NCBI GenBank assembly: GCA_965644295.1 | Contig: CBFFRP010000035.1 | Location: forward strand, 124,001 to 188,000 | Length of the DNA: 64,000 nt | Reading direction: 5' to 3' | From: Paraphysomonas bandaiensis | Lineage: Eukaryota > Protista > Chrysophyceae | The notes under the pieces: generated by a model | Database searches by the model: none | What the model was told of the DNA's origin: nothing | The model's input: the letters and a program-made list of their open reading frames with translations, nothing else | Program-made: the position numbers and the translations under genes | Shown here: one piece after another, positions 1 through 64,000 of the stretch | How positions within the stretch are numbered: the first letter of the stretch is position 1 | Layout of the letters: every line of letters starts with the position of its first letter

Positions 1-13
1 GATGTAGTGTTGT

Positions 14-100
14 CTGAGGGCAATGATTCTCAAATGATATAATGAGCCTGAATACACCGTGAGACGTGTGTATGTGGACATATTTCTGCTGAGCCCTCAG
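14..100 (+). ncRNA. Box C/D snoRNA A, copy 1; predicted guide for 18S rRNA Am100-equivalent (snR51/SNORD57-like)
   Basis: Perfect terminal stem ctgagggc/gccctcag; C-like box ATGATT (23-28); D' CTGA (48-51); C'-like tgtgga; D box CTGA (89-92). The 13-nt guide TGATATAATGAGC (35-47) is complementary to 18S GCUCAUUAUAUCA, and the D'+5 rule selects the A of GCUCA. Confidence 0.85.
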
Positions 101-335
101 TCGCTGTATTGTATTTTATTGTATTTTATTGTATGTATTGATGTGAATAAATTGGGAGTACGATATTGTTGTAATGTATGTGTATTGTTGCAGATCTGCG
201 GGTGGCATTTCACAATGGCTGTGTATATACGCTTCCATGCGTTTTGGCAGGTGTGGCCGGTGTGTGCAGACACTACGAGTACATCTATAATAGGGCAGGG
301 TATGTATAACGTATATATGTGTGTATATGTGATGT

Positions 336-421
336 GGGCTGTGATGGTAACCAATGATAGGACAGAATGCATTCGTGATAATCACCGTTTGCAGTAATGT
401 CGACACTTTATCCCTGAGCCT
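336..421 (+). ncRNA. Box C/D snoRNA B, copy 1; predicted guide against LSU rRNA UCCUAUCAUUG
   Basis: Terminal stem gggc/gcct; C-like box GTGATGG (341-347); guide CAATGATAGGA (352-362); D' CAGA (363-366); C' GTGATAA (375-381); D CTGA (414-417). Confidence 0.7.
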
Positions 422-514
422 GTATACCTGACGTCAATATATTGGTGTTGTGTTGTGTTGTGTTGGTTATGTATTTCGGTTATTGTTTGTATATATTAGA
501 AGATGTAGTGTTGT

Positions 515-601
515 CTGAGGGCAATGATTCTCAAATGATATAATGAGCCTGAATACACCGTGAGACGTGTGTATGTGGACATATTTCTGCTGAGCCCTCA
601 G
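515..601 (+). ncRNA. Box C/D snoRNA A, copy 2
   Basis: Identical to 14..100, with boxes, guide and terminal stem intact. Confidence 0.85.
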
Positions 602-831
602 TCGCTGTATTGTATTGTATTTTACTGTATGTATTTAGGTGATGTTATTGGGAGTACGATATTGTTGTAATGTATGTGTATTGTTGCAGATCTGCGGGTG
701 GCATTTCACAATGGCTGTGTATATACGCTTCCATGCGTTTTGGCAGGTGTGGCCGGTGTGTGCAGACACTACGAGTACATCTATAATAGGGCAGGGTATG
801 TATAACGTATATATGTGTGTATATGTGATGT

Positions 832-917
832 GGGCTGTGATGGTAACCAATGATAGGACAGAATGCATTCGTGATAATCACCGTTTGCAGTAATGTCGAC
901 ATTTTATCCCTGAGCCT
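832..917 (+). ncRNA. Box C/D snoRNA B, copy 2
   Basis: Same boxes and D' guide as 336..421; one substitution upstream of box D. Confidence 0.7.
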
Positions 918-980
918 GTATACCTGACGTCAATATATTGGTGTTGTGTTGTGTTGGTTATGTATTTCGGTTATTGTTGT

Positions 981-1067
981 CTGGGGGCAATGATTCTCAA
1001 ATGATATAATGAGCCTGAATACACCGTGAGTCGTGTGTATGTGGACATATTTCTGCTGGGCCCTCAG
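981..1067 (+). ncRNA. Box C/D snoRNA A, copy 3 (possibly degenerate)
   Basis: Guide intact, but box D is CTGG rather than CTGA and the 5' stem reads ctgggggc. Confidence 0.6.
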
Positions 1068-1297
1068 TCGCTGTATTGTATTGTATTTTACTGTATGTAT
1101 TTAGGTGATGTTATTGGGAGTACGATATTGTTGTAATGTATGTGTATTGTTGCAGATCTGCGGGTGGCATTTCACAATGGCTGTGTATATACGCTTCCAT
1201 GCGTTTTGGCAGGTGTGGCCGGTGTGTGCAGACACTACGAGTACATCTATAATAGGGCAGGGTATGTATAACGTATATATGTGTGTATATGTGATGT

Positions 1298-1383
1298 GAG
1301 CTGTGATGGTAACCAATGATAGGACAGAATGCATTCGTGGTAATCACCGTTTGCAGTAATGTCGACACTTTATCCCTGAGCCT
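1298..1383 (+). ncRNA. Box C/D snoRNA B, copy 3 (possibly degenerate)
   Basis: Guide intact; the 5' stem is gagc and the C' box is GTGGTAA. Confidence 0.55.
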
Positions 1384-1441
1384 GTATACCTGACGTCAAT
1401 ATATTGGTGTTGTGTTGATTATGTATTTCGCTTATTGTTGT

Positions 1442-1528
1442 CTGAGGGCAATGATTCTCAAATGATATAATGAGCCTGAATACACCGTGAGACGTGTGTA
1501 TGTGGACATATTTCTGCTGAGCCGTCAG
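1442..1528 (+). ncRNA. Box C/D snoRNA A, copy 4
   Basis: Boxes and guide intact; one mismatch in the terminal stem (gccgtcag). Confidence 0.75.
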
Positions 1529-3580
1529 TCGCTGTATTGTATTGTATTGCATTTTATTGTATGTATTGATGTGAATGAATTGTGAGTACGATATTGTTGT
1601 AATGTATGTGTATTGTTGCAGATCTGCGGGTGGCTTCACAATGGCTGTGTATATATAGAAGTTTTATATCGTTAGGTTACGTCTTACGTTGTTTATGCAC
1701 AATACGTGGCTAGTAGTGAAGTATGTTTAGATTTAGGCACCACCGTTGGTCAATATCGGTTACCTGTACATTACACCTTGAGAACATTACTCTCAACCCA
1801 GAATTCCGCTTTACGTGGCGTATAGAGAGTAGTGGTCATACACCGAGATAACTTCTAGTGTACGGTACTGATAAAGAAATAGTTTACCTGAAGTTTCAAT
1901 CAACAAAGAATTTTAATATGATAGTGTCACCTATTTTATACCTTCAACATTTCTTATTATCTTCCGTATGTAGACGGCAAAGTATATTTTGCACATGTTT
2001 CTGTTTTGTAAGTTTAGGTTTGCGCGTATATGCCGCAGCTTGAATACTCTACGCATATTATTTTATACTTTGGACTAGTTATTTACCACATGTGCGTACA
2101 AATAAGCAAATACAAGATATGTGGATATCTTAGCTCTTAGCTGTTCTATGTATCGATTTTGTAGTTCCTCCATGATCTCAGGAGGCTAGCAGAGAAGAGA
2201 AAAGGAATATATAATTATTTTGCACTGAAGGATAAAAACCACCTGTCACAAGGCGATATAAATCCTGAAAAGATACTAACTAATAATTGTATCACTGGAA
2301 AGATACGAACCAAAACTCTAAAACTTTTGAAAAAATTCAAACCTTGTGATTTTTCTAATAAGATGGGGTCTCGTACCACTGTATCTGCAGAGTGAGAGGT
2401 ACTCAGACTGTTATGATCACTGAAATATACAAAACAGAAACAATATCGATCAGTGATGAAGAAACAAAAGTTGGAGTCGTTAAAAATAACTTGAGAACAA
2501 GATGACTTGAAGAAAATAAACTCTAACACAAGTGATGGGCGTCGATTGCGTCAACGAAAACGTAATATGATCTATAGGTTTAAGGTATGACTTAATATGA
2601 ATTTATTGTGGATGTGTATACAGCATCTTCAGCGACTGCGTAGTCTAAATTTATCATAAATATAATATATAGCAGGAATGTGAATCACATAATTTGTTGT
2701 GTTTATTCCTTCTTATCAGGAACACAATCGTTGTGGTCATGATGACGAGAATCGTAAATAGAAAATATGAAGATCATGATACTGCTGTAGAGCAGACCCC
2801 ATACGTGGTCAAGAGAAGGGTTCGACTGGGATGCATCAGTGGCATATACAGTACTGTATAATATCTGTTCCAATAGGGGTTGTGTGCATAAGCAGATAGA
2901 CTGAAAGCTATCAAGGATATAAGTAGACCTTAAGGACTCATGAATTGCGAGAATAGGCAGTGGCCCCCTCACTTGTATATATCAGCGCATGCAGTCCTCG
3001 CCTGAGATGTATATGTATCTATATACTCGCTGTACATGCATGCAGCAGTCACATATACCGCTACCTTTCACTCTACCGGCACCGAGCTCACAGTTCATCT
3101 GCTGGATACTGTTATACTCGCTTGTGCCTGTGTGCATGTGCATATGCATATGCATGTGCTGAGGAGTCTGGCCAGTCCCTGAGACCGCAAGATACGACAG
3201 CAGTTAGACTTGACCTGATTTTAGGATTAAAAGTGAAAAATTGCTTGTTTTTCGGAAAATCCTGTATTTTAATGAAAGTGCTGTATATATAGCGGTATTC
3301 CCCCCGTGTACAGTAGAATGAAAATGCACGCTATGCGGTCGGAATACTGTACTATACTTTAGTATACTGCACTGTATATGGTGTGGACGGTGTGTTTGGG
3401 ACAGCACAGAGCTGCATCTCGCATCTCGTGCCCCTCATGAGCCTCTCAGTGACAGCACGGCCTTCAACATACTCAACAACTCGCTCCTTTTTACCGTCTG
3501 TGTTGCATGTTTACCCTCTTCAGTAGTCCCTCTATTCCATACTAATATCACATGTGTTGAGCGTGATTAGCTATAGGATA

Positions 3581-4723
3581 ATGCCTCTACTAAGACGCCT
3601 CTACAGAGTGCTGCTGGTGGCCTCTCTGATAGCAGGGCCTCATTTTTTTGTTAATTCATTACACGAAATGACACTATCTAATCCATTCACAGAGCCGAAT
3701 ATCCGGCAAATCCTTCCGTTACCGCCTCCACATTCGTCCAGCCGAATCAAAGGACGGGTGCCTGATGATCATATGAGTGAAACACATCCGAATACACTTA
3801 GCAGAAAAAAGAAGAGAAGCGTTCCTGGTATGACACGTCCAAAACGATTAAAACACACCACAGTTCGTAGCAACGTGGTGGATATGTCTGAAGCTTTTAA
3901 AAATAAAACTATATATATTCACTTTCACAAAGGTTTGTATTGATGCAATAATTATTCGCCCATCTCAAGTTAATAATTTGTAGCTGGGGGGTCTGCAATG
4001 TGTCGTTCTTTCAAAAGAGCCGGAGTCAATGTAGATGTTTCCAACAACTGTAATTGCAACAAACTGCAATTATCATTTTTCCCTCAAAGAGAAGCCGCGG
4101 TATTGCAGCAATTCGGGAGGTCTGATTTATGTGCAATTGAACGACCAACGTTTTACAATACAGTTAATCGTTTTGAAGCTTTTGCGAAGAATTTTGCTGG
4201 AGTAAAGATTGCTACCCTGCGAGACCCTTGGGAGAGATTTATGTCCACTTATGCAATGAATTACCGAATATGTATGAAAGCTCAGAACTGTGAAAGGAAA
4301 TTGTCTGCCACACAGTTTTATGAACTAAGAGTTCGTATTAAACCATTTGTTTCTCTCTATGGCTGGACGAATATGCCAAATTACTATACGCGATTTTTAA
4401 ATGGTTTGGGTAATACTGCCGTGGCGATAACAGATTCTCACCTTGCAGTAGCTAAAAGGATACTTACTCTATTTGATGGAGTTTTTTTCCTAAATCAAGA
4501 TCGCGACGAAGTTAGCTCGAGAATAGCGGCGCTGCTGCACGTGTCCAACTTTACCCAAGAAGTGGATAGTCCTATTGCTAAAAACGAACACTGCGATCCT
4601 TTTAGTGAAGTGAACCAAGTGCTCCACCGACGATATGTGAAGGACAATCGCATTGACTACGAACTTATGAAATGGGCTGCTGATCACTTCAATATTACAC
4701 TGGTTGAACGCCAGAAATTGTGA
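3581..4723 (+). CDS. Type II membrane sulfotransferase (Sulfotransfer_2 / Golgi carbohydrate sulfotransferase-like), 2 exons
   Basis: Splicing the GT-AG intron 3933-3983 joins IYIHFHK to AGGSAMC (5'-PSB-like motif). The 3'-PB motif LRDPWERFMSTY follows, and the N-terminus is a hydrophobic anchor. Confidence 0.8.
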
Positions 4724-5087
4724 ATATCATCAACTACGTAAGTGTAGTTGATTAAAATCAGAAGTCATATAGAGAATTTGTATTACTTTACCACAACTAA
4801 AGTGCTTTGAAGCAAACATTATAAAATATCGTCATATTATCTGTCCGTCTTTTATTAATATCCTTCATTCCGTAAGGATTCTCCTGTATGATATTCTTTA
4901 GAAAAATCTTCGCATTGCATCGTGTATTAGATATAAGTAGATAAGTAGCACAATGCTATCACTAAGATATGTTTACTCAACAAAAAAGTCACATAATCAG
5001 GTTAGCCAATGACACGTGCTAATAGCTAATAGGATACGTATCTTGACACCTTATGACGGCGTATGAAATGATTGCCCCTAATACCTT

Positions 5088-5174
5088 CCCTCAACAAAGT
5101 CGGACTCGCCCCTTTTGTGGTGTTCTGGGGGATAAGTAACGGAGATATTTCTGCGGGAAACTAACGTGAGCCGC
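5088..5174 (+). ncRNA. Putative HDV-like self-cleaving ribozyme at the retroposon 5' end (copy 1, decayed)
   Basis: Segment order P1(ccctcaac)-P2(cggactcgc)-P3/L3(ccc ttttgt ggt)-P1'(gttctggg)-gg-P4(cggaga tatt tctgcg)-CTAAC-P2'(gtgagccg). Confidence 0.6.
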
Positions 5175-5624
5175 ATATATAGTCAGCAGATATTGTTCTG
5201 TCCACTCATAGCCAACAGTGCTTGTGTGGTACATGGGACACTAATAAGTATTCCTTGTTCCTTGTGTAGTGTGTAGACGTCTTTGGGCCTTGACGAATAA
5301 ACAGTAAACAGACATCCGGGACAGGGCCCACCTCAAGGGTAGCCGGGGTATTGGGCTGCTTGCTGAAGTCAAGCATCCGGGCTGTTCACCTTAAGGACTC
5401 AAAAATCCTGAAGTTAGCAGAGTCAGGTATATCAATATTCTGCTTGCTCAATGAGTTCGCTTTCAATTATAAAGCGAAAGTGGTTGTACCTTGGTGCTTG
5501 CGGTGACGCTCAAGCAGCTTTCGCAGCGTTAAATAGTAGGATATCAGAGTTCAGCACTAGTTAGTTATATTGTTTTGCTACATTAGTTCTGACTCTTACA
5601 CGCCAATTGCTAATAATCAAACAT
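5088..5624 (+). mobile_element. Non-autonomous retroposon (SINE-like), full-length copy 1
   Basis: Colinear with 37423-37923 and 37040-37392. It has the same first bases (ccctcaacaaag) as the 37423 copy, the shared 3' motif ctgactctta-acgcc-attgctaataat, and a possible decayed TSD taatacctt/taatagcatt. Confidence 0.8.
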
Positions 5625-5787
5625 TAATAGCATTTCTTTGGATTACAAGCGTGTTGCAATATATATTAATAGTTTATAGTGCTTTATATTGTTAAGTAAT
5701 TGAATCTACCAATCACAATATTGCATATAAATGGAAATTGTTGCTACCCTGAACAGCAACATATGAGCGCTATATTCAACACTCCGG

Positions 5788-6762
5788 TTAGGTTTCGTAA
5801 GCTGCATTTACAAACATCACATTAGCTCTCCTTTTACCGATTCCCAAGGGAAAAGTTTTGGAAATTAATCCACCTGTATCCCTTGTACTCGCGTTAGTAC
5901 TAACAGAATAAGCTGTACGAAAACATTGACCGAAAGCAGTGTCTGGAGCATATAAAGGATGCTTTAACACTGTTGACATGGGTATCCATTTGCAAGCCGC
6001 AACTTCACCCTCCTGAGGCACAATGGGTTGAGTTTCATCTACGGGTCTCAAAATAGAAACACAATACAAGTCAGATGCACTTTCACGAGCTGGACTATTT
6101 CCTTTGTGCCCTTCCACCATAGCTACGAGACTCTGAAATGTGCAGTCGATACCAGTCTCTTCCTTCACTTCACGAACTACACCAGCACTTATATCTTCTC
6201 CTAATGAACAATATCCCCCAGGTAGTTTCCATAAATCAATTCCCGCAGCGGGTCCAGTTTGCTCTTGTATGACAAGTAAGTCTAGATTAGAGTTCAATAC
6301 GAAACCAGCGGCAGCAATATAATGTGATGCCGCAGCGGGAAGCCGCGACTGCTCTTTGCCTCCGGGTAGCCAAGTGCACATTAGGAGATAGTTAGAACTG
6401 GAATGATGAAACCAGAATCCATTATCTACTGCAGCGGGAATAAGTTCTGACGATTCAATTGGGATTCGAAGCCATACACCACGTCGTTTCATTTCTCTCC
6501 AACTCTGTATTGAATGAGCCAAACGAGATCTAAAATCGGAAACTAACATTCCACTGAGATTCTCAGTGATAATAATTCCATTGTAAGCATCAGTCTTCGC
6601 TTCCAATTGATGACAGTGGCTGTGACAGTCACGTGTCAGTGTCAGTGGTGTGCATGGATAAGACTGTCCTGCACGAACATACAGTCCACAGCATGACGAC
6701 TTGCGTCGATATATTCGAAAACACAAAGTACTTGAATGCCTTAGCAAAGACCGTAGATGCAT
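5788..6762 (-). CDS. Nudix hydrolase, NUDT6/AtNUDT8-like, intronless, possible mitochondrial presequence
   Basis: Nudix box WKLPGGYCSLGEDISAGVVREVKEETGI; N-terminal subdomain RGVWLRIP...GFWFHH...WLP; Arg/Ser-rich N-terminus. Confidence 0.92.
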   Translation of the reverse strand: MHLRSLLRHSSTLCFRIYRRKSSCCGLYVRAGQSYPCTPLTLTRDCHSHCHQLEAKTDAYNGIIITENLSGMLVSDFRSRLAHSIQSWREMKRRGVWLRIPIESSELIPAAVDNGFWFHHSSSNYLLMCTWLPGGKEQSRLPAAASHYIAAAGFVLNSNLDLLVIQEQTGPAAGIDLWKLPGGYCSLGEDISAGVVREVKEETGIDCTFQSLVAMVEGHKGNSPARESASDLYCVSILRPVDETQPIVPQEGEVAACKWIPMSTVLKHPLYAPDTAFGQCFRTAYSVSTNASTRDTGGLISKTFPLGIGKRRANVMFVNAAYET

Positions 6763-7017
6763 AGACACGCACTGTTGTTGTTGATAGAAACCAGATCAGT
6801 TCTTGGATACACGAGATGCACTGCAAGATCCACCTGCCTGGTCTCACTGTCTCTATGACTGCGACCGTCACTCTCCCTGACAGACAACTGTACACTGCGG
6901 TATACGTAGCTGTACTCTGTACCTGTCTATTCCTTCTGCTGTACGCCTGTACGCGTACTGCTGTATACGGTGAGCATATTGTACCGGCAGTATCTCCATA
7001 TATCACAGTCTATACAG

Positions 7018-7059
7018 CAGTACCAGTACCAGTACCAGTACCAGTACCAGTACCAGTAC
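7018..7059. repeat. (CAGTAC)7 microsatellite in a divergent promoter
   Basis: Seven perfect hexamers between the divergently transcribed Nudix and SDR genes. Confidence 0.95.
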
Positions 7060-7235
7060 TGAACGGCGCGGTATCCTGGCTGTAGAGTATCATTCGCTCT
7101 TAGATCTCTCGTCGGTGTGTCTGCCGTATCTCCACATCACGATAGATACACACCTCACCTCACCTCACCTCATCGTGCCCCTTGAACCACACTGCAGTTC
7201 ATATATAGGCATACCTGAGACTGTACAGTATCAGT

Positions 7236-8447
7236 ATGATGGTGAGATGGGCTCTGTCTGTCCCGGATGTTATACATAAGCTCACAGGGTTCGTGTGTCT
7301 GTCTTTATATGATCACGTGCGTGTGATGCTACCCGGGCTAAAGACAGTTAAAGGAGAGATATGTCTGATCACAGGGGCGGGGTCAGGGATCGGCAGAGGG
7401 ATCGCTATCGAGGTAACGGACTCAATCATAGTGATGCTGTTGTTGAGGTGATGCGTGTGTATGTGTATGTATGTGATGCAGCTGTCGAAGATAGGCGCTA
7501 CTGTAGTGCTGTGGGATATTAACACGAAAGGAGTCGAAGAAACAGCAGCTCTTATTCGTCATGCAGGCGGAAACGCTGTATGTTATAAAGTTGATGTTAC
7601 CAATAGAGATGCAGTGTATGCCGTTGCTGATTGCGTGAGGCGTGAAGTTGGTGACGTGACGATACTAGTCAACAATGCTGGAATAGTGTCAGGGAAACGA
7701 ATATTTGATCCTGAAAATAATGATGATTATATGGTTAAAACAATACAAGTTAATACGATATCGCATTTTTGGACAGTTAAGGCTTTTCTTCCCCATATGA
7801 TTGAACTGAATCACGGGCACCTAGTCACCATTGCATCCTCAGCTGGTATGGTTGGTGTCAACGGTTTGGCCGATTATTGTGCTTCAAAGTTTGGAGCAAT
7901 TGGGTTTCATGAGTCTGTGGCAGCCGAATTGCATAATTTGAAGAAATTTGGAGTTAAAACCACTGTCGTAAACCCTTACTTCATTGACACTGGAATGTTC
8001 GATGGCGTTCGGTCAACGTAAGTACTTGTTTCATGAGATTTACGTCACAGCATATGTATTGTATTTTACACTGTACCAATATGCTTGTGTTGATAATATC
8101 GGTCAATTACAGGAACTTGTGAATGTGTTCGTTATTTTTAAATTGGAAATGCTATTCATTGTGCCTTCTTACTTCACCACGCACTGCATACAACAACATA
8201 TGTAATATCATTGCGCTGACTTTTTACCGTTGTACATAGCAATGAGTTGTTTCTCCCCGTGTTGGAGCCTGCATATGTAGTAAAACGCGTGATACGCGGC
8301 ATCCGAAAAAATATCACAATCGTGAACATGCCATGGATGGTCTCGATAGTATATTTTCTCAAGTGCTTTCCTTATGCAGCGCAGATGTACATAGGAGATT
8401 ACTTTAAGGTTGGCAATACCATGGATAATTTTAGAGGAAGGAATTAG
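7236..8447 (+). CDS. Short-chain dehydrogenase/reductase, RDH10/SDR16C-like, 3 exons
   Basis: Motifs TGAGSGIG, NNAG and YCASK. Introns 7413-7481 and 8018-8239 (GT-AG) keep the frame. Confidence 0.93.
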
Positions 8448-8640
8448 CTGTGACTCAGAGTGTTTGGTTGATGTTTGATATGCTCGTGATAAAAGATGAG
8501 AAGTATAACCCTGAAGATTTTGCTGGAATGGAAGAAATCGTAATGGTGACTAGTTTGGATAAATCTAAAAGGAATTGTGTTATTCGCCTGCACTCATTCG
8601 GAGAGCTACACAGAAACGCATAGAATAGATTCTGCAACAA

Positions 8641-8915
8641 CTAGGACGGAAATATATATGTTCCTACTAAATTTATTTTAGTTCCTACTAAACTAAAAAG
8701 AGCCATTTATTCCTAATATATTTAGACGCTTCTTAAGTTAATAAAGGAGGCTGAGCCTACAAAGTATTTCAGACATTCCTACATTCCTACATTCCTACTA
8801 AGTTACTTTTATCGATTCTAGATTCTACTAAATTTCAATACTGTTTACGTGCCAATTTTAGTTTAGTAGTAACAACTGCTAAATTTAGTAGGAATTAATG
8901 TGTTGAGTTCTGCTA
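8641..8915. mobile_element. Decayed MITE-like element with inverted subterminal repeats
   Basis: ttcctactaaattta (8661-8675) is inverted as taaatttagtaggaa (8880-8894), with several internal ttcctac(ta) repeats. No clear TSD, so the boundaries are approximate. Confidence 0.45.
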
Positions 8916-9371
8916 TATGAGAGTAATTGAAATCTGCAGTTATATGTTATATGGTATTTAAATTTTAAATTATAACCGTTACGAGTAGTATACAGTTGTG
9001 GTTAATCGTACTATGAGATAAATGGTGATGAGTATATAGTAGTGAAAAAGGAATATGGTGACAAAGTAAGATCGTACGAGAAATGAACGGTAGTAAGAGA
9101 TAACACGAAATTGATGAATGCTATTGATTATAATTTATAATAAAATGGAAACTTTAGTAGGTTAAAAATGACACCAACAACTAGAACGAACAGTATCAGA
9201 TTACCTCATTTTAAAACTTTACTTGAAAGAGATATCAACAAAAATACAATATTCATGAAAACGTAACTACCGGACACTGCCAAAAAAAGGAACCAAAAAT
9301 ACTCCTATCACTACACTTCAACTCTTCTACAGTCATTATAGCTATCACGCCATTTCTAAACAGCGCTAAGA

Positions 9372-12300
9372 CTATGAATCTTCACTTCCAATTTTCTCTA
9401 GACGAGCTGCAGTAGCGGTATCAAGAAGTTCGTCCAAAACTCTTTTCATTAAATTTTTCTGTAACAGCGATGGTTAGAATATACTTCCAATACGAAACAA
9501 CAACAGCGATAATGATCCCATAACGAACCTGATACATTATTTGCAACCGTGCTGCGAAGTGAATGAAGTCAAGAAGCCCAATCTTGCCATCCCCATCAAT
9601 ATCAACTATCTCTAGAGCGTCTGCCGCATCACGTATTCCAGCCAAACCACCTGAATTACAACGACATATATATTGTTCGTGAGAACGTTAAAAGGCACAA
9701 AAGCTACGGGGCGCTACCTGTCTCTTCTCCATAGGCAACCAAATCTTCATAACCAATCATAGAGGAGCCAGAACTAAATGATATAAACATTACTTGGGTG
9801 CAGGACAGAGACAGAGAGCAGCACAGTTCTGACGGTATTCATACAAAAGTAAACGCTCAATGGAATATACAAATACATCAGCCCATAAATAACACATACC
9901 GATCAAAGAGCGAAAACAGTAATCGCAGCGCTAGCAATTCAGTATGAGTGAAATTAACCTATTCAGCATAAAGCCAGTGGCATCGAGTTGGTTAGTTTAC
10001 GACTGAAACAGGGAATCGGACAAAATATACAATTTATACATCGGGCACAGTTCTAACCTTCTTTTCACTATCAGGCCTATAGGAATGCAGGAAGTCGATA
10101 TCTACAGAGTCAGCAGGGGAAGGCGGACAAATTGAATCACCGCTTTGAAAACCGCTGGAAACATCCAATCTACAAGCGTTTCCCTATAGAGTGCATCAGT
10201 TGATATGCTAAAATGACACCTCGAGCATTGCATTCGTTTCCATATTTATAATACATTTCAGAAGTTTAATGCAATAAATTCACCTGTATCGCACTTGCCC
10301 TGGGTCTGCCTGTAGAGCTTTCTATTACATTGTCATCCCCAACGCCTAGTTGAGCTGAGCCACTTCCAAGAGATCCATCGTGAGAATGAGCTTTACACAA
10401 CATAGTATCGCCTGGGCGAGGAGAGCTTGAAAATATACTGTTATTAGCCACTGATACACTTGGCGACGTAGATATCTGGTGGTAGGTGGGGAGTGGGGAG
10501 AGGGAGTGCGCGCGTGGCGTCGTCGACACATCATTTAAAGACGAACGCCTCCCGCGACTTCTCGAGCTCTGAGATTCGCCAGGAATTGTCTATTACATTC
10601 ATATTAAATACGACACAGGATTAAATATACGTTCATGACGTATCACCGGACGCGAATTTAATATCTCATTTACACGGGTTGTTATCACCTGTGATCCATC
10701 TAACTCCACGCACATGGTTGACGGATCCAATGACGCCGATCGTTTCCGGTGTACAGTCTTTCTGTTCCTTAAATTCCTCTCTGTGTTTTCTCGAGCTTGT
10801 CGGTCAAATTTCTCACGGAGTGAGGCTACCATAGATGTGCGACCACGCTGAATGGTTTCACGGAATTCCTACCATAAAGTACAATAACACCAACCAGTCA
10901 CATACAAACCACATGGTGTGACATATACCGCTCCAAAAAAGCAGAAAATGATCATGTCATACAATCTACACATTTTAGGCTATGAGCGTACCAGCAATTC
11001 CTTCCGGTCGTTGCTCATGCGCGGATACTGTGGGTCACCCTCATGTAGAGTCACTGACGACCGCGTTTCGAACATTTTCTTTAAAGTAGATACAGATGTT
11101 TCCGGTTTCTCAGTTTCGGCCAGCTAATACATGACACACAACACATTCAACGTACATTAAGCGTTTAAAGTATTACATACCTCAAACTTTCGAGAGTGAG
11201 ATTTAATGGTCTACACAAATGCAAAAAGAGAAGTAAGCAAAAACCAACCACACTACATCCCAGTTGTACTGCAAACATATAGCCAACACCACTCCGTAAT
11301 ACGATATCTACGCATGAGCAAACTTGGCAAACTTACGTGCATGAACTTGGCAAGTTGATCGGGGTGGAGCTCGTTTATGGCATCTGAAGCGTGTGCCTGG
11401 GTATAGGTATTGCTCCGTAACAAGCTACCCTTGCACCTACGTATATACCACACACATTTAGATTAATTTCATTGTATGCAGTCTTGGATGGCTTCGTTAG
11501 AGTAGACGTAATTTCCAAAGAGAACATAAACCACACATATAAACACCAGTGAGCATATCAACCTTGAAACGTGTCCCATACTAACACTTGATCTCCGTGT
11601 GGGAGTGCCATCCTTGTTAGTTGGAGACTCCACAAAGCCTACATAAAATCATTCGAAATATTTAAATACGAAAAATATGCAAAAGTGAACACATGCACTT
11701 ATATCGCCACCTGACTGGGCTCTTTTGATAAAAGGATTCTGGGTTCCCCTAATATTCTCCAACTCAGCTTGTCGAGCCACCGCATCTGCTGTCCCTTCCA
11801 AGCGTGCATCTGTCGAACCTCGTCTCACCTGACTCAAAAATCCGCGTGGACTACTATTACTCCTGCTCATTTGTGAAAGTGTAAATTCTGGGGAGCGAGT
11901 TACTATGCAGGAGTCATCTCTAAAATGAGAGTGGCTACGATCAACCACAGATATACTCTTGCTTGTCTTTTTAATGCTATTGCTACGTCTCTTAACTTCG
12001 TGAGGTGAAAATGGGAGCAAATCAGATTTCTTTGCTTTACTAGTAGGTGTTGATTCCAACATATCAGGTGAGGTTGTTGGCAGCGATGTACACTGTGCAC
12101 TGGCATAGACAGCAGTTGACGGCTCACTCTTTCTCTCTTTCATCTTCCCCTTAGGCGTAGACTGTCCGCAAAACCCTTGGGGCTCATCAAGACTGTCCTC
12201 GCTGACGTGAGGTTCACTTGCATTACATGTGTTGCCATTCTTTTCGTCCTCATTTTCATCGATGGAATCAAAAATGCCACTATGCTTGAGTCGATAGGGT

Positions 12301-15300
12301 GCTGATGCTGCCCGTGATCTCAACACACTTGGACTCCTCTCCTGTGATGAATTGGAATCGTTTGGAGATCGCAACTCGGAGGAGAGAGTTCCAGCAGCTG
12401 TATAAACATCTGTCGAATCTGTAGAATGGGATTGTGAAGTGACAACATTCAATACACCAATCGTATCGGACATCAGGGGTTTCTCAACGGTATTCTGTAA
12501 CACCTCGCAACTATCCCCGGTAATAGAAGTGTGATTCGTGTCTATACCACCGGCTTCATTATACGCTGCAATCGCACAGTCACTATCTCTATGCACAATA
12601 GCTTCTCTGGGCTCATTGTAAATATCGCTACCCCTACAGTCTTCTGTTTCACTTCCATTACTATAGCTTCGTTTCATGCCATCATCCATGGCAGAATCAT
12701 CCGGCACGTCATCATCAACTAATAAATTCTCTTCAGGGCCTAGCTCTATGGCTAATCTACACAAAGTATATCGTTATTGTGACCGCCAAGCGGACAACGA
12801 AGTGAGCAACCAACCTCACAAAATCTTTGAATGACGTCGGCATATACGGACAAATGCCAATCACAGTGAGTATATGATTGTTCATTTGACTTTCCATAAT
12901 CTCAGGTTTAGGATGTTCCACGCAGTCATACTGCAACACCCTTAGTTCTTCTATCGTAGTATCTACAACAGAAGGGAAATTATTGCTATGGAGATAAATG
13001 AACAACATATTCACAAAGGTCTAAAGTCATAGATACAGCTTCAGCTATATAAGTCCACGCACCTATTCGCAGAATCGCCCCCTTATTCGCATAACGGTCG
13101 CAATAATTTGGTGCCGAAAATACAGTTATCACTATATTGCCCAAGGTAAGACAAGAACATACATCAAAACCAATTTCAAAAGTTTTGAAATTTACGGCCA
13201 TACGAGTATATAAACTGATGAGTATGACGTGGTAACAAACATCAAGAACAGAAAGAAAAACGCAATAATGGTATTTCGCATTCACAAAACATTTAACACA
13301 CCTGTTGGAATATCGTCCGACGGATAGTACTCTTGCTCTTCAAAAGTGAACGATGCTGAAGTCGAACCTGATTTGAACTCGCCTTGATCTGCTGATGATA
13401 AATTACTGTCTAAGCTGAAAGGAACCTTCGAAGTAAGAGGAGACGTCGGAGTCTCCGGGGACTTAACGTCTTGAAACGATACACTTCGATTGGTCAACCG
13501 TCGTTTATAATTTAGTTTGTTTTTAGTATGCAACATACGAGCCTCTATGAAGGCTGGATCAAAATGTTTATGGTACCCAACTTCTTGTACCTCGTGAGCT
13601 CGGACGATGCACACCAAGTTATTCTATACGACACACAGTTACATAGTCATGAAGATATTGTGATAGCACTCTCATAATAGACGTTATACTATGCTACATG
13701 ACAACAACACGATAATGTTGCATAACCTGACTCAGAAACTCGTTCACAGCTTTGTAACCATAACAGTACGAACAACCTAGAATGATTCGGTTATAAATAT
13801 ATATGACATTCAGACACGATGCAATGAATTACCTCGACTGGGATTCGGTCTCCAATCAATAGACAAAAACTCAGAAAACTCTTCATCTGTTCGGGAACAC
13901 AAGACAAATGTCAAGCATAAACTACTGCATGGGGTAAGTGCTACCAGTCATGCTATCCACCCGTTCTTCAGTAATGGGGTCTGACCACAGAATATCCAGG
14001 AGAGTCAAATTTTCCTCAGGTTCAACAAATCTAAACCGACAGCACTGTTTAATACAAGTATCTGCTTCAAGTGCAATCTACCCAATTCTTTCGTACAACA
14101 TATGCATGATGTAGTGAAACAATGTGAACTATCAACCGACATTATCTATCATGATTCGCCCACCTATCTATCTTTTCCAAGTCATCCAAGGTCTTTACTC
14201 CAGGGGATAATCCTCCATGGCAAGCAAACACACTACCGTATTCAGTTGTGATTACCGCCGCCAGCGGTAATGTCTGAAACATTAACAGAAATCTGTAATA
14301 GACCTGCACACCGTACTTCATCTTGCATTCCTCCTTGAACCCAAAGTGACCCGACACACTGGCGCATTCATGATTGCCTCGAATTAGCCAAACTCTGACA
14401 AAACATATTATAATAGGCACACTATGTGTAAGACATATTCAAGCGCAAAATCAAAAGGCGTGCAATACATACAAATCGGAACTACTCAATTTTACTCACT
14501 TATCAGGATAGGTCACTTTGTAGGCCAGCAGCGCCAGTATCACTTCACAACTGAAACTTCCTCTATCCACATAATCGCCGAGAAATAAATACATTCCATT
14601 TTCACCTGGAATACCCCCAACTTCAAATATATTCAACAAGTCATAAAATTGTCCATGAATGTCGCCCACGGTAACCACAGGAGCACTGAGTCGTAATACA
14701 TTGGGCTCTCGAGACAATATGTTCTTCGCCCGATTGATAAGTTCCATAGCCGCCCCCATCTCCATCCGTTTCTGATGGCGAAACCGTTCGATTAACTCTG
14801 TAGGTACAACGTCAGGCCATGTATGCGTCTTATCTTTGAGTAATAGACTGTTCCCCTCAAGCGTAACAAAGTCTAAAGGAGTGTTCGCTAGAGCATCTGC
14901 GATTTTCGTTTCTTCAACAACAGATACGCGTTTCTTCGTTGAGTGATGTAGGCAATACACATCTAACGCACAGGCCTTGTTCTGACACATAGGTTCTTTA
15001 CAGGGCCCGAATCGCATAGAATCAGAACTTCTGGAGGATCTAATAGTCGGTTTAGCTGAGTCTAGGGAAAGGCGTAGGGGCTGCTGGGACACTGGGTTTT
15101 GCTTCGTGAACTCGGCAAGCGAGCTTGCACGCGGCTTCACACTGATATCTGAATCACTTCGTGACACTAAATTAGTCAATTGCGCACTATCATTCCCAGA
15201 TGTTGAGTCAGTAACATTCAACACAGACACGACACATTCGCCAATATCATCCACACTGCTGCCGTTGTATTCATCCCCGCACTCGGGACAGTAAAAAGTA

Positions 15301-15428
15301 TCATCCATAATATCATTCTCAATACAAGCTCTGCAGAGAACATGAGTACATGTAAGCTTAAACGGATTCAGAGCTTCAGGTGAGCTGGCAAATCTCTCAT
15401 AGCACACGGGACAACTCTCAGAATCCAT
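9372..15428 (-). CDS. Multi-exon RING finger + calcineurin-A-like PPP Ser/Thr phosphatase + long disordered linker + C-terminal EF-hand pair
   Basis: N-terminal C3HC4 RING ([17 protein letters not shown]); PPP motifs GDIHGQ, GDYVDRG, RGNHE, HGG, RAHE and SAPNY; a chain of minus-strand exons down to [15 protein letters not shown] and [13 protein letters not shown]; last exon KNLMKR...EDS* ends at 9372. That this is a single gene is inferred. Confidence 0.75.
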
Positions 15429-15600
15429 ACGAATAAATCAACCGTTAAATCGGAGAAAAAATTCTAATAAAAATATACCACCATGCACATACAGCAGATA
15501 CCGTTCGCGTATAGAGTTAGCTCGTTTAATAGTTTATTAAGGGGCCATTGCAGTGCAGTGCAGTGGACTTACTCTGATTGCTGTCACTATAAAATTTACT

Positions 15601-15757
15601 GCACAGGTACACAGTGTCATAGTACGTAGGTACACACTGACAAAGTACAGTACAGAGGTACACAGGTACACAGGTACACAGTGTCATAATTGCACAGGTA
15701 CACAGTGACATAGTACGTAGGTACACACTGACAAAGCACAGTACACAGGTACACAGG
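15601..15757. repeat. Imperfect tandem repeat built from (c)aggtacac / acagt units
   Basis: Duplicated block gcacaggtacacagtg-catagtacgtaggtacacactgacaaag plus multiple caggtaca units. Confidence 0.85.
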
Positions 15758-15871
15758 CAAAATCAAATCCATTTGAAGAACAAATGGAAAACCCCCACAA
15801 CCTGTATACCTGGTATACAGCAGTATTCTAGAGTACTGTTTTTCCAACATCACATGTGAGAACGCACTGCA

Positions 15872-16048
15872 CTGCGGGTGGTTGTGCATATCGATTTCAT
15901 CGATTTGTTCATCATTTATTTCATCGAAAAATCATCGTTTTTTCATTAAAAAGTCACTTTTTTTCACTTTTCACTGAAAAAACGATGATTTTTCGATGAA
16001 ATAAACTATGAACAAATCGATGAAATCGATATGCACAACCACCCCCTG
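15872..16048. mobile_element. Fold-back MITE, probably Tc1/mariner-type
   Basis: ~75-bp near-perfect inverted arms (gggtggttgtgcatatcgatttcatcgatttgttcat... / ...atgaacaaatcgatgaaatcgatatgcacaaccaccc). The right end is CCCCTG followed by TA; the left end is the degenerate CA|CTGCGGG. Confidence 0.85.
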
Positions 16049-16439
16049 TACTGGCTAAAGATACTGCGAAATGCCCACTTTTTTATCATACGTGTTTATT
16101 TTGATGTCATAAAACCGCTCATATTTCACCACAATCGTCTGTGTACTCTGTACGTACAGTATGTATGTACATTATGGGATTCGATTTATACCACAAAATC
16201 TGCCATAATCAGAGTACAGAAAATACACCTCACCAATTAGTAGCTGCGCTTTTGGTGGTCGTCCTATGATGGCATATCACACCACAGCGATTACATGCAC
16301 CATAATCACAGCAAAGGTGCCTTTTCTTTTGCTGCCAGCATTTCTTGACCTCTGAACTTTCGTGAGATCCCTCGAGTGAAGGTGAAGCGACAAATTAATC
16401 TGGTGTTCATCGAATATCTGTGAGCTTGAAGTTTACAGT

Positions 16440-17547
16440 ATGCAGAAGAATAGCTGCTCCTTTGCATTTGCAATCGTTGTATTTCTTGCAATCGCTGCTT
16501 TGATATTACACCAAATTGCATTGTTTTTTCCATGGTGGGATTGTGCAGGTGCCCCTTACTTATACGTGTCTTTTCATCACAATATTAAAGGCGTGAGGTT
16601 CGTGTTTATTTCACATGTATTCGACTAGAATTATTATTGAAACAGGAAATACTCTCGTAATGGTTGTTTTCTAAGTAAAAATATATTGGGAAACCATGTC
16701 GATGAAGCGCGTTCTGTTGCAGTGCATCAGTATCGTGGGCATGAGGCACTGTACGTGTGTGAAGCCAGGTAAGGCATTTTGAAGTATTCCTCCTGCTCTC
16801 ATACTACCGTCCTACCTCAGAGCACGTGAAAATACTTCGAGCATAATAGTATATGATGAATGTGATACGAGAGGGCGGAGGCGATATTTGAAAACAGTCG
16901 CATGGATGGGTACTAATCCTGGTGTAAATCATCCATATGGAATTGATTTTGATAGTTCTGGTAACATATACGCATCCTTTCAACACACAAATGTAGTTCT
17001 CCGGTTTAAAAAGGATACATTTGAACCCATGCCGCTACCAGGCTACATTACAACTACTCTCAACCGAACAACAGGGTTTTATCCGGGAACATTCTTCGGG
17101 TATGACTACACAGGGAGAAGTAAGAAAGAGGGCATTCGTGATATTGCGTTTGTGCACGGAGACTTATGGGTGGCTAACGAAGACATCCATGGTGTCTCAG
17201 TTGTGTCTCCATATGGGGAGGAGATCCATAGAATACGTATGAGAGATAGAGCAAAGCCAATAGGAATTTTATTTGACAAAGATCGCAACTTAGTTTTCAT
17301 TAGCACGAAGTCATCGTACGGAGCGGTCTATGGAATAAATGCCGTCACTAGAAAAGTCGAGAAAATATATTACGTCGATGGCATGACCCATTCCACTGGC
17401 CTTACTTCATACGGCGGTGTGCTGTATGTTGCTGCTCAAGACATGGGAAAGGTCCTTTCATTCAATATAGACACCACAGAATTTTTGTCAGTTGTGATTA
17501 AACACTTTCCTGATACCATTGAGCAGATTTCTTTGAGTTACTGCTAG
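16440..17547 (+). CDS. Signal-anchored/secreted beta-propeller protein (NHL/SMP-30-like), 3 exons
   Basis: Hydrophobic N-terminus; two GT-AG introns link the 16440 ORF to the 16888 ORF; blade motifs HPYGIDFDSSGNIY and KPIGILFD. Confidence 0.7.
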
Positions 17548-17939
17548 GTGCTACGATAAATAATAGTTTTAAGTAACGCTGGTATAATTGTTTTACCTGG
17601 AGTATTGCTATTGCGCTACGGCAAGCACAAAGGTGCGCCGGAATATGAACGAATACTGAGCAAAGAGCACAATGACCCGTCATGCTACACCATATCATGC
17701 AATAATTACATGGCGGAAGTTCAGCATACATACACTGTCACTTATTATGTATACTCTACAATATATCCTTTTGCTCTACACTAAACACTAAACATATCTA
17801 TAGTACCTCCCACGGTTACGTATTTCCACCTCAATGAGAACGATACGGTTCGTCGTTATATAACTGATCTTGCCTTCTTGTTACTTATCTCAAAATTAAT
17901 GAGTGGATCAGAGTTTTCTATCTAAACAATAATTCCAAC

Positions 17940-18074
17940 CAGGGTCAGTCAAAAATATATAGGAATGCAATATGAATATTGCAAATATTTATTCTTGCTT
18001 GCTACAATATATTGATTATTATTTTAGCAAAATTTGGCTCGCAATATATTGCAATATATTGTTGACTGGCCCTG
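17940..18074. mobile_element. hAT-type MITE (135 bp)
   Basis: TIRs cagggtcagtcaaaaatatat / atatattgttgactggccctg; perfect 8-bp TSD attccaac at 17932-17939 and 18075-18082. Confidence 0.93.
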
Positions 18075-18609
18075 ATTCCAACATATCATATACCACATAC
18101 CCACCAGCACAACGTATCAAATAACAAGACTGTAGTATTTTTATAGATATCAGTATGAGATAATTGCATAGAAACCGGGTTATATGCTATGGCAGCATGA
18201 GTATCCCGGATCTCTGGAAGATTTCCAATCCGCTCGCGATAAGACAAAGCCACGGAAACCTTTGATAAGCCAATCTTGACGTATGAACTCCAAGTGAGAG
18301 CAATGTACAAGCAGAGGTCACTGCCTCTCATCTTGTCTCCAACGAAGATGGACTTGTTGCCAATTAGAGGATGATTTATGCATTTTAGCTTCCTTTTGGA
18401 GTCACGAGCAGTGGAATCCAATTTGGGATTGAGCAAATGACCAATAGTCATGAGATAATTCGCTCCCACTGAGCTAAGGGTATGTTGAACCAGGGCCCTC
18501 TTATAGAGCCTACAGACACGCAAAAAGACAATAGCCACCCAATCTATAATAAAGAATATCATCTATTTGAAATATTGAAAACATCACTCATCAAGTCTGT
18601 TATGTACTG

Positions 18610-18805
18610 CAGAGTGGTAGCGTTCTCCTTCAGAATGAACGGGGCAAGGAACGTTCATTTTCGGATTGATTGCGTAAAACGCTTTACTAGATGCCGTCAT
18701 GTGTGTTGAAATGTCCACTGCCTGCTTCTAGGTGAACACCAGCGATCTTTGCTGCAACAAAGTTATCAGCTCCATATGAGGTTGGAGTGTAGTAAAGCTT
18801 CACCA
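18610..18805 (+). mobile_element. hAT-like element end; inverted copy of 21235-21375
   Basis: cagagtggtagcgttctccttcagaa...gctttactagatgccg...gtgtagtaaagcttcacca matches the reverse complement of 21235-21375, apart from two small insertions. Confidence 0.7.
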
Positions 18806-19507
18806 ACTCTTAAAATGGCGTTTTAGAACTTTTTGGGTAATTCATACAAAACTGACCGTTAAAAAACATTTCTTACCTTACCCAAAAATGCCTGAAAGGA
18901 AACAGGTAGAGTGGCAATCCCGTATATGGGTGATACTCACACGAGATGTGTACGAATATAATATAATCTTGAATGATGTTTGAAGATGTTGCCTACGATG
19001 ATGGTAGTGATGACAGTCATGAGTGTTGGTTGCGATGATGTCAATTTAGTCGTTTCCCTCAGAGAGCGGAGGCCTGAACTATTGGAGATGCCAGTAGTTT
19101 ACCCCATAGAACAGCGATAAATACACTGATGCTCCGTCATGGAAAGAAGACACTTTGCTTGTTCCGACTCAGATTCAGTGTGTGGAAAAGCAGGATATAA
19201 TCCATATCTACAGTAGATATATGGGATTTTTTGATGGATTTAGGGATTTGGGTAGTTTTTAGGACAATCCTCACATTTTCTTCAGAGCCGAAGTATTCCC
19301 AAGCCAACGTGCGGATATTTCTGTCAATGAAGAGCATGACTTGCTTGTATCAGATATGAGACAGCGAGCATCAGCTCAGCCCATTCGATCAGTAGTTATT
19401 GGACACTCCTCCTACTTTCCACTAGAATTCATCTGCAGATACACAACTTGCAGCATTTTCCGTTAGATACAGTGCATTGCAGTTCCATCTAGAGAGGTCT
19501 CTGCAAC

Positions 19508-20665
19508 ATGAGTTGTTCGTACTCTGCGACTGTCGCTGTGCTTAGCAATGATGATTTGCTGTCAATAATAGTTAGCTATTTACTTGGTGAAGAAAATCAG
19601 AACGATGTGGCATTTCCGATGTTTATTCTATGCTCAACCTTCAGAAGTATGTATGAGCTCGTATTTAATTGCAAAAGTATGAGGGGAATATATACTTACC
19701 CTTTCATATCTTATGGGTCCCACTTTCTTCAGTCTCTATCTCTTATAAAGTGGGCTAAACGTGAAGGGTGTAATGTACTCTCCGCAAAGCAGTTTGCAAC
19801 TGCAGCAGCTCAAAGCCCCTTAGATGTATTGGAGTGGCTAAACAACCAAGGCTGCCCTCGTGATGAAAGAGCTTTCGCGGCTGCAGCTACAGCTGGTCGA
19901 TTAGATATTATGGTGTGGCTTCACAACTTGCTTCCGCCATGTCCTTGGAATCATCATACTACCGCAGGTGCAGCTAGTACAGGACAATTGCGAATTCTTC
20001 AGTGGCTGCGAGCACAAGATCCACCGTGTCCCTGGCTGAGCGATACATGTCACATGGCCGCCCTTAACAACCACTTGGACATTCTTCAATGGGCCAGGGA
20101 GAATGGCTGCCCATGGGCCTCAGGAACATTCTCTAATGCAGCCTTTGGAGGTCATTTGGATGTATTAGAGTGGGCTGTAAACTGTGAAGACAAACCAATC
20201 GGTTGGAATCGACGAATATGTGAAGCTGCTTCAAGAGGAAATCATTTATCGCTCCTCAAATGGGCACGTATTCAATACTATGCTCCATGGAATGAGAAGG
20301 TATGCGCCAATGCCGCCAGGAACGGGAACTTAGAAATGCTTCAGTGGGTCCGATCGCAGCCTATGCGGTGTCCGTGGGACAAAGAGACGTGTGTAGCTGC
20401 TGCATTTGAAGGACATCTTCACATATTAGAGTGGGTTCGTGCTACTCAACATGACGAGGATCAGTGTCCGTGGGACGCAAACGTTTGTGCTGCCGCCACC
20501 GCCGCTGGACATCTTCATGTTCTTCAATGGCTACGTGCTCAAACCCCTCCATGCCCCTGGGATTATAATACCTACACGAGTGCACAAAGTAAGAAGAACG
20601 CAGCGATTTTGACATGGCTAGAGGCACAGTATCCCCCTTGTCCAACAACGAGATTCACCTATTGA
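19508..20665 (+). CDS. F-box-like + ankyrin-repeat protein (giant-virus/algal 'CPW' ankyrin type), intronless
   Basis: Repeats of the form AAxxGHLxxLxW...PCPW; the N-terminus LSNDDLLSIIVSYL resembles the first F-box helix. Confidence 0.88.
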   Translation: MSCSYSATVAVLSNDDLLSIIVSYLLGEENQNDVAFPMFILCSTFRSMYELVFNCKSMRGIYTYPFISYGSHFLQSLSLIKWAKREGCNVLSAKQFATAAAQSPLDVLEWLNNQGCPRDERAFAAAATAGRLDIMVWLHNLLPPCPWNHHTTAGAASTGQLRILQWLRAQDPPCPWLSDTCHMAALNNHLDILQWARENGCPWASGTFSNAAFGGHLDVLEWAVNCEDKPIGWNRRICEAASRGNHLSLLKWARIQYYAPWNEKVCANAARNGNLEMLQWVRSQPMRCPWDKETCVAAAFEGHLHILEWVRATQHDEDQCPWDANVCAAATAAGHLHVLQWLRAQTPPCPWDYNTYTSAQSKKNAAILTWLEAQYPPCPTTRFTY

Positions 20666-21009
20666 TTGTTAGAAGTAGTGGATTATCTGAAAGCAAATTT
20701 GAAAAGACTGTTATCTATTATTTGTGATATTTCGCACTGTAATTTATTACTTTGCTGAAATCATATATTTCAATGTTGACAGCTTTGCTGAGTAAACTTG
20801 CATTAAAATTTTCTCAGGTATAAACAAAGTGATGATTAAGGATTTAACGATTACTTGCTTTAATTCTTCTTAAACCTCACAGCGCCGTGTTCTTGTAGCT
20901 GATTTCTAAGTAGCATAAATTGCCAAAAGTTCCTTGTTTTCTTGTAAAATATAAGTACCAAGTAGAATTTCAACCACAATTTTGTCAATATTTATGACAC
21001 ACTTTGTAC

Positions 21010-21375
21010 CAGGGTTATTACGCCACGAAAGATATAAGAATACATGATGGTAGTTTGGGAAGTGATCCATTGAATATATCTCTGTCGATATTCGATATCA
21101 GGGAAGTAAAGTTATAGTGCTATTTATACCACTGCAACAAGAGAAGTAGCATTGTTTGTTAACAAGAGTAGTGTGCTGTATGAGTGATATGTTGCACGGA
21201 GACATATCACAACCACTACTTTCAACAAGTACAATGGTGAAGCTTTACTACACTCGGACCTCATTTGGAGCTGATATCTTTATTGAACCCAAGATCGTTA
21301 GTGTTCACCTAGAAGCAGTCGGCATCTAGTAAAGCTTTTTACGTAACACTTCTGAAGGGGAACGCTACCACCCTG
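21010..21375 (-). mobile_element. hAT-like MITE (~366 bp)
   Basis: Ends cagggttattacg / cgctaccaccctg. The right flank cacacttt also occurs at 20998-21005, 4 nt before the left end. The right part is homologous to 18610-18805. Confidence 0.55.
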
Positions 21376-21633
21376 CACACTTTAAATTATTACAAATATA
21401 TGCTGTTTATTTTGTGTCAGCAAGCTCTATGAGAGGATCTTGATTCAACTGACCCTCAGCTTTCATTGTCATGGATATTCTACATTCTACATTACATTGC
21501 TATCCTAATTGTAAGAGAAGATGGTGATTGTAGGTAATATTATCATTACAACACATGAACAGCACTATCCTTCAAATGAAACATTCAAATGCACACTGGG
21601 CTAGGCAACTACTACCTCGTAATTTATATATTA

Positions 21634-24493
21634 CTACATCATATCTGCAAGAAGAGGTTGCACTCTATCAACAATACCACGCAAGGCGATGTTTCGTCGA
21701 TGATGATGTCGCAACGAGTCCAGTTTGTTTCTTATTTTCGAAAATGTAGCGTGAGACACATTACATTTTCGTAGCCGCTCTTCTCTAGATATATCTACTC
21801 CACCACCAGTGGCGGCTGCCATTCTAGTTTGTCTGACGAGCTCTCCAAAAGATTCACACAATGAGACTACACCTCGTAGGGCGGCAGAGACTAAGGCGCC
21901 ATTTCCACTATCTAAAGCAGTGTCCAATACAGGCAAGAGTTGTCCACAAACATCAAGAGTGACTACACTATTCTTCAGATCCACCATAGTCAAAAAATCA
22001 GACAGCACTACCAGCTGGCTGGTATCATGACTACCTGTCGACTGAATAGTCTTCATATGTTCAATAATAAATGTCATATCCCCTCTCTCCCAGTACTGTC
22101 GCAAGAGGCGAATATTCGTCAACCTTTGAGACAACACAGAAACGGCCAGATCGCTTTGCGATGTAAGCTTCTCTACAGTGTCATGCATACGATCTATATC
22201 CCTGTCAGTCACCTGCTGGGGAAGGTCAGATATCACATTCGACGCACGGGCCAAATCGTCCGAAAGACCTCGAGCAACAGGGGATTTTTCTCGCATCGGT
22301 ACATAATTATCGGACGCAGCGCGATGATGTGGCGGCTCTGCAGGCAGAGACTGGTGCCTTGCCTGATATCGATCGGACGCCACACGTCTGTGAGAATTAT
22401 CCGCAGATGGCCCAGAACTTGCATCAGATACACAGCGCTTCGCATCACCTGCTCGAGGACGGGATTCATGCTCATTTTCGCATGTTGGCGATGGAGTATT
22501 GGAAAGGTATTTGTGCTGTGGCGGGTTGCGTGCCTCTAGTTTGGCGTCCTGTTTAATATCTGCTTTTATGTTGTCCGCTTTCAAGTTATCTTTGTGACTT
22601 GGAGATACACCAGTACTGGGGCGTAGACCGACAACTGCAAGACCATATCCATCCTTACCAGAATCTCTGTTATCAAGCGGGACTACAGGAGCAGCACCTG
22701 CTCCACGTCCAACACGCCGATCCTGGCGTCTTGACGCCACTGCCTGCTCTCTATCTCTTGTCTGTGGTCGTCTTCCTTGTGGATACCTGCATAAACAGAT
22801 AACAATACATCACCACAGTAACATGACCACTTCGTTAAATTTTTTGTGTCATCGTATGGCATATAAAACTTCTAGTCAGCAACAAGGAATTAACAGCAGA
22901 GCTCACCTCGATACAGATGACGGAGGAAGACGATCATGTACCGACCACTCTTCTGATACTTTTCCATACGCTTCTTCATCCTTTAATCTCTGCAAAAACG
23001 ACTCCCCCATAGAGGTGGCCATATCAACTGCGCTCTTTCCTCCCTCCCAGTGAACCTCTGGAGCTCCGGCTGATTTACTTTCATGCTTCTCCGGTGATGA
23101 CTCGTAGGCCTGACGCACAGGAGGGACATACGGCTCATCATCGTCATTGTCATCTTCTATATCATGTAGCGGCATATGATCTGGTTTGGACCGCGCAGAT
23201 TGTGATTGGGGCTGACGGGGTGCATCCTTTTAGTAAAAATAAGCAATGTATCAATAGTACAACTATATCCTAATTTTTCTCCGATGCAAGAATTCGAGAT
23301 AAAAATTCACAACAGTATGGTGTAATTAACTCCAAAAACTAATACAGATATAATCTTAGTCCATAATACCTTTTGCGTATCATTTCCTTGAGCATAAGAC
23401 TTGTCTTCTGCCTCCTCCACAGATGCTGATTGCTCTTCGCACATCTCTGCCAAATCCACGCTCCAGAGAGAAACAAAGTTCGAAGTGAAAGTTCCTGCTA
23501 CCAATGTATCGCTTTCTGGGGCTACACGCATATCAGACACCTTTTCCCACCCAATCGATTGAGAATGTTGCAAAGTCACTGGGTCCCAGCTCCATATTCT
23601 CAAGGTGTCATTGTTGGCAGTGCAGAGTCGAGTCCCGGCGTCACTGAATGTGATAGAACGAACCTGTGTCGAATCTGGTGTGGTATGCCCGATCTCTTCC
23701 ATACTTTGAAGATCCCAAAACTTTACCTATATCATAGTTAGACGTCTGTAAACATCGTCAAATTGTACTAATTATAAAGCATCAACAATACAAGTACCGC
23801 AGGTGTAATGTACACTCACTGATCTAGATGAGGTGGCACCCGCCAATAAAAACTCTTCCGGGTTGAATTCAAATGCGGTCAGGTGGGCATTAGGGACCTT
23901 AATTGTGTTAACTAGCTTTCCTTGGGATGTGTAAAATTAACAACACAAAATGTAGTGGCAAACGTACCAGCAATTAGGTCCCACAACATCAATTGCCCAT
24001 CCTTTGCAGAGGATGCTACCCAACGACCATCAGGGCTAAATCTTGTGCATGTTATCTCTCTGTCGTGTCCAGAGTACGTTTGTACGCAAGTTTTATTTCT
24101 GACGTCCCATACCTTCATCGTGTTGTCATACGAACCAGACACAATAAATTCGCCATAAGGATGGTAATGAATTGACGTGATATTAACTTGGTGACCTCTC
24201 AAATTTCGTGCTAATTTTCCTTCATTGAGATCAAACACTTTGAGCGATCCGTTCATAGCTCCGCTGCATATGTACTGTTCCTCCGCATCGAAACAGAGAC
24301 ACTCTACTGGTGATTTGTTTTGCTTCAGACACCATATATTCGCAGCACTATCAACACGCCATATGTTGACTTTGAAGTCTTCTCCACCAGTAGCTAACAC
24401 TTGAGCGGAAAGAGGACCAAAAGTTAAGCAGTTAACTTGAGTGGAATGAGCCACATATTCATTTAATTTGAATCTATTTATATCGTCGTTCAT
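21634..24493 (-). CDS. KATNB1: Katanin p80 WD40 subunit B1, multi-exon
   Basis: N-terminal WD40s (EYVAHSTQVNCL...LATGGEDFKVNIW, RFSPDGRWVAS) and a C-terminal con80-like domain (VLSQRLTNIRLLRQYWERGD...GVDISREERLRKC). Confidence 0.93.
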
Positions 24494-25397
24494 TGTTACT
24501 ACTGCTGCTGCTGCTGCTGCCGATGATGATGATGAGAGGCACCAGGAATATCCGCCAATTACTATAAACGGTAGAGGGGAATTAAACAGCGCTCCTGTTG
24601 GATCAAGTGCTTAATGGGACTGCACAGCTATGCGCACTGAGTGTTACACAGGAACACATACAGACACACACGCATATAGTGCAGTGTATGTTCCGCCGTG
24701 TGTTATACAGTTGTGTATACGATGTATATACAGCAGTAGTATATCTATGCGCAGTTGTGCTATAGATCCACAGAGCACACGATGGACTCCAAAGCATGCA
24801 TCATCTTGACTGATTCTAGTTGCAGAAGACTTATAAGCCCCTCATTGAGTGCCCTCAGAACATATAGTCAAGGCATTGTGATACAAGACACGCCTCTTCT
24901 TGAGTCAGTATTTTCTTGTCTATTCGATGCTAAATTTATGTGAAATATGGTGATTGTTAGATTTGGGTTACACAGTTATGAATGTTCCTGTTATTCCCCT
25001 GCCCAGATTAGTTCATATTCTTCAGTCAGGAGAAATGTATTTTCATGAACAGATGAATGACTGAGAGGATACTTGACTGCGTGCAGTGTATGTGCTTGCT
25101 TGGGGACCCTGTATGGATACTCTCTCTGGAAGGGGTTCAGTACTGGACTGCATCGAAATTGGATATTTCACTGTAGCTAACCTCTTACAATGTAAACCTG
25201 AAAATTTCTTCGTAGCCCGAAATGTTGAATTCTAAGGAAGAATTATGATTATTAAACGAAACGCTACTTAGTAACACTTACTTCTATTCACACTTAGTAA
25301 CAACTTAGTAACACTATATAGTATATACATACATAAACTATATAGCTATAAATATACTAGATACATGCATTATCTTTTTTCTTTCACATCACACATG

Positions 25398-25527
25398 GGA
25401 TATTGGAGTTATACCAGTTAGTTTATGGTAGTTACTTGTTACTTATCTAGGAGCTTTGACTAGTCTGTTCATCTAGCTACTAAGCTGATACTGACTCTTA
25501 AACGCCTATTACTAATAAACAGACATT
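25398..25527 (+). mobile_element. 5'-truncated fragment (3' end) of the ribozyme-headed retroposon
   Basis: ggatattggagtt...atctagctactaagctgatactgactcttaaacgcctattactaataaacagac matches the 3' ends at ~5539-5624, 37850-37923 and 38467-38522. Confidence 0.7.
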
Positions 25528-25726
25528 TTATATACTTCTTCGTATGTAGTTTATGAATATTATGTAATTATCGCGTTAATATTAACTTCATTAATAATAC
25601 TGTATAACATACCTTACAGCAGAACTCAACAAACTGGGCGAATATATAAGCATAGAATATTATTATATATGGTGTATCACCATATTTATATTATTTTTGA
25701 CCTATTAGTCTTACAGAATTAGAAAG

Positions 25727-28232
25727 CTATTTATTTTGTTGGGATCTTCTTTTTAAATTCGTTCTACTGCCACTATTCTTTCCCGATCCTTCTCCAAAAC
25801 TCTCACTGCACAAGTACGGCGTACAAACAGCACTGGGTCCCGTATACAGCAGTGACGTTGGTAGTTGCATATTGCCTCGTATTAAGTGCAATTTCGTTGA
25901 AACACCTGATTGTTGACTATCACTGTATAATTCTTGCTCAGATAGCGGCGTAATTAAGTGAACGCAGCTATTCAATAAATCTACATCACTCACAATCCCC
26001 AATGCTGCACACGGGATTGGAACATCACTATCCATGAGAAAGTCCAAACTGTATCGATCGAATATGGGTTCCCCCAATGATGGTCCTGTACTTTGGGAAG
26101 CAGAAGAATCACGAGAAATCTTCAGTTTCACTGTGGAGCACGTCGAATCATGAAGTGAGGTATCGTAATCATGGAGCATACTACTGGGTGTCACTCCCAC
26201 TAAGGCAGCATTGAAAGCTGCCAATAGCAGCCTTGGCGACACCATGGTTCCTATGGTATGCAAACACAACCGTTTTATAGGTTGTGAAAATTCAAGGCTA
26301 TGCATCAAGGCCGAAGCAACTGCTCCCTCAGGGTCGGTTAGAGCACCACTTTTTATCCATACACTGAGGGGCTCAGATGTCACATTTAGTTCCGGACTCT
26401 GCCTCAAGAAATATGACATCAACCTGACAAATTTATGAAAAATTCATCACACTGGGAAATGCAGGTACGTATTAATCACTTCTACGATGCACATACATTA
26501 ATACATACACAATTTTCAATAGAAAATCACTCAACACACGATTTGGCTTAATATTACCTTAAATCTCTGAGGTCCTGGGCAGCAATTCTACTGGCAGTGG
26601 CTCTTCCAGGGGTCAACTTAGATACCGTTACATTATTTTCGATACATCCTTTCTCATGTGCAACCGCATTCTGCTGTTGTAGCTTTTCAATGGCTGGAAG
26701 CGTTCGATCTTTGTTCGTGCTGATGTGCAGTACATGTGTAGGTGACACAATATCTGTAACAGACAGGAGAATATCACTACCCATGCCACGAATCCACCCA
26801 TCAGTGTTTACAACTAATGGGAGAGAAAACCTTTCATAGGGAGTATCGTCAAGTGCTCCAAACCCACCAGAGGTGGATTGCCCTCCCGCTGCCTCCACAC
26901 GGCCAGAGCAACTGTATCCATCCCGAAGACTAATGTACTTGTCATACAACTTCCTGACGCATGCCTCGAACAAATGGGGAAACCTTTTCGTCGTGTTGTC
27001 TCCCAGGTAAAACGATAGCTCTGGTGTCCGCAAATGCAAATGAGGTGGCGATAACAAAGGTTCCGATATGATATGAAGAGACACCAATCCAGACGGAGTC
27101 AACTCCGGCTGTCCAATATCGCAGTCAATAACTGCAACGACAGGGGTTTTGGACAGCAATCGATTGATGGAATACCGAAGACATGTGGACCTGAAAGTAA
27201 TACATATTTTAGCATATACGTATTAAGCACAGATTAAACCAGCTCATTCGATAAACACTAGCGGAGAAAATATACTCAGGTTAGCACTGTCATACACAAT
27301 AGGAAGCACAAAAACACTCCACGTCGAACTTACTTTCCAACACCCTTGGCTCCGCACACCATAGTGCGAGGACAAATTTTGATGTTCTTGCACACCGTAT
27401 CCACACCATCAACCCAGTCTGGAGGAAGTATTGTGTACTCCAACCCACTTTGGACTATGGATGCAGTATCACCCACCACTGCGGATGAGAGATGTATTAT
27501 CGCACCACACTGAGTAGACGAAGAAGTGGAATCAGATTTAAGTTCATCCTTGGACACGGTGTATTTGGAGTAATCTTCACAGCGTATCAACCAGTCCATG
27601 GTAGATGTATTGAAAGCCGAGACTTGTAGCACTGTCATGGAACTATCAATGCAACTCAGTAAACTAGCCTTACAGGATTCCAAATGGCGATGCTTCGATA
27701 ACAACTGTGAAATAAAGGTCTGTTGTCGTACAGAAGAATCAGAATTGCGAGTGTCCATAAACATACGACATGCTGGGGTCCAAGAAGGACACATGATTTC
27801 GACTGCTTCACTTGACTTTAACTTATATCCGTTAATATTGGCTTTACCGTATAGCAACATAACTTCACACATACCCGAAATATATAGTGAACGACTGGAA
27901 TCAGAAAATATTAACACCGAAGTAGGCGCATTAGAAGTTCCACGAGTAACAATATAATTAATGGCACTTTTATCCGTCAAGTCTGGTGTCGGCACAACAA
28001 TTGGCCCATCCCCACTCACTGCTGCCTCTTCCCCTGGTTCAGATATCCCGCAATCAATGGACGATACGCCGTCTTCTGTATCAGACTGTGAGACCTCTGG
28101 TTCTTGCACTTCAGGTGCTCTTTTACTTGACGAATCTATCATAGTTTCTATTATAGACGGCGCATACGGAAACCCGAATGACTTTTTCGATGTGGTGTCC
28201 TCGCCTTTAGTGCGCTTCCTCTTACGGGCCAT
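25727..28232 (-). CDS. NOL9: Polynucleotide 5'-hydroxyl kinase NOL9/Grc3 (Clp1 family), multi-exon
   Basis: P-loop CGAKGVGK|ST split by an intron; DCDIGQPELTPSG; VVNTDGW; CAALGIVSDVD; basic NLS at the start. Confidence 0.88.
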
Positions 28233-28800
28233 ACTGCACAACTGACTGGTGGAGGTACTTACTTGTTCTGAACAAAGAGTGAGAATGCTAGAGTAGTGCA
28301 GTTAACCCGAGCTCTCCACCGCACACAGCTATACGTTTATCTGTGCAGTACAGCTAACTCCACCACCTGATGACTATGATAACAAACACAGTCCTCTTCA
28401 CAGGACGGCAATACGTACACCAGAGAATACTGTCGCCCACATCATCTACAGCCTGCAACATAGTGTAAGAAAATAGGTCAAACGGGACGCATGTCATACT
28501 TTCAGTGTGACGATTGAAGATATAGAGCACTGTCTAATGTATGCAAATGCCAGACACTTCGTCTTTTTGTCCAGACAATGCGTGTTTTTTTTTGCCTGTC
28601 TTGAGCTTCATTTGAATATCTGGATTTGAATTTGCTTCGTCTCACTTAAGAGGCAGTCACTATATATCAAGATCGTGACGAGCGTGTGGGTGATTTTCCC
28701 CACCTTTACGCGTATTAAATCCGCCCTAATTATTTATATTGCTGATATTTTTGCATCCAGTTCCCTGGACTTATATATATATATAGATAGATCTTGATCC

Positions 28801-31800
28801 ATGGCAACTGAAGGAAGTGAAGCTGTAGCCACTAGTGTAGATGATGAGGTGAATAAAATTAGCTCATAAAATAAAGTTGATTTTATAGCGTATAGGAACA
28901 AGTGTGTGACATTTGTTTGGATGGCACTGTATATGAAGACAACGAGATCTTGATATGCGAAAAGTGCAACGTCGCCGTGCACCAGTCTTGCTATAGCGTC
29001 GATGTCATTCCTGATGATGAATGGTTAGATGATATGGGTGTTATATTACTTGTATAAGAGTGTGTTGTATTAAGGTTTTGTGAGGTCTGTAGAGCCGGTG
29101 AGGATCCGAAAGAAACTCAATGCGAGATATGTCTCCACAAAACTGGCGCGTTCAAGCGTACTGAACAGAACGACAAGTGGGCACACTGCTTATGTGCACT
29201 CTGGGTGCCGGAGGTGTACTGCGATATTTCGAAGGGTGGTGTCTATAATACTTCTATGATCGACAAAGCGCGGTACAAAATCAGCTGCAAGCTATGTTCT
29301 AATAAGGGTGCTATTATCCAATGCTGCCACGGACGGTGTTGTGTGGGGGCGCACCCGTGGTGCGCAATACGTCACAAGAATGGATTCACTCATCGAGTGG
29401 TAAAGGATCCTCAGAACCCAAATGATCTTGTGTGGGAAGTCTTCTGTGCTCAACACGCTTCGTCCGTTTATGCTCCAGTTAAACCGAAGGTAAGGCCTGG
29501 CGGCAAATGAAAGTCTCAGTATTTTATTTCGTGGCTGCGGGCCGCAAGTGGCGCACACTTGAGTAGCCGCGCAATGTGTTTCTACCATGGTTGACTACTG
29601 GTAGTATGTGATATCAGTTTTGTTTTTTGCTTCAATGGCGATGTCGTTTCAATGTTAAAAAGTATTGTTATTGTAGACTGAGGCTCAGTATTGAAAAAAT
29701 TGAAAGTTGGTGACGTTTGCTTATACAGGTTAAAGCCAAACGATCCTCAATGCCTGGAAATGCTGCCAGTACACCATCAGATATATGTGACAGTGTTTCA
29801 AGGTCGAAGAAAGGGGGCAAAACTTCTAAGAACCGTTGTAAAAGCAATCCTTCGAAACGACGAGGCAGACCCCCCAAAGCGCCTAAATTAGCTATACGAG
29901 ATTTTAGTGACGACGAAGCTGATATGGAATTTTCAGATGATGAGTGGGCCACGAATTCGCAAAGTTCTACAAGGAAGCGAAGGAAAAGTTCGAAACGAGG
30001 AAGTGGAGTGCGAAGGCGCATAGGACGAGCAAGCGCATTTCCAGGCGATAGCAGTGATGACGAAGCTGCTGAAGATGAAGAAGACGGCGATGTAAGTCAA
30101 TGGACAGAACTGTAGTATTCAGCATGTGCTGTGTTTAACGATAGTCATATTGTAATGGATGCATGGTAACACGGTAATGTGTACATCTAGGTGGAGACGA
30201 ACGGCGGTCTTGAGGGGTATGCTGTCTGCACTGTGTCCGAGTGGCCAGGAAAAGCCGAGTCAGAACCTATGGATCTTCCCCACTTTTGGGATGTGGCAGC
30301 CATGAGTTTTCCAGAAGATCATGACAATGAGGTGTGTGGTAAACTTATATCTGCCATACCACACCGTGCTGCAGAACAATGAACTGCGTGCCTGCGACGA
30401 TCGTGTAGATTTCTATGTAACAATCTGTATTGGTCCTGGTTTAATTTATTTTACAGTGGGTGGAGTTCATGGCGTCCAGACTTCTTTTGAACCCAGCCAA
30501 CCCCTTTTACGATGACTATGCCACCTACAAACCTCCGCCTCTTGGGTGTCTGAAGGACACTATCGAGGTACGAGTAATTGATGTGGTACTCGTTCGTGTG
30601 ATAGCATGTCATCACAGAAATTAATTCGTGGGGATAGTGACGTTTTGTCATCTATACTATCTGACCGCGATTTTGTCGCCCTGATGGATCCTGACAAGCG
30701 CAATGAATTTGAAAGCAAAATACGTAAGCTCATCAAAGATATCAACAAAATCCCTACTGTTCGACAGGAGCAGAAACGTACATTCGAAGACAGTACATAT
30801 GTGGATGCGATACGCAGTTCTTCTCCAGTGGACCCATATCCAGGCGATGGTATCAGTCATACTGCTGAGGTCAAAGAAAAAGAGGGACCGCTGACACCAG
30901 GAAGGAGGCGCACTAGCTCACTAGTCGACGACGGGCAGTGCTTTGACATAGGTGCAATCGCTTACCTGACACAGCTGGAGTTTCCTTTTGACGGATTCGA
31001 CGAGTCAGGTTTGTTCGAAATAATTTGACTAGAGTAAATTGGCGATGTGATGTGATACTATATTTATTATATTGCACCTCTCTAATTTATATCCGATACA
31101 GATGAAAGCAAACCGTCGAATATCCGGGTTGTATTTAATGGTCCAGAACGCAAGAGCTGTATATTCTCTATTCGACAACGTAATAGTATTCTATCGAGCG
31201 CAAGTAGTAGTTCTACTTCTGATGAAGCACAGTGGCGAAGAGCTGTTTACGGTCTTGATCGTTGTAGTGAAGCGGATACTAGAACTGAAGCTGACGGGAA
31301 TCAGTGTGAAAGTAAAGGGTACAATCTTGGACCAAGAGCCATTCGAAGGCTGTTTACGTCGTATGGTGTGGTGGGTCCTCACACTGCAGTGAATGAGGGA
31401 TGCGTCAGTGATGAAACTCTTGCAAGCACTGAAATAAAACTTGATAGTGTACAACCTTACAGCTCATCTAACGAGGTGATTTTGGGAGATAGAGAACTGA
31501 TTCCATTGAGCGAGGAAAATGATGAAATTTGTGACCTAATTCGCCACGACCTGGCGGTGTTTAGAGATCTTACGAAGTCAATGACTGAAACTGTAGAACG
31601 ATTACTGCAGTCGGATGCAATGACTGCTGCTCGACAAGCTATCACTCGAAGGAAACAACAGGAAATAGAAAACGAGACCATTCTGGCGGCTTATGCTAAT
31701 CAGCGAGTATGGGCCAGTGTGTGTCGAGGGTTAATGAGAGGAGTCAGAGATCAGACGAAAGACTTTAATAAACAGCAACTGGATGTTCTTCCTGCATCGT

Positions 31801-34800
31801 GGACGATAAAAGTGGAAGGCCGACCAACAGAAGAACAATTAGAAGTCTCCAAAGAAGATATTAGTCACATGGACACCGTATGTATGTGTTGCTTTGATGG
31901 CACCAGTTCTGATGAGACGAATAAAATTATATTTTGTGACGGATGTAATGCAGCCATGCATCAGATGTGCTATGGTATTCCTGTTGTTCCGGAGGGAGAT
32001 TTCTTTTGTGATCGTTGTCAACATATCATCTACATCTCTCAGGAACCGGACTTTTATTATGACAATGAAGATCTCAAGGACGTGGTGAAATGTTGTTTAT
32101 GTCCGTTATACCATGGCGCCCTGAAGCGCACAACAGACGGTCGGTGGGTGCACTTGTCCTGCGCCATTTGGTCTGGGGGAGCAGATATATGCGATCTTCA
32201 AAGCATGAGCCCAATAGATATCAGTCGTGTGCCTATTTCTGTTCCATCCTCCCCACAAACGCTCAGTGAACGTCCCTTAGGAGGTGATCGAACTGCCAGC
32301 ACTCCGTTACACACACACCCCTTATCCGACACCAGTGTATCATCACAAACGCCATCGTCATGCCCGACGAGTGGACCCGCTGATGTCGCAACTAGTTCAA
32401 ACCCAAGTATTGCTCTCAATGTAGATTCGACCATACCACCCGAACTGGGGATGAATGCTGTTGGTGATGCATGTATTGCCCGTGGTCCGGAACCTCCTTC
32501 CCAGGAATCGAATGTCTCTGGTGGCACTACAAATCCTGTAGCGTCCCTGCCTGTTATTCCGGAGGCTTTGTCTCATGGGTGCACTATATGCGGTAAGCGC
32601 AGCGGCTTTATGACTGGATGTGTCAGTGAAGACTGTGGCAAACGGTTTCACCCGATCTGTGCCTGGTTTGCAGGGCTGTACATTGCAACGGAAATAAACG
32701 ACCCGACTTTTCTCGGTCAATCAAAAGCTGGAAGTATGTACAAATACCCATCTGGTGTAGCCTTCACGTTTCACTGTCCGTCCCACACTCCCGCTATTGC
32801 CTCTCGCCCTCGGGATGTGCAGAGGGATCTGCGACGAGTATATATGATAAATGAACTGGACTTGTGTTGCATTCCTGGTCGCGCTCCGAAGCGCAGGAGA
32901 CAGAAAAAGAAAAGCCTGAATGCTACAAGCGGTACGAAGCGACTAGCTGGAGGAACGAAGCCCAAAGATTTGAAACCAGATCGGTATGATTCGGAAATAT
33001 GTGCAATATGTTTGGGACCATCTCGAAAGATATTTTCACACTCACCTGCTCAGCGTGTAGGACGCCGAATGAAAGGCCGAGATGAAGCTCTCGGCAAACA
33101 AGATGCACACGCATGGGTGGTACACTGCATCGACTGTGGTCTGACCGTTCATAGGAGATGTCTAGTTCCAGATGCTCCCGCTCCGACATGTGTGATAACA
33201 ATGCCGAATGTGTTAAATTCGTTGAGCATTTCCGATAATCCGCAAACATCTTTGTCTAAACCACCTAGAAATTTACGTACTGGGCAGTCACCATTGCTTA
33301 CTGACGTACATGATGACCCAGTTAATCCAGATGTGCAACATGTTTCACAGCAGCAGACAAGTTCAAGCCGTCCGAGTATTAAAGAAAGTCCTGTATTAGA
33401 TTTATTGACTGGGTATGGAGATAGTGCCGATACTGGGGGTGAGGGTAGCTTTATTGAATCGAAGGATTCTAAGCACATGGATGACAGTAGCCCTGTACCA
33501 TCTGGAACTTGTACTCCGAGCATACAGAAAGATACTTCCATGAGAAATGGATGCGATAAAAGTGTTACGTCTGATGTACAAGGCAGCGAGAATGTCACTA
33601 GTAAGTTCATTTCCAGTGTCACGACGAATTCAGAAATTGACTATAGCTCGTGGAAGTGTGCGCAATGTGTTCACAAAGCTGCTACAACTGGCCAGGTTTC
33701 TGATGAAGGTGAGCCAATATCTGCACCAGAGCTGCGCTGTGTCGCTTGCCCTCGTCGCGGGGGTATGTTTGTGCAGCATGATGGAAAGTGGTTTCATAAT
33801 TTCTGCGCTGCCCACAAACCTATTCGAAGCGGTGACAAGAATCAACATGCCAAGGACGGGAAAAAACAGAACTGTTCGTACTGTAATCGCAAAACTGGCC
33901 TTTCTGTAAGGTGCTCTCATCCTGAACCATGCGGGCAGCATTTCCACCCCATATGTGCCGCTCGTGCAGGGGACTCTTTCATGCGAATCAGGAACGGAGT
34001 AGTTGAGCAGTTCTGCTCTAGTCACACTCCTGTTGGCGTGTGTCGTCTTCCCAATGGATATTGGGTGGACACAGAAGAGGTTGCACGTCTGAGACGTTCT
34101 CTCGATAACGCTTTGATTATACTGGACCTTGTGCGAAAGCGCGAAAAATCGAAAAAACAGTATTACAAGACGCGAGGGGAGGTTTTTGCTCGTTGTATAG
34201 AAGATGCACTCCGCCAACTGAAAAGCTCTCGTGGACTTCTGACAGAGCAAGAATTAGCACATTCTGATGTTGAGGCTGTAACTGTGGATGACGTACTAAC
34301 AGATATATATAGTGATAATGAACAAAATACGACGGATAGTCCGGCAGGGTTTAGGAGAGATTATGGGCGTCATCAAAAACCACTTTCTACTTCACATATA
34401 TCGGAAGGTGGCGACGAGCTAGTGCCACACCCCTCTAAACGCAAGCGCCCAGAAAACTATTCTGGGAAAGAAGGCCTCAAGCTTTACAAAGACGACTTTG
34501 AAGAAGACAACTTTGAACCCGAAATTATACCTGCCAAGAAGCGACGTGGGTCGGCCGATATATCTATGAACGAAGCTCCAATAGCAAATAGTTCTAAGCA
34601 TCATGTTACTGATACTGTCCCGATGACTGTGCGTGTCGAATTGAGTGGCCAAGAGCGTAGCTACGCTCACTGCTACAAGCAAGGGGGATATGGAGAGTAT
34701 TCAAGAAAGTTTCGGGAGGACATGCTGAAAACTGTTGATGAGACTCGTGAATCCATAGGTATTTTTGGCAGCCAGCGCGGATTTGTGGACTTTGAAAGAA

Positions 34801-36672
34801 AAATAGGTGCACATGTAGACAAGTATTTGGGGATGACTATAGGAGAAATATCATCCGCGTTGGAACCAGAAACTGATTCAAAAAGTCGAGAAGAACCAAT
34901 ATGCGAGACAGTGACTAGTGGTGGGAGGAGAAGGAGTTCTATCGACGAATTGACGACAGAATGCCAGCAGGAAGTGAAGCCAGAATCTGTGGAGAAAAAA
35001 AGAAAGCGATCACCAAATGAAGATACTTTATCGGTGAAAGTAAGTATGGGGCAAACCACAGAGGAGGGATCTTCAAGGCGTAAGAGTAAGGTCAATAAGC
35101 CTCCCGTGCCCGAATTAGCTGTCAATGTTCCTTTATTGCCTCATGTTGACTTCACACTTGTGGATAACATTGAACGAAAGTTTGCGAACACTAAATCCGA
35201 CTTTGAGAAAGAAGTGCGTAGTCTAGTACCGCAGTTATTGCCTTCCCAAAGCGAATCCGTAGACTGGGCCATTGTAAGTACTACTCCCGATGACGGATCC
35301 TCACAGAATTTAATACGACTCGAACGGATGCTGTCGACTATTCTTGCCATCCTTTCTAATGTATCTATTCCCTGCACTGGCGTGTATGGAAACATCAGCA
35401 AGCCAGGCTCATCCGATGATTGTATTGACGCTCTGATAGCTCGGCTGTCCGCTAATGAGAGCATATCGGATCGGTGGTGGGAAGTTCTAGAGTCGTCCAC
35501 GCAGCCGAGAAGTGTCCCTGTTAAGCGCACAAGAAGGCAATCTGCAAGAAAATCGAAATCGTTAAGTGGATATGGTACATCAAGTACTGAAGGCGAGGGC
35601 ACCTCTATTCCTAGGTCTGAAATAGAGGAGAAAGACAGTGGTGGAGTAGTAGAGGAAGATGAGAGAAAGTTATCTGAAGATTTTAATGAAATTCCCTATG
35701 ATGCCCTCCCAGATTACGATACACTGGTGATACATCCTATATGCTTGGATACTATGAAGAGCAAATTACAATCGCATTCTTATCGTTCGTTTTCTCAATT
35801 TGCTAAAGATTTTTATGAAATGCTCAGCAATGGTCGACAGATTACGGTTGATGGGTCAAAGGTGATTACTCGCATTGTAATTTTTGCATATTGTAGCCAA
35901 TATTATTTATTGCAACATGGTGAACCTGTGGCGATACGCACTATGTTATTTGCATTTAAACTTATTTTTACAGACATGGTGGGACACTCAGGTGCTAAGT
36001 GGTCTTTTTGCATACCTCCGCCAGTTGGGGTTGGAATCTACACCCGGAAATTGTCTGCTAAGACCTCACACTGATGGTGGAATATCGTATGCTAAGTGTA
36101 TCGGCGAAAGCTCCACCAATGCCGCAACTGTTCGAGGGTGTACTTTGTGCGAACAAAAGGTGATTTCTGTTATATACATATTTCACGACCATGTATACGT
36201 ACCCATGATGTCATTGTCTTTAAAGTTGTGTGTGTCATATGAATACATAGTTATAGTTTTCGACATACCTGGCAACCTCACGCGTTAATGTTCAATGATA
36301 TAGTGGAATGTTTCCGGAAATTTCTGTCGAACCGCCGTTTCTACTACAACTCCACGATCTAGTGGTCGCACAGCGTCGAAGTCTTCAAGTGGTTTGTGGA
36401 AGTGGGTGTGTACTGAGTGTATCAACACTATTCATACACATATATTGGGTATGGCGGTTAAGATATACTGGCCTGATGATGCCAAGTACTATGATGGGTG
36501 GATAGAAGCCTACGATGAGGTGTCTACTGAGCATCGGGTAAATTATTCTGATGGGGAATGGGAGTTTTTGCAGCTTCAAAGGGAAGATATTCTGTTTCGC
36601 ATGGACGGTGATGATTATTTGAAGTTATTTAAAGTTATAAGCGTGAGTCAGAAGTCTAAAGGGAAGAAATAA
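28801..36672 (+). CDS. Large PHD/ePHD (PZP) chromatin protein, BRPF/JADE-like, with a bromodomain-like region and a C-terminal Tudor-like domain; multi-exon
   Basis: CMCCFDGTSSDETNKIIFCDGCNAAMHQMCYG followed by CCLCP..GALKRTTDGRWVHLSCA; similar modules near 28880-29460 and 33000-34030; PDYDTLVIHPICLDTMKSKL..Y; VKIYWPDDAKYYDGWI. Confidence 0.85.
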
Positions 36673-37422
36673 AGAATATTCGCTTAATAGTGTAGAAAGA
36701 ATATTTTTGTAGAATATTATGAGAGTTGTAGTGTTGGGGATTGTGGTACCACACTCTGTACTTGTTAGTGTTTGAAAATCTAAAGGATATACATAATAAA
36801 TATTTGTATTTAGCGTTGACTCTTTTGTGATCACGCCACCATCTTCTTTGCGGATGTAAACTAATATATTGAAATCTTACACAACGATGTAGAAATTCCA
36901 GATCCACGACCAAAAGTACTGTCTCATTATCCAAAATAACACTGGGCAGCGTGTAGCCTTGAGTATTGCTGTTTCCTGTTTCTGAGTAATTAATCGTTGT
37001 ACTTCTAAGGTATTAGAATTGTGATTGTGACATGAAGAATAACGTGAGCTGCATGTATGCATGTATAGCCAGCAGATAATTTTCTGCCCACTTATAGCCA
37101 TATGCTTGTGATACAAGAGACACAAATAAGTGCCACTTGTGTAGACTTGTTTGGGCATCCGGGAATGGGTCCATCTCAAATCTCAAGGGAATCCGGGGTA
37201 TTGGGCTGCCTGCTGCTAAAGTCAAACATCTGGGCCGTTCACCTTGAGGACTCCAAAATGCTGAAGTTAGCAGCTGTCAAATATATCATCATTCTGCTTG
37301 CTCATTGAGTTTGCTTTGAGTGATAGAGCGAAAATGGTTGTACCTTTTGGTGCTTGCGGTGACGCACTAGCAGCTTTTATTGCGCTAAATAGCAGGGATG
37401 CGTAAATATTAATTGCAATTAA

Positions 37423-37510
37423 CCCTCAACAAAGGCGGACTCGCACCTTTTCTTGGTGTTCTGGGGGATAAGTACCGGAGATATTTCTCTGGGAAACTAA
37501 CGTGAGCCGC
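37423..37510 (+). ncRNA. Putative HDV-like self-cleaving ribozyme (copy 2)
   Basis: P1 ccctcaac:gttctggg (6/8 pairs); P2 gcggactcgc:gtgagccgc; P3 acc:ggt with a 7-nt L3; GG after P1; P4 ccggaga:tctctgg; J4/2 CTAAC with the candidate catalytic C at 37497. Confidence 0.65.
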
Positions 37511-37923
37511 AAACATATAGTCAGCAGATATTCTTCTGCCCACTCATAGCCGAATGCCTGTGTGGTATAAGGGACACCAATAAGTGTCACTTGTGTAGAC
37601 GTCTTTGGGCCCTGACGAATAAACAGGCATCCGGGAATGGGCCCTCCTCAAGGGCATCCGGGACAGGGCCCACCTGAATGGTAACCGGGGTATTGGGCTG
37701 CCTGCTGAAGTCAAGCATCCGGGATGTTCACCTTAAGAACTCAGAGCAGAAGTGGTCGCACCTTGGTGCTTGCGGCGACGCACAAGCAGCTTCAGTAGCG
37801 TTCAATAGTAGGATAAAAAAGTGTGTACTGATTAGTTACAGGTAGAGGTCTAACTAGTTTGTCTAGCTACTAAAAGCTGGTGCAGGTTGTTAACGCCTAT
37901 TGCTAATAATAAGACTTTCAATA
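37423..37923 (+). mobile_element. Non-autonomous retroposon (SINE-like), full-length copy 2
   Basis: Flanked by a perfect 13-bp direct repeat taattgcaattaa (37410-37422, 37924-37936); no TIRs and no long ORF. Confidence 0.85.
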
Positions 37924-38744
37924 TAATTGCAATTAAATTTCAAACGTGTTTTAGCAACTAAATTCCAATTATTAATTATAGATCGCGCAATTATAATTGC
38001 TCATTACTCATTACTAGCACGAATATCATCTTCAACCGTACTTGCATTCCACTGCTCAACTTCCGTATATATCTTGAATCGTCATGATACAATACTTCGG
38101 TTTCACAGTTATAGCTATATATAGTATCTTTGACTACGTATTACTGTTTTTCACATTGTTTTTTTACGTATTCTACAGTACTATCTTAGAGAACCATACG
38201 TACAAAGAAACAGTACCTTTCTTAACATAAAGATATTTATAATGAGAGCCAGCCTTCCCACCACTTTAATAGCCATGAGTATAGGGGCATTAAGGGCAAC
38301 TCCTAACTCTAATATTTCGTCCTTATACCTTAGTATATAGTGAATAATTGCCACTTAATTGCAACCTTCCAACGAGGAATTATATTTGAAATTATTACGT
38401 ATACGTATATATTCTATGCAATTTAATTGCAATTCAATAAAATTGCTACGCAGCCCTGCTAAATAGTAGATATCAGACTTAAGCCCTGACTCTTAAACGC
38501 CTATTGCTAATAATAAGACATTCACTACTAAAATTATCTTACATTTCTAAACCAAACAACTTGCATTGGATCATCTTAGACTAATACTACTGATGCCACT
38601 CATATACTAATCATCAAACACGGAGGTGCAATATCATTGATATAATAGTAAATAGCAGCTGAAATACGATGGAAACGTAGTCTTTACTCATATGCACTTG
38701 TAAATGGTCACATGAAGCTTCCACCTGACATATACTTGACCCAA

Positions 38745-41184
38745 CTATTCCCACATCATGATATGCGAAATTCCAGCCACACTCTTCTTTTCATTTAGTT
38801 TGGATTCGAGGCTGAGCACATGCTGCCCAGAAGGGAAGTTCGACAAAAGAACACAGGCTCCTGCTAACTCAACGTCCATCCATATATTCCGCTTATCAGA
38901 AGGGGTATAATTTTTCAGTCGGTCGTCGGGGACATTCAGTTCAACTCTGAACTCAGTTGCATATTGAAAGTTGTTATAATGATAGGCGCAGACAATGATA
39001 GACTTATGCTTTCCAATATTAATCCGAAAATGAATTTCGCCTGAGTCTGGACCGTCAACAGCTGAGTACCCAGGCCTCAACTCGAGGTGCTCGTCATCAG
39101 GAAATAAATGGTACTCATATGAATCTAACTTCGATTGATGCTCATTAACCCACTTGTGAGTGCCAACGATAAGTTCAGACAAAGTTAAATTCGGGGCATA
39201 GTGAGGATGATAGTCAGTAAAGCACAAAGGTTTCGTTTCACAGTAGAGTGCTGAGCTAGCCCCTTTCCCACAAAACTGCGGGGGAGCAGGCTACAACGAT
39301 GAATAAATATATTATAACGTGCTTACTACGTACGACATATACTTACCTCTTCCTTAGTTCTGTACTTCTTATGCTCCGCATCATACTCTGTGTCGAGACG
39401 TTATACATTATACATAAAAGTCAACGTAACACAACGAGTGTTCCAAGCAATATATGGTACACAAACTATCCATATTCATTAAACTTACTTTTATACAACT
39501 CCTTTTTATCGGTGTTTCCCGATTTCACTTCTTTCTGTATTTCGTAAAGTGCGTCTAGAAAAGGAAGCCCATATATCCAAGTTATCAGCTCCCCTCTCAT
39601 CAAGTGGTAGGCGCGTGTTGGGTGCCATGATGCACCTTTCCCACTTGGTCCGCCATAGCTAATATAAGAACATAAACACAGTATTAGAAAAGCAACAATA
39701 TACAAGAAAAAAATACTCAGAGCACATCACACACATTGTCACATCTTTTTTGAAAAATCTGAGCTCCGTAGAACAGTTAGCGGAGAGTCGTCCCATCCCG
39801 CAAGTAATCTTCTTGTCGTATTCAATGATTCCCGCACAGACTTCAGGCTTGTGAACTCGCCATGCATCTGATCCTAAGACAGCGAGTCCATTTCCATATG
39901 ACTTGTACGCGTTAGCAGCGCGGCCGAACCTGAACAGAAAAAGATCACATAATAGACCAATAAAAGCGAAAGTGCTATAAATGTGTTGCAAGTATGCCTC
40001 AAATACAAACTCTAGAGTGCCACTCAAACAGAACAATAAACAGCAATTACGACTGTTAATACAGACGGACAAGGCTGACAAACAACCTGTTCGTGAACGT
40101 CCCATATTTCTTCATGCTTTCTATCAGATTATCTCTTTGGGCATGCACATCTTCATGCGTGGGCAACCACTGCTTCAAACCAGCAGATGCTTCGGTCCAT
40201 TCCTGCACAATGGGAACAACGGGCAGGAAACGTTAGAAAAGATGGTCAGCAGGCACACATACTAGTACCTCTGAGCTAAAGGGGGGATCGTCGGTAGACT
40301 CCTCCAAGCATGTTTTGCCGGTTGCCATCTCAGTACCTGACTGAGAGTAATACACAGAGCCAACATTTTTGGACCATATCGCAAACCGAGCTGCCATTTC
40401 AAACATGTCTTCGTTGTGACCACAGTTGAAGGACTGCTCCCTGTAGAGTATGGTTATATATATCTGGCAAAGTAAATCTTTCAAGCATACCAGCCAACCA
40501 TATCCGGATCAAACCCGCCCATAGACTCATAGCAATAGTTAGATGGGAAGCAGTTATTAGCGCCTTGTGCAATATTATGTACAATCATTTCGATGCCAGC
40601 AGCCGCCAGGGCCGGACTCATTCGCTTAAGTACAATCATAGGGTATGACTGGTTAAATAAGTTATCATGACCAGCGGTGACAGAAGATCCACCGAACACC
40701 ATCATGTATTTGGCATTGTCCGAAAGGATTTTCTTTGCCCAGTTAATCCGCAAGATAGCATAGCTCTCTCTACAAATAGAAAATTAGCTTAACACCTGAC
40801 ATGAAAAGATCACATAAAATACGCACTCATCAATATTTTGAGTCAACTCAAAGAGGAGTTTTCCTTGTGGGTGATTTAACTGAAATCGATTATAAATGAG
40901 GCTTAACATCTTCTGCGTTTCTTTTATGGAGTGCTCCAAATCAGACTGCGAATACAATCAGCCCATCATCTCATCTCATCATCAGATACCTCAGAGAACA
41001 GATCTCTGTGTGGGGAATCAGCGACTGTGTCGATAATTGTCTCTGATGAAGCATAGACCTCTCGAAGACCGCTGCTTGATCGATCTTCATTCATAAAATA
41101 CCATGACAGACGCAGACCACACACAACAACCACTAACAACACCACCCACTTCTTAATGCTATTTAACGTGTCTTTATTATCCAT
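38745..41184 (-). CDS. Type II membrane protein with an SGNH/GDSL-like hydrolase domain, multi-exon
   Basis: N-terminal TM segment; block I VFGGSSVTAGH; NIAQG; catalytic-His-like WHP motif; GT-AG-bounded exons. Confidence 0.7.
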
Positions 41185-41653
41185 CTTTATGTCTGGTTGA
41201 TGTTATATGAGTTGAATGCACATCGACATGCTCCTAACATACATGTATATATACATACATACACATATATATGCATGTATACTCACGTGTATGTGACAAG
41301 TTAAGTTCATGTACGGTACACTGGTATGTATACTGTACAGTAGATATGGTGCAGTACACTGCGGTAGATGTGTACGAATATTCTTCTGTCAAAATCAGCT
41401 GCCGTTCCTCAGAACGTATTCCGGTATTCTACATGGTGTAGTGTAGGTACTCGTGTGTCAAAACTGACCACATAACGAGAGAGGTCACCATAGAAAACCC
41501 AGTTTTTGTGGAAAAGTGTGGTGGAAACCGACATACAGTACGTAAATGTGTCGTATGTGTATGTGTATCATCGCTATAGTATGATCCACTACCTCAGCTT
41601 GCAGTGTATTAACAGACTCGTCAGCCTCATGTAACCTCTATCAGAGTTCAGAT

Positions 41654-43372
41654 ATGTTGCATATATCTGTTCTTAACGATGATGTGATTCGTCTCATCAT
41701 CTCTATGATCCCACACACAGCTCTCCTTCCTGTGATCATGACTTGTAAGAGATTTCACGATATCGCTGACACCATGAGAGATAAGAGGAGAGTACAGTCA
41801 CATGTATCTCACTATTGTATGACGAACTCAATGGTCTCATGGGCTCTGTTGATGGGCTGTCGAGAGAGCCTGATAATGAATGGATGTGCACTATATGGCA
41901 AACTAGAGCAGATGAAACACATCATAAGACATAATACACATACGCAGGACACTATGCGCATATGGGGTAAGGAGTGTACTTGCCATGCTGCATATAATGC
42001 TGCAAGAAGTGGACACCTAGATAAACTGCAGTGGCTTAGTTCACAAGACCCTCCATGTCCAAGGGATGAATGGACTTGCAGTGGTGCTGCTAGAGGTGGA
42101 CACTTGGATATTCTGAAGTGGCTTCGTTCGCAGGATCCTCCATGGCCATGGGATACACGGACTTGCATCGAAGCTGCAAGAGGTGGACACTTGGCTGTTC
42201 TGAAATGGCTTCGTTCTCAGGATCCTCCATGTCCATGGGATAGACAGACTTGCATTGGTGCCGCTAGAGGTGGACATTTGGATGTTTTGAAGTGGCTTCG
42301 ATCACAGGACCCTCCATGTCCATGGGATAGACAGACTTGCATTGGTGCCGCTAAAGGTGGACACTTGGATGTTTTGAAGTGGCTTCGTTCACAGGACCCT
42401 CCATGTCCATGGGATGGAATTACTTGCAGTGGTGCTGCTAGAGGTGGACACTTGGATATTCTGAAGTGGCTTCGTTCACAGGATCCTCCATGTCCATGGG
42501 ATGGAATTACTTGCATGGATGCTTCTGGTGGTGGACATTTGGATGTTTTGAAGTGGCTTCGTTCGCAGGATCCTCCATGTCCATGGGATAAATGGACTTG
42601 CATGGATGCTTCTGGTGGTGGACATTTGTATGTTTTGAAGTGGCTTCGTTCACAGGATCCTCCATGTCCATGGAACGAAGAGACTTGCAGTGGTGCTGCT
42701 AGAGGTGGATACTTGGATATACTGCAGTGGCTTCGATCACAGGATCCTCCATGCCCGTGGGACAGACAGACTTGCATTGGTGCTGCTAGTGGTGGACATT
42801 TGGCTGTTCTGCGGTGGCTTCGTTCGCAGGATCCTCCATGTCCATGGGACAGACAGACTTGCATTGGTGCTGCTAGTGGTGGGCATTTGGCTGTTCTGAA
42901 GTGGCTTCGTTCGCAGGATCCTCCATGTCCATGGGATGAACAATCTTGCATCGAGGCCGCTAGAGGTGGACATTTGGCTGTTCTGAAGTGGCTTCGCTCA
43001 CAGGACCCTCCATGCCCATGGGATAGAAGGACTTGCAGTGGTGCTGCTAGTGGTGGACACTTGGATATACTGCAGTGGCTTCGATCACAGGACCCTCCAT
43101 GTCCATGGGATAGTATTACTTGCAGTGTTGCTACTAGAGGTGGACATTTGGATGTTTTGAAGTGGCTTCGTTCACAAGATCCTCCACTGCCATGGGACAG
43201 ACAGACTTGCATTGGTGCTGCTAGTGGTGGGCATTTGGATGTTCTAAAGTGGCTTCGATCACAGGATCCTCCATGTCCATGGGATAGATGGAATTGTGCT
43301 GCTGCTGCTGCTAGGGGTGGGCACTTGTATGTTTTGAAATGGATTCGTTCACAGGACCCTCCATATACCTAA
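41654..43372 (+). CDS. F-box-like + 15 x 29-aa ankyrin-repeat protein, intronless
   Basis: N-terminus LNDDVIRLIISMI...VIMTCKRFHDIA; 87-bp tandem units encoding QDPPCPWDxxTCxxAAxGGHLxxLKWLRS. Confidence 0.92.
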   Translation: MLHISVLNDDVIRLIISMIPHTALLPVIMTCKRFHDIADTMRDKRRVQSHVSHYCMTNSMVSWALLMGCRESLIMNGCALYGKLEQMKHIIRHNTHTQDTMRIWGKECTCHAAYNAARSGHLDKLQWLSSQDPPCPRDEWTCSGAARGGHLDILKWLRSQDPPWPWDTRTCIEAARGGHLAVLKWLRSQDPPCPWDRQTCIGAARGGHLDVLKWLRSQDPPCPWDRQTCIGAAKGGHLDVLKWLRSQDPPCPWDGITCSGAARGGHLDILKWLRSQDPPCPWDGITCMDASGGGHLDVLKWLRSQDPPCPWDKWTCMDASGGGHLYVLKWLRSQDPPCPWNEETCSGAARGGYLDILQWLRSQDPPCPWDRQTCIGAASGGHLAVLRWLRSQDPPCPWDRQTCIGAASGGHLAVLKWLRSQDPPCPWDEQSCIEAARGGHLAVLKWLRSQDPPCPWDRRTCSGAASGGHLDILQWLRSQDPPCPWDSITCSVATRGGHLDVLKWLRSQDPPLPWDRQTCIGAASGGHLDVLKWLRSQDPPCPWDRWNCAAAAARGGHLYVLKWIRSQDPPYT

Positions 43373-43520
43373 GACGAATGCACATTATTGCTGCTGCTAG
43401 TGGTGGTCATTTGCATGTATTGAAGTGGCTTCGTTCACAGGGCCCTCCATGCCCCTGGGGTAAATGAGCCTGTGTACTGCTGCTAGGGATAGGCACTCGT
43501 ATGTTCTGAAGTTGCTATTC
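43373..43520 (+). pseudogene. Decayed ankyrin repeat units beyond the stop codon
   Basis: gctgctagtggtggtcatttgcatgtattgaagtggcttcgttcacagggccctccatgcccctgg continues the repeat after TAA, with frameshifts and stops. Confidence 0.8.
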
Positions 43521-44008
43521 ACTTTTTCCCATTTCGTTACTATGCTCGTGGGAGAAAAGTGAAGTGACTGGATACGTTATTATTATTGCACACACAACTG
43601 TGTCATTTCGCGAAATAAAGATCACCGCCAACATAATTTTAGCATTGTGGTAACAACCATTGATACGCTTTCGTACAACCATTGATACGCTTTCGTATCT
43701 GGAATATTAGAATATGGATCTTATTCTAGTATATTCAGTATGTCACTTCAAGACAATGTACGAGAATACAGTGAAATATAGTGATGTACAAATGCTGTGA
43801 TGATATTGAGAAACTGAAATAGTTTGATCGTTCAAGATATGTTCAGTAACGAGAGGTTCGCATATGTAGGATATTATGCAGGGATTATAATGAGTTAGTG
43901 TTGGTTATCACAACTTCGTGTAAACGATACTAATAAATCTATCTAGTCTTACGACAAATTCTCTCTGTGATCTAGTGTAAAATGAGCGTTTCTCAGCATG
44001 GAATAGTC

Positions 44009-44200
44009 ACAATACTCCTGTTTCACAGTTTTATAGCACAACTAGATTTGCGCGACAATGAATTGGTTTGAAAATAATAATTGCAATTATTGTAAGTAGA
44101 TATCTCTCACCAACTAGTTGCCAATTAATTGTTAATATACAAGTATGATGTGCACTACAGTATATTGACTACGTATTACAGGTTGTTTTTTACATTATTG
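44009..44200 (+). repeat. Dispersed repeat fragment related to the interior of the 37393-38458 element
   Basis: acaatact---gtttcacagtt--tatagc and ttgactacgtattac blocks match 38089-38160, separated here by ~120 extra bp. Confidence 0.55.
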
Positions 44201-45319
44201 TATTTAACGAAATATTTATAGGCAGATTATGGACTATGGAACAGATCATATAAGTACAACAGACCTAAAAAATAATTCCAATTATTTGATACTAAACAAT
44301 GCACTCAAGTATTTCATAGTCCAGAATAAAGTATACTTGGACTTATATTTTGCATCATTGTGGCTATCATAATAGTGATTGCAATATATTGTGAGCCACT
44401 TTAACAGAACCAATATTGATGGAAATTTTGGCCCCACCACCAATCAATGTATTGCTTCCTAGCCCTGAAGTATAGTATAATTGACATATATTCACGATTC
44501 ATAATTGTATAACGTATAATAATCACAATTAATAGAGTGGTGCTTATATACATATACACACTCACACTAAGGTTAATACAATGAAAGTATTTCACAACAT
44601 GTCACCACATTACTGGAACAAGACAATGAGTGCCATGAACAATAGAAAACCTTCAACTGAAACTGGTCAGATCTGCACTTTGTTCAAAAGGGTTGGAGAT
44701 TTCGGACAAGATTTCCATTGAATGGTCAGTATGATTTATGGTTTTAATGAAATGAGATCACATCATCTCATAAGCAGTAATTTGACACGCAAAAGAGTGC
44801 CTCTATTGCTTATACTCGAGCTAGCACAGTGATGTCTTCGTCGATACTATAGTGAGAGATAATGGCTTCATACTCATGGATGCTGCAACCTCAATTATGT
44901 CCCTCCGTGAGTTAGAGGTGAAATACTTTCTAGTGCGCTGGATATACGATACCGTAACTGATCTGTGTAGTAAAGCGTGTACAGTTTAGAGAGAGAATGA
45001 ATCGTATATCTCTAACAGTACTACGAATATACAGCTATATATGTGAGATGCAGACGTGTATACACACACATGGCCTGACTGACTGTGTTAGTGAAGCCCT
45101 CACTCGTGTCTGTGAGTAGAGGCAGCAACAGTGTCTCTGAATGGTGTGCTCCTATTCACATATGCATGCAATGAGCACATGCTTCAAAGCGACACTGGCA
45201 TATAGACGTCTATCATACGCACACAGCAGTACGTACACAGATATACGACAGAGAAATACGTCGGTAACATACAGATATGGTGTTTGTACTGCTGTATGTG
45301 TACGGTGTATGTATGTACA

Positions 45320-45776
45320 GTGTATGTGTACGGGTGTGTGCATGTACACAGCAGTGTGTGTGAGTGTATGTGTACGGGTGTGTGCATGTACAGCAGTGTG
45401 TGTGAGTGTATGTGTACGGGTGTGTGCATGTACAGCAGTGTGTGTGAGTGTATGTGTACGGGTGTGTGCATGTACAGCAGTGTGTGTGAGTGTATGTGTA
45501 CGGGTGTGTGCATGTACAGCAGTGTGTGTGAGTGTATGTGTACGGGTGTGTGCATGTACAGCAGTGTGTGTGAGTGTATGTGTACGGGTGTGTGCATGTA
45601 CAGCAGTGTGTGTGAGTGTATGTGTACGGGTGTGTGCATGTACAGCAGTGTGTGTGAGTGTATGTGTACGGGTGTGTGCATGTACAGCAGTGTGTGTGAG
45701 TGTATGTGTACGGGTGTGTGCATGTACAGCAGTGTGTGTGAGTGTATGTGTACGGGTGTGTGCATGTACAGCAGTG
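45320..45776. repeat. 42-bp minisatellite, ~11 near-perfect copies
   Basis: Unit gtgtatgtgtacgggtgtgtgcatgtacagcagtgtgtgtga. Confidence 0.97.
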
Positions 45777-45874
45777 AGGGATGAGGTCGTCTTGAGGATC
45801 TATGTCAGTATATCAGTATATCAGTATATTAGAATTCAGTAATTTCGGTGGAAGACAGCAGGCAGTTCTGTGCG

Positions 45875-48474
45875 ATGGAGTTGCCATTGCAATTGGATGA
45901 TGGCTCATCTGAGATCATTGCGCTTGGCGAGGAGTCCACTGTTGTAAGGGAAGTGCTGTCAGAGCTGTGTAAGCTGAGGCGGCATGTGTCTCCCTGCAGC
46001 CCTCTGCAGCCCGATGATTTGTGTATACTTAAAATAACTAGGAATAGCAACGGAGAAAAAGTACGGAAGGTTTTGATGCCTAATGCTAGTATCCATGTAT
46101 CTGCTGATGACGCTGAGTATGCTGTGCTTGGATGCGTGTCGCGAAGTATCGATGTGGGAGACAGCCTGAAGAGGTATCGAAGTGTGTTCAAATCTTTTGC
46201 GGACGAGTTAGATAGAATTTCATCTGAGAGGTATATTGCATAAAACTATATCATGAACAAGTTATGATGCATATTTCGCAGCTCAAACACTAATGCATGG
46301 CCCCATTGCCTATTTTCATCAGCGAAGGTAGATTTTGCAAGGTCACTTGAGTTGTGCCTGGATGAAGCAGTATTTAAGTGCAAAAGAATACTACGTCATG
46401 CCTATAGTCAATCGAATTGTAATGATGAGCGGGTCACCATCAAGGGAGCCCTGGGTATGTGACAGAGTAAAGTGTCTAGCGTAGCACTAATCTATCTACA
46501 CAGACCTTGTGACGCAGCGTCAACTACATGATGCCGTGCAGTCATTAAGACGGAATGCTTCCACTATTGATGTTCTACCAAGAACAAATGGCGTAGGTAG
46601 ACATAGTCACTCCATTCAACCTGCAGAGGTTGACATGGAAGTTGACAGTGATGACAGCTCGGACACGTTTGTGCAGAGCGACACGCCGTCCAGTACTGTG
46701 ATATCGTTGAGATCTCCCATGGCTCCGTCAACTGGGAGTAAGCGAGAATCATTACTTGCGCCTGTCACATTGCCTATGGCGGAATCTGACCGTCCTCCAA
46801 GTACATGTGATGAATCTTTTCCCGAAAGCATACTAGAAGCAGGTACTTCACTTGAACCACATGACACGGAATTATACGTACATGAGGATAAACCCATGGA
46901 TGTAGAAGGCGACGACGCTACAAACGTAGCGGATCACACTATCAACAGAGAAATTGAAGGGAAAAAAATTGACGAAGACTTGACTCAAAGTGCATTTGTT
47001 GAACCTATTCACAATGTGAGTCCAATAGAGACAGTGGAGGCGGCTCCAAATCCACATTCTGCGGATGAAGGCCAACCCACAGATGATGGAGACGTCATCA
47101 ACAGTCAGGACAGTAGCAGTAGTGACAGCAGCAGTGATGAAAGTGGAACAGAGAGTAGCGACTCGTCAGATGATGAGGCCGATATCCCCGTCCCCGATAG
47201 AGTGAATGATGGGCATTCAGCAATTTTGGAACATGCACTAGAGAAAGAAACTGTAGTGGTTCCTGGGAATAAAGAGAATACTACCGAAGACAGTGACAGT
47301 AGTAGTGATTCATCATCTGGGTCGAGTAGTGGAAGTAGTAGTGATAGTGATTCTTCTAGTAGTAGTAGCAGTGGTAGCTCCAGTAGTGATTCTGAGTCAT
47401 CGTCAGACTCAGATTCGGACTCAGACTCAGACTCCTCATCTGATTCAGGTTCGGATAGCTCGGATGAAGATAAAGAGGACTTATCCATGCCACCCCCGGC
47501 TACCCCAGGCGCCCCATCTTCAGCTGTACCTGTAACCCCTAAACCCGTTAACGAATCTGTTTCATGTACAAGTGACTCACACAATGATGATCCTGATAGC
47601 GACGGGTCAAGTAGTGAAGATGACCCCAACGAGGTAGAAAGGGAAAAGTCATCGAGGCGTGTTTCTTTTGCTGGGGTGCCGGAACAAGTTGGCCATAAAG
47701 CTCTGCAAGTGCGTTTTTTGTTTACCAACACTTACCTACCTGAGACTAGTTTTATCTGTGATACAGTCGTTATTATTTAAGCCCCCTCTACTCAAGTCTC
47801 CGAGCCACTTTCTTGCATCATCGACAAAGATCATGGGAAGAGGTAGTCTTATATTTTGTTCGACTATACATCATGACACTCATGTTATTCCAGTGCCCCC
47901 CAATACATTACCAAGTAAGAGGCAAAACCCAGAAGAACTTGATACAACCGCAGGTATTGCGATCTTATTGTGTCATTAACTGCTGCTTACCCCAGTAGTT
48001 GTATGTCAGAAGCCTGGAGCTGACTGTGTAAATGAGAAGCCCGTTAACAAGTATAGAAGTTTGACAATTTTATTTCATAGATATGTGATTTACTGTTACA
48101 GGCGTGCGAAAGTGGAGAAGCATCATTCGGATGGCGAGAATGACGTGAGTACTGAATTAGCACCTTCTGATGTCGATAATTCAACGGTGAAGAAACGACC
48201 AGAAGCAACACCTTCGAGTGTCAAGAATTCATCTGCGAAGAAACGACCGGAAGCAACACCTTCTAATGTCAAGAATTCAACTGTGAAGAAACGACTGGAA
48301 GCAACGCCTTCTAATGTCGAGGATTCGCCTGCGAAGAAAAGACCGGAAACAACACCTTCTAATGTCGACGAATCAGCAGTGAAGGAAAGACAGGAAGCCG
48401 CACCTTCAAATGTGAAGAAAAGACCGGCTGTAACGCAAAGAGTAACGAGAAGCCGAAAGCTTAAGCAGACCTAG
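45875..48474 (+). CDS. Hypothetical Ser/Asp-rich, probably nuclear protein with C-terminal 16-aa repeats; multi-exon
   Basis: In-strand ORFs linked by GT-AG introns; poly-S/D tracts; RRVSF motif; repeats KKRPEATPSNVKNSTV. Confidence 0.65.
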
Positions 48475-48765
48475 TTTTTGCCATCTGTGATGACTCTTGT
48501 TCAGAGTCTAAAAGATTTTGACGTTTCATGGGGTTGGGCACTCTATTTTTACGTACTGCAAACTGTCCATAATCGTAAATTCTCTATATATTAATCAGTT
48601 TCAATGCTCTTAATTAGACCTGTAATGTTTGATACCGATCGTGTGTACTTTCTAACAAACAAACCACAGACTAGACATGAAGCTTTGCTTTTCCTTTCCA
48701 TAATGGGAATAGCCTACATTTTTATATTGTACACTATTGTAGCTAACGCATTTACTGACATATAC

Positions 48766-48897
48766 CAGGGCCTGGTAATCATTAATGGTAATGCCATTAA
48801 TGACCATTATAATTGCCGGGACATTTTTCATTAATGCCATTATAATTGCCGGGAACTGGACAACCATTAATGGGCCATTAATGGTTATCAGGCCCTG
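48766..48897. mobile_element. hAT-type MITE (132 bp)
   Basis: TIRs cagggcctggtaatcattaatgg / ccattaatggttatcaggccctg; left flank acatatac, right flank acatatg-acatatac; internal ccattaat repeats. Confidence 0.85.
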
Positions 48898-49052
48898 ACA
48901 TATGACATATACACTATCTGAGCGTGATAGTACGTAGTAAACATACACCATATACTGGTAACAAAAATGTACAATTTTTAGAATGTAAATTTACATTCTT
49001 TCGCTATGTTTATCTAATAGATGATACTGCTACATAACTAGTGTTTGAAGTC

Positions 49053-50066
49053 TTAAGGTTCACTCGCCCAGACTTTTCCAGGCTCTGAGTACTGTCTAAT
49101 GGCATCCACTTGAACTACTTCTTCACCTGGGAGTATTATACAGGATAGTTGTCGACCTGAATAAATACATGAGATTGTTGTGTTTCACACAGGCTTTGAA
49201 TCTAAGATAGAAGTATAAAGTGAATACAAAACTGAGATATTACCATAGCAGCATCCAGTGTCCAGCCCTACTGCATACTTCTGTCGTTGTAGTCCCCGTC
49301 GGGCATCATGCCCAAAGTATGTCGTCTCCGGTCCTGGCCAGACCTCCGCCCAGGGTTGACCCCCGGCGTGTATGCTCTCAGTTCCGTCCCATCCTCCATC
49401 AGGTCGTTTCAACACATTACGCATGCACGTCATATGTGTTTTTGATTGATCTGTCAGTGATAGCCCAGGAAGAAGACCGGCATGCACAACAATGGCTCGA
49501 TACCGCGGTACGCTTACTGTATACGGTAGCGCTCGCATCCACTCAATATCTTCCCTATAACACACACCTTCAATTAACTGACAAAATATGAAAAATATTA
49601 CAACTTACGACGATAAGCTGCTCACATAATCGTACTTCTTCTTTCGACTCTGTGGTCCCTCTCTGCTGGCCTGGAGCATAGCATCATCGTGATTTCCCCT
49701 CACACAGTATGCCGCCCCGCATGAAACTAGCTTTCGCACATATGTAACCACACCGGCAGAATCTGGACCCTTATTTACGAGATCTCCAACAAAAACAAGT
49801 ATGTCTGTATCTGAGCTATATGCGCATTTCTTTAAGAGCAGCTCCAGTTCAGTTAGACACCCGTGCACGTCACCGACAACTATCACACGGGACTTTAACA
49901 TATAATCTTGCAAAACAATATGATCACATGGTTTCATTGGGTCAATTGCACTCCTCCACCATAAAAGTGATTGCAATATTGATTTGGTTACTGGGGATCG
50001 AACTAATAGTCTGGATAGAGGCAACACTGCACTCGCAGTGAACAGTGCCACACCGACGCACCACAT
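49053..50066 (-). CDS. ApaH-like phosphatase / symmetrical bis(5'-nucleosyl)-tetraphosphatase-like metallophosphoesterase, 3 exons
   Basis: GDVHG, GDLVNKGPDS, RGNHD, VHAG, FGH and LDTGCCYG motifs; last exon GRQLSCII...SEP*. Confidence 0.9.
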
Positions 50067-50579
50067 TATAGGCAATAACAAATATGCACAGTTACTATAT
50101 GAGGAAACAGCCAAACTATGTGTGCCCTGTGGCCTATGAAAAGAGTGGACTGATTGCATGTACATGTATATGTATGTCTATGTGTGATTATATCTGATGG
50201 TCTGGAAGCACAGGGGAGAGATACGAGTACACTCGTATACTCGTACACCTATACTGTACTTGTGTACTACGGTAGTGCTGTACTGTACTGCTACACAGCA
50301 GTTGGTACAAGTACAGGCACACCAGTTGGTACAGTTACTCCATAGGAATTGGATTCCAGCGGACATCATCATCACCACGATATTCTTTGTGTTTTCAAAA
50401 AACGTATGTGGAAGTAAAGAAATCATGAGGGGTTTGTGTCCAACTGAAGAGCACTCACCAGCTCACTGATACACAGTATTGTTAATTCATGGCCTGATAT
50501 TTGCATTAAACTTGACACTTGATAACAGAAAAGTAAGAGTTTCGTGCAGATTTTGCTGTTACCCTTTAATAAAATTGGA

Positions 50580-51846
50580 ATGGAAAAGTCGGATCAACAC
50601 ATGTGAGAAACCTACATAAATAAATAATAATTACTTATCATTGTCATCGTTATGTAGCTCACAGGAAGGAGACGATGACGCTCTTTCTTCTTTATTATTG
50701 TTACTCAAACAAAATAGCAGCACTGTTTGTGAAGGAGAGGTACGAATACACATACACTTTGATTGTTGTCATTTTATTTTTCAGGTTGGTTACCAAAATA
50801 CTTATAGATCGCCGAGAAAATCTTCCGTACTTCAAGAAGATAAAGTCCATCAACAAGACAATGAAAATTCTTCTTTGTCTACAAGTCTCACCATTGCTGA
50901 TCTGAGAGGCTATTTTCACCTTCCTATCGTTGAGGTAGCTAAACAGCTTGGCACGTGCACAACAGCACTTAAGAAAATATGCCGTAAACACAAAATAAAG
51001 AAGTGGCCCTATAGACAGATTCGCAGTCTCACAAAGAGTATACAATCTCTTGAAATGGCTGCTTTAAATGACACAATGGGGGATGATCTTCGTGAGCAGT
51101 ATCGTGAGCAAGTAATGACCCTACAACAGGCGATTGACGACATTGTACAGGACCCAAACACCAACATCTCTGAGCTAGCCAAAAAACTTGAATCCGAATG
51201 GGGTGAAGGTGAAATCGATATTGGAAGACGTCAACCAGCCGAACCGTCTGAAAATGTTCGTCATATTATCCAAGCAGCAGCGGCAACTGTTGGCGTAGAG
51301 GGTAGCGGGCGCACGAGCGGTGCGAAGCGAAAGCTCTCCCACACAGATGATGATGGTCCGGAAGGACAAGGATCTAATGGGTCCCAAATGAAGGACAACC
51401 TTGGTGTCTCGGATACAGCGATGGGAACCGGGAAGACTTCCCTCCCTGCCCCAACTCCTCAGAAGATTCCTGAAGCGGTCACTGTCGGTATAACCCAAGT
51501 AAGCCAGGTTGCGTTGTCAACGGACTCCAAAAGTAGTTCAGTTCACTTTATTGGTCCCGTCAGTCTTGCCCCGTTGGAACGCCGCCGTATCAATAAGCTC
51601 GCTTCAAAGAAACTCGTCCCGCTTATTGAACCTGATATCTGTAATCATTTCAAAATGGAATTTTTACCTCAGGGCCCTCTTCTGCAAGTCCGTTTCTGTC
51701 ACGAAGGTCTCTCTGTGTTAGAGGGTGGAGAAGACATTACCATGCCGCAGGGAGGAAATGAGAGCCATTCAGATAACTTGGGAGGGTCTAACATTACCGA
51801 TTCTTCGGAAGGTGTGGGCAGTCAACAGCCTGTTGCCACACACTAG
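50580..51846 (+). CDS. RWP-RK domain transcription factor, 3 exons
   Basis: LTIADLRGYFHLPIVEVAKQLGTCTTALKKICRKHKIKKWPYRQ. Two short 5' introns and the start codon are inferred. Confidence 0.9.
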
Positions 51847-52826
51847 GAATCCTGTCTTTCCTGTTATGCCATTGTGAATTGAAATGGACTCATCACCAAT
51901 GAAATGATATCGCGTTGTGAAATCGTGAGAATTATATGCATATCATTTCAATATTTATGCATTTACTGTGTACTATGATTATGCGAGTAGCGATTGCAAA
52001 ATATGACATGTTTGAGATCGACTCTGGAGCTAGTTGGTATGTTGAAACGGTGGTATAATAGTTACATATTAATGGATTAGAACATGCTTTACTCCGAAAG
52101 TGGTATTTTGATTAACCATTGAAACCTCATTTGTGCTATATCGTGCAGCCATGACTGCTCCATTCTGAGCGCGTACTGCGTACTTAGGTAGATCTGGGTG
52201 GGTACCTAACTAATACTTGATTAAGTCCCATCTGTTATTTGCTAGCTACCTACTCAAACCAACCAGCTACATCATTATCACATGGTATTTAGCGCTGAAT
52301 ATTGAATATGCAGTGAGAACCCGAGTGGGGAAGCGCTGAACTAAGCTAAGCGTACATAGGACATAGGTAGAGGTGCGCGGTCGCAACAATCAGCAGCACT
52401 CACTAGACGGTCAAACGCGATGATTAGTTAAGCTGTCAATATGGGGCAATGACCGTAGGGCCGATACGATTTTTAGGCAGATATTTAAAACATATCAAGA
52501 AGCAGTCGTTGAGAGGAAAAAAAGAAACAAGAATGTCCACTACCCAAGTTCATAGTAAACTTATTATTGTGTGTGCAAAGGCACTAGTATAGAATACACT
52601 TGTAGGAGATTAAGCAGATTGCATCCAAATTAGATATAAAATTTTACCCACACAAAAGTTGATATATTATATTCTACGTAACAGAATTCCATATTATTGT
52701 AGGCCAATCCCAACGAAATTGGACCACATTCGTCTCAACACGACATACAATTTCTGCCTTTAGTACGCGAACACATCATGAATATATCAAAAGGTGACGC
52801 AGGCTGTTCACATTGATGATTTAGTA

Positions 52827-53609
52827 TTAGTAGTAGTTTAGGTCAACACTGGCAGAGCATGTAGATGTGGTGCCCTGGTATTGCTTGATGGCAGGAGTGG
52901 TCCAACCACCGAAGGGGACAAAGTCACTGAAAGAAGAGGACCCATCGTAATGAGCGTACCTACGTATAAAATAAAACCTAAACCAGTTTTGTACAGTTAC
53001 AAACACAATACCAGAGAGGATACTGCTTGAATTGAGTGGAGTCACCGGTTATGGGAGTCCACTGACTGGAGCTGGTGTAAATCCCTGTATCATTTAACAT
53101 AACATACATTTTCAACTGCTATACATTATATACATACCAAGTGTAACATTCCTTTTGAGGCCTTCGTCAACCATGTCCTGAATGAAGTTCACATTGTTGG
53201 AAGTGGAGCTGGACCAATAAGAGGTTCCCTCCACGTCAATCCAGAGCATACCGAACTTTGCACCAGCATTATTCAATGCATTCACAGTGTCATCCATCTA
53301 ATCAAGGGTGAGAGAATTACTTTTCGTGTTTGACGTTCAAACCTGTTTGGCAGCATTGCCACATGAGTAGCATGGAAATATGTAACCATCGACATATTTC
53401 ATTCCTCCAGACCAAGCATTCTTTATGGACGTCGGCCCATTCGCATCGGTGTGTCCACTGCTTTGATAAACACGGACAATTGCAAAAGTTTCACCGTTGT
53501 CAACCATGCACTGGAATGAGCTGGTGGAAGTCGCCTGAGACACATCAACGCCATGAGTGGCACTCACTGCCGTAATAATAGTCGCCAGAACTGAGAATAA
53601 GTAAAACAT
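52827..53609 (-). CDS. Secreted GH25-type lysozyme (protist/nematode lys family), 4 exons
   Basis: Signal peptide; GVDVSQ; FAIVRVY; VDGYIFPC; LWIDVEG; [24 protein letters not shown]. Confidence 0.92.
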
Positions 53610-54180
53610 TTTCAACGATATCAGTGATACGTAAGTCGGAAGTAATTTAAGGTGTGCGTTGTGAGCTGAGCTGTTGAGCTTTAAATATATACATATCTTG
53701 TAGCTTATAGATACGCACGATACGATACATGCAGTACAGGACAGAACTCTCTGTACATGTACTGTAGGTACGTACACCGTACAGTGCTGCTGTATGCAGG
53801 CTCTCTGTATGTAAATTCAACTGCAGTCTACAGGTTTCGATTGTTCGACATCCATCGACGTCAGCTGTAGTCGAAATACGCATCATCATAAAATGCGCAG
53901 TGAGTGATATGGTATGTACAGGTACTGCTGCTGTATATGCAGGGAGTACACCAGTACCACCCCAGTACCAGAGTAGCTGTTCAAAAAATCGCTGATGGTC
54001 GCACTATTCCTATTGGCTGAAAGTACCGAAGAATTTCTATCTATAACGATTTTTTGTTGATAGAGAGCACAGTTGACTGTGAGCGATATATGGATAGATA
54101 GATAGATAGATACTGCATATGTAGACATCAGTTCAATGAGCTGGATGACCTGATAGAGACACCAATACGAGTAGGATACA

Positions 54181-56379
54181 ATGTTCGGTATGGATGAGTC
54201 CCTTCGTTGGGAGGGATTTTCGAGTGAATCTGATAGCGATATGTCTGATTTTGATGTTGATGCTATTGATAGAGAACTACGTGAGAGTGAACACGAAGAA
54301 GACCATGAGAAACCAGAAGTCAGTAGCTATGACTCTGAGGGAGACCCACCAGTTAAACCTATTGAGATATATGAGATCGAAAATAGACGACAGTATTTTG
54401 ATAATTATGGCACTGAGATCGAGCCAGTGTCTCGAACCCCAGTTATGGAATTAGTAGAATTTGACACAGATGCAGATCAAGCACTGCGCGAGTGGAGAAG
54501 ACGGGGTAGCTCGATTGATGAGCAGAGCAGTGTGGGAAGTAAAGACGCAAGAAGGAAAACACCTAGTCAGCGATTTGCAACACGCTCAGCTGAAGATTCA
54601 TTTTCGAGGGCCCGCTCTCTCCCAGAATCCGACATCAATAGAACAGTTGAAAACTCTGATGAGCCAGCAGATGCTAAGCGCAAGAAAAAGACGTCACGAC
54701 ATCCGAATTTCTCTCATTCAGTTTCGGTGCCTGTGCCTGCCGCGTCTGCTGTAACGCGTGTTGACACTGCTGGTAGCGATACTTCAATACGTAGTAGATC
54801 GAGCGCAAATAGAAGTCGTAGCAAGAAATCGAAAGTTGGCGTTGAACCCACAGCGGAGATTTTTCAAGGCGGTGTGGTATCTGCATTAGAGTATCTAGGA
54901 ATGGAAGACACAAGAGCTTCGAAACACGAATTAAAGGCGTTTCCGCCTGCCAATAATCAAGTTGCTCCCATATTTGACAATGGTAATCATATGGCCAAGA
55001 TATCAGCGGCTCGTACTGCAAGTGTAATCTCCAGTGATGATGCTGTCTTCAATCATAACTTGCTGCCTCAGGGTTCTAAGTCCTCTAGCGACGCCACCAC
55101 TATAATTCGGCGTCCATCTGCTCCCCCTCCAATGTTGAGCTCAGGATCACAGCCGTGGAAGCCGTTGTCATTCCGAACAAAACCTTTGTTGGCAAAATAT
55201 ACGGAAGTGCATTCCTTTGCTAATGCCGTTCAGGTTGTCACTGGTGAAGGTGCGGAAACAGGAATGGTACTATGCGCTACTGCTGACAGCACCGTGCGCC
55301 TAGTTGATGTGACCAGTGGCAAGGTGGCCGCAATGTATGAAGGACATTCGGACCGTGTGCTAGCTGTTTGCGTCAGTGAAGCTTCAACAACTACAGACTC
55401 TGGTGTACAGCCATCTCGTATTGTTGCAGCAGGATCGAGGGATGAAACCGTATGTATATGGGACTATAAAACGCGCAGACTCATTCATGTCCTCTCCAAG
55501 CATGAAGGAGCGGTGTGGGCGGTTGCTGTTTACACGCGCCTTCCCCAACCGTTAGTAGTTTCCGGTTCTAGCGACTGTACCATACGATCATGGAATGTGC
55601 ATACAGGTACAGAGGTGAGCATATTCCGCGGACATACGGACACTGTTTTGTGCCTTGCGATCCACTTCGGATCAGGAGATCAATCTAAGGATCCTCCACG
55701 ACTAGTTTCAGGCGGAGCTGATAATTTAATCAGACTGTGGGACATTCACACTGGCAGGCATTGTCGTATGTTAGATGGTCACTCAGACGATGTTAATGCT
55801 GTGTCCGTCGTTGCTGATAGCAGTGGCAGCTGTATTCGAGACCCCAAAATTGTTAGCGGCGGAAGAGATAGAACAGTACGGGTGTGGGATATCCTAAGGG
55901 GTGCCCAGCTAGCCGTATTCAATGGACATACTGACTGCATCTATGGTGTAGTAGGGTTAATTGGAAACTTTTCCGTAGGAATAGGGGCCCATGTGGAAGT
56001 CTCTTCGGAAAGAAAACCTAGTGTCAGCCAACTAAATAGACAGTCGTCGGTGTGGTCGAAAACACTCAATGACATTGACGACGAATTCATTTCAAAGAAA
56101 GGGACTAAATCTTTTGTAATAGTATCCTGTGGGGAAGATAGAACGGTGCGTCTATGGAATGTTCTCGAGGAAAAACAAGTAGCGATATTGAAACAGCATC
56201 GGGGTAGCGTAAAAGGTGTTTCTGTTGCTCCTGTTAAAATTCCTACTAGTGACACGAATACGCCGCCGGTTTCAATGATGCTAATGGCGACATGTAGTTG
56301 GGATAAGAGTGTGATATTTTATGACTTTGCTAGTGTCTTAAAGAAAACCTCATCAAACTCTTGTTGTATTCTGTCGTAA
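54181..56379 (+). CDS. WD40-repeat protein with a disordered N-terminal half and a C-terminal CaaX-like motif, intronless
   Basis: About 7 GH...WD repeats; ends SCCILS. Confidence 0.9.
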   Translation: MFGMDESLRWEGFSSESDSDMSDFDVDAIDRELRESEHEEDHEKPEVSSYDSEGDPPVKPIEIYEIENRRQYFDNYGTEIEPVSRTPVMELVEFDTDADQALREWRRRGSSIDEQSSVGSKDARRKTPSQRFATRSAEDSFSRARSLPESDINRTVENSDEPADAKRKKKTSRHPNFSHSVSVPVPAASAVTRVDTAGSDTSIRSRSSANRSRSKKSKVGVEPTAEIFQGGVVSALEYLGMEDTRASKHELKAFPPANNQVAPIFDNGNHMAKISAARTASVISSDDAVFNHNLLPQGSKSSSDATTIIRRPSAPPPMLSSGSQPWKPLSFRTKPLLAKYTEVHSFANAVQVVTGEGAETGMVLCATADSTVRLVDVTSGKVAAMYEGHSDRVLAVCVSEASTTTDSGVQPSRIVAAGSRDETVCIWDYKTRRLIHVLSKHEGAVWAVAVYTRLPQPLVVSGSSDCTIRSWNVHTGTEVSIFRGHTDTVLCLAIHFGSGDQSKDPPRLVSGGADNLIRLWDIHTGRHCRMLDGHSDDVNAVSVVADSSGSCIRDPKIVSGGRDRTVRVWDILRGAQLAVFNGHTDCIYGVVGLIGNFSVGIGAHVEVSSERKPSVSQLNRQSSVWSKTLNDIDDEFISKKGTKSFVIVSCGEDRTVRLWNVLEEKQVAILKQHRGSVKGVSVAPVKIPTSDTNTPPVSMMLMATCSWDKSVIFYDFASVLKKTSSNSCCILS

Positions 56380-57378
56380 CCATTATTCCCTGTGTATACA
56401 CAACGATGTATGTACTATAATCTATGTCGTAATTGTAGTATACTATCTATAGCACAGACATCTTGTATATGTTTAAACGTAACATTTGCTTCGAAGATAT
56501 AGCTTAGTATATTATAATCAGAATACATGTGTGTTAAAATCTATATAATTAATATTTGATCCGTTCATTACGTATGCTCTGAGTTTTTCATTTGGAACAA
56601 TATGGTGGTAAGAATGGATGCCGTTGAAGGCATGAAGGGAGTAATACCTTTACTGTATCACCTACTGGTAGATGATACGTCCATTATTCAAGCCGAGGTA
56701 AAACAGTATATATTATGGGTTGCTTCTTCAAAATAATAGTTGATTCAAATGAGTGAATTTTTATTTAAACTCTAGTCATAAATTATGCTCCGTAATAAAG
56801 AATAATCATAGCTTCGGCACTTTAAAATGTAATGGAAGACTTGCTGACTGCGAGCACCCGTCTACGCTGGGCAGATTCATTCAATCAGCGGTGAAAGTGT
56901 TATATCATTCCCGATGAGCTCGCAGGACATTATCGACACACTGACACCACAACTTCGTCACGTGAGGGAGCCATTTTAATCACAAGTCCGCTTTGGACAC
57001 TGTAGCCAACACTCTCTTTATCATCTCTATATCTCTATGTATCTATCTCATATATATATATGTACAGTACGCATGCATCTCTATATGTCCATGTCCCTAT
57101 GTATCTACATGTATCTCATATAGATGCAGTATATCTACTAGATATGCTGCAGGATCTTGCTGCTAGAAGGTGCGCGCGTGAAGTAGGAACACCGAAGCAG
57201 TATACAGTCACGTATACCGACCAGATACAAAATACATCACATACTATGTACAGCAGTGTAGACGTGTGTATATGTGCATGAGTATAGGCCCAGTGCATGC
57301 TACGGCCATATTCATACACACACAGGCGACGAGACCTCAGAAAACAGAGCATCCTCAACTGCATATTGGTCCTCGAAC

Positions 57379-57852
57379 ATGGATGCGGTCCCTGATGATG
57401 AAAGATTTGCAATCGAACTCGAATTCGTCCAAAATCTATCGAATGCCGGTTACCTTCAATGTACGTGCAGTGCCCTCTGATCGATAGTGGCTAACGCATC
57501 TTTGAATGACTGGCAGATTTAGCCCAAAACTATCTTGATGATGAGACCTTCTTAAATTTCTTGAAATATCTCAGATACTGGAAGCGGCCGGAGTATATAG
57601 TGTACATACAGTGAGTGGGTTGCGCTGTAGAGACATGCTCATAATAGTTACTGCAGGTTTCCACACTGCCTAACCTTTTTAGATGCAATCATTGAGAATC
57701 CTGAATTTCGAAAGGTAAGATTACCCGGATTGATTTGAAGTTCTTGATGAAAGTATTTTTTTCTGTGGCAGGAATTGTGCAGCGCAGAATTTCGAGACTA
57801 CATTCATCAGCAACAAGCTGCGCATTGGATGCATGGATCAGAGAAAGCTTGA
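57379..57852 (+). CDS. MED31: Mediator subunit 31 (SOH1), 4 exons
   Basis: RFAIELEFVQNLSN..YL, FLNFLKYLRYWKRPEY, FPHCLTFLD and FRKEL, assembled across three short GT-AG introns. Confidence 0.95.
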
Positions 57853-58513
57853 TAGGATTGTATATATTATTTATGATTACGTAGAATACATCATGCTGAT
57901 GGTTATTTGATGAGTAGATGGCACGTGAAACTCGTATTTGTTGTGGGCGTGCTTGTACAAGTTAAATGACATCGCATTAGTTTTTGTAGTAAGTTTTTGT
58001 AATTTAATGCTGTCTATTGATATATATGCAACGACACATTTACTTTCAAGATATATTATGTAATGACAATATCTGCACCATCTCATCAGAACAGTCTGTT
58101 ATGCATACTCGAATATGATATTACATAAAAACTAATCCTCTAGATTGGTTAATCTAATGACGTGGATATACATCCTTTTTAACATTTACTTTTGATTTCC
58201 CCGGGTGTTTGGATTAAGACGCAACAAGTACGGCTACTATGCGGAAATGCATCTCGCGGGATTGTCCACTGCATTCATTTGTTCAATTATAAAATCTGCG
58301 GACAGGTATACCACATTCGATCCATTATATCAACTACATTATAGTGGAACGAAACTTGTATAATATTTCTTTTCAATCTCTATCAAGCATGCTCAACACA
58401 TTTCAACAAGACGCTACAAGTACCAGCGGCAATTACTTCACACCATGTTGTGTGTATAAACATATACCCCGCATTTCTAAGCACTGCTCAAAGTATTATG
58501 TCATCCAGAGGAT

Positions 58514-60635
58514 CTAAATCTTAACTTCCCCAGTAGCAACTTTGCGAAACAATTCTGAATCTAAAGGAGTAATACTACCATCTTTCTGTGAGTAGAAAAA
58601 CAACTTATCCTTCTTAATAACATCAGGGTCAAATCCATCTTTCACTAAGATAGACTTCTGGTGCTTGAAGGTTGCAGTAACTGATATAGCCTCCTGAACT
58701 CTTAGGAAAGCCGGTCGAGAATACGAAGCCAAGTTTTTTGTGCACTCCTTGTGATATGCACTCCAGTCCATATTTTCAGCAGTTTTTCCTTCTTCTAGTA
58801 TCATTGCGGCCATACCAACTCTGACAGATAAAATATGAATGATCCCCAATATACACAAAACATATGCACTTACCTGCCGTCATAATTGGGTACGGCAACA
58901 CCATACACAGTCACTTCAGCAATTCCTGGCACTGCATGCAACACATTCTCCACTTCTGTAGTGGCTACATTCTCTCCCTTCCATCTGAATGTGTCTCCAA
59001 CCCTATCTGACCAATAAAAAAAACCTTCTTCGTCTCGGGACATCAAATCACCAGAGTTATAGTATCGGTCTCCTGGTTCAAATACATCACAAAGAATCTT
59101 TTTCTCCGTTGAGGAGGAATCAGTGTAGCCATCGAACCGTGTGCTCACATTGCGTGGATCAATTTTACTCACAAGAAGGCCAACTTCATTATACTTTGCA
59201 AGTAAGCATCGTCCATCTTCTCCCCGAAGTGGCTTTTCTTTGCACTCAGGGTCCACACGTAACAACCTGCAAACCAGCCACCCCGTTAGCAGAACACACT
59301 ATGATTATGGCTAGCATGAAAGCGGTCATTCATATCGCTATATCAGATATATATTATACGACCATACTTACTTCATTGACTTGACTTTATCCATAAAATA
59401 AGGCATGTAACCAATCGCCCCAACCTTGCCGATGCTATTAAAGCATGCGACATTTCCTTCTGTAGCTCCATAAAACTCAATGATCCTGTCGACACCATAG
59501 CGCTTTTGAAATTTTTCCCATACATCTGGCCTCATTCCATTTCCAATCGCAAATTTAAGACCGACGTTAATGTCGTCCGGGTTAGGTGGAGCATTGGCAA
59601 GATACCGACAAAGCTCCCCAATATACTGCATTGCTACACACCTATACCTGATGCAGTCCGGTGTAAAGTTTCGCACTGAAAACTTACGCCTGGAAATTAG
59701 GAATCAGATATGGCGTCGGAAGAAATACTTGATACAGCTACTGACCTGAGAACCATAGTAGCACCAGATCTTATACAACCCCCAGTAACAAGCATTCCTC
59801 CAGCAGAATGGTAAAGAGGCAGACAGTTGTAGAATCGATCTCCAGGCTTCATGCCCAGGAAGACCCCAACAGGCATAGAGTTTAATAGAAATTTGCTGCT
59901 TGAGAGCTTACAGGCTTTTGGTAATCCAGTTGTTCCGCTAGTAAATATGTATATCAGTGGGTCGCGCTCCCTAATGTGTCTTCTCTCGGACCGAGACACG
60001 CGGTCAGTTGGATAGGTCGACGATGTCTTCTCAAGTTCGTCCCAAAAGACTACCCTCACACCATCACATCTAAGCTGGTCCAGTTCAGATTCTAAAGACT
60101 TCTGAAGATCGCTATCCACGAGTAAAATTTTAACTTCAGTGTCTTTTAGAGACAGGTTCACACTGTGCATGAATGCTTTCCCACTTATATTGGAATTAAT
60201 AAGAGCTGAGCTCACTCCAATCTTTGCCATACCCAACCAAAACGTTACCATTTCTGGGCGATTCAACATCATGACCGCAACGGAATCATGTTCTTTTAAA
60301 CCCATACCCTTAGCCCAATATGCAAGTTGGTTGGCAAGTCTCTCCATTCCACCCAAAGTAACCGCCCTGTTCTCCTCTGCAGTGATGAACTGAACCACGT
60401 CGGGATTCTTGTCGACCTTCTCTTCAAAAAAATCCACAAAACTCCAATTTTTACCACCATTCCTGAACTGATGCCATTGTAACGTCAGAGCTACCTGTAA
60501 GATCTCAACAAATAAAAACCTCAGCTTGCCATAAAATATCGTCTTCTTAATCTTTGAGAAGAGAGCGTAACTGGCGACAGCTGCAGCGACACTAATAAGA
60601 AGAAATAAGAAAATACAATTATCCGAATAAGTCAT
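58514..60635 (-). CDS. Fatty acid transport protein / very-long-chain acyl-CoA synthetase (SLC27 family), 4 exons
   Basis: YIFTSGTTGLPKA, QYIGELCRYL, EFYGATEG, DRVGDTFRWKGENVATTEVE and TATFKHQK motifs. Confidence 0.95.
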
Positions 60636-60999
60636 TTGATCGACAAAAGTAATGGAGACGTCGCCCTTGGAAGCTTAAAGTAAAACGATGTGATTTCTGA
60701 GCCAAACTCTGTGTGGGTAGCTACATGGTACAGTCACACACATATCTGCACAGTATGCCGGTACATGGCAGTATCTGCAGCAGGCAGTACGCGGTCTACA
60801 AATTAGAACTTTCTGCATAAAAACTTGATTTTTTATGTGTAGAATCCACTCTCGTTTTTTGGTAGAGGCTCGAAGCTCCGGGCCGATGCAGGACGAGACC
60901 AGGAGTGTCCTGCAGTTGGCCAAGAGGGAGGCACAGTCAGCAACACGTCACAACATAAATCACAATTACAGAACTTGCTGTCATCTAAAACTACTTACA

Positions 61000-61465
61000 A
61001 TGGAGTTTGCACAGAAGCTAGGACGAAAGGCTAAGATCCAGATGTTGAAGTCTGAGAAAGACGAGCTGAAGTCAAAGTACGAGGAACTTAAGCACCAGCA
61101 TGAAGTATACATGGCTCTCAAGGGCGACAGAACGGACATTCAAAATATTATTGCAGCCAATACAGCCTCCATTACCCTGTATGAGAGTAAGATCAATAAT
61201 CCTATGCCATCGGCCCCGACAGAACAGCAAAACTACAATGCTCAGGTGTTGAATACGATCAAGCGCTGCAACGAGGACCTGGCCAATATCTTGGCAAGTA
61301 TATCACGTAATTCTGGAGAGATAACTGAGGAGATCTTTGCAAAGGTGTGTGTGCCTACATCTATAACTTAATTAATAATAATTTTCTATGCAGGAAACAG
61401 AAGAGTTCCACAAACGCAAAGATAAAATCAAAGCTAAAATTGACAATCTCAAGGACAAAAATTAA
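61000..61465 (+). CDS. Small coiled-coil hypothetical protein, 2 exons
   Basis: ORF MEFAQKLGRK...EEIFAK, a short GT-AG intron, then ETEEFHKRK...KN*; heptad-like K/E/L pattern. Confidence 0.7.
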
Positions 61466-61757
61466 GATTAAAAAGTGTTAGAAGCTTATTCAATTCGAAG
61501 AAGCAGATCATTTTGTATCAGATTATGCACTTATAACACTTTCTACATCATCTATAGTTATGTTGTTGTAACGCTGCACTCAATAAAAGGCATTATGTAT
61601 ATGTGGGCATTAAATATAACACACTAAAACACCTTAGAGTATATTATTACAATATGTTGGCCAAAATAATAGTGCATTTATAGTACAGAGGTAGATTATT
61701 AATCCACAGTTGTCGCGAAATAGTGAATAAGTGTTATACTTATAGTAGTGATACTTT

Positions 61758-61851
61758 TTACAGGTAGTTGTCTATCTAGCTTGACTAGTTTTCATCTAGC
61801 TACTTATCTAGTGCTGATTCTCGACACATATTGCTAATAATATGACTTTCA
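61758..61851 (+). mobile_element. 5'-truncated 3'-end fragment of the retroposon, followed by (AT)n
   Basis: ttacaggtag...gactagttttcatctagctact...attgctaataatatgactttca matches 37836-37921. Confidence 0.65.
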
Positions 61852-63046
61852 TATATATATATATAACAGCTCTTTAAAGTAGAGACAAAATGTAATACTT
61901 ATACTTGTAATATACAAAAAATCGCTATTTGAAACAGTTAGCGAGTTAATGCAGAATATCGATAAACTAAGTCTTCTCAATGTAGTTTATTATGAACTGC
62001 ACGAAACGAAAGCAATAATTCTATGCAACCATACGTAGGTACTAGATATTTATCCAATAGAACAAATATACATGTGGCTCTCTAAGTCAAAAAAATTTAC
62101 ATCACATTCCACAAATATTATAAAATATAAATTGTCAATATTGTGTTTGCAGGGATATGTAACATATAGTGTATCATAATCGTATCCTCTATACCTTTAT
62201 GTAGCCTAAGATGCCAATTACATCAACACTATTAGTTACTGGAAGTAGTAGATCTTAATTTAAAAAATTATAATCCATAGATTAATTAGTGATTGAAGCG
62301 ACTATGATCAAGGGAGAATCGTGCTTTAACTCACTATAAAACACTTGGGGACAACAGTGTAGATATTTTTTGAATTGGCTCAGGCGCAGCACCGTGTAGT
62401 CTGTCTGTTGAAAACTGTCCTATGAGAAATGAAACGTCAATTGAATGCCAAGTAAACAGGATATGATCCCGGGTCTTATTATCGTATATTGATCCGAGTA
62501 AACTGCGGACGTAATCTGTGGAGCATCCAAGCAAAGAGAGGACTCAATTACCCTCGATAAACGACATGCATTTCTCTTCGATGTGTAGTAGATATGTATG
62601 AGGTTAAGGGATGTTACTTTGCATAGAGATACGCCTGTGCATACAAAGATACCACGAGCGATGTGCATGGAGAGTATCCTGTATACGCATGTGTGTATAC
62701 CACCGGTATACCACCGTATACCCATAACAAACTAAAATTTTCATTAAAAATTTTCATGTGAGTGCGTGTGTTTGTCTGTGTATGTGTGGGTATGTACGTG
62801 TGATGTATGTGATGTGTGTGTGCATATGGTATACCATGGTATACGTAGTTATGCAGTGGGCATGAAGTGCGTCATGAGTACGGACTTAACGACTGCATTA
62901 TCACTCTCTGATTCTCTGACAACACACATTGCAACATATCAGCTCAGCAGTACACTGTAGAAGAGATGGATGTTCTGTGCATATGGCAGATACTCCACAA
63001 TCTCTAGATCATATCCGTTCGACATGTCTCACTACTGAGTTCGATA

Positions 63047-64000
63047 ATGATTTGCTACTCCTATCCGAGCCCGTACGCAGCGGATCCCTCTCTACTTGAG
63101 CTCAAGCCAGTTATTCATGCTATGGGCATATCTGACAAAGATATCACTCAGTTTCACTCCGCATTCAGTCGAATCGGTTCACACTGCGACAGTGTGAGTG
63201 TGTCTGAGGTGCTGAACTGGTTGGGCGTATCAGACACAGTTGTCAGTCGACGAGTCTTCTGTGTCTCTCAGTCCGCACCAATGACAATGATGTTTTTGGA
63301 CTTTCTGGTTTGTGTTTGGAATGTGTGTTCTCTACGCACAGATGATATAAGTATGAAATATAAATAGCCAGTGTGCGTGTTTCTAACTCTCTTACACAGT
63401 CGACTTTGCATTTGACTTACTGCGTCTGTGCCATTCAAACCATCCGAGCTGCGGTAATGCCACTGTATTGCGTAGATTATATGGTGAAAGGCACTTTCGT
63501 AAGATTGAATCTGATAAAAGGTACTACTACATTATTTAAATCCGTGTTTCCTCTCATATATACAATATTAGATTGCAACGTGAGCTGGACACAGTACAGC
63601 TCTTGGGTTTGAACAGAGACGAATTTCATATGTTCTGCAAGTCTAACCGGACTTTCTTGTCGCCACTTCTTGAATTACAGCTGAAACTAAGGAAAAAGGT
63701 GCTTGGTGTGAGGTGTTGGAGGAAACTTGCTAAAATACGATTTCGAAGTGAAGCTAAAAGTATGAGAACCATAAGTACCTACCAAAGGACCCTCCAGAAC
63801 ATGCTGTCGCCTCACATGGGTAAGGGAAATGACTCATATGATGGCAACTGCCGACTTAGTGCGGAACACTTGCGTATGAACAGCGATTACTGGTCGAACA
63901 AGTACAACTGTGCTGCATTATCATCGGCTATTTACGGGCCCAAACCTTTTAACTCGTCGTCTAAACCTACGACAAAGGGTAGATCCAATTTGTCGTGTCG
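63047..64000 (+). CDS. Partial hypothetical protein with a degenerate EF-hand (calcineurin-B/recoverin-like) region; runs off the window
   Basis: FHSAFSRI...RRVF...FLDFLVCVWNVC, an intron at ~63351-63399, then DFAFDL and an open frame onward. The start is uncertain. Confidence 0.5.

Follow-up and report, generated by a model that had tools for sequence, protein, structure and literature searches.

Background

HDV-like ribozymes, the hallmark of which is a nested double-pseudoknot order of segments (PMC4908430), are established at the 5' ends of the R2 and L1Tc/ingi retroelements and of their derivatives, the SIDEs, NARTc, RIME and SIDER (PMC3414825, PMC3185411, PMC4035085). The L1Tc member (L1TcRz/Pr77) and its relatives in NARTc, RIME and SIDER are described in PMC3185411, PMC4035085 and PMC4748587. 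In Drosophila, R2 and the SIDEs insert site-specifically in 28S rDNA; the SIDEs, which are non-autonomous, keep both parental ends and use the LINE 3' end for target-primed reverse transcription (TPRT) (PMC3414825). Canonical SINEs are short and non-coding, are built of a head, a body and a LINE-derived tail, are mobilised in trans through the 3' tail that they share with a LINE, are flanked by target-site duplications (TSDs), and occur in high copy numbers (PMC4494074). Ribozymes of other classes are also known from dispersed retroposons. A hammerhead ribozyme is present in Sm-alpha, a SINE-like element of Schistosoma. Variants of the twister ribozyme are present in non-LTR elements of S. mansoni (PMC8501958).

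The window analysed here, a 64,000-nt stretch of the genome of Paraphysomonas bandaiensis, contains several copies of a non-coding element of ~510 bp. The original prediction, which had been made from the letters of the window, named a stramenopile as the probable host; this proved right, as Paraphysomonas belongs to the Chrysophyceae. In agreement with this, a protein of 732 aa encoded in the window is 100% identical to a transcript of sample MMETSP1103, the taxon id of which, 36769, stands for Paraphysomonas. The element resembles the canonical SINEs in its shortness, its lack of coding capacity, its arrangement of head, body and LINE tail, its putative trans mobilisation via a shared 3' tail, its TSDs and its high copy number. 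It differs from them in its head, which has no small-RNA-gene similarity and no recognisable pol III promoter, and which is a predicted ribozyme instead. As in the Drosophila SIDEs, the 3' end of a LINE would be used for TPRT, but the Paraphysomonas family is dispersed, has variable TSDs, and has only its 3' end in common with the LINE. With Sm-alpha and the twister-bearing elements it has in common that a self-cleaving RNA (a predicted one in the SINE) is built into a dispersed retroposon, while the ribozyme class and the logic of its position are different. Relative to the R2 and L1Tc elements, the SINE is set apart by the sharing with a LINE at the 3' end only, by a modified P1 helix, and by the stramenopile host. 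Among the papers listed by a literature search, none linked HDV-like ribozymes with stramenopiles.

Copies of the SINE in the window and in the genome

The copies in the window and the segments of the head are listed in Table 1. As originally described, two copies are full-length and start at the same base, the flanks upstream of them are unrelated, one of the two lies within a perfect 13-bp TSD, and further copies keep the 3' end and lack the 5' sequence.

Table 1. Positions in the window of the SINE copies, the flanking repeats, the segments of the predicted ribozyme, and the tail.
Feature	Position	Strand	Remarks
Full-length SINE copy, 501 bp, with predicted ribozyme head	37423..37923	+	slightly older subfamily; 93.9% identity to youngest-copy consensus
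Left TSD, TAATTGCAATTAA	37410..37422	.	perfect 13-bp repeat around copy 37423-37923
Right TSD, TAATTGCAATTAA	37924..37936	.	perfect 13-bp repeat around copy 37423-37923
Second full-length SINE copy	5088..5629 (end ~5629)	+	older subfamily; extra ~70-bp insert; decayed head
Older SINE copy, 5'-truncated	37064..37392	+	split by hAT-like element; 3' end resumes at 38459-38527
3' end of the split older copy	38459..38527	+	
SINE 3' fragment	25468..25527	+	severely 5'-truncated copy
SINE 3' fragment	61758..61851	+	5'-truncated copy
Predicted HDV-like ribozyme head, nt 1-87	37423..37509	+	position 1 of covariance model R1 (no SINE sequence) at 37423; predicted cut directly 5' of C37423
P1 5' strand, CCCUCAA	37423..37429	+	pairs with 37461-37467
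P2 5' strand, CGGACUCGC	37436..37444	+	A17 bulged; pairs with 37502-37509; placement relative to CACC and CUAA as in the class
P3 (ACC/GGU) and 7-nt L3	37445..37457	+	family L3 consensus UUUUCGU; this copy UUUUCUU
Three extra nt, GUU, between P3' and P1'	37458..37460	+	absent from every other class member
P1 3' strand, CUGGGGG, then AU	37461..37469	+	A46 (37468) pairs with L3 U28 (37450) as P1.1
P4 hairpin, CCGGAGA-UAUU-UCUCUGG	37475..37492	+	stem kept in four subfamily variants
J4/2, GAAACUAAC	37493..37501	+	C37497 corresponds to the catalytic C; GGAARCUAA common to L1TcRz and all class members
P2 3' strand, GUGAGCCG	37502..37509	+	
LINE-derived 3' tail, branched stem-loop and terminal TAATAATAAGACTTTCAATA	37743..37923	+	86% over 191 nt to LINE c 3' UTR (L080:2352-2541, L081:2350-2541)

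The copy at 37423 was searched against its own 62.5-Mb assembly. The search gave 3374 first-look candidates. At least 40 full-length matches were scored, with 92-95% identity, and nearly all of them span from query base 1-5 to 500-501. Thirty copies were fetched with their surroundings. The 5' end is fixed, 26 of the 30 opening with CCCTCAAC; the older, diverged copies have the same first base as the young subfamily. The 3' end is fixed as well, since all 30 terminate in …CTTTCAATA or a near variant. Beyond the ends the flanks are unrelated, and exact TSDs of 10-17 bp (median 12) surround 20 of the 30 copies. The 22-nt tail has 445 matches in the genome at ≤ 1 mismatch, compared with 0 for the reversed control. 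The variable TSDs of 10-17 bp, the 5' truncations and the fixed 3' tail are the marks of TPRT, as the original prediction had proposed.

Identity of the fetched copies to their own consensus is 97-99.6%, and hence the SINE was active very recently. The copy at 37423, which is 93.9% identical to the consensus, is on that account somewhat older. Sequencing runs that contain this DNA stretch include marine metatranscriptomes.

Structure of the head

All segments of an HDV-like nested double pseudoknot can be assigned in the head of the SINE, in the order P1, P2, P3, L3, P3', P1', P1.1, P4, J4/2 and P2'. In the consensus-type head, P1 (CCCUCAA) is followed by a J1/2 of 6 nt, P2 (CGGACUCGC), P3 (ACC), L3 (UUUUCGU) and P3' (GGU). 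The 3' part consists of 3 extra nt, P1' (CUGGGGG), AU, AA, GUAC, P4, J4/2 (GGAAACUAA), CG and P2' (UGAGCCG). P1 starts at +1 with six uninterrupted pairs, of which U4·G42 is a wobble (C1-G45, C2-G44, C3-G43, U4·G42, C5-G41 and A6-U40), beyond which A7 and C39 are mismatched. The chance that the first six bases of the element would pair with the six preceding AU-AA-GUAC is ~0.003 (calculated as 0.375^6). The P1 usual for HDV-like ribozymes is continuous over 6-7 bp and is placed right after P3'. The extra nucleotides are reflected in the distance from GGTG to GTAC, which is 13 nt in the SINE and 10 nt both in L1Tc and in 23 of 23 metagenome hits (see below). C37497, after which purine-rich nucleotides and then P2' follow as in HDV-like ribozymes, lies in GGAAACUAA, a motif common to the validated L1TcRz and every member of the class, and GCUAAGA is also part of the consensus of the Rfam family RF02682.

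The assignments of P2, P3, L3, P4, the CUAA joiner and C37497 in the original prediction all stand, and the L3 consensus UUUUCGU, which had been deduced, is borne out by the genome copies. For P1 the outcome is divided: the helix is present, but its register was off by two bases. The register in which C1 pairs with G43 and GG serves as P1.1 gave way to that with C1-G45 and A46-U28, which is anchored on AU-AA-GUAC and on the P1.1 pair that covaries in the class; with this change the mismatches in the middle of P1 vanish. The lack of a C in L3 for P1.1, which had been listed as a caveat, is accounted for by the single A-U pair that most class members use at this place. The covariance model described below favours a hybrid register for P1, in which the lower five pairs are as in the C1-G45 register and small bulges atop the helix take the place of the A/C mismatch.

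The nested minimum-energy fold of the head is not better than those of shuffled sequences (z = 0.09), and the same is true for the nested fold of the whole SINE. For a pseudoknot, such null results are uninformative.

Both full-length copies in the window are damaged in the head. In the copy at 37423 the consensus G of L3 is replaced by T at 37453, where the DNA run has G in ~98% of the depth, and this copy is probably inactive owing to the G-to-U change in L3. The copy at 5088 has lost one base of P3 and has an altered L3. Any activity would therefore reside in the younger, consensus-like copies.

Relation to L1Tc and to ribozymes from metagenomes

The 77-nt Pr77 of L1Tc was reassembled from primer sequences and positions given in PMC3185411 and PMC4748587, and its overlapping pieces agreed without conflict. 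Its alignment with the SINE head has a score of 48, compared with 31.5 ± 4.6 for shuffled sequences, and only 10 of 5000 shuffles reach 48. The blocks in common are CCCT at +1; CACC-N4-CGTGGTG, spanning P3, L3, P3' and the first part of P1'; GTAC ahead of P4; and GGAARCTAA, the J4/2 joiner that contains the catalytic C. CCCT at +1 and CGTG are also parts of the ribozyme core.

The SINE head and L1TcRz are thus alike in several respects. Each occupies the very first nucleotides of its non-LTR retroelement, C being the base at +1, and each has the CCCU start, an ACC/GGU helix closed by a 7-nt L3 ending in CGU, a P1.1 of a single pair, GUAC before P4, and GGAARCUAA; moreover, both are also found on non-coding, non-autonomous elements. 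They differ in that the SINE has 3 extra nt and a mismatch in P1, a longer J1/2 and a longer P2. The elements differ in host, which is a chrysophyte stramenopile and not a kinetoplastid, and at the 3' end, where the SINE has a structured LINE 3' UTR and no poly(A) tract.

Metagenomes were scanned with a pattern made of the shared blocks only, which leaves the positions of P1, P2 and P1.1 unconstrained. The scan returned 23 contigs in ~7 sequence families. Three pairings recur in all the families except two decayed or uncertain ones. For P1, a heptamer that opens with the last G of GGTG can pair with a heptamer located 10-25 nt upstream of CACC. For P2, the bases that immediately precede CACC complement those two bases past CTAA over 6-9 bp. 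P1.1 is formed by base 3 of L3 and the base that follows P1'. The P1 sequences differ from family to family (GCCUUGC, CUGCUUC, CCCUAGC, GGGCGAC, CCCCAUC and CCCUCCC), and the P1.1 pair covaries, being U-A, C-G or G-C in the metagenome class and A-U in L1Tc. Strands from the same family form on average 6.8 of 7 pairs in P1 and 5.8 of 6 in P2, compared with 3.6 and 2.7 for strands taken from different families. In a MAFFT alignment of seven metagenome sequences, 98.6% of the cells of the pseudoknotted structure are paired, as against 71% in shuffles; 15 of the 21 pairs show a compensatory change, a value as high being found in 0 of 500 shuffles, and slid controls gave 37-56%. One metagenome member also matches the Rfam RF02682 model over its full length, at 22.9 bits, which is below the gathering score of 44. 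From the covariation and this match, it follows that the pattern selects genuine HDV-like ribozymes. RF02682 represents drz-Fpra-1 of Faecalibacterium prausnitzii, and its consensus has the class core (CACCUCUACGUGGUG … GCUAAGA); it is, however, bacterial and not a retroelement.

The covariance model R1 was built from the seven metagenome sequences, with no SINE row. In 156 kb it matches the SINE heads at 27-34 bits (E ~1e-4 to 3e-6), with model position 1 at nt 1 of the SINE, for example at 37423 of the window and at L002:1501. Genome-wide, all of the 150 scored matches have E < 1, the best having 40 bits. The SINE head is not closer to L1Tc than to the remaining members of the class. These results support the assignment of the SINE head, by sequence and structure, to a conserved HDV-like subclass which includes the experimentally validated L1Tc ribozyme, and the HDV-like head of the original prediction is upheld by the core shared with L1Tc, by the covariation of the relatives and by the coincidence of model position 1 with base 1 of the element.

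The search with HDV models that had been suggested gave two answers. R1 detects the head, as described, whereas no HDV-family model of Rfam, RF02682 included, matches it at E up to 10; no Rfam family matches the window at its gathering score. As for the heads usual in SINEs, ARAGORN found no tRNA-like head, and no tRNA-, 5S-, 7SL- or snRNA-like match was found in Rfam at E up to 10.

Variation of the head within the family

P4 is the sole helix that varies among the subfamilies of the SINE. It has four recurring forms, which keep the helix at 6, 7 or 8 bp, and variants occur at 37482, 37485 and 37490; between one form and another, a substitution and an inserted base together add a pair. P1, P2 and P3 are identical between subfamilies and show no covariation inside the SINE family, and therefore the covariation that supports the head comes from its relatives and not from the SINE. 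Of the pairings in P1-P4 that were to be compared across copies, P4 is accordingly conserved despite its variation, and P1-P3 do not vary.

The intact ribozyme core with the spacing of the SINE is present in 373 copies in the genome, all of which resemble SINE heads. With the spacing of the class, the core motif is found once genome-wide, in a SINE copy with a deletion. By exact matching, therefore, the core belongs to the SINE family alone in the Paraphysomonas genome. In the model alignment, 25 columns are invariant among the 14 metagenome ribozymes, and the consensus-like SINE copies retain every one of them, with the right order and spacing, one 3-nt insertion aside.

It may be asked at this point whether an arbitrary SINE head just happens to resemble an HDV-like fold. 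The absence of an Rfam hit, the unremarkable nested fold and the absence of covariation within the SINE family are what such a resemblance would give. It is, nevertheless, very improbable, in view of the rarity with which shuffles attain the alignment score with Pr77 (10 of 5000), of the 27-34 bits obtained with an independent covariance model that places its position 1 on the first base of the element, and of the retention of 25 out of 25 invariant columns.

The 3' tail and the LINEs of Paraphysomonas

Scans for reverse transcriptase (RT) and APE-type endonuclease domains revealed several families of LINEs whose open frames are very long. LINE c, of the APE type, is the most abundant of these. 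In loci L080 and L081 its ORF stops at about position 2300 of the locus, and the next 190 nt, which extend to the end of the element, are 86% and 84% identical, respectively, to SINE positions 319-509. Two more distant families, LINE a (L069) and LINE b (L068), have the same stem-loop in the 3' UTR and a similar terminal sequence. A consensus fold of the 3' regions of the SINE and of LINEs a, b and c retains 16 pairs, 5 of them through two-sided changes. It is plausible that the shared 3' stem-loop is the recognition element for the reverse transcriptase. The LINE partner which had been postulated without having been seen is thus present in the genome as LINE c, with a 3' UTR 86% identical to the last 191 nt of the SINE.

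The 5' ends of two of the LINE families are defined. About 30 scored copies of LINE c all start at L082:1969, and copies of LINE a start at L070:153, followed by tandem monomers of ~163 bp. The SINE head is absent by BLAST and by the covariance model at the 5' ends of LINE c (L082) and LINE a (L070-L079), and in the loci examined, including those that span these ends, R1 finds SINE heads only. Hence, of the expectation that a LINE would share both ends with the SINE, the 3' half is realised in LINE c, but the 5' head is absent from LINE a and LINE c. Judged from the sequences, the head and the tail of the SINE seem to have different origins, and its partner LINE c does not carry the ribozyme. 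In this the SINE departs from the relatives of L1Tc: its head is not shared by the partner LINE, so that it is no deletion derivative of that LINE.

The SINE might, however, be an internally deleted derivative, of the SIDE/NARTc type, of an unsampled LINE that bears the same ribozyme head, and not a chimera. All the known ribozyme-bearing non-autonomous retroposons arose in this way (PMC3414825, PMC4035085), and, of the LINE families a, b and c, the 5' ends of a and c are defined. The class-spaced core motif is absent genome-wide but for the one deleted SINE copy, all 373 SINE-spaced hits look like SINE heads, and R1 detects nothing but SINE heads in the loci examined, among which are those that reach across the starts of LINE a and LINE c. 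Furthermore, LINE c, the closest donor of the tail, opens with unrelated sequence in ~30 scored copies. An origin by internal deletion is therefore considered improbable.

Proposed mechanism of mobilisation

With a probability of about two in three, the element is a recently active, non-autonomous non-LTR retroposon, a composite SINE in which a self-cleaving head of the L1Tc type is joined to a LINE c tail and which is mobilised in trans. Its transcription would be driven by a promoter nearby, or possibly by the head itself. The head (~88 nt) would fold as a nested double pseudoknot and cut the RNA directly 5' of C1, which in HDV-like ribozymes yields a 5'-OH product; the cleavage would give every SINE RNA one and the same 5' end and free it from upstream host sequence. 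The reverse transcriptase of LINE c would recognise in trans the shared stem-loop and terminal sequence in the last ~190 nt, and the SINE RNA would be inserted by TPRT, with TSDs of 10-17 bp and occasional 5' truncations as the outcome. We infer that the master copies self-cleave and that cleavage, and not initiation of transcription, sets the 5' end.

Against this reading speak the irregular P1, the bulged A in P2, the absence of a match to the Rfam HDV-family models, the nested fold that is no better than shuffles, the invariance of P1-P3 among the SINE subfamilies, and the lack of the ribozyme in the partner LINE, in which the SINE is unlike all the known ribozyme-bearing non-autonomous elements. 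The irregularity of P1 (the 3-nt insertion and the A/C mismatch) could weaken or abolish cleavage. In addition, the fixed 5' end alone is no proof of cleavage, because the homologous head of L1Tc is also a promoter. For the same reason the SINE, which the original prediction had called promoterless, may have a promoter in its head. The RNA evidence consists of contigs from RNA or possibly-RNA runs, which carry no 5' starts; some of the contigs cross +1.

Accordingly, another reading has to be weighed, in which the head is derived from a ribozyme, but its sole or main role today is that of a Pr77-like internal RNA polymerase II promoter, the uniform 5' end being the start of transcription and cleavage having been lost through the irregular P1. 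In L1Tc the same 77 nt are an internal promoter which starts transcription at +1, and mutation of CCCT (+1 to +4) or of CGTG (+25 to +28) abolishes the promoter activity (PMC4748587); the SINE retains CCCT at +1 to +4 and has CGTG at +30 to +33. On the other hand, the consensus and 373 copies retain all the nucleotides that define the core of the class, among them the C of J4/2 and the P1.1 partner, and the base of P1 that adjoins the cut site is intact. The stem of P4 survives the changes between subfamilies, which no known feature of the Pr77 promoter demands. Moreover, L1Tc combines promoter and ribozyme, so that promoter activity in the SINE would not exclude cleavage. Loss of cleavage in favour of a promoter is therefore regarded as unlikely, though less so than an origin by internal deletion, and the self-cleaving composite SINE is preferred.

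A broader proposal can be made tentatively, and is rather doubtful at present, although it is somewhat more probable than a head reduced to a promoter. The head may be a Pr77-like dual module, comprising both ribozyme and internal promoter, which occurs outside the kinetoplastids and was captured by a chrysophyte SINE in replacement of a pol III promoter, independently of the LINE partner; a single HDV-like lineage, conserved in sequence, would then span trypanosomatid LINEs, uncultured eukaryotes and bacteria. If this were true, the module would be of very old ancestry or would have spread horizontally.

Implications

If the composite SINE is self-cleaving, it would be a true SINE with a ribozyme head in place of a pol III promoter, that is, with a different way of keeping a defined, transposable RNA after each jump. 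It would also extend the L1Tc type of ribozyme to the stramenopiles. In the known cases, namely insect R2 and trypanosomatid L1Tc, the non-autonomous copies are shortened forms of a ribozyme-bearing LINE, whereas here the head and the tail appear to differ in origin.

The 373 intact cores amount to hundreds of potentially self-cleaving sites in a genome of 62.5 Mb, and could cut host transcripts. The cutting of host transcripts has been proposed for the SIDER2 elements of Leishmania.

The core pattern also served well for detecting new HDV-like ribozymes in metagenomes. No RT domains were found in the ORFs adjoining the ribozymes that it returned. One of these ribozymes lies ~80 nt downstream of an ORF of 1248 aa with a Ulp1 protease domain.

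Nested insertions

Three layers of insertion are nested around the young copy of the SINE, the ~510-bp retroposon with a predicted HDV-like ribozyme at its head and a LINE-derived 3' tail: an older SINE copy was entered by a hAT-like non-autonomous DNA transposon, which in turn received the young SINE. The hAT-like element is flanked by an 8-bp TSD (CTAAATAG) and bounded by terminal inverted repeats of ~12 bp (CAGGGATGCGTA / TACGCAGCCCTG). It also contains another high-copy repeat, over which the summed contig depth of the DNA run exceeds that over the unique flanks by a factor in the hundreds.

Locations of the repeats and associated features
Feature	Location	Setting
Older SINE copy	window:37064-37392, 38459-38527	interrupted
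hAT-like element	window:37393-38458	inside older SINE copy
Young SINE copy	window:37423-37923	inside hAT-like element
High-copy repeat	window:38022-38225	inside hAT-like element
~460-500-bp tandem units	window:1-1634	window start; array runs past edge
87-bp tandem units	window:41910-43466	within an ORF
42-bp tandem units	window:45264-45893	
LINE family a, 5' end	L070:153-545 (contig C426 of assembly G000)	
Metagenome ribozyme and ORF	L086:926-4802	ribozyme ~80 nt 3' of ORF

SINE 3' ends and LINEs

In some SINE copies (L020 and L029), the terminal unit is doubled (TAAGACTTTCAATA-TAAGACTTTCAATA), and template slippage by the reverse transcriptase at the 3' end is therefore suggested. Among the LINEs of the Paraphysomonas assembly, family a begins with tandem monomers of ~163 bp, which differ in copy number among loci and are reminiscent of monomeric LINE promoters. 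The APE-type LINEs, found on many contigs, have very long open frames (2000-3700 aa), in which the ~765 aa following the RT domain have no Pfam match.

HDV-like ribozymes in metagenomes

The 23 contigs recovered by a pattern scan with the ribozyme core blocks (L083-L105), from soil, moss-associated and other metagenomes, carry HDV-like ribozymes that fall into approximately seven families and share the core CACC-N4-CGTGGTG … GTAC … GGAARCTAA. None of them reaches an Rfam gathering score. In one family, A-rich sequence lies upstream in many contigs. One ribozyme adjoins an ORF of 1248 aa with a weak match to the Ulp1 (Peptidase_C48) domain, and may lie in a non-LINE transposon context.

Tandem arrays in the window

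Of the three tandem arrays listed, the 87-bp units (~18) encode ankyrin-like repeats that are 29 aa long and carry the motif GGHLDVLKWLRSQDPPCPWD, and the 42-bp unit is present in ~15 copies, several of them identical.

Follow-up and report, generated by a model that had tools for sequence, protein, structure and literature searches.

Ankyrin arrays serve as the target-binding modules of F-box adaptors in Legionella AnkB and in the ankyrin/F-box (PRANC) proteins of poxviruses and Orientia, and these adaptors enter the SCF ligases of their hosts (PMC2790608, PMC9414399, PMC4148323). Giant viruses carry large, tandemly duplicated families of ankyrin and F-box proteins (PMC5995976, PMC5871332), and in Chloropicon the ankyrin repeat families are large and species-specific (PMC12301720). 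Here we consider a gene in a 64,000-nucleotide stretch of a Paraphysomonas bandaiensis contig, which we refer to as the window. The initial annotation had described it as a natural DARPin-like array behind an F-box-like domain and had read its variable residues as a rapidly diversifying recognition code. We find that the locus, rather than being a new system, belongs to a widespread class of genes in which F-box or RING modules are combined with short ankyrin repeats. We put at about 60% the probability that the gene is functional and comes from a large F-box-type family, expanded in its lineage, in which the short-ankyrin solenoid is the target-binding domain and the N-terminus would provide docking to an SCF ligase.

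Gene structure and the short ankyrin unit

The gene is a complete, single-exon coding sequence of 572 codons plus a stop codon on the forward strand (41654–43372; ORF list and translation), and all of the features described for it below lie on the same strand. The AlphaFold model of the whole 572-residue protein, built with 62 further sequences, namely, the second gene of this family in the window and relatives that belong to other organisms, has a mean pLDDT of 88.4. An F-box-like N-terminal domain (residues 4–45, 41663–41788), delineated with Pfam, AlphaFold, hhalign, and Foldseek, has three predicted helices and the residues LN in place of LP. The linker that follows (residues 46–101, 41789–41956) includes most of a stretch modeled with pLDDT <50 (residues 44–88), and neither a Pfam scan nor a homologue search returned a family match for it. 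The first unit (residues 102–130, 41957–42043) is divergent, ankyrin-like, and cap-like, as judged from the unit register and from the model, which places helices at 97–119 and 122–130. The regular array of 15 tandem 87-bp units, the last of which is 90 bp long, occupies 42044–43351 on the evidence of Tandem Repeats Finder, the unit alignment, and the model. The reading frame then closes with a terminal partial unit, QDPPYT, and the stop codon (43352–43372). Two decayed, frame-shifted units lie in the 3' untranslated region (43375 to ~43520, from the Tandem Repeats Finder extent, tblastn, and frame translations), and an AATAAA at 43614–43619 is a likely polyadenylation signal.

With Tandem Repeats Finder, the repeats are called as one array spanning 41998–43465, which has a period of 87, 16.9 copies, 83% matches, and a score of 1669. 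Placing the units in a whole-unit register, in which 42044 corresponds to codon 131 in phase 0, yields 15 units, 14 of which have 29 residues; the last unit (43262–43351) has 30 residues owing to a single added Ala codon. The 15 in-register 87-bp units that had been described at 42044–43351 are thus reproduced and fall within one 572-codon open reading frame. The real array exceeds this number, with the divergent unit on the 5' side, the partial unit before the stop codon, and the two decayed units after it. The decayed units sit in two other frames, as the frame translations show, with tblastn matches at 43357–43476, and they are remnants of a once longer array. Within each unit, the AlphaFold model assigns positions 1–8 to a Pro-rich loop, QDPPCPWD, positions 9–17 to helix 1, positions 18–20 to a GGH turn, and positions 21–29 to helix 2.

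The assignment of these units to the ankyrin class draws on profile scores and on structural realignment. With the whole protein as the query, Pfam Ank_4 matches at E 7.5e-35 (118.6 bits vs a cut-off of 22.7), Ank_2 at E 1.2e-23 (83.9 bits vs 27.3), and Ank at E 3.9e-21 (74.4 bits vs 21.1). The model, in which pLDDT is >95 throughout the array, was compared with known structures using Foldseek, which returns ankyrin-1, ankyrin-B, NOMPC, espin, DARPins, and FEM1C and also PPR proteins, with full-length TM-scores of 0.2–0.3. Upon realignment with VIA-align, the best 50 matches are ankyrin proteins in every case (50/50), including ankyrin-1 with a Z of 23.1 and espin with a Z of 22.9 and 4.6 Å over 277 residues. 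DARPins are fitted by blocks of five units at 2.4–2.9 Å over 132–139 residues. The unit departs from the canonical 33-residue repeat in having 29 residues, an xxTCxx sequence in place of TPLH, and an eight-residue Pro-rich loop, and DSSP finds no strands in the AlphaFold model that could form a beta-hairpin. The Pfam profile scores and the VIA-align realignment to ankyrin proteins identify the unit as a true ankyrin repeat, four residues shorter than the canonical one and without TPLH or a beta-hairpin. The ankyrin assignment proposed initially is borne out, and "DARPin-like" describes the structure of the array fairly.

Variable sites, selection, and exchange between units

Variation among the 15 units is concentrated at positions 9, 10, 13, 14, and 17, for which the entropies are 2.15, 2.11, 1.69, 1.74, and 1.64 bits, respectively. 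Positions 22, 23, and 25 reach 1.34, 0.84, and 0.91 bits, and the remaining positions range from 0 to 0.9 bits. The residues that the initial annotation had listed at positions 9–10, 13–14, and 17 agree exactly with ours in all units, and its description of a near-constant scaffold holds both in the low entropy elsewhere and in the substitution rates given below. The five sites follow a spacing of i, i+1, i+4, i+5, and i+8 on helix 1, with the conserved residues T11, C12, A15, and A16 on the opposite side. In the predicted structure they form a single stripe, exposed as judged from the helix periodicity, in keeping with the earlier proposal that the variable sites share one face. Helix 1 is the inner helix of ankyrin proteins and lines their groove, so the stripe faces the side by which such proteins usually bind.

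In 447 units taken from 120 relatives found in other organisms, these positions again have the highest entropies, with values of 3.7, 3.9, 3.5, 3.4, and 2.7 bits. Since other taxa vary at the same positions, the pattern belongs to the repeat class or fold and not to this locus; the general ankyrin consensus displays a comparable pattern of variability, which is likewise a class property. A HMMER alignment to the DARPin 6mol matches position 17 with randomized position 13 and position 9 with randomized position 5, whereas positions 10, 13, and 14 align with framework residues. By this alignment, the overlap with the randomized DARPin library is partial, at two of the five variable sites, and the DARPin analogy of the initial annotation extends to positions 9 and 17 but not to the other three.

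The scaffold shows dN/dS values of 0.08–0.14 between units, at a silent divergence of ~0.4. These substitution rates show that the scaffold is under strong purifying selection and that the units are not fresh copies. For the five variable sites together, we obtain a pN of 0.43 as compared to a scaffold pS of 0.32. The resulting ratio of 1.36 has a bootstrap interval of 0.77–2.77 and a P(ratio <= 1) of 0.145 when resampled over units and codons. Among single positions, only position 10 reaches a ratio of about 2, and a within-codon estimate of 2.2 for the variable sites rests on just three synonymous sites. The variable sites of this lone gene fit either neutrality or mild positive selection, the latter without significance, and the rapid diversification that had been proposed is not upheld by a ratio with this interval.

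Exchange between units is real, because all four combinations of I or W at position 10 with S or M at position 13 are present, with codons that differ by up to three bases. When informative nucleotide columns are compared in pairs, 170 of the 351 pairs fail the four-gamete test, and because synonymous scaffold sites are among them, the exchange is not targeted to the di-residues. The reshuffling of di-residues noted in the initial annotation therefore stands as exchange but not as a process directed at the variable sites. The mosaic is of the ordinary kind that unequal crossing-over, together with conversion of short tracts, leaves in tandem repeats. Comparison with runs of other samples, one of which is deposited under another organism label, yields four synonymous differences and one nonsynonymous difference that could be assigned to the gene, the latter being E173D at variable position 14. 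This 4:1 synonymous excess fits a constrained, functional gene.

The N-terminal domain, expression, and proposed function

The Pfam F-box model matches residues 4–45 with 20.5 bits (E 4.5e-4) when the N-terminus is scanned alone, a score equal to the cut-off of 20.5, and with 17.4 bits, below that cut-off, when the whole protein is scanned; the Pfam F-box-like model scores 15.6 bits against a threshold of 24.3. AlphaFold predicts helices at 9–18, 21–30, and 32–43 followed by the disordered linker. Alignment by hhalign with the F-box N-termini of repeat relatives gives the same register with E values of 2.9e-4 and 6.7e-4, at probabilities of only 40% and 27%. A model of the N-terminus alone, built from an eight-sequence alignment, has a pLDDT of 58, and the top Foldseek match of this low-confidence model is the Skp2 F-box (1fs2) with a nonsignificant E value of 2.7. 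The same model superposes on Skp2 in 1fs1 at 1.2 Å over 33 columns with 33% identity, and the F-box protein SLY1 is also among the matches, again with a nonsignificant E value. The LP motif deviates, reading L7-N8 in this protein and L-S-N in the other member of the family encoded in the window, such that the conserved Pro is Asn in both; the Pro is invariant in 32 related N-termini, but those were picked for carrying the LP motif. A word-based homologue search found no relatives of residues 1–112, and phmmer matched the N-terminus to none of the PDB sequences.

These data can be read in another way, in which the protein is an ankyrin binding or scaffolding protein without a link to SCF, and the N-terminus is a degenerate F-box or an unrelated segment of three helices, without the ability to bind Skp1. 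The borderline Pfam score, the LN in place of LP, the nonsignificant Skp2 match, and the low hhalign probabilities all point in that direction. We nevertheless consider this reading unlikely, since four independent weak comparisons agree on the F-box register, clear F-boxes are found at this position in relatives that have the same repeat, and the motif is kept in both of the diverged family genes of the window. The N-terminal domain is, in our judgment, probably F-box-derived, and its binding to Skp1 is putative. The F-box-like domain named in the initial annotation is thereby plausible, particularly in view of the relatives with clear F-boxes, although the match itself is borderline.

Transcription of the gene is likely, and the support for it is suggestive. 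Contigs of a polyA-selected marine metatranscriptome (X11, Logan contigs) match stretches specific to this gene without mismatches at 42715–42787, 43209–43450, and 43421–43632, the last of which stops 13 nt past the AATAAA. The gene is also found in two runs labeled as the source organism (X14 and X5) that are probably RNA. Because the family has multiple copies and the runs consist of short unitigs, none of which bridges neighboring units, with holes present even in the DNA run, transcription is likely rather than certain; the few joints between unitigs have sides of only 21 nt and are probably from paralogues. The genes that surround the locus encode a PHD-bromodomain protein (31368–36074), a WD40 protein (54181–56379), an RWP-RK protein (50641–51846), and a Nudix hydrolase (5788–6768), and this neighborhood argues that the gene is cellular and not viral. 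An exon with a katanin p80 con80 domain is also present in the neighborhood. The source organism is a marine protist, and its transcripts are represented in a JGI record (3300017004) that contains the Nudix gene, for which the closest named relatives are land-plant proteins of only 36–39% identity. The second family member in the window, located at 19508–20665 on the forward strand, is more diverged and older; it encodes 385 residues with irregular ankyrin-like units and the N-terminal VL(S)NDD motif that it shares with the first gene. A search for flanking transposon ends or inverted repeats recovered only a 20-nt pair with 80% identity, which is probably due to chance.

In the mechanism that we favor, the N-terminal three-helix motif would dock on Skp1 of the SCF cullin-RING ubiquitin ligase, and the 16-repeat array would bind a protein target, probably an extended stretch, by way of the helix 1 stripe at positions 9, 10, 13, 14, and 17. 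The bound target would then be ubiquitinated. The array would grow and change through unequal crossing-over and short-tract gene conversion among the 87-bp units, with selection holding the scaffold constant and leaving the binding stripe free to change. A link to ubiquitin ligases is also suggested by giant-virus relatives, in which this type of repeat is combined with either a RING finger or an F-box. Docking on Skp1, ubiquitination, and the nature of the targets are inferences.

Two further readings bear on the array itself. The gene might be a decaying or neutrally drifting family copy with little or no function, in which the variable sites merely drift; the frame-shifted units that continue the array past the stop codon would be in line with this, as would a pN at the variable sites that is statistically indistinguishable from the silent rate. 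An open reading frame of 572 codons, a scaffold dN/dS that is low despite the silent divergence between units, the synonymous excess between samples, and the exact matches in polyA RNA libraries all argue to the contrary and make decay improbable. The initial annotation had also raised TALE-like recognition of a polymer, in which each repeat, as in a TALE or PPR code, would read one polymer unit through its variable di-residues. While the array does consist of near-identical repeats with few recurring residue combinations (RQ with IG in 6 of the 15 units), these combinations largely reflect the near-duplicate neighboring units 2–3 and 8–9 revealed by comparison of the units. Similarly, PPR10 and designed PPR proteins are among the Foldseek matches with E values around 1e-7, but neither a PPR nor a TALE protein is present among the best 50 realigned structures. 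The sequence match to the ankyrin models is strong, and the array is near-neutral, with a pI of 7.9. A polymer code of this kind is highly improbable, and we retain the reading of the gene as an F-box-type protein with an ankyrin target-binding domain.

Relatives and comparison with known systems

The array matches >3,400 proteins, the best of which is 65% identical. Among them are proteins annotated as ankyrin repeat proteins in Chloropicon primus and C. roscoffensis and as F-box domain-containing proteins in Raphidocelis, together with proteins of Tribonema, Seminavis, and Balamuthia, and the JGI metagenomes contain 454 stretches that encode relatives of the array. No paralogues from the same species were found in the protein collection, the viral contigs, or the metagenome contigs, where the best hits are <=67% identical. 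An LPxE(L/I)-type motif precedes the repeats in 34 of 66 5'-complete open reading frames from the retrieved metagenome and viral loci, and Pfam F-box-like matches at E <= 0.001 in 24 of 32 such LP-motif N-termini. Giant-virus contigs carry the same repeat at 53–58% identity, located behind an F-box in one case (L003) and before a C-terminal RING finger in two (L001 and L002), and the repeat is also present in viral genomes of 1.9–2.5 Mb. The joining of an F-box or RING module to the 29-residue ankyrin repeat is thus a known and common architecture, represented in giant viruses and green algae as well as in metagenomes from lakes and the sea.

As a single locus, the gene carries little weight, being one more member, well preserved and probably expressed, of a family with thousands of database entries labeled "ankyrin repeat protein". 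The 29-residue DPPCPW variant, on the other hand, is a distinct and very widespread repeat class that has repeatedly been joined to F-box or RING modules in algae, other protists, and giant viruses, and the literature searched contained no structural or functional characterization of it. Were its structure solved and a single target identified, thousands of genes would become interpretable. An antiviral or conflict role is a possibility that can be conjectured for such proteins. More speculatively, and with a low likelihood in our estimation, the genome-wide family could constitute an intracellular recognition repertoire that tags giant-virus or parasite proteins for degradation, a host-side counterpart of the viral F-box and RING proteins with the same repeat, with the two sets exchanging or mimicking modules.

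Among the closest described proteins are those of the green algae C. primus, C. roscoffensis, and Raphidocelis subcapitata, which are built from units of the same length, 29 residues, with the consensus DPPCPWDxxTCxxAAxGGHLxVLKWLRxQ in common. They vary at the same positions, reach an array identity of up to 65%, and in several cases have an N-terminal F-box. In comparison, the N-terminal domain described here is far more diverged, with LN for LP and without word-level relatives, and the units of the present gene resemble one another more closely (83% identity at the DNA level). Giant viruses, namely, Pandoraviridae, metagenome-assembled giant-virus genomes, and Bodo saltans virus, have ankyrin, F-box, and RING families with the repeat type seen here; in contrast to these, the present gene is cellular and lies amid ordinary eukaryotic genes. 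Legionella AnkB has its F-box at the N-terminus, in the same domain order as here, whereas in the poxvirus and Orientia proteins the F-box is at the C-terminus. All of these adaptors have a few canonical 33-residue repeats and are pathogen effectors rather than members of host gene families.

With DARPins, the array shares a constant framework with variation at the surface, but its units have 29 rather than 33 residues and lack TPLH and the beta-hairpin, and there are 16 repeats instead of 4–6. The membrane-binding domains of ankyrin-R and ankyrin-B, which are among the structural matches, are long solenoids that bind extended peptides along the groove of the inner helix. FEM1C, likewise among the structural matches, is a substrate receptor that is based on ankyrin repeats and serves a cullin-RING ligase. 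The overall superhelix of our model differs from those of ankyrin-R/B and FEM1, as reflected in the full-length TM-scores of 0.2–0.3, and the FEM1 proteins, which are cullin-2 receptors, dock by another adaptor motif.

Extent of the repeat array

Beyond the stop codon of the main gene, which encodes the 29-residue ankyrin repeat array, two decayed repeat units are seen at 43375-43520 in differing frames, one translating as '...AAASGGHLHVLKWLRSQGPPCPWGK*' and the other as '...AARDRHSYVLKLLFT'. In an earlier state the array comprised no fewer than 17–18 units, and what was then its 3' end is now untranslated region. An antisense ORF of 331 codons (42217-43212, minus strand) crosses the array, but gives no evidence of a gene; it arises as a by-product of the repeat unit, one of whose antisense frames contains no stop. 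With X1, a sequencing run labelled DNA and compared with the window as short contigs, contig depth is zero at 41300-41623 and 41867-41947, while the remaining gene is covered. Gaps in such contig layouts are no sign of absence.

Other features of the window

A second family member of 385 aa is located at 19508-20665 on the plus strand. It is much more diverged than the main gene and its unit lengths are irregular; the two share the N-terminal motif 'VL(S)NDD..I..S'. A Pfam scan of the protein returned no F-box match at E <= 0.1. At 45319-45776, a minisatellite (42-bp unit, 10.9 copies, 99% identity) sits within TG/CA-rich simple repeats, and the long ORFs arising from it on both strands are spurious. 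The exact product of the Nudix hydrolase gene at 5788-6768 (minus strand) is contained in a 1,073-bp JGI transcript-type record (3300017004). Its closest named relatives, land-plant Nudix proteins, are only 36–39% identical, which indicates that the lineage is thinly represented in named databases.

Repeat proteins with a RING finger

On contigs from giant viruses and lake metagenomes there are genes for a conserved protein in which the same 29-residue repeats are followed by a C3HC4-type RING finger at the C-terminus (L001, 2794-4428; L002, 2767-4158; also L014, L024 and L057). This C-terminal RING is a second route by which the 29-residue repeat is coupled to ubiquitin ligation.
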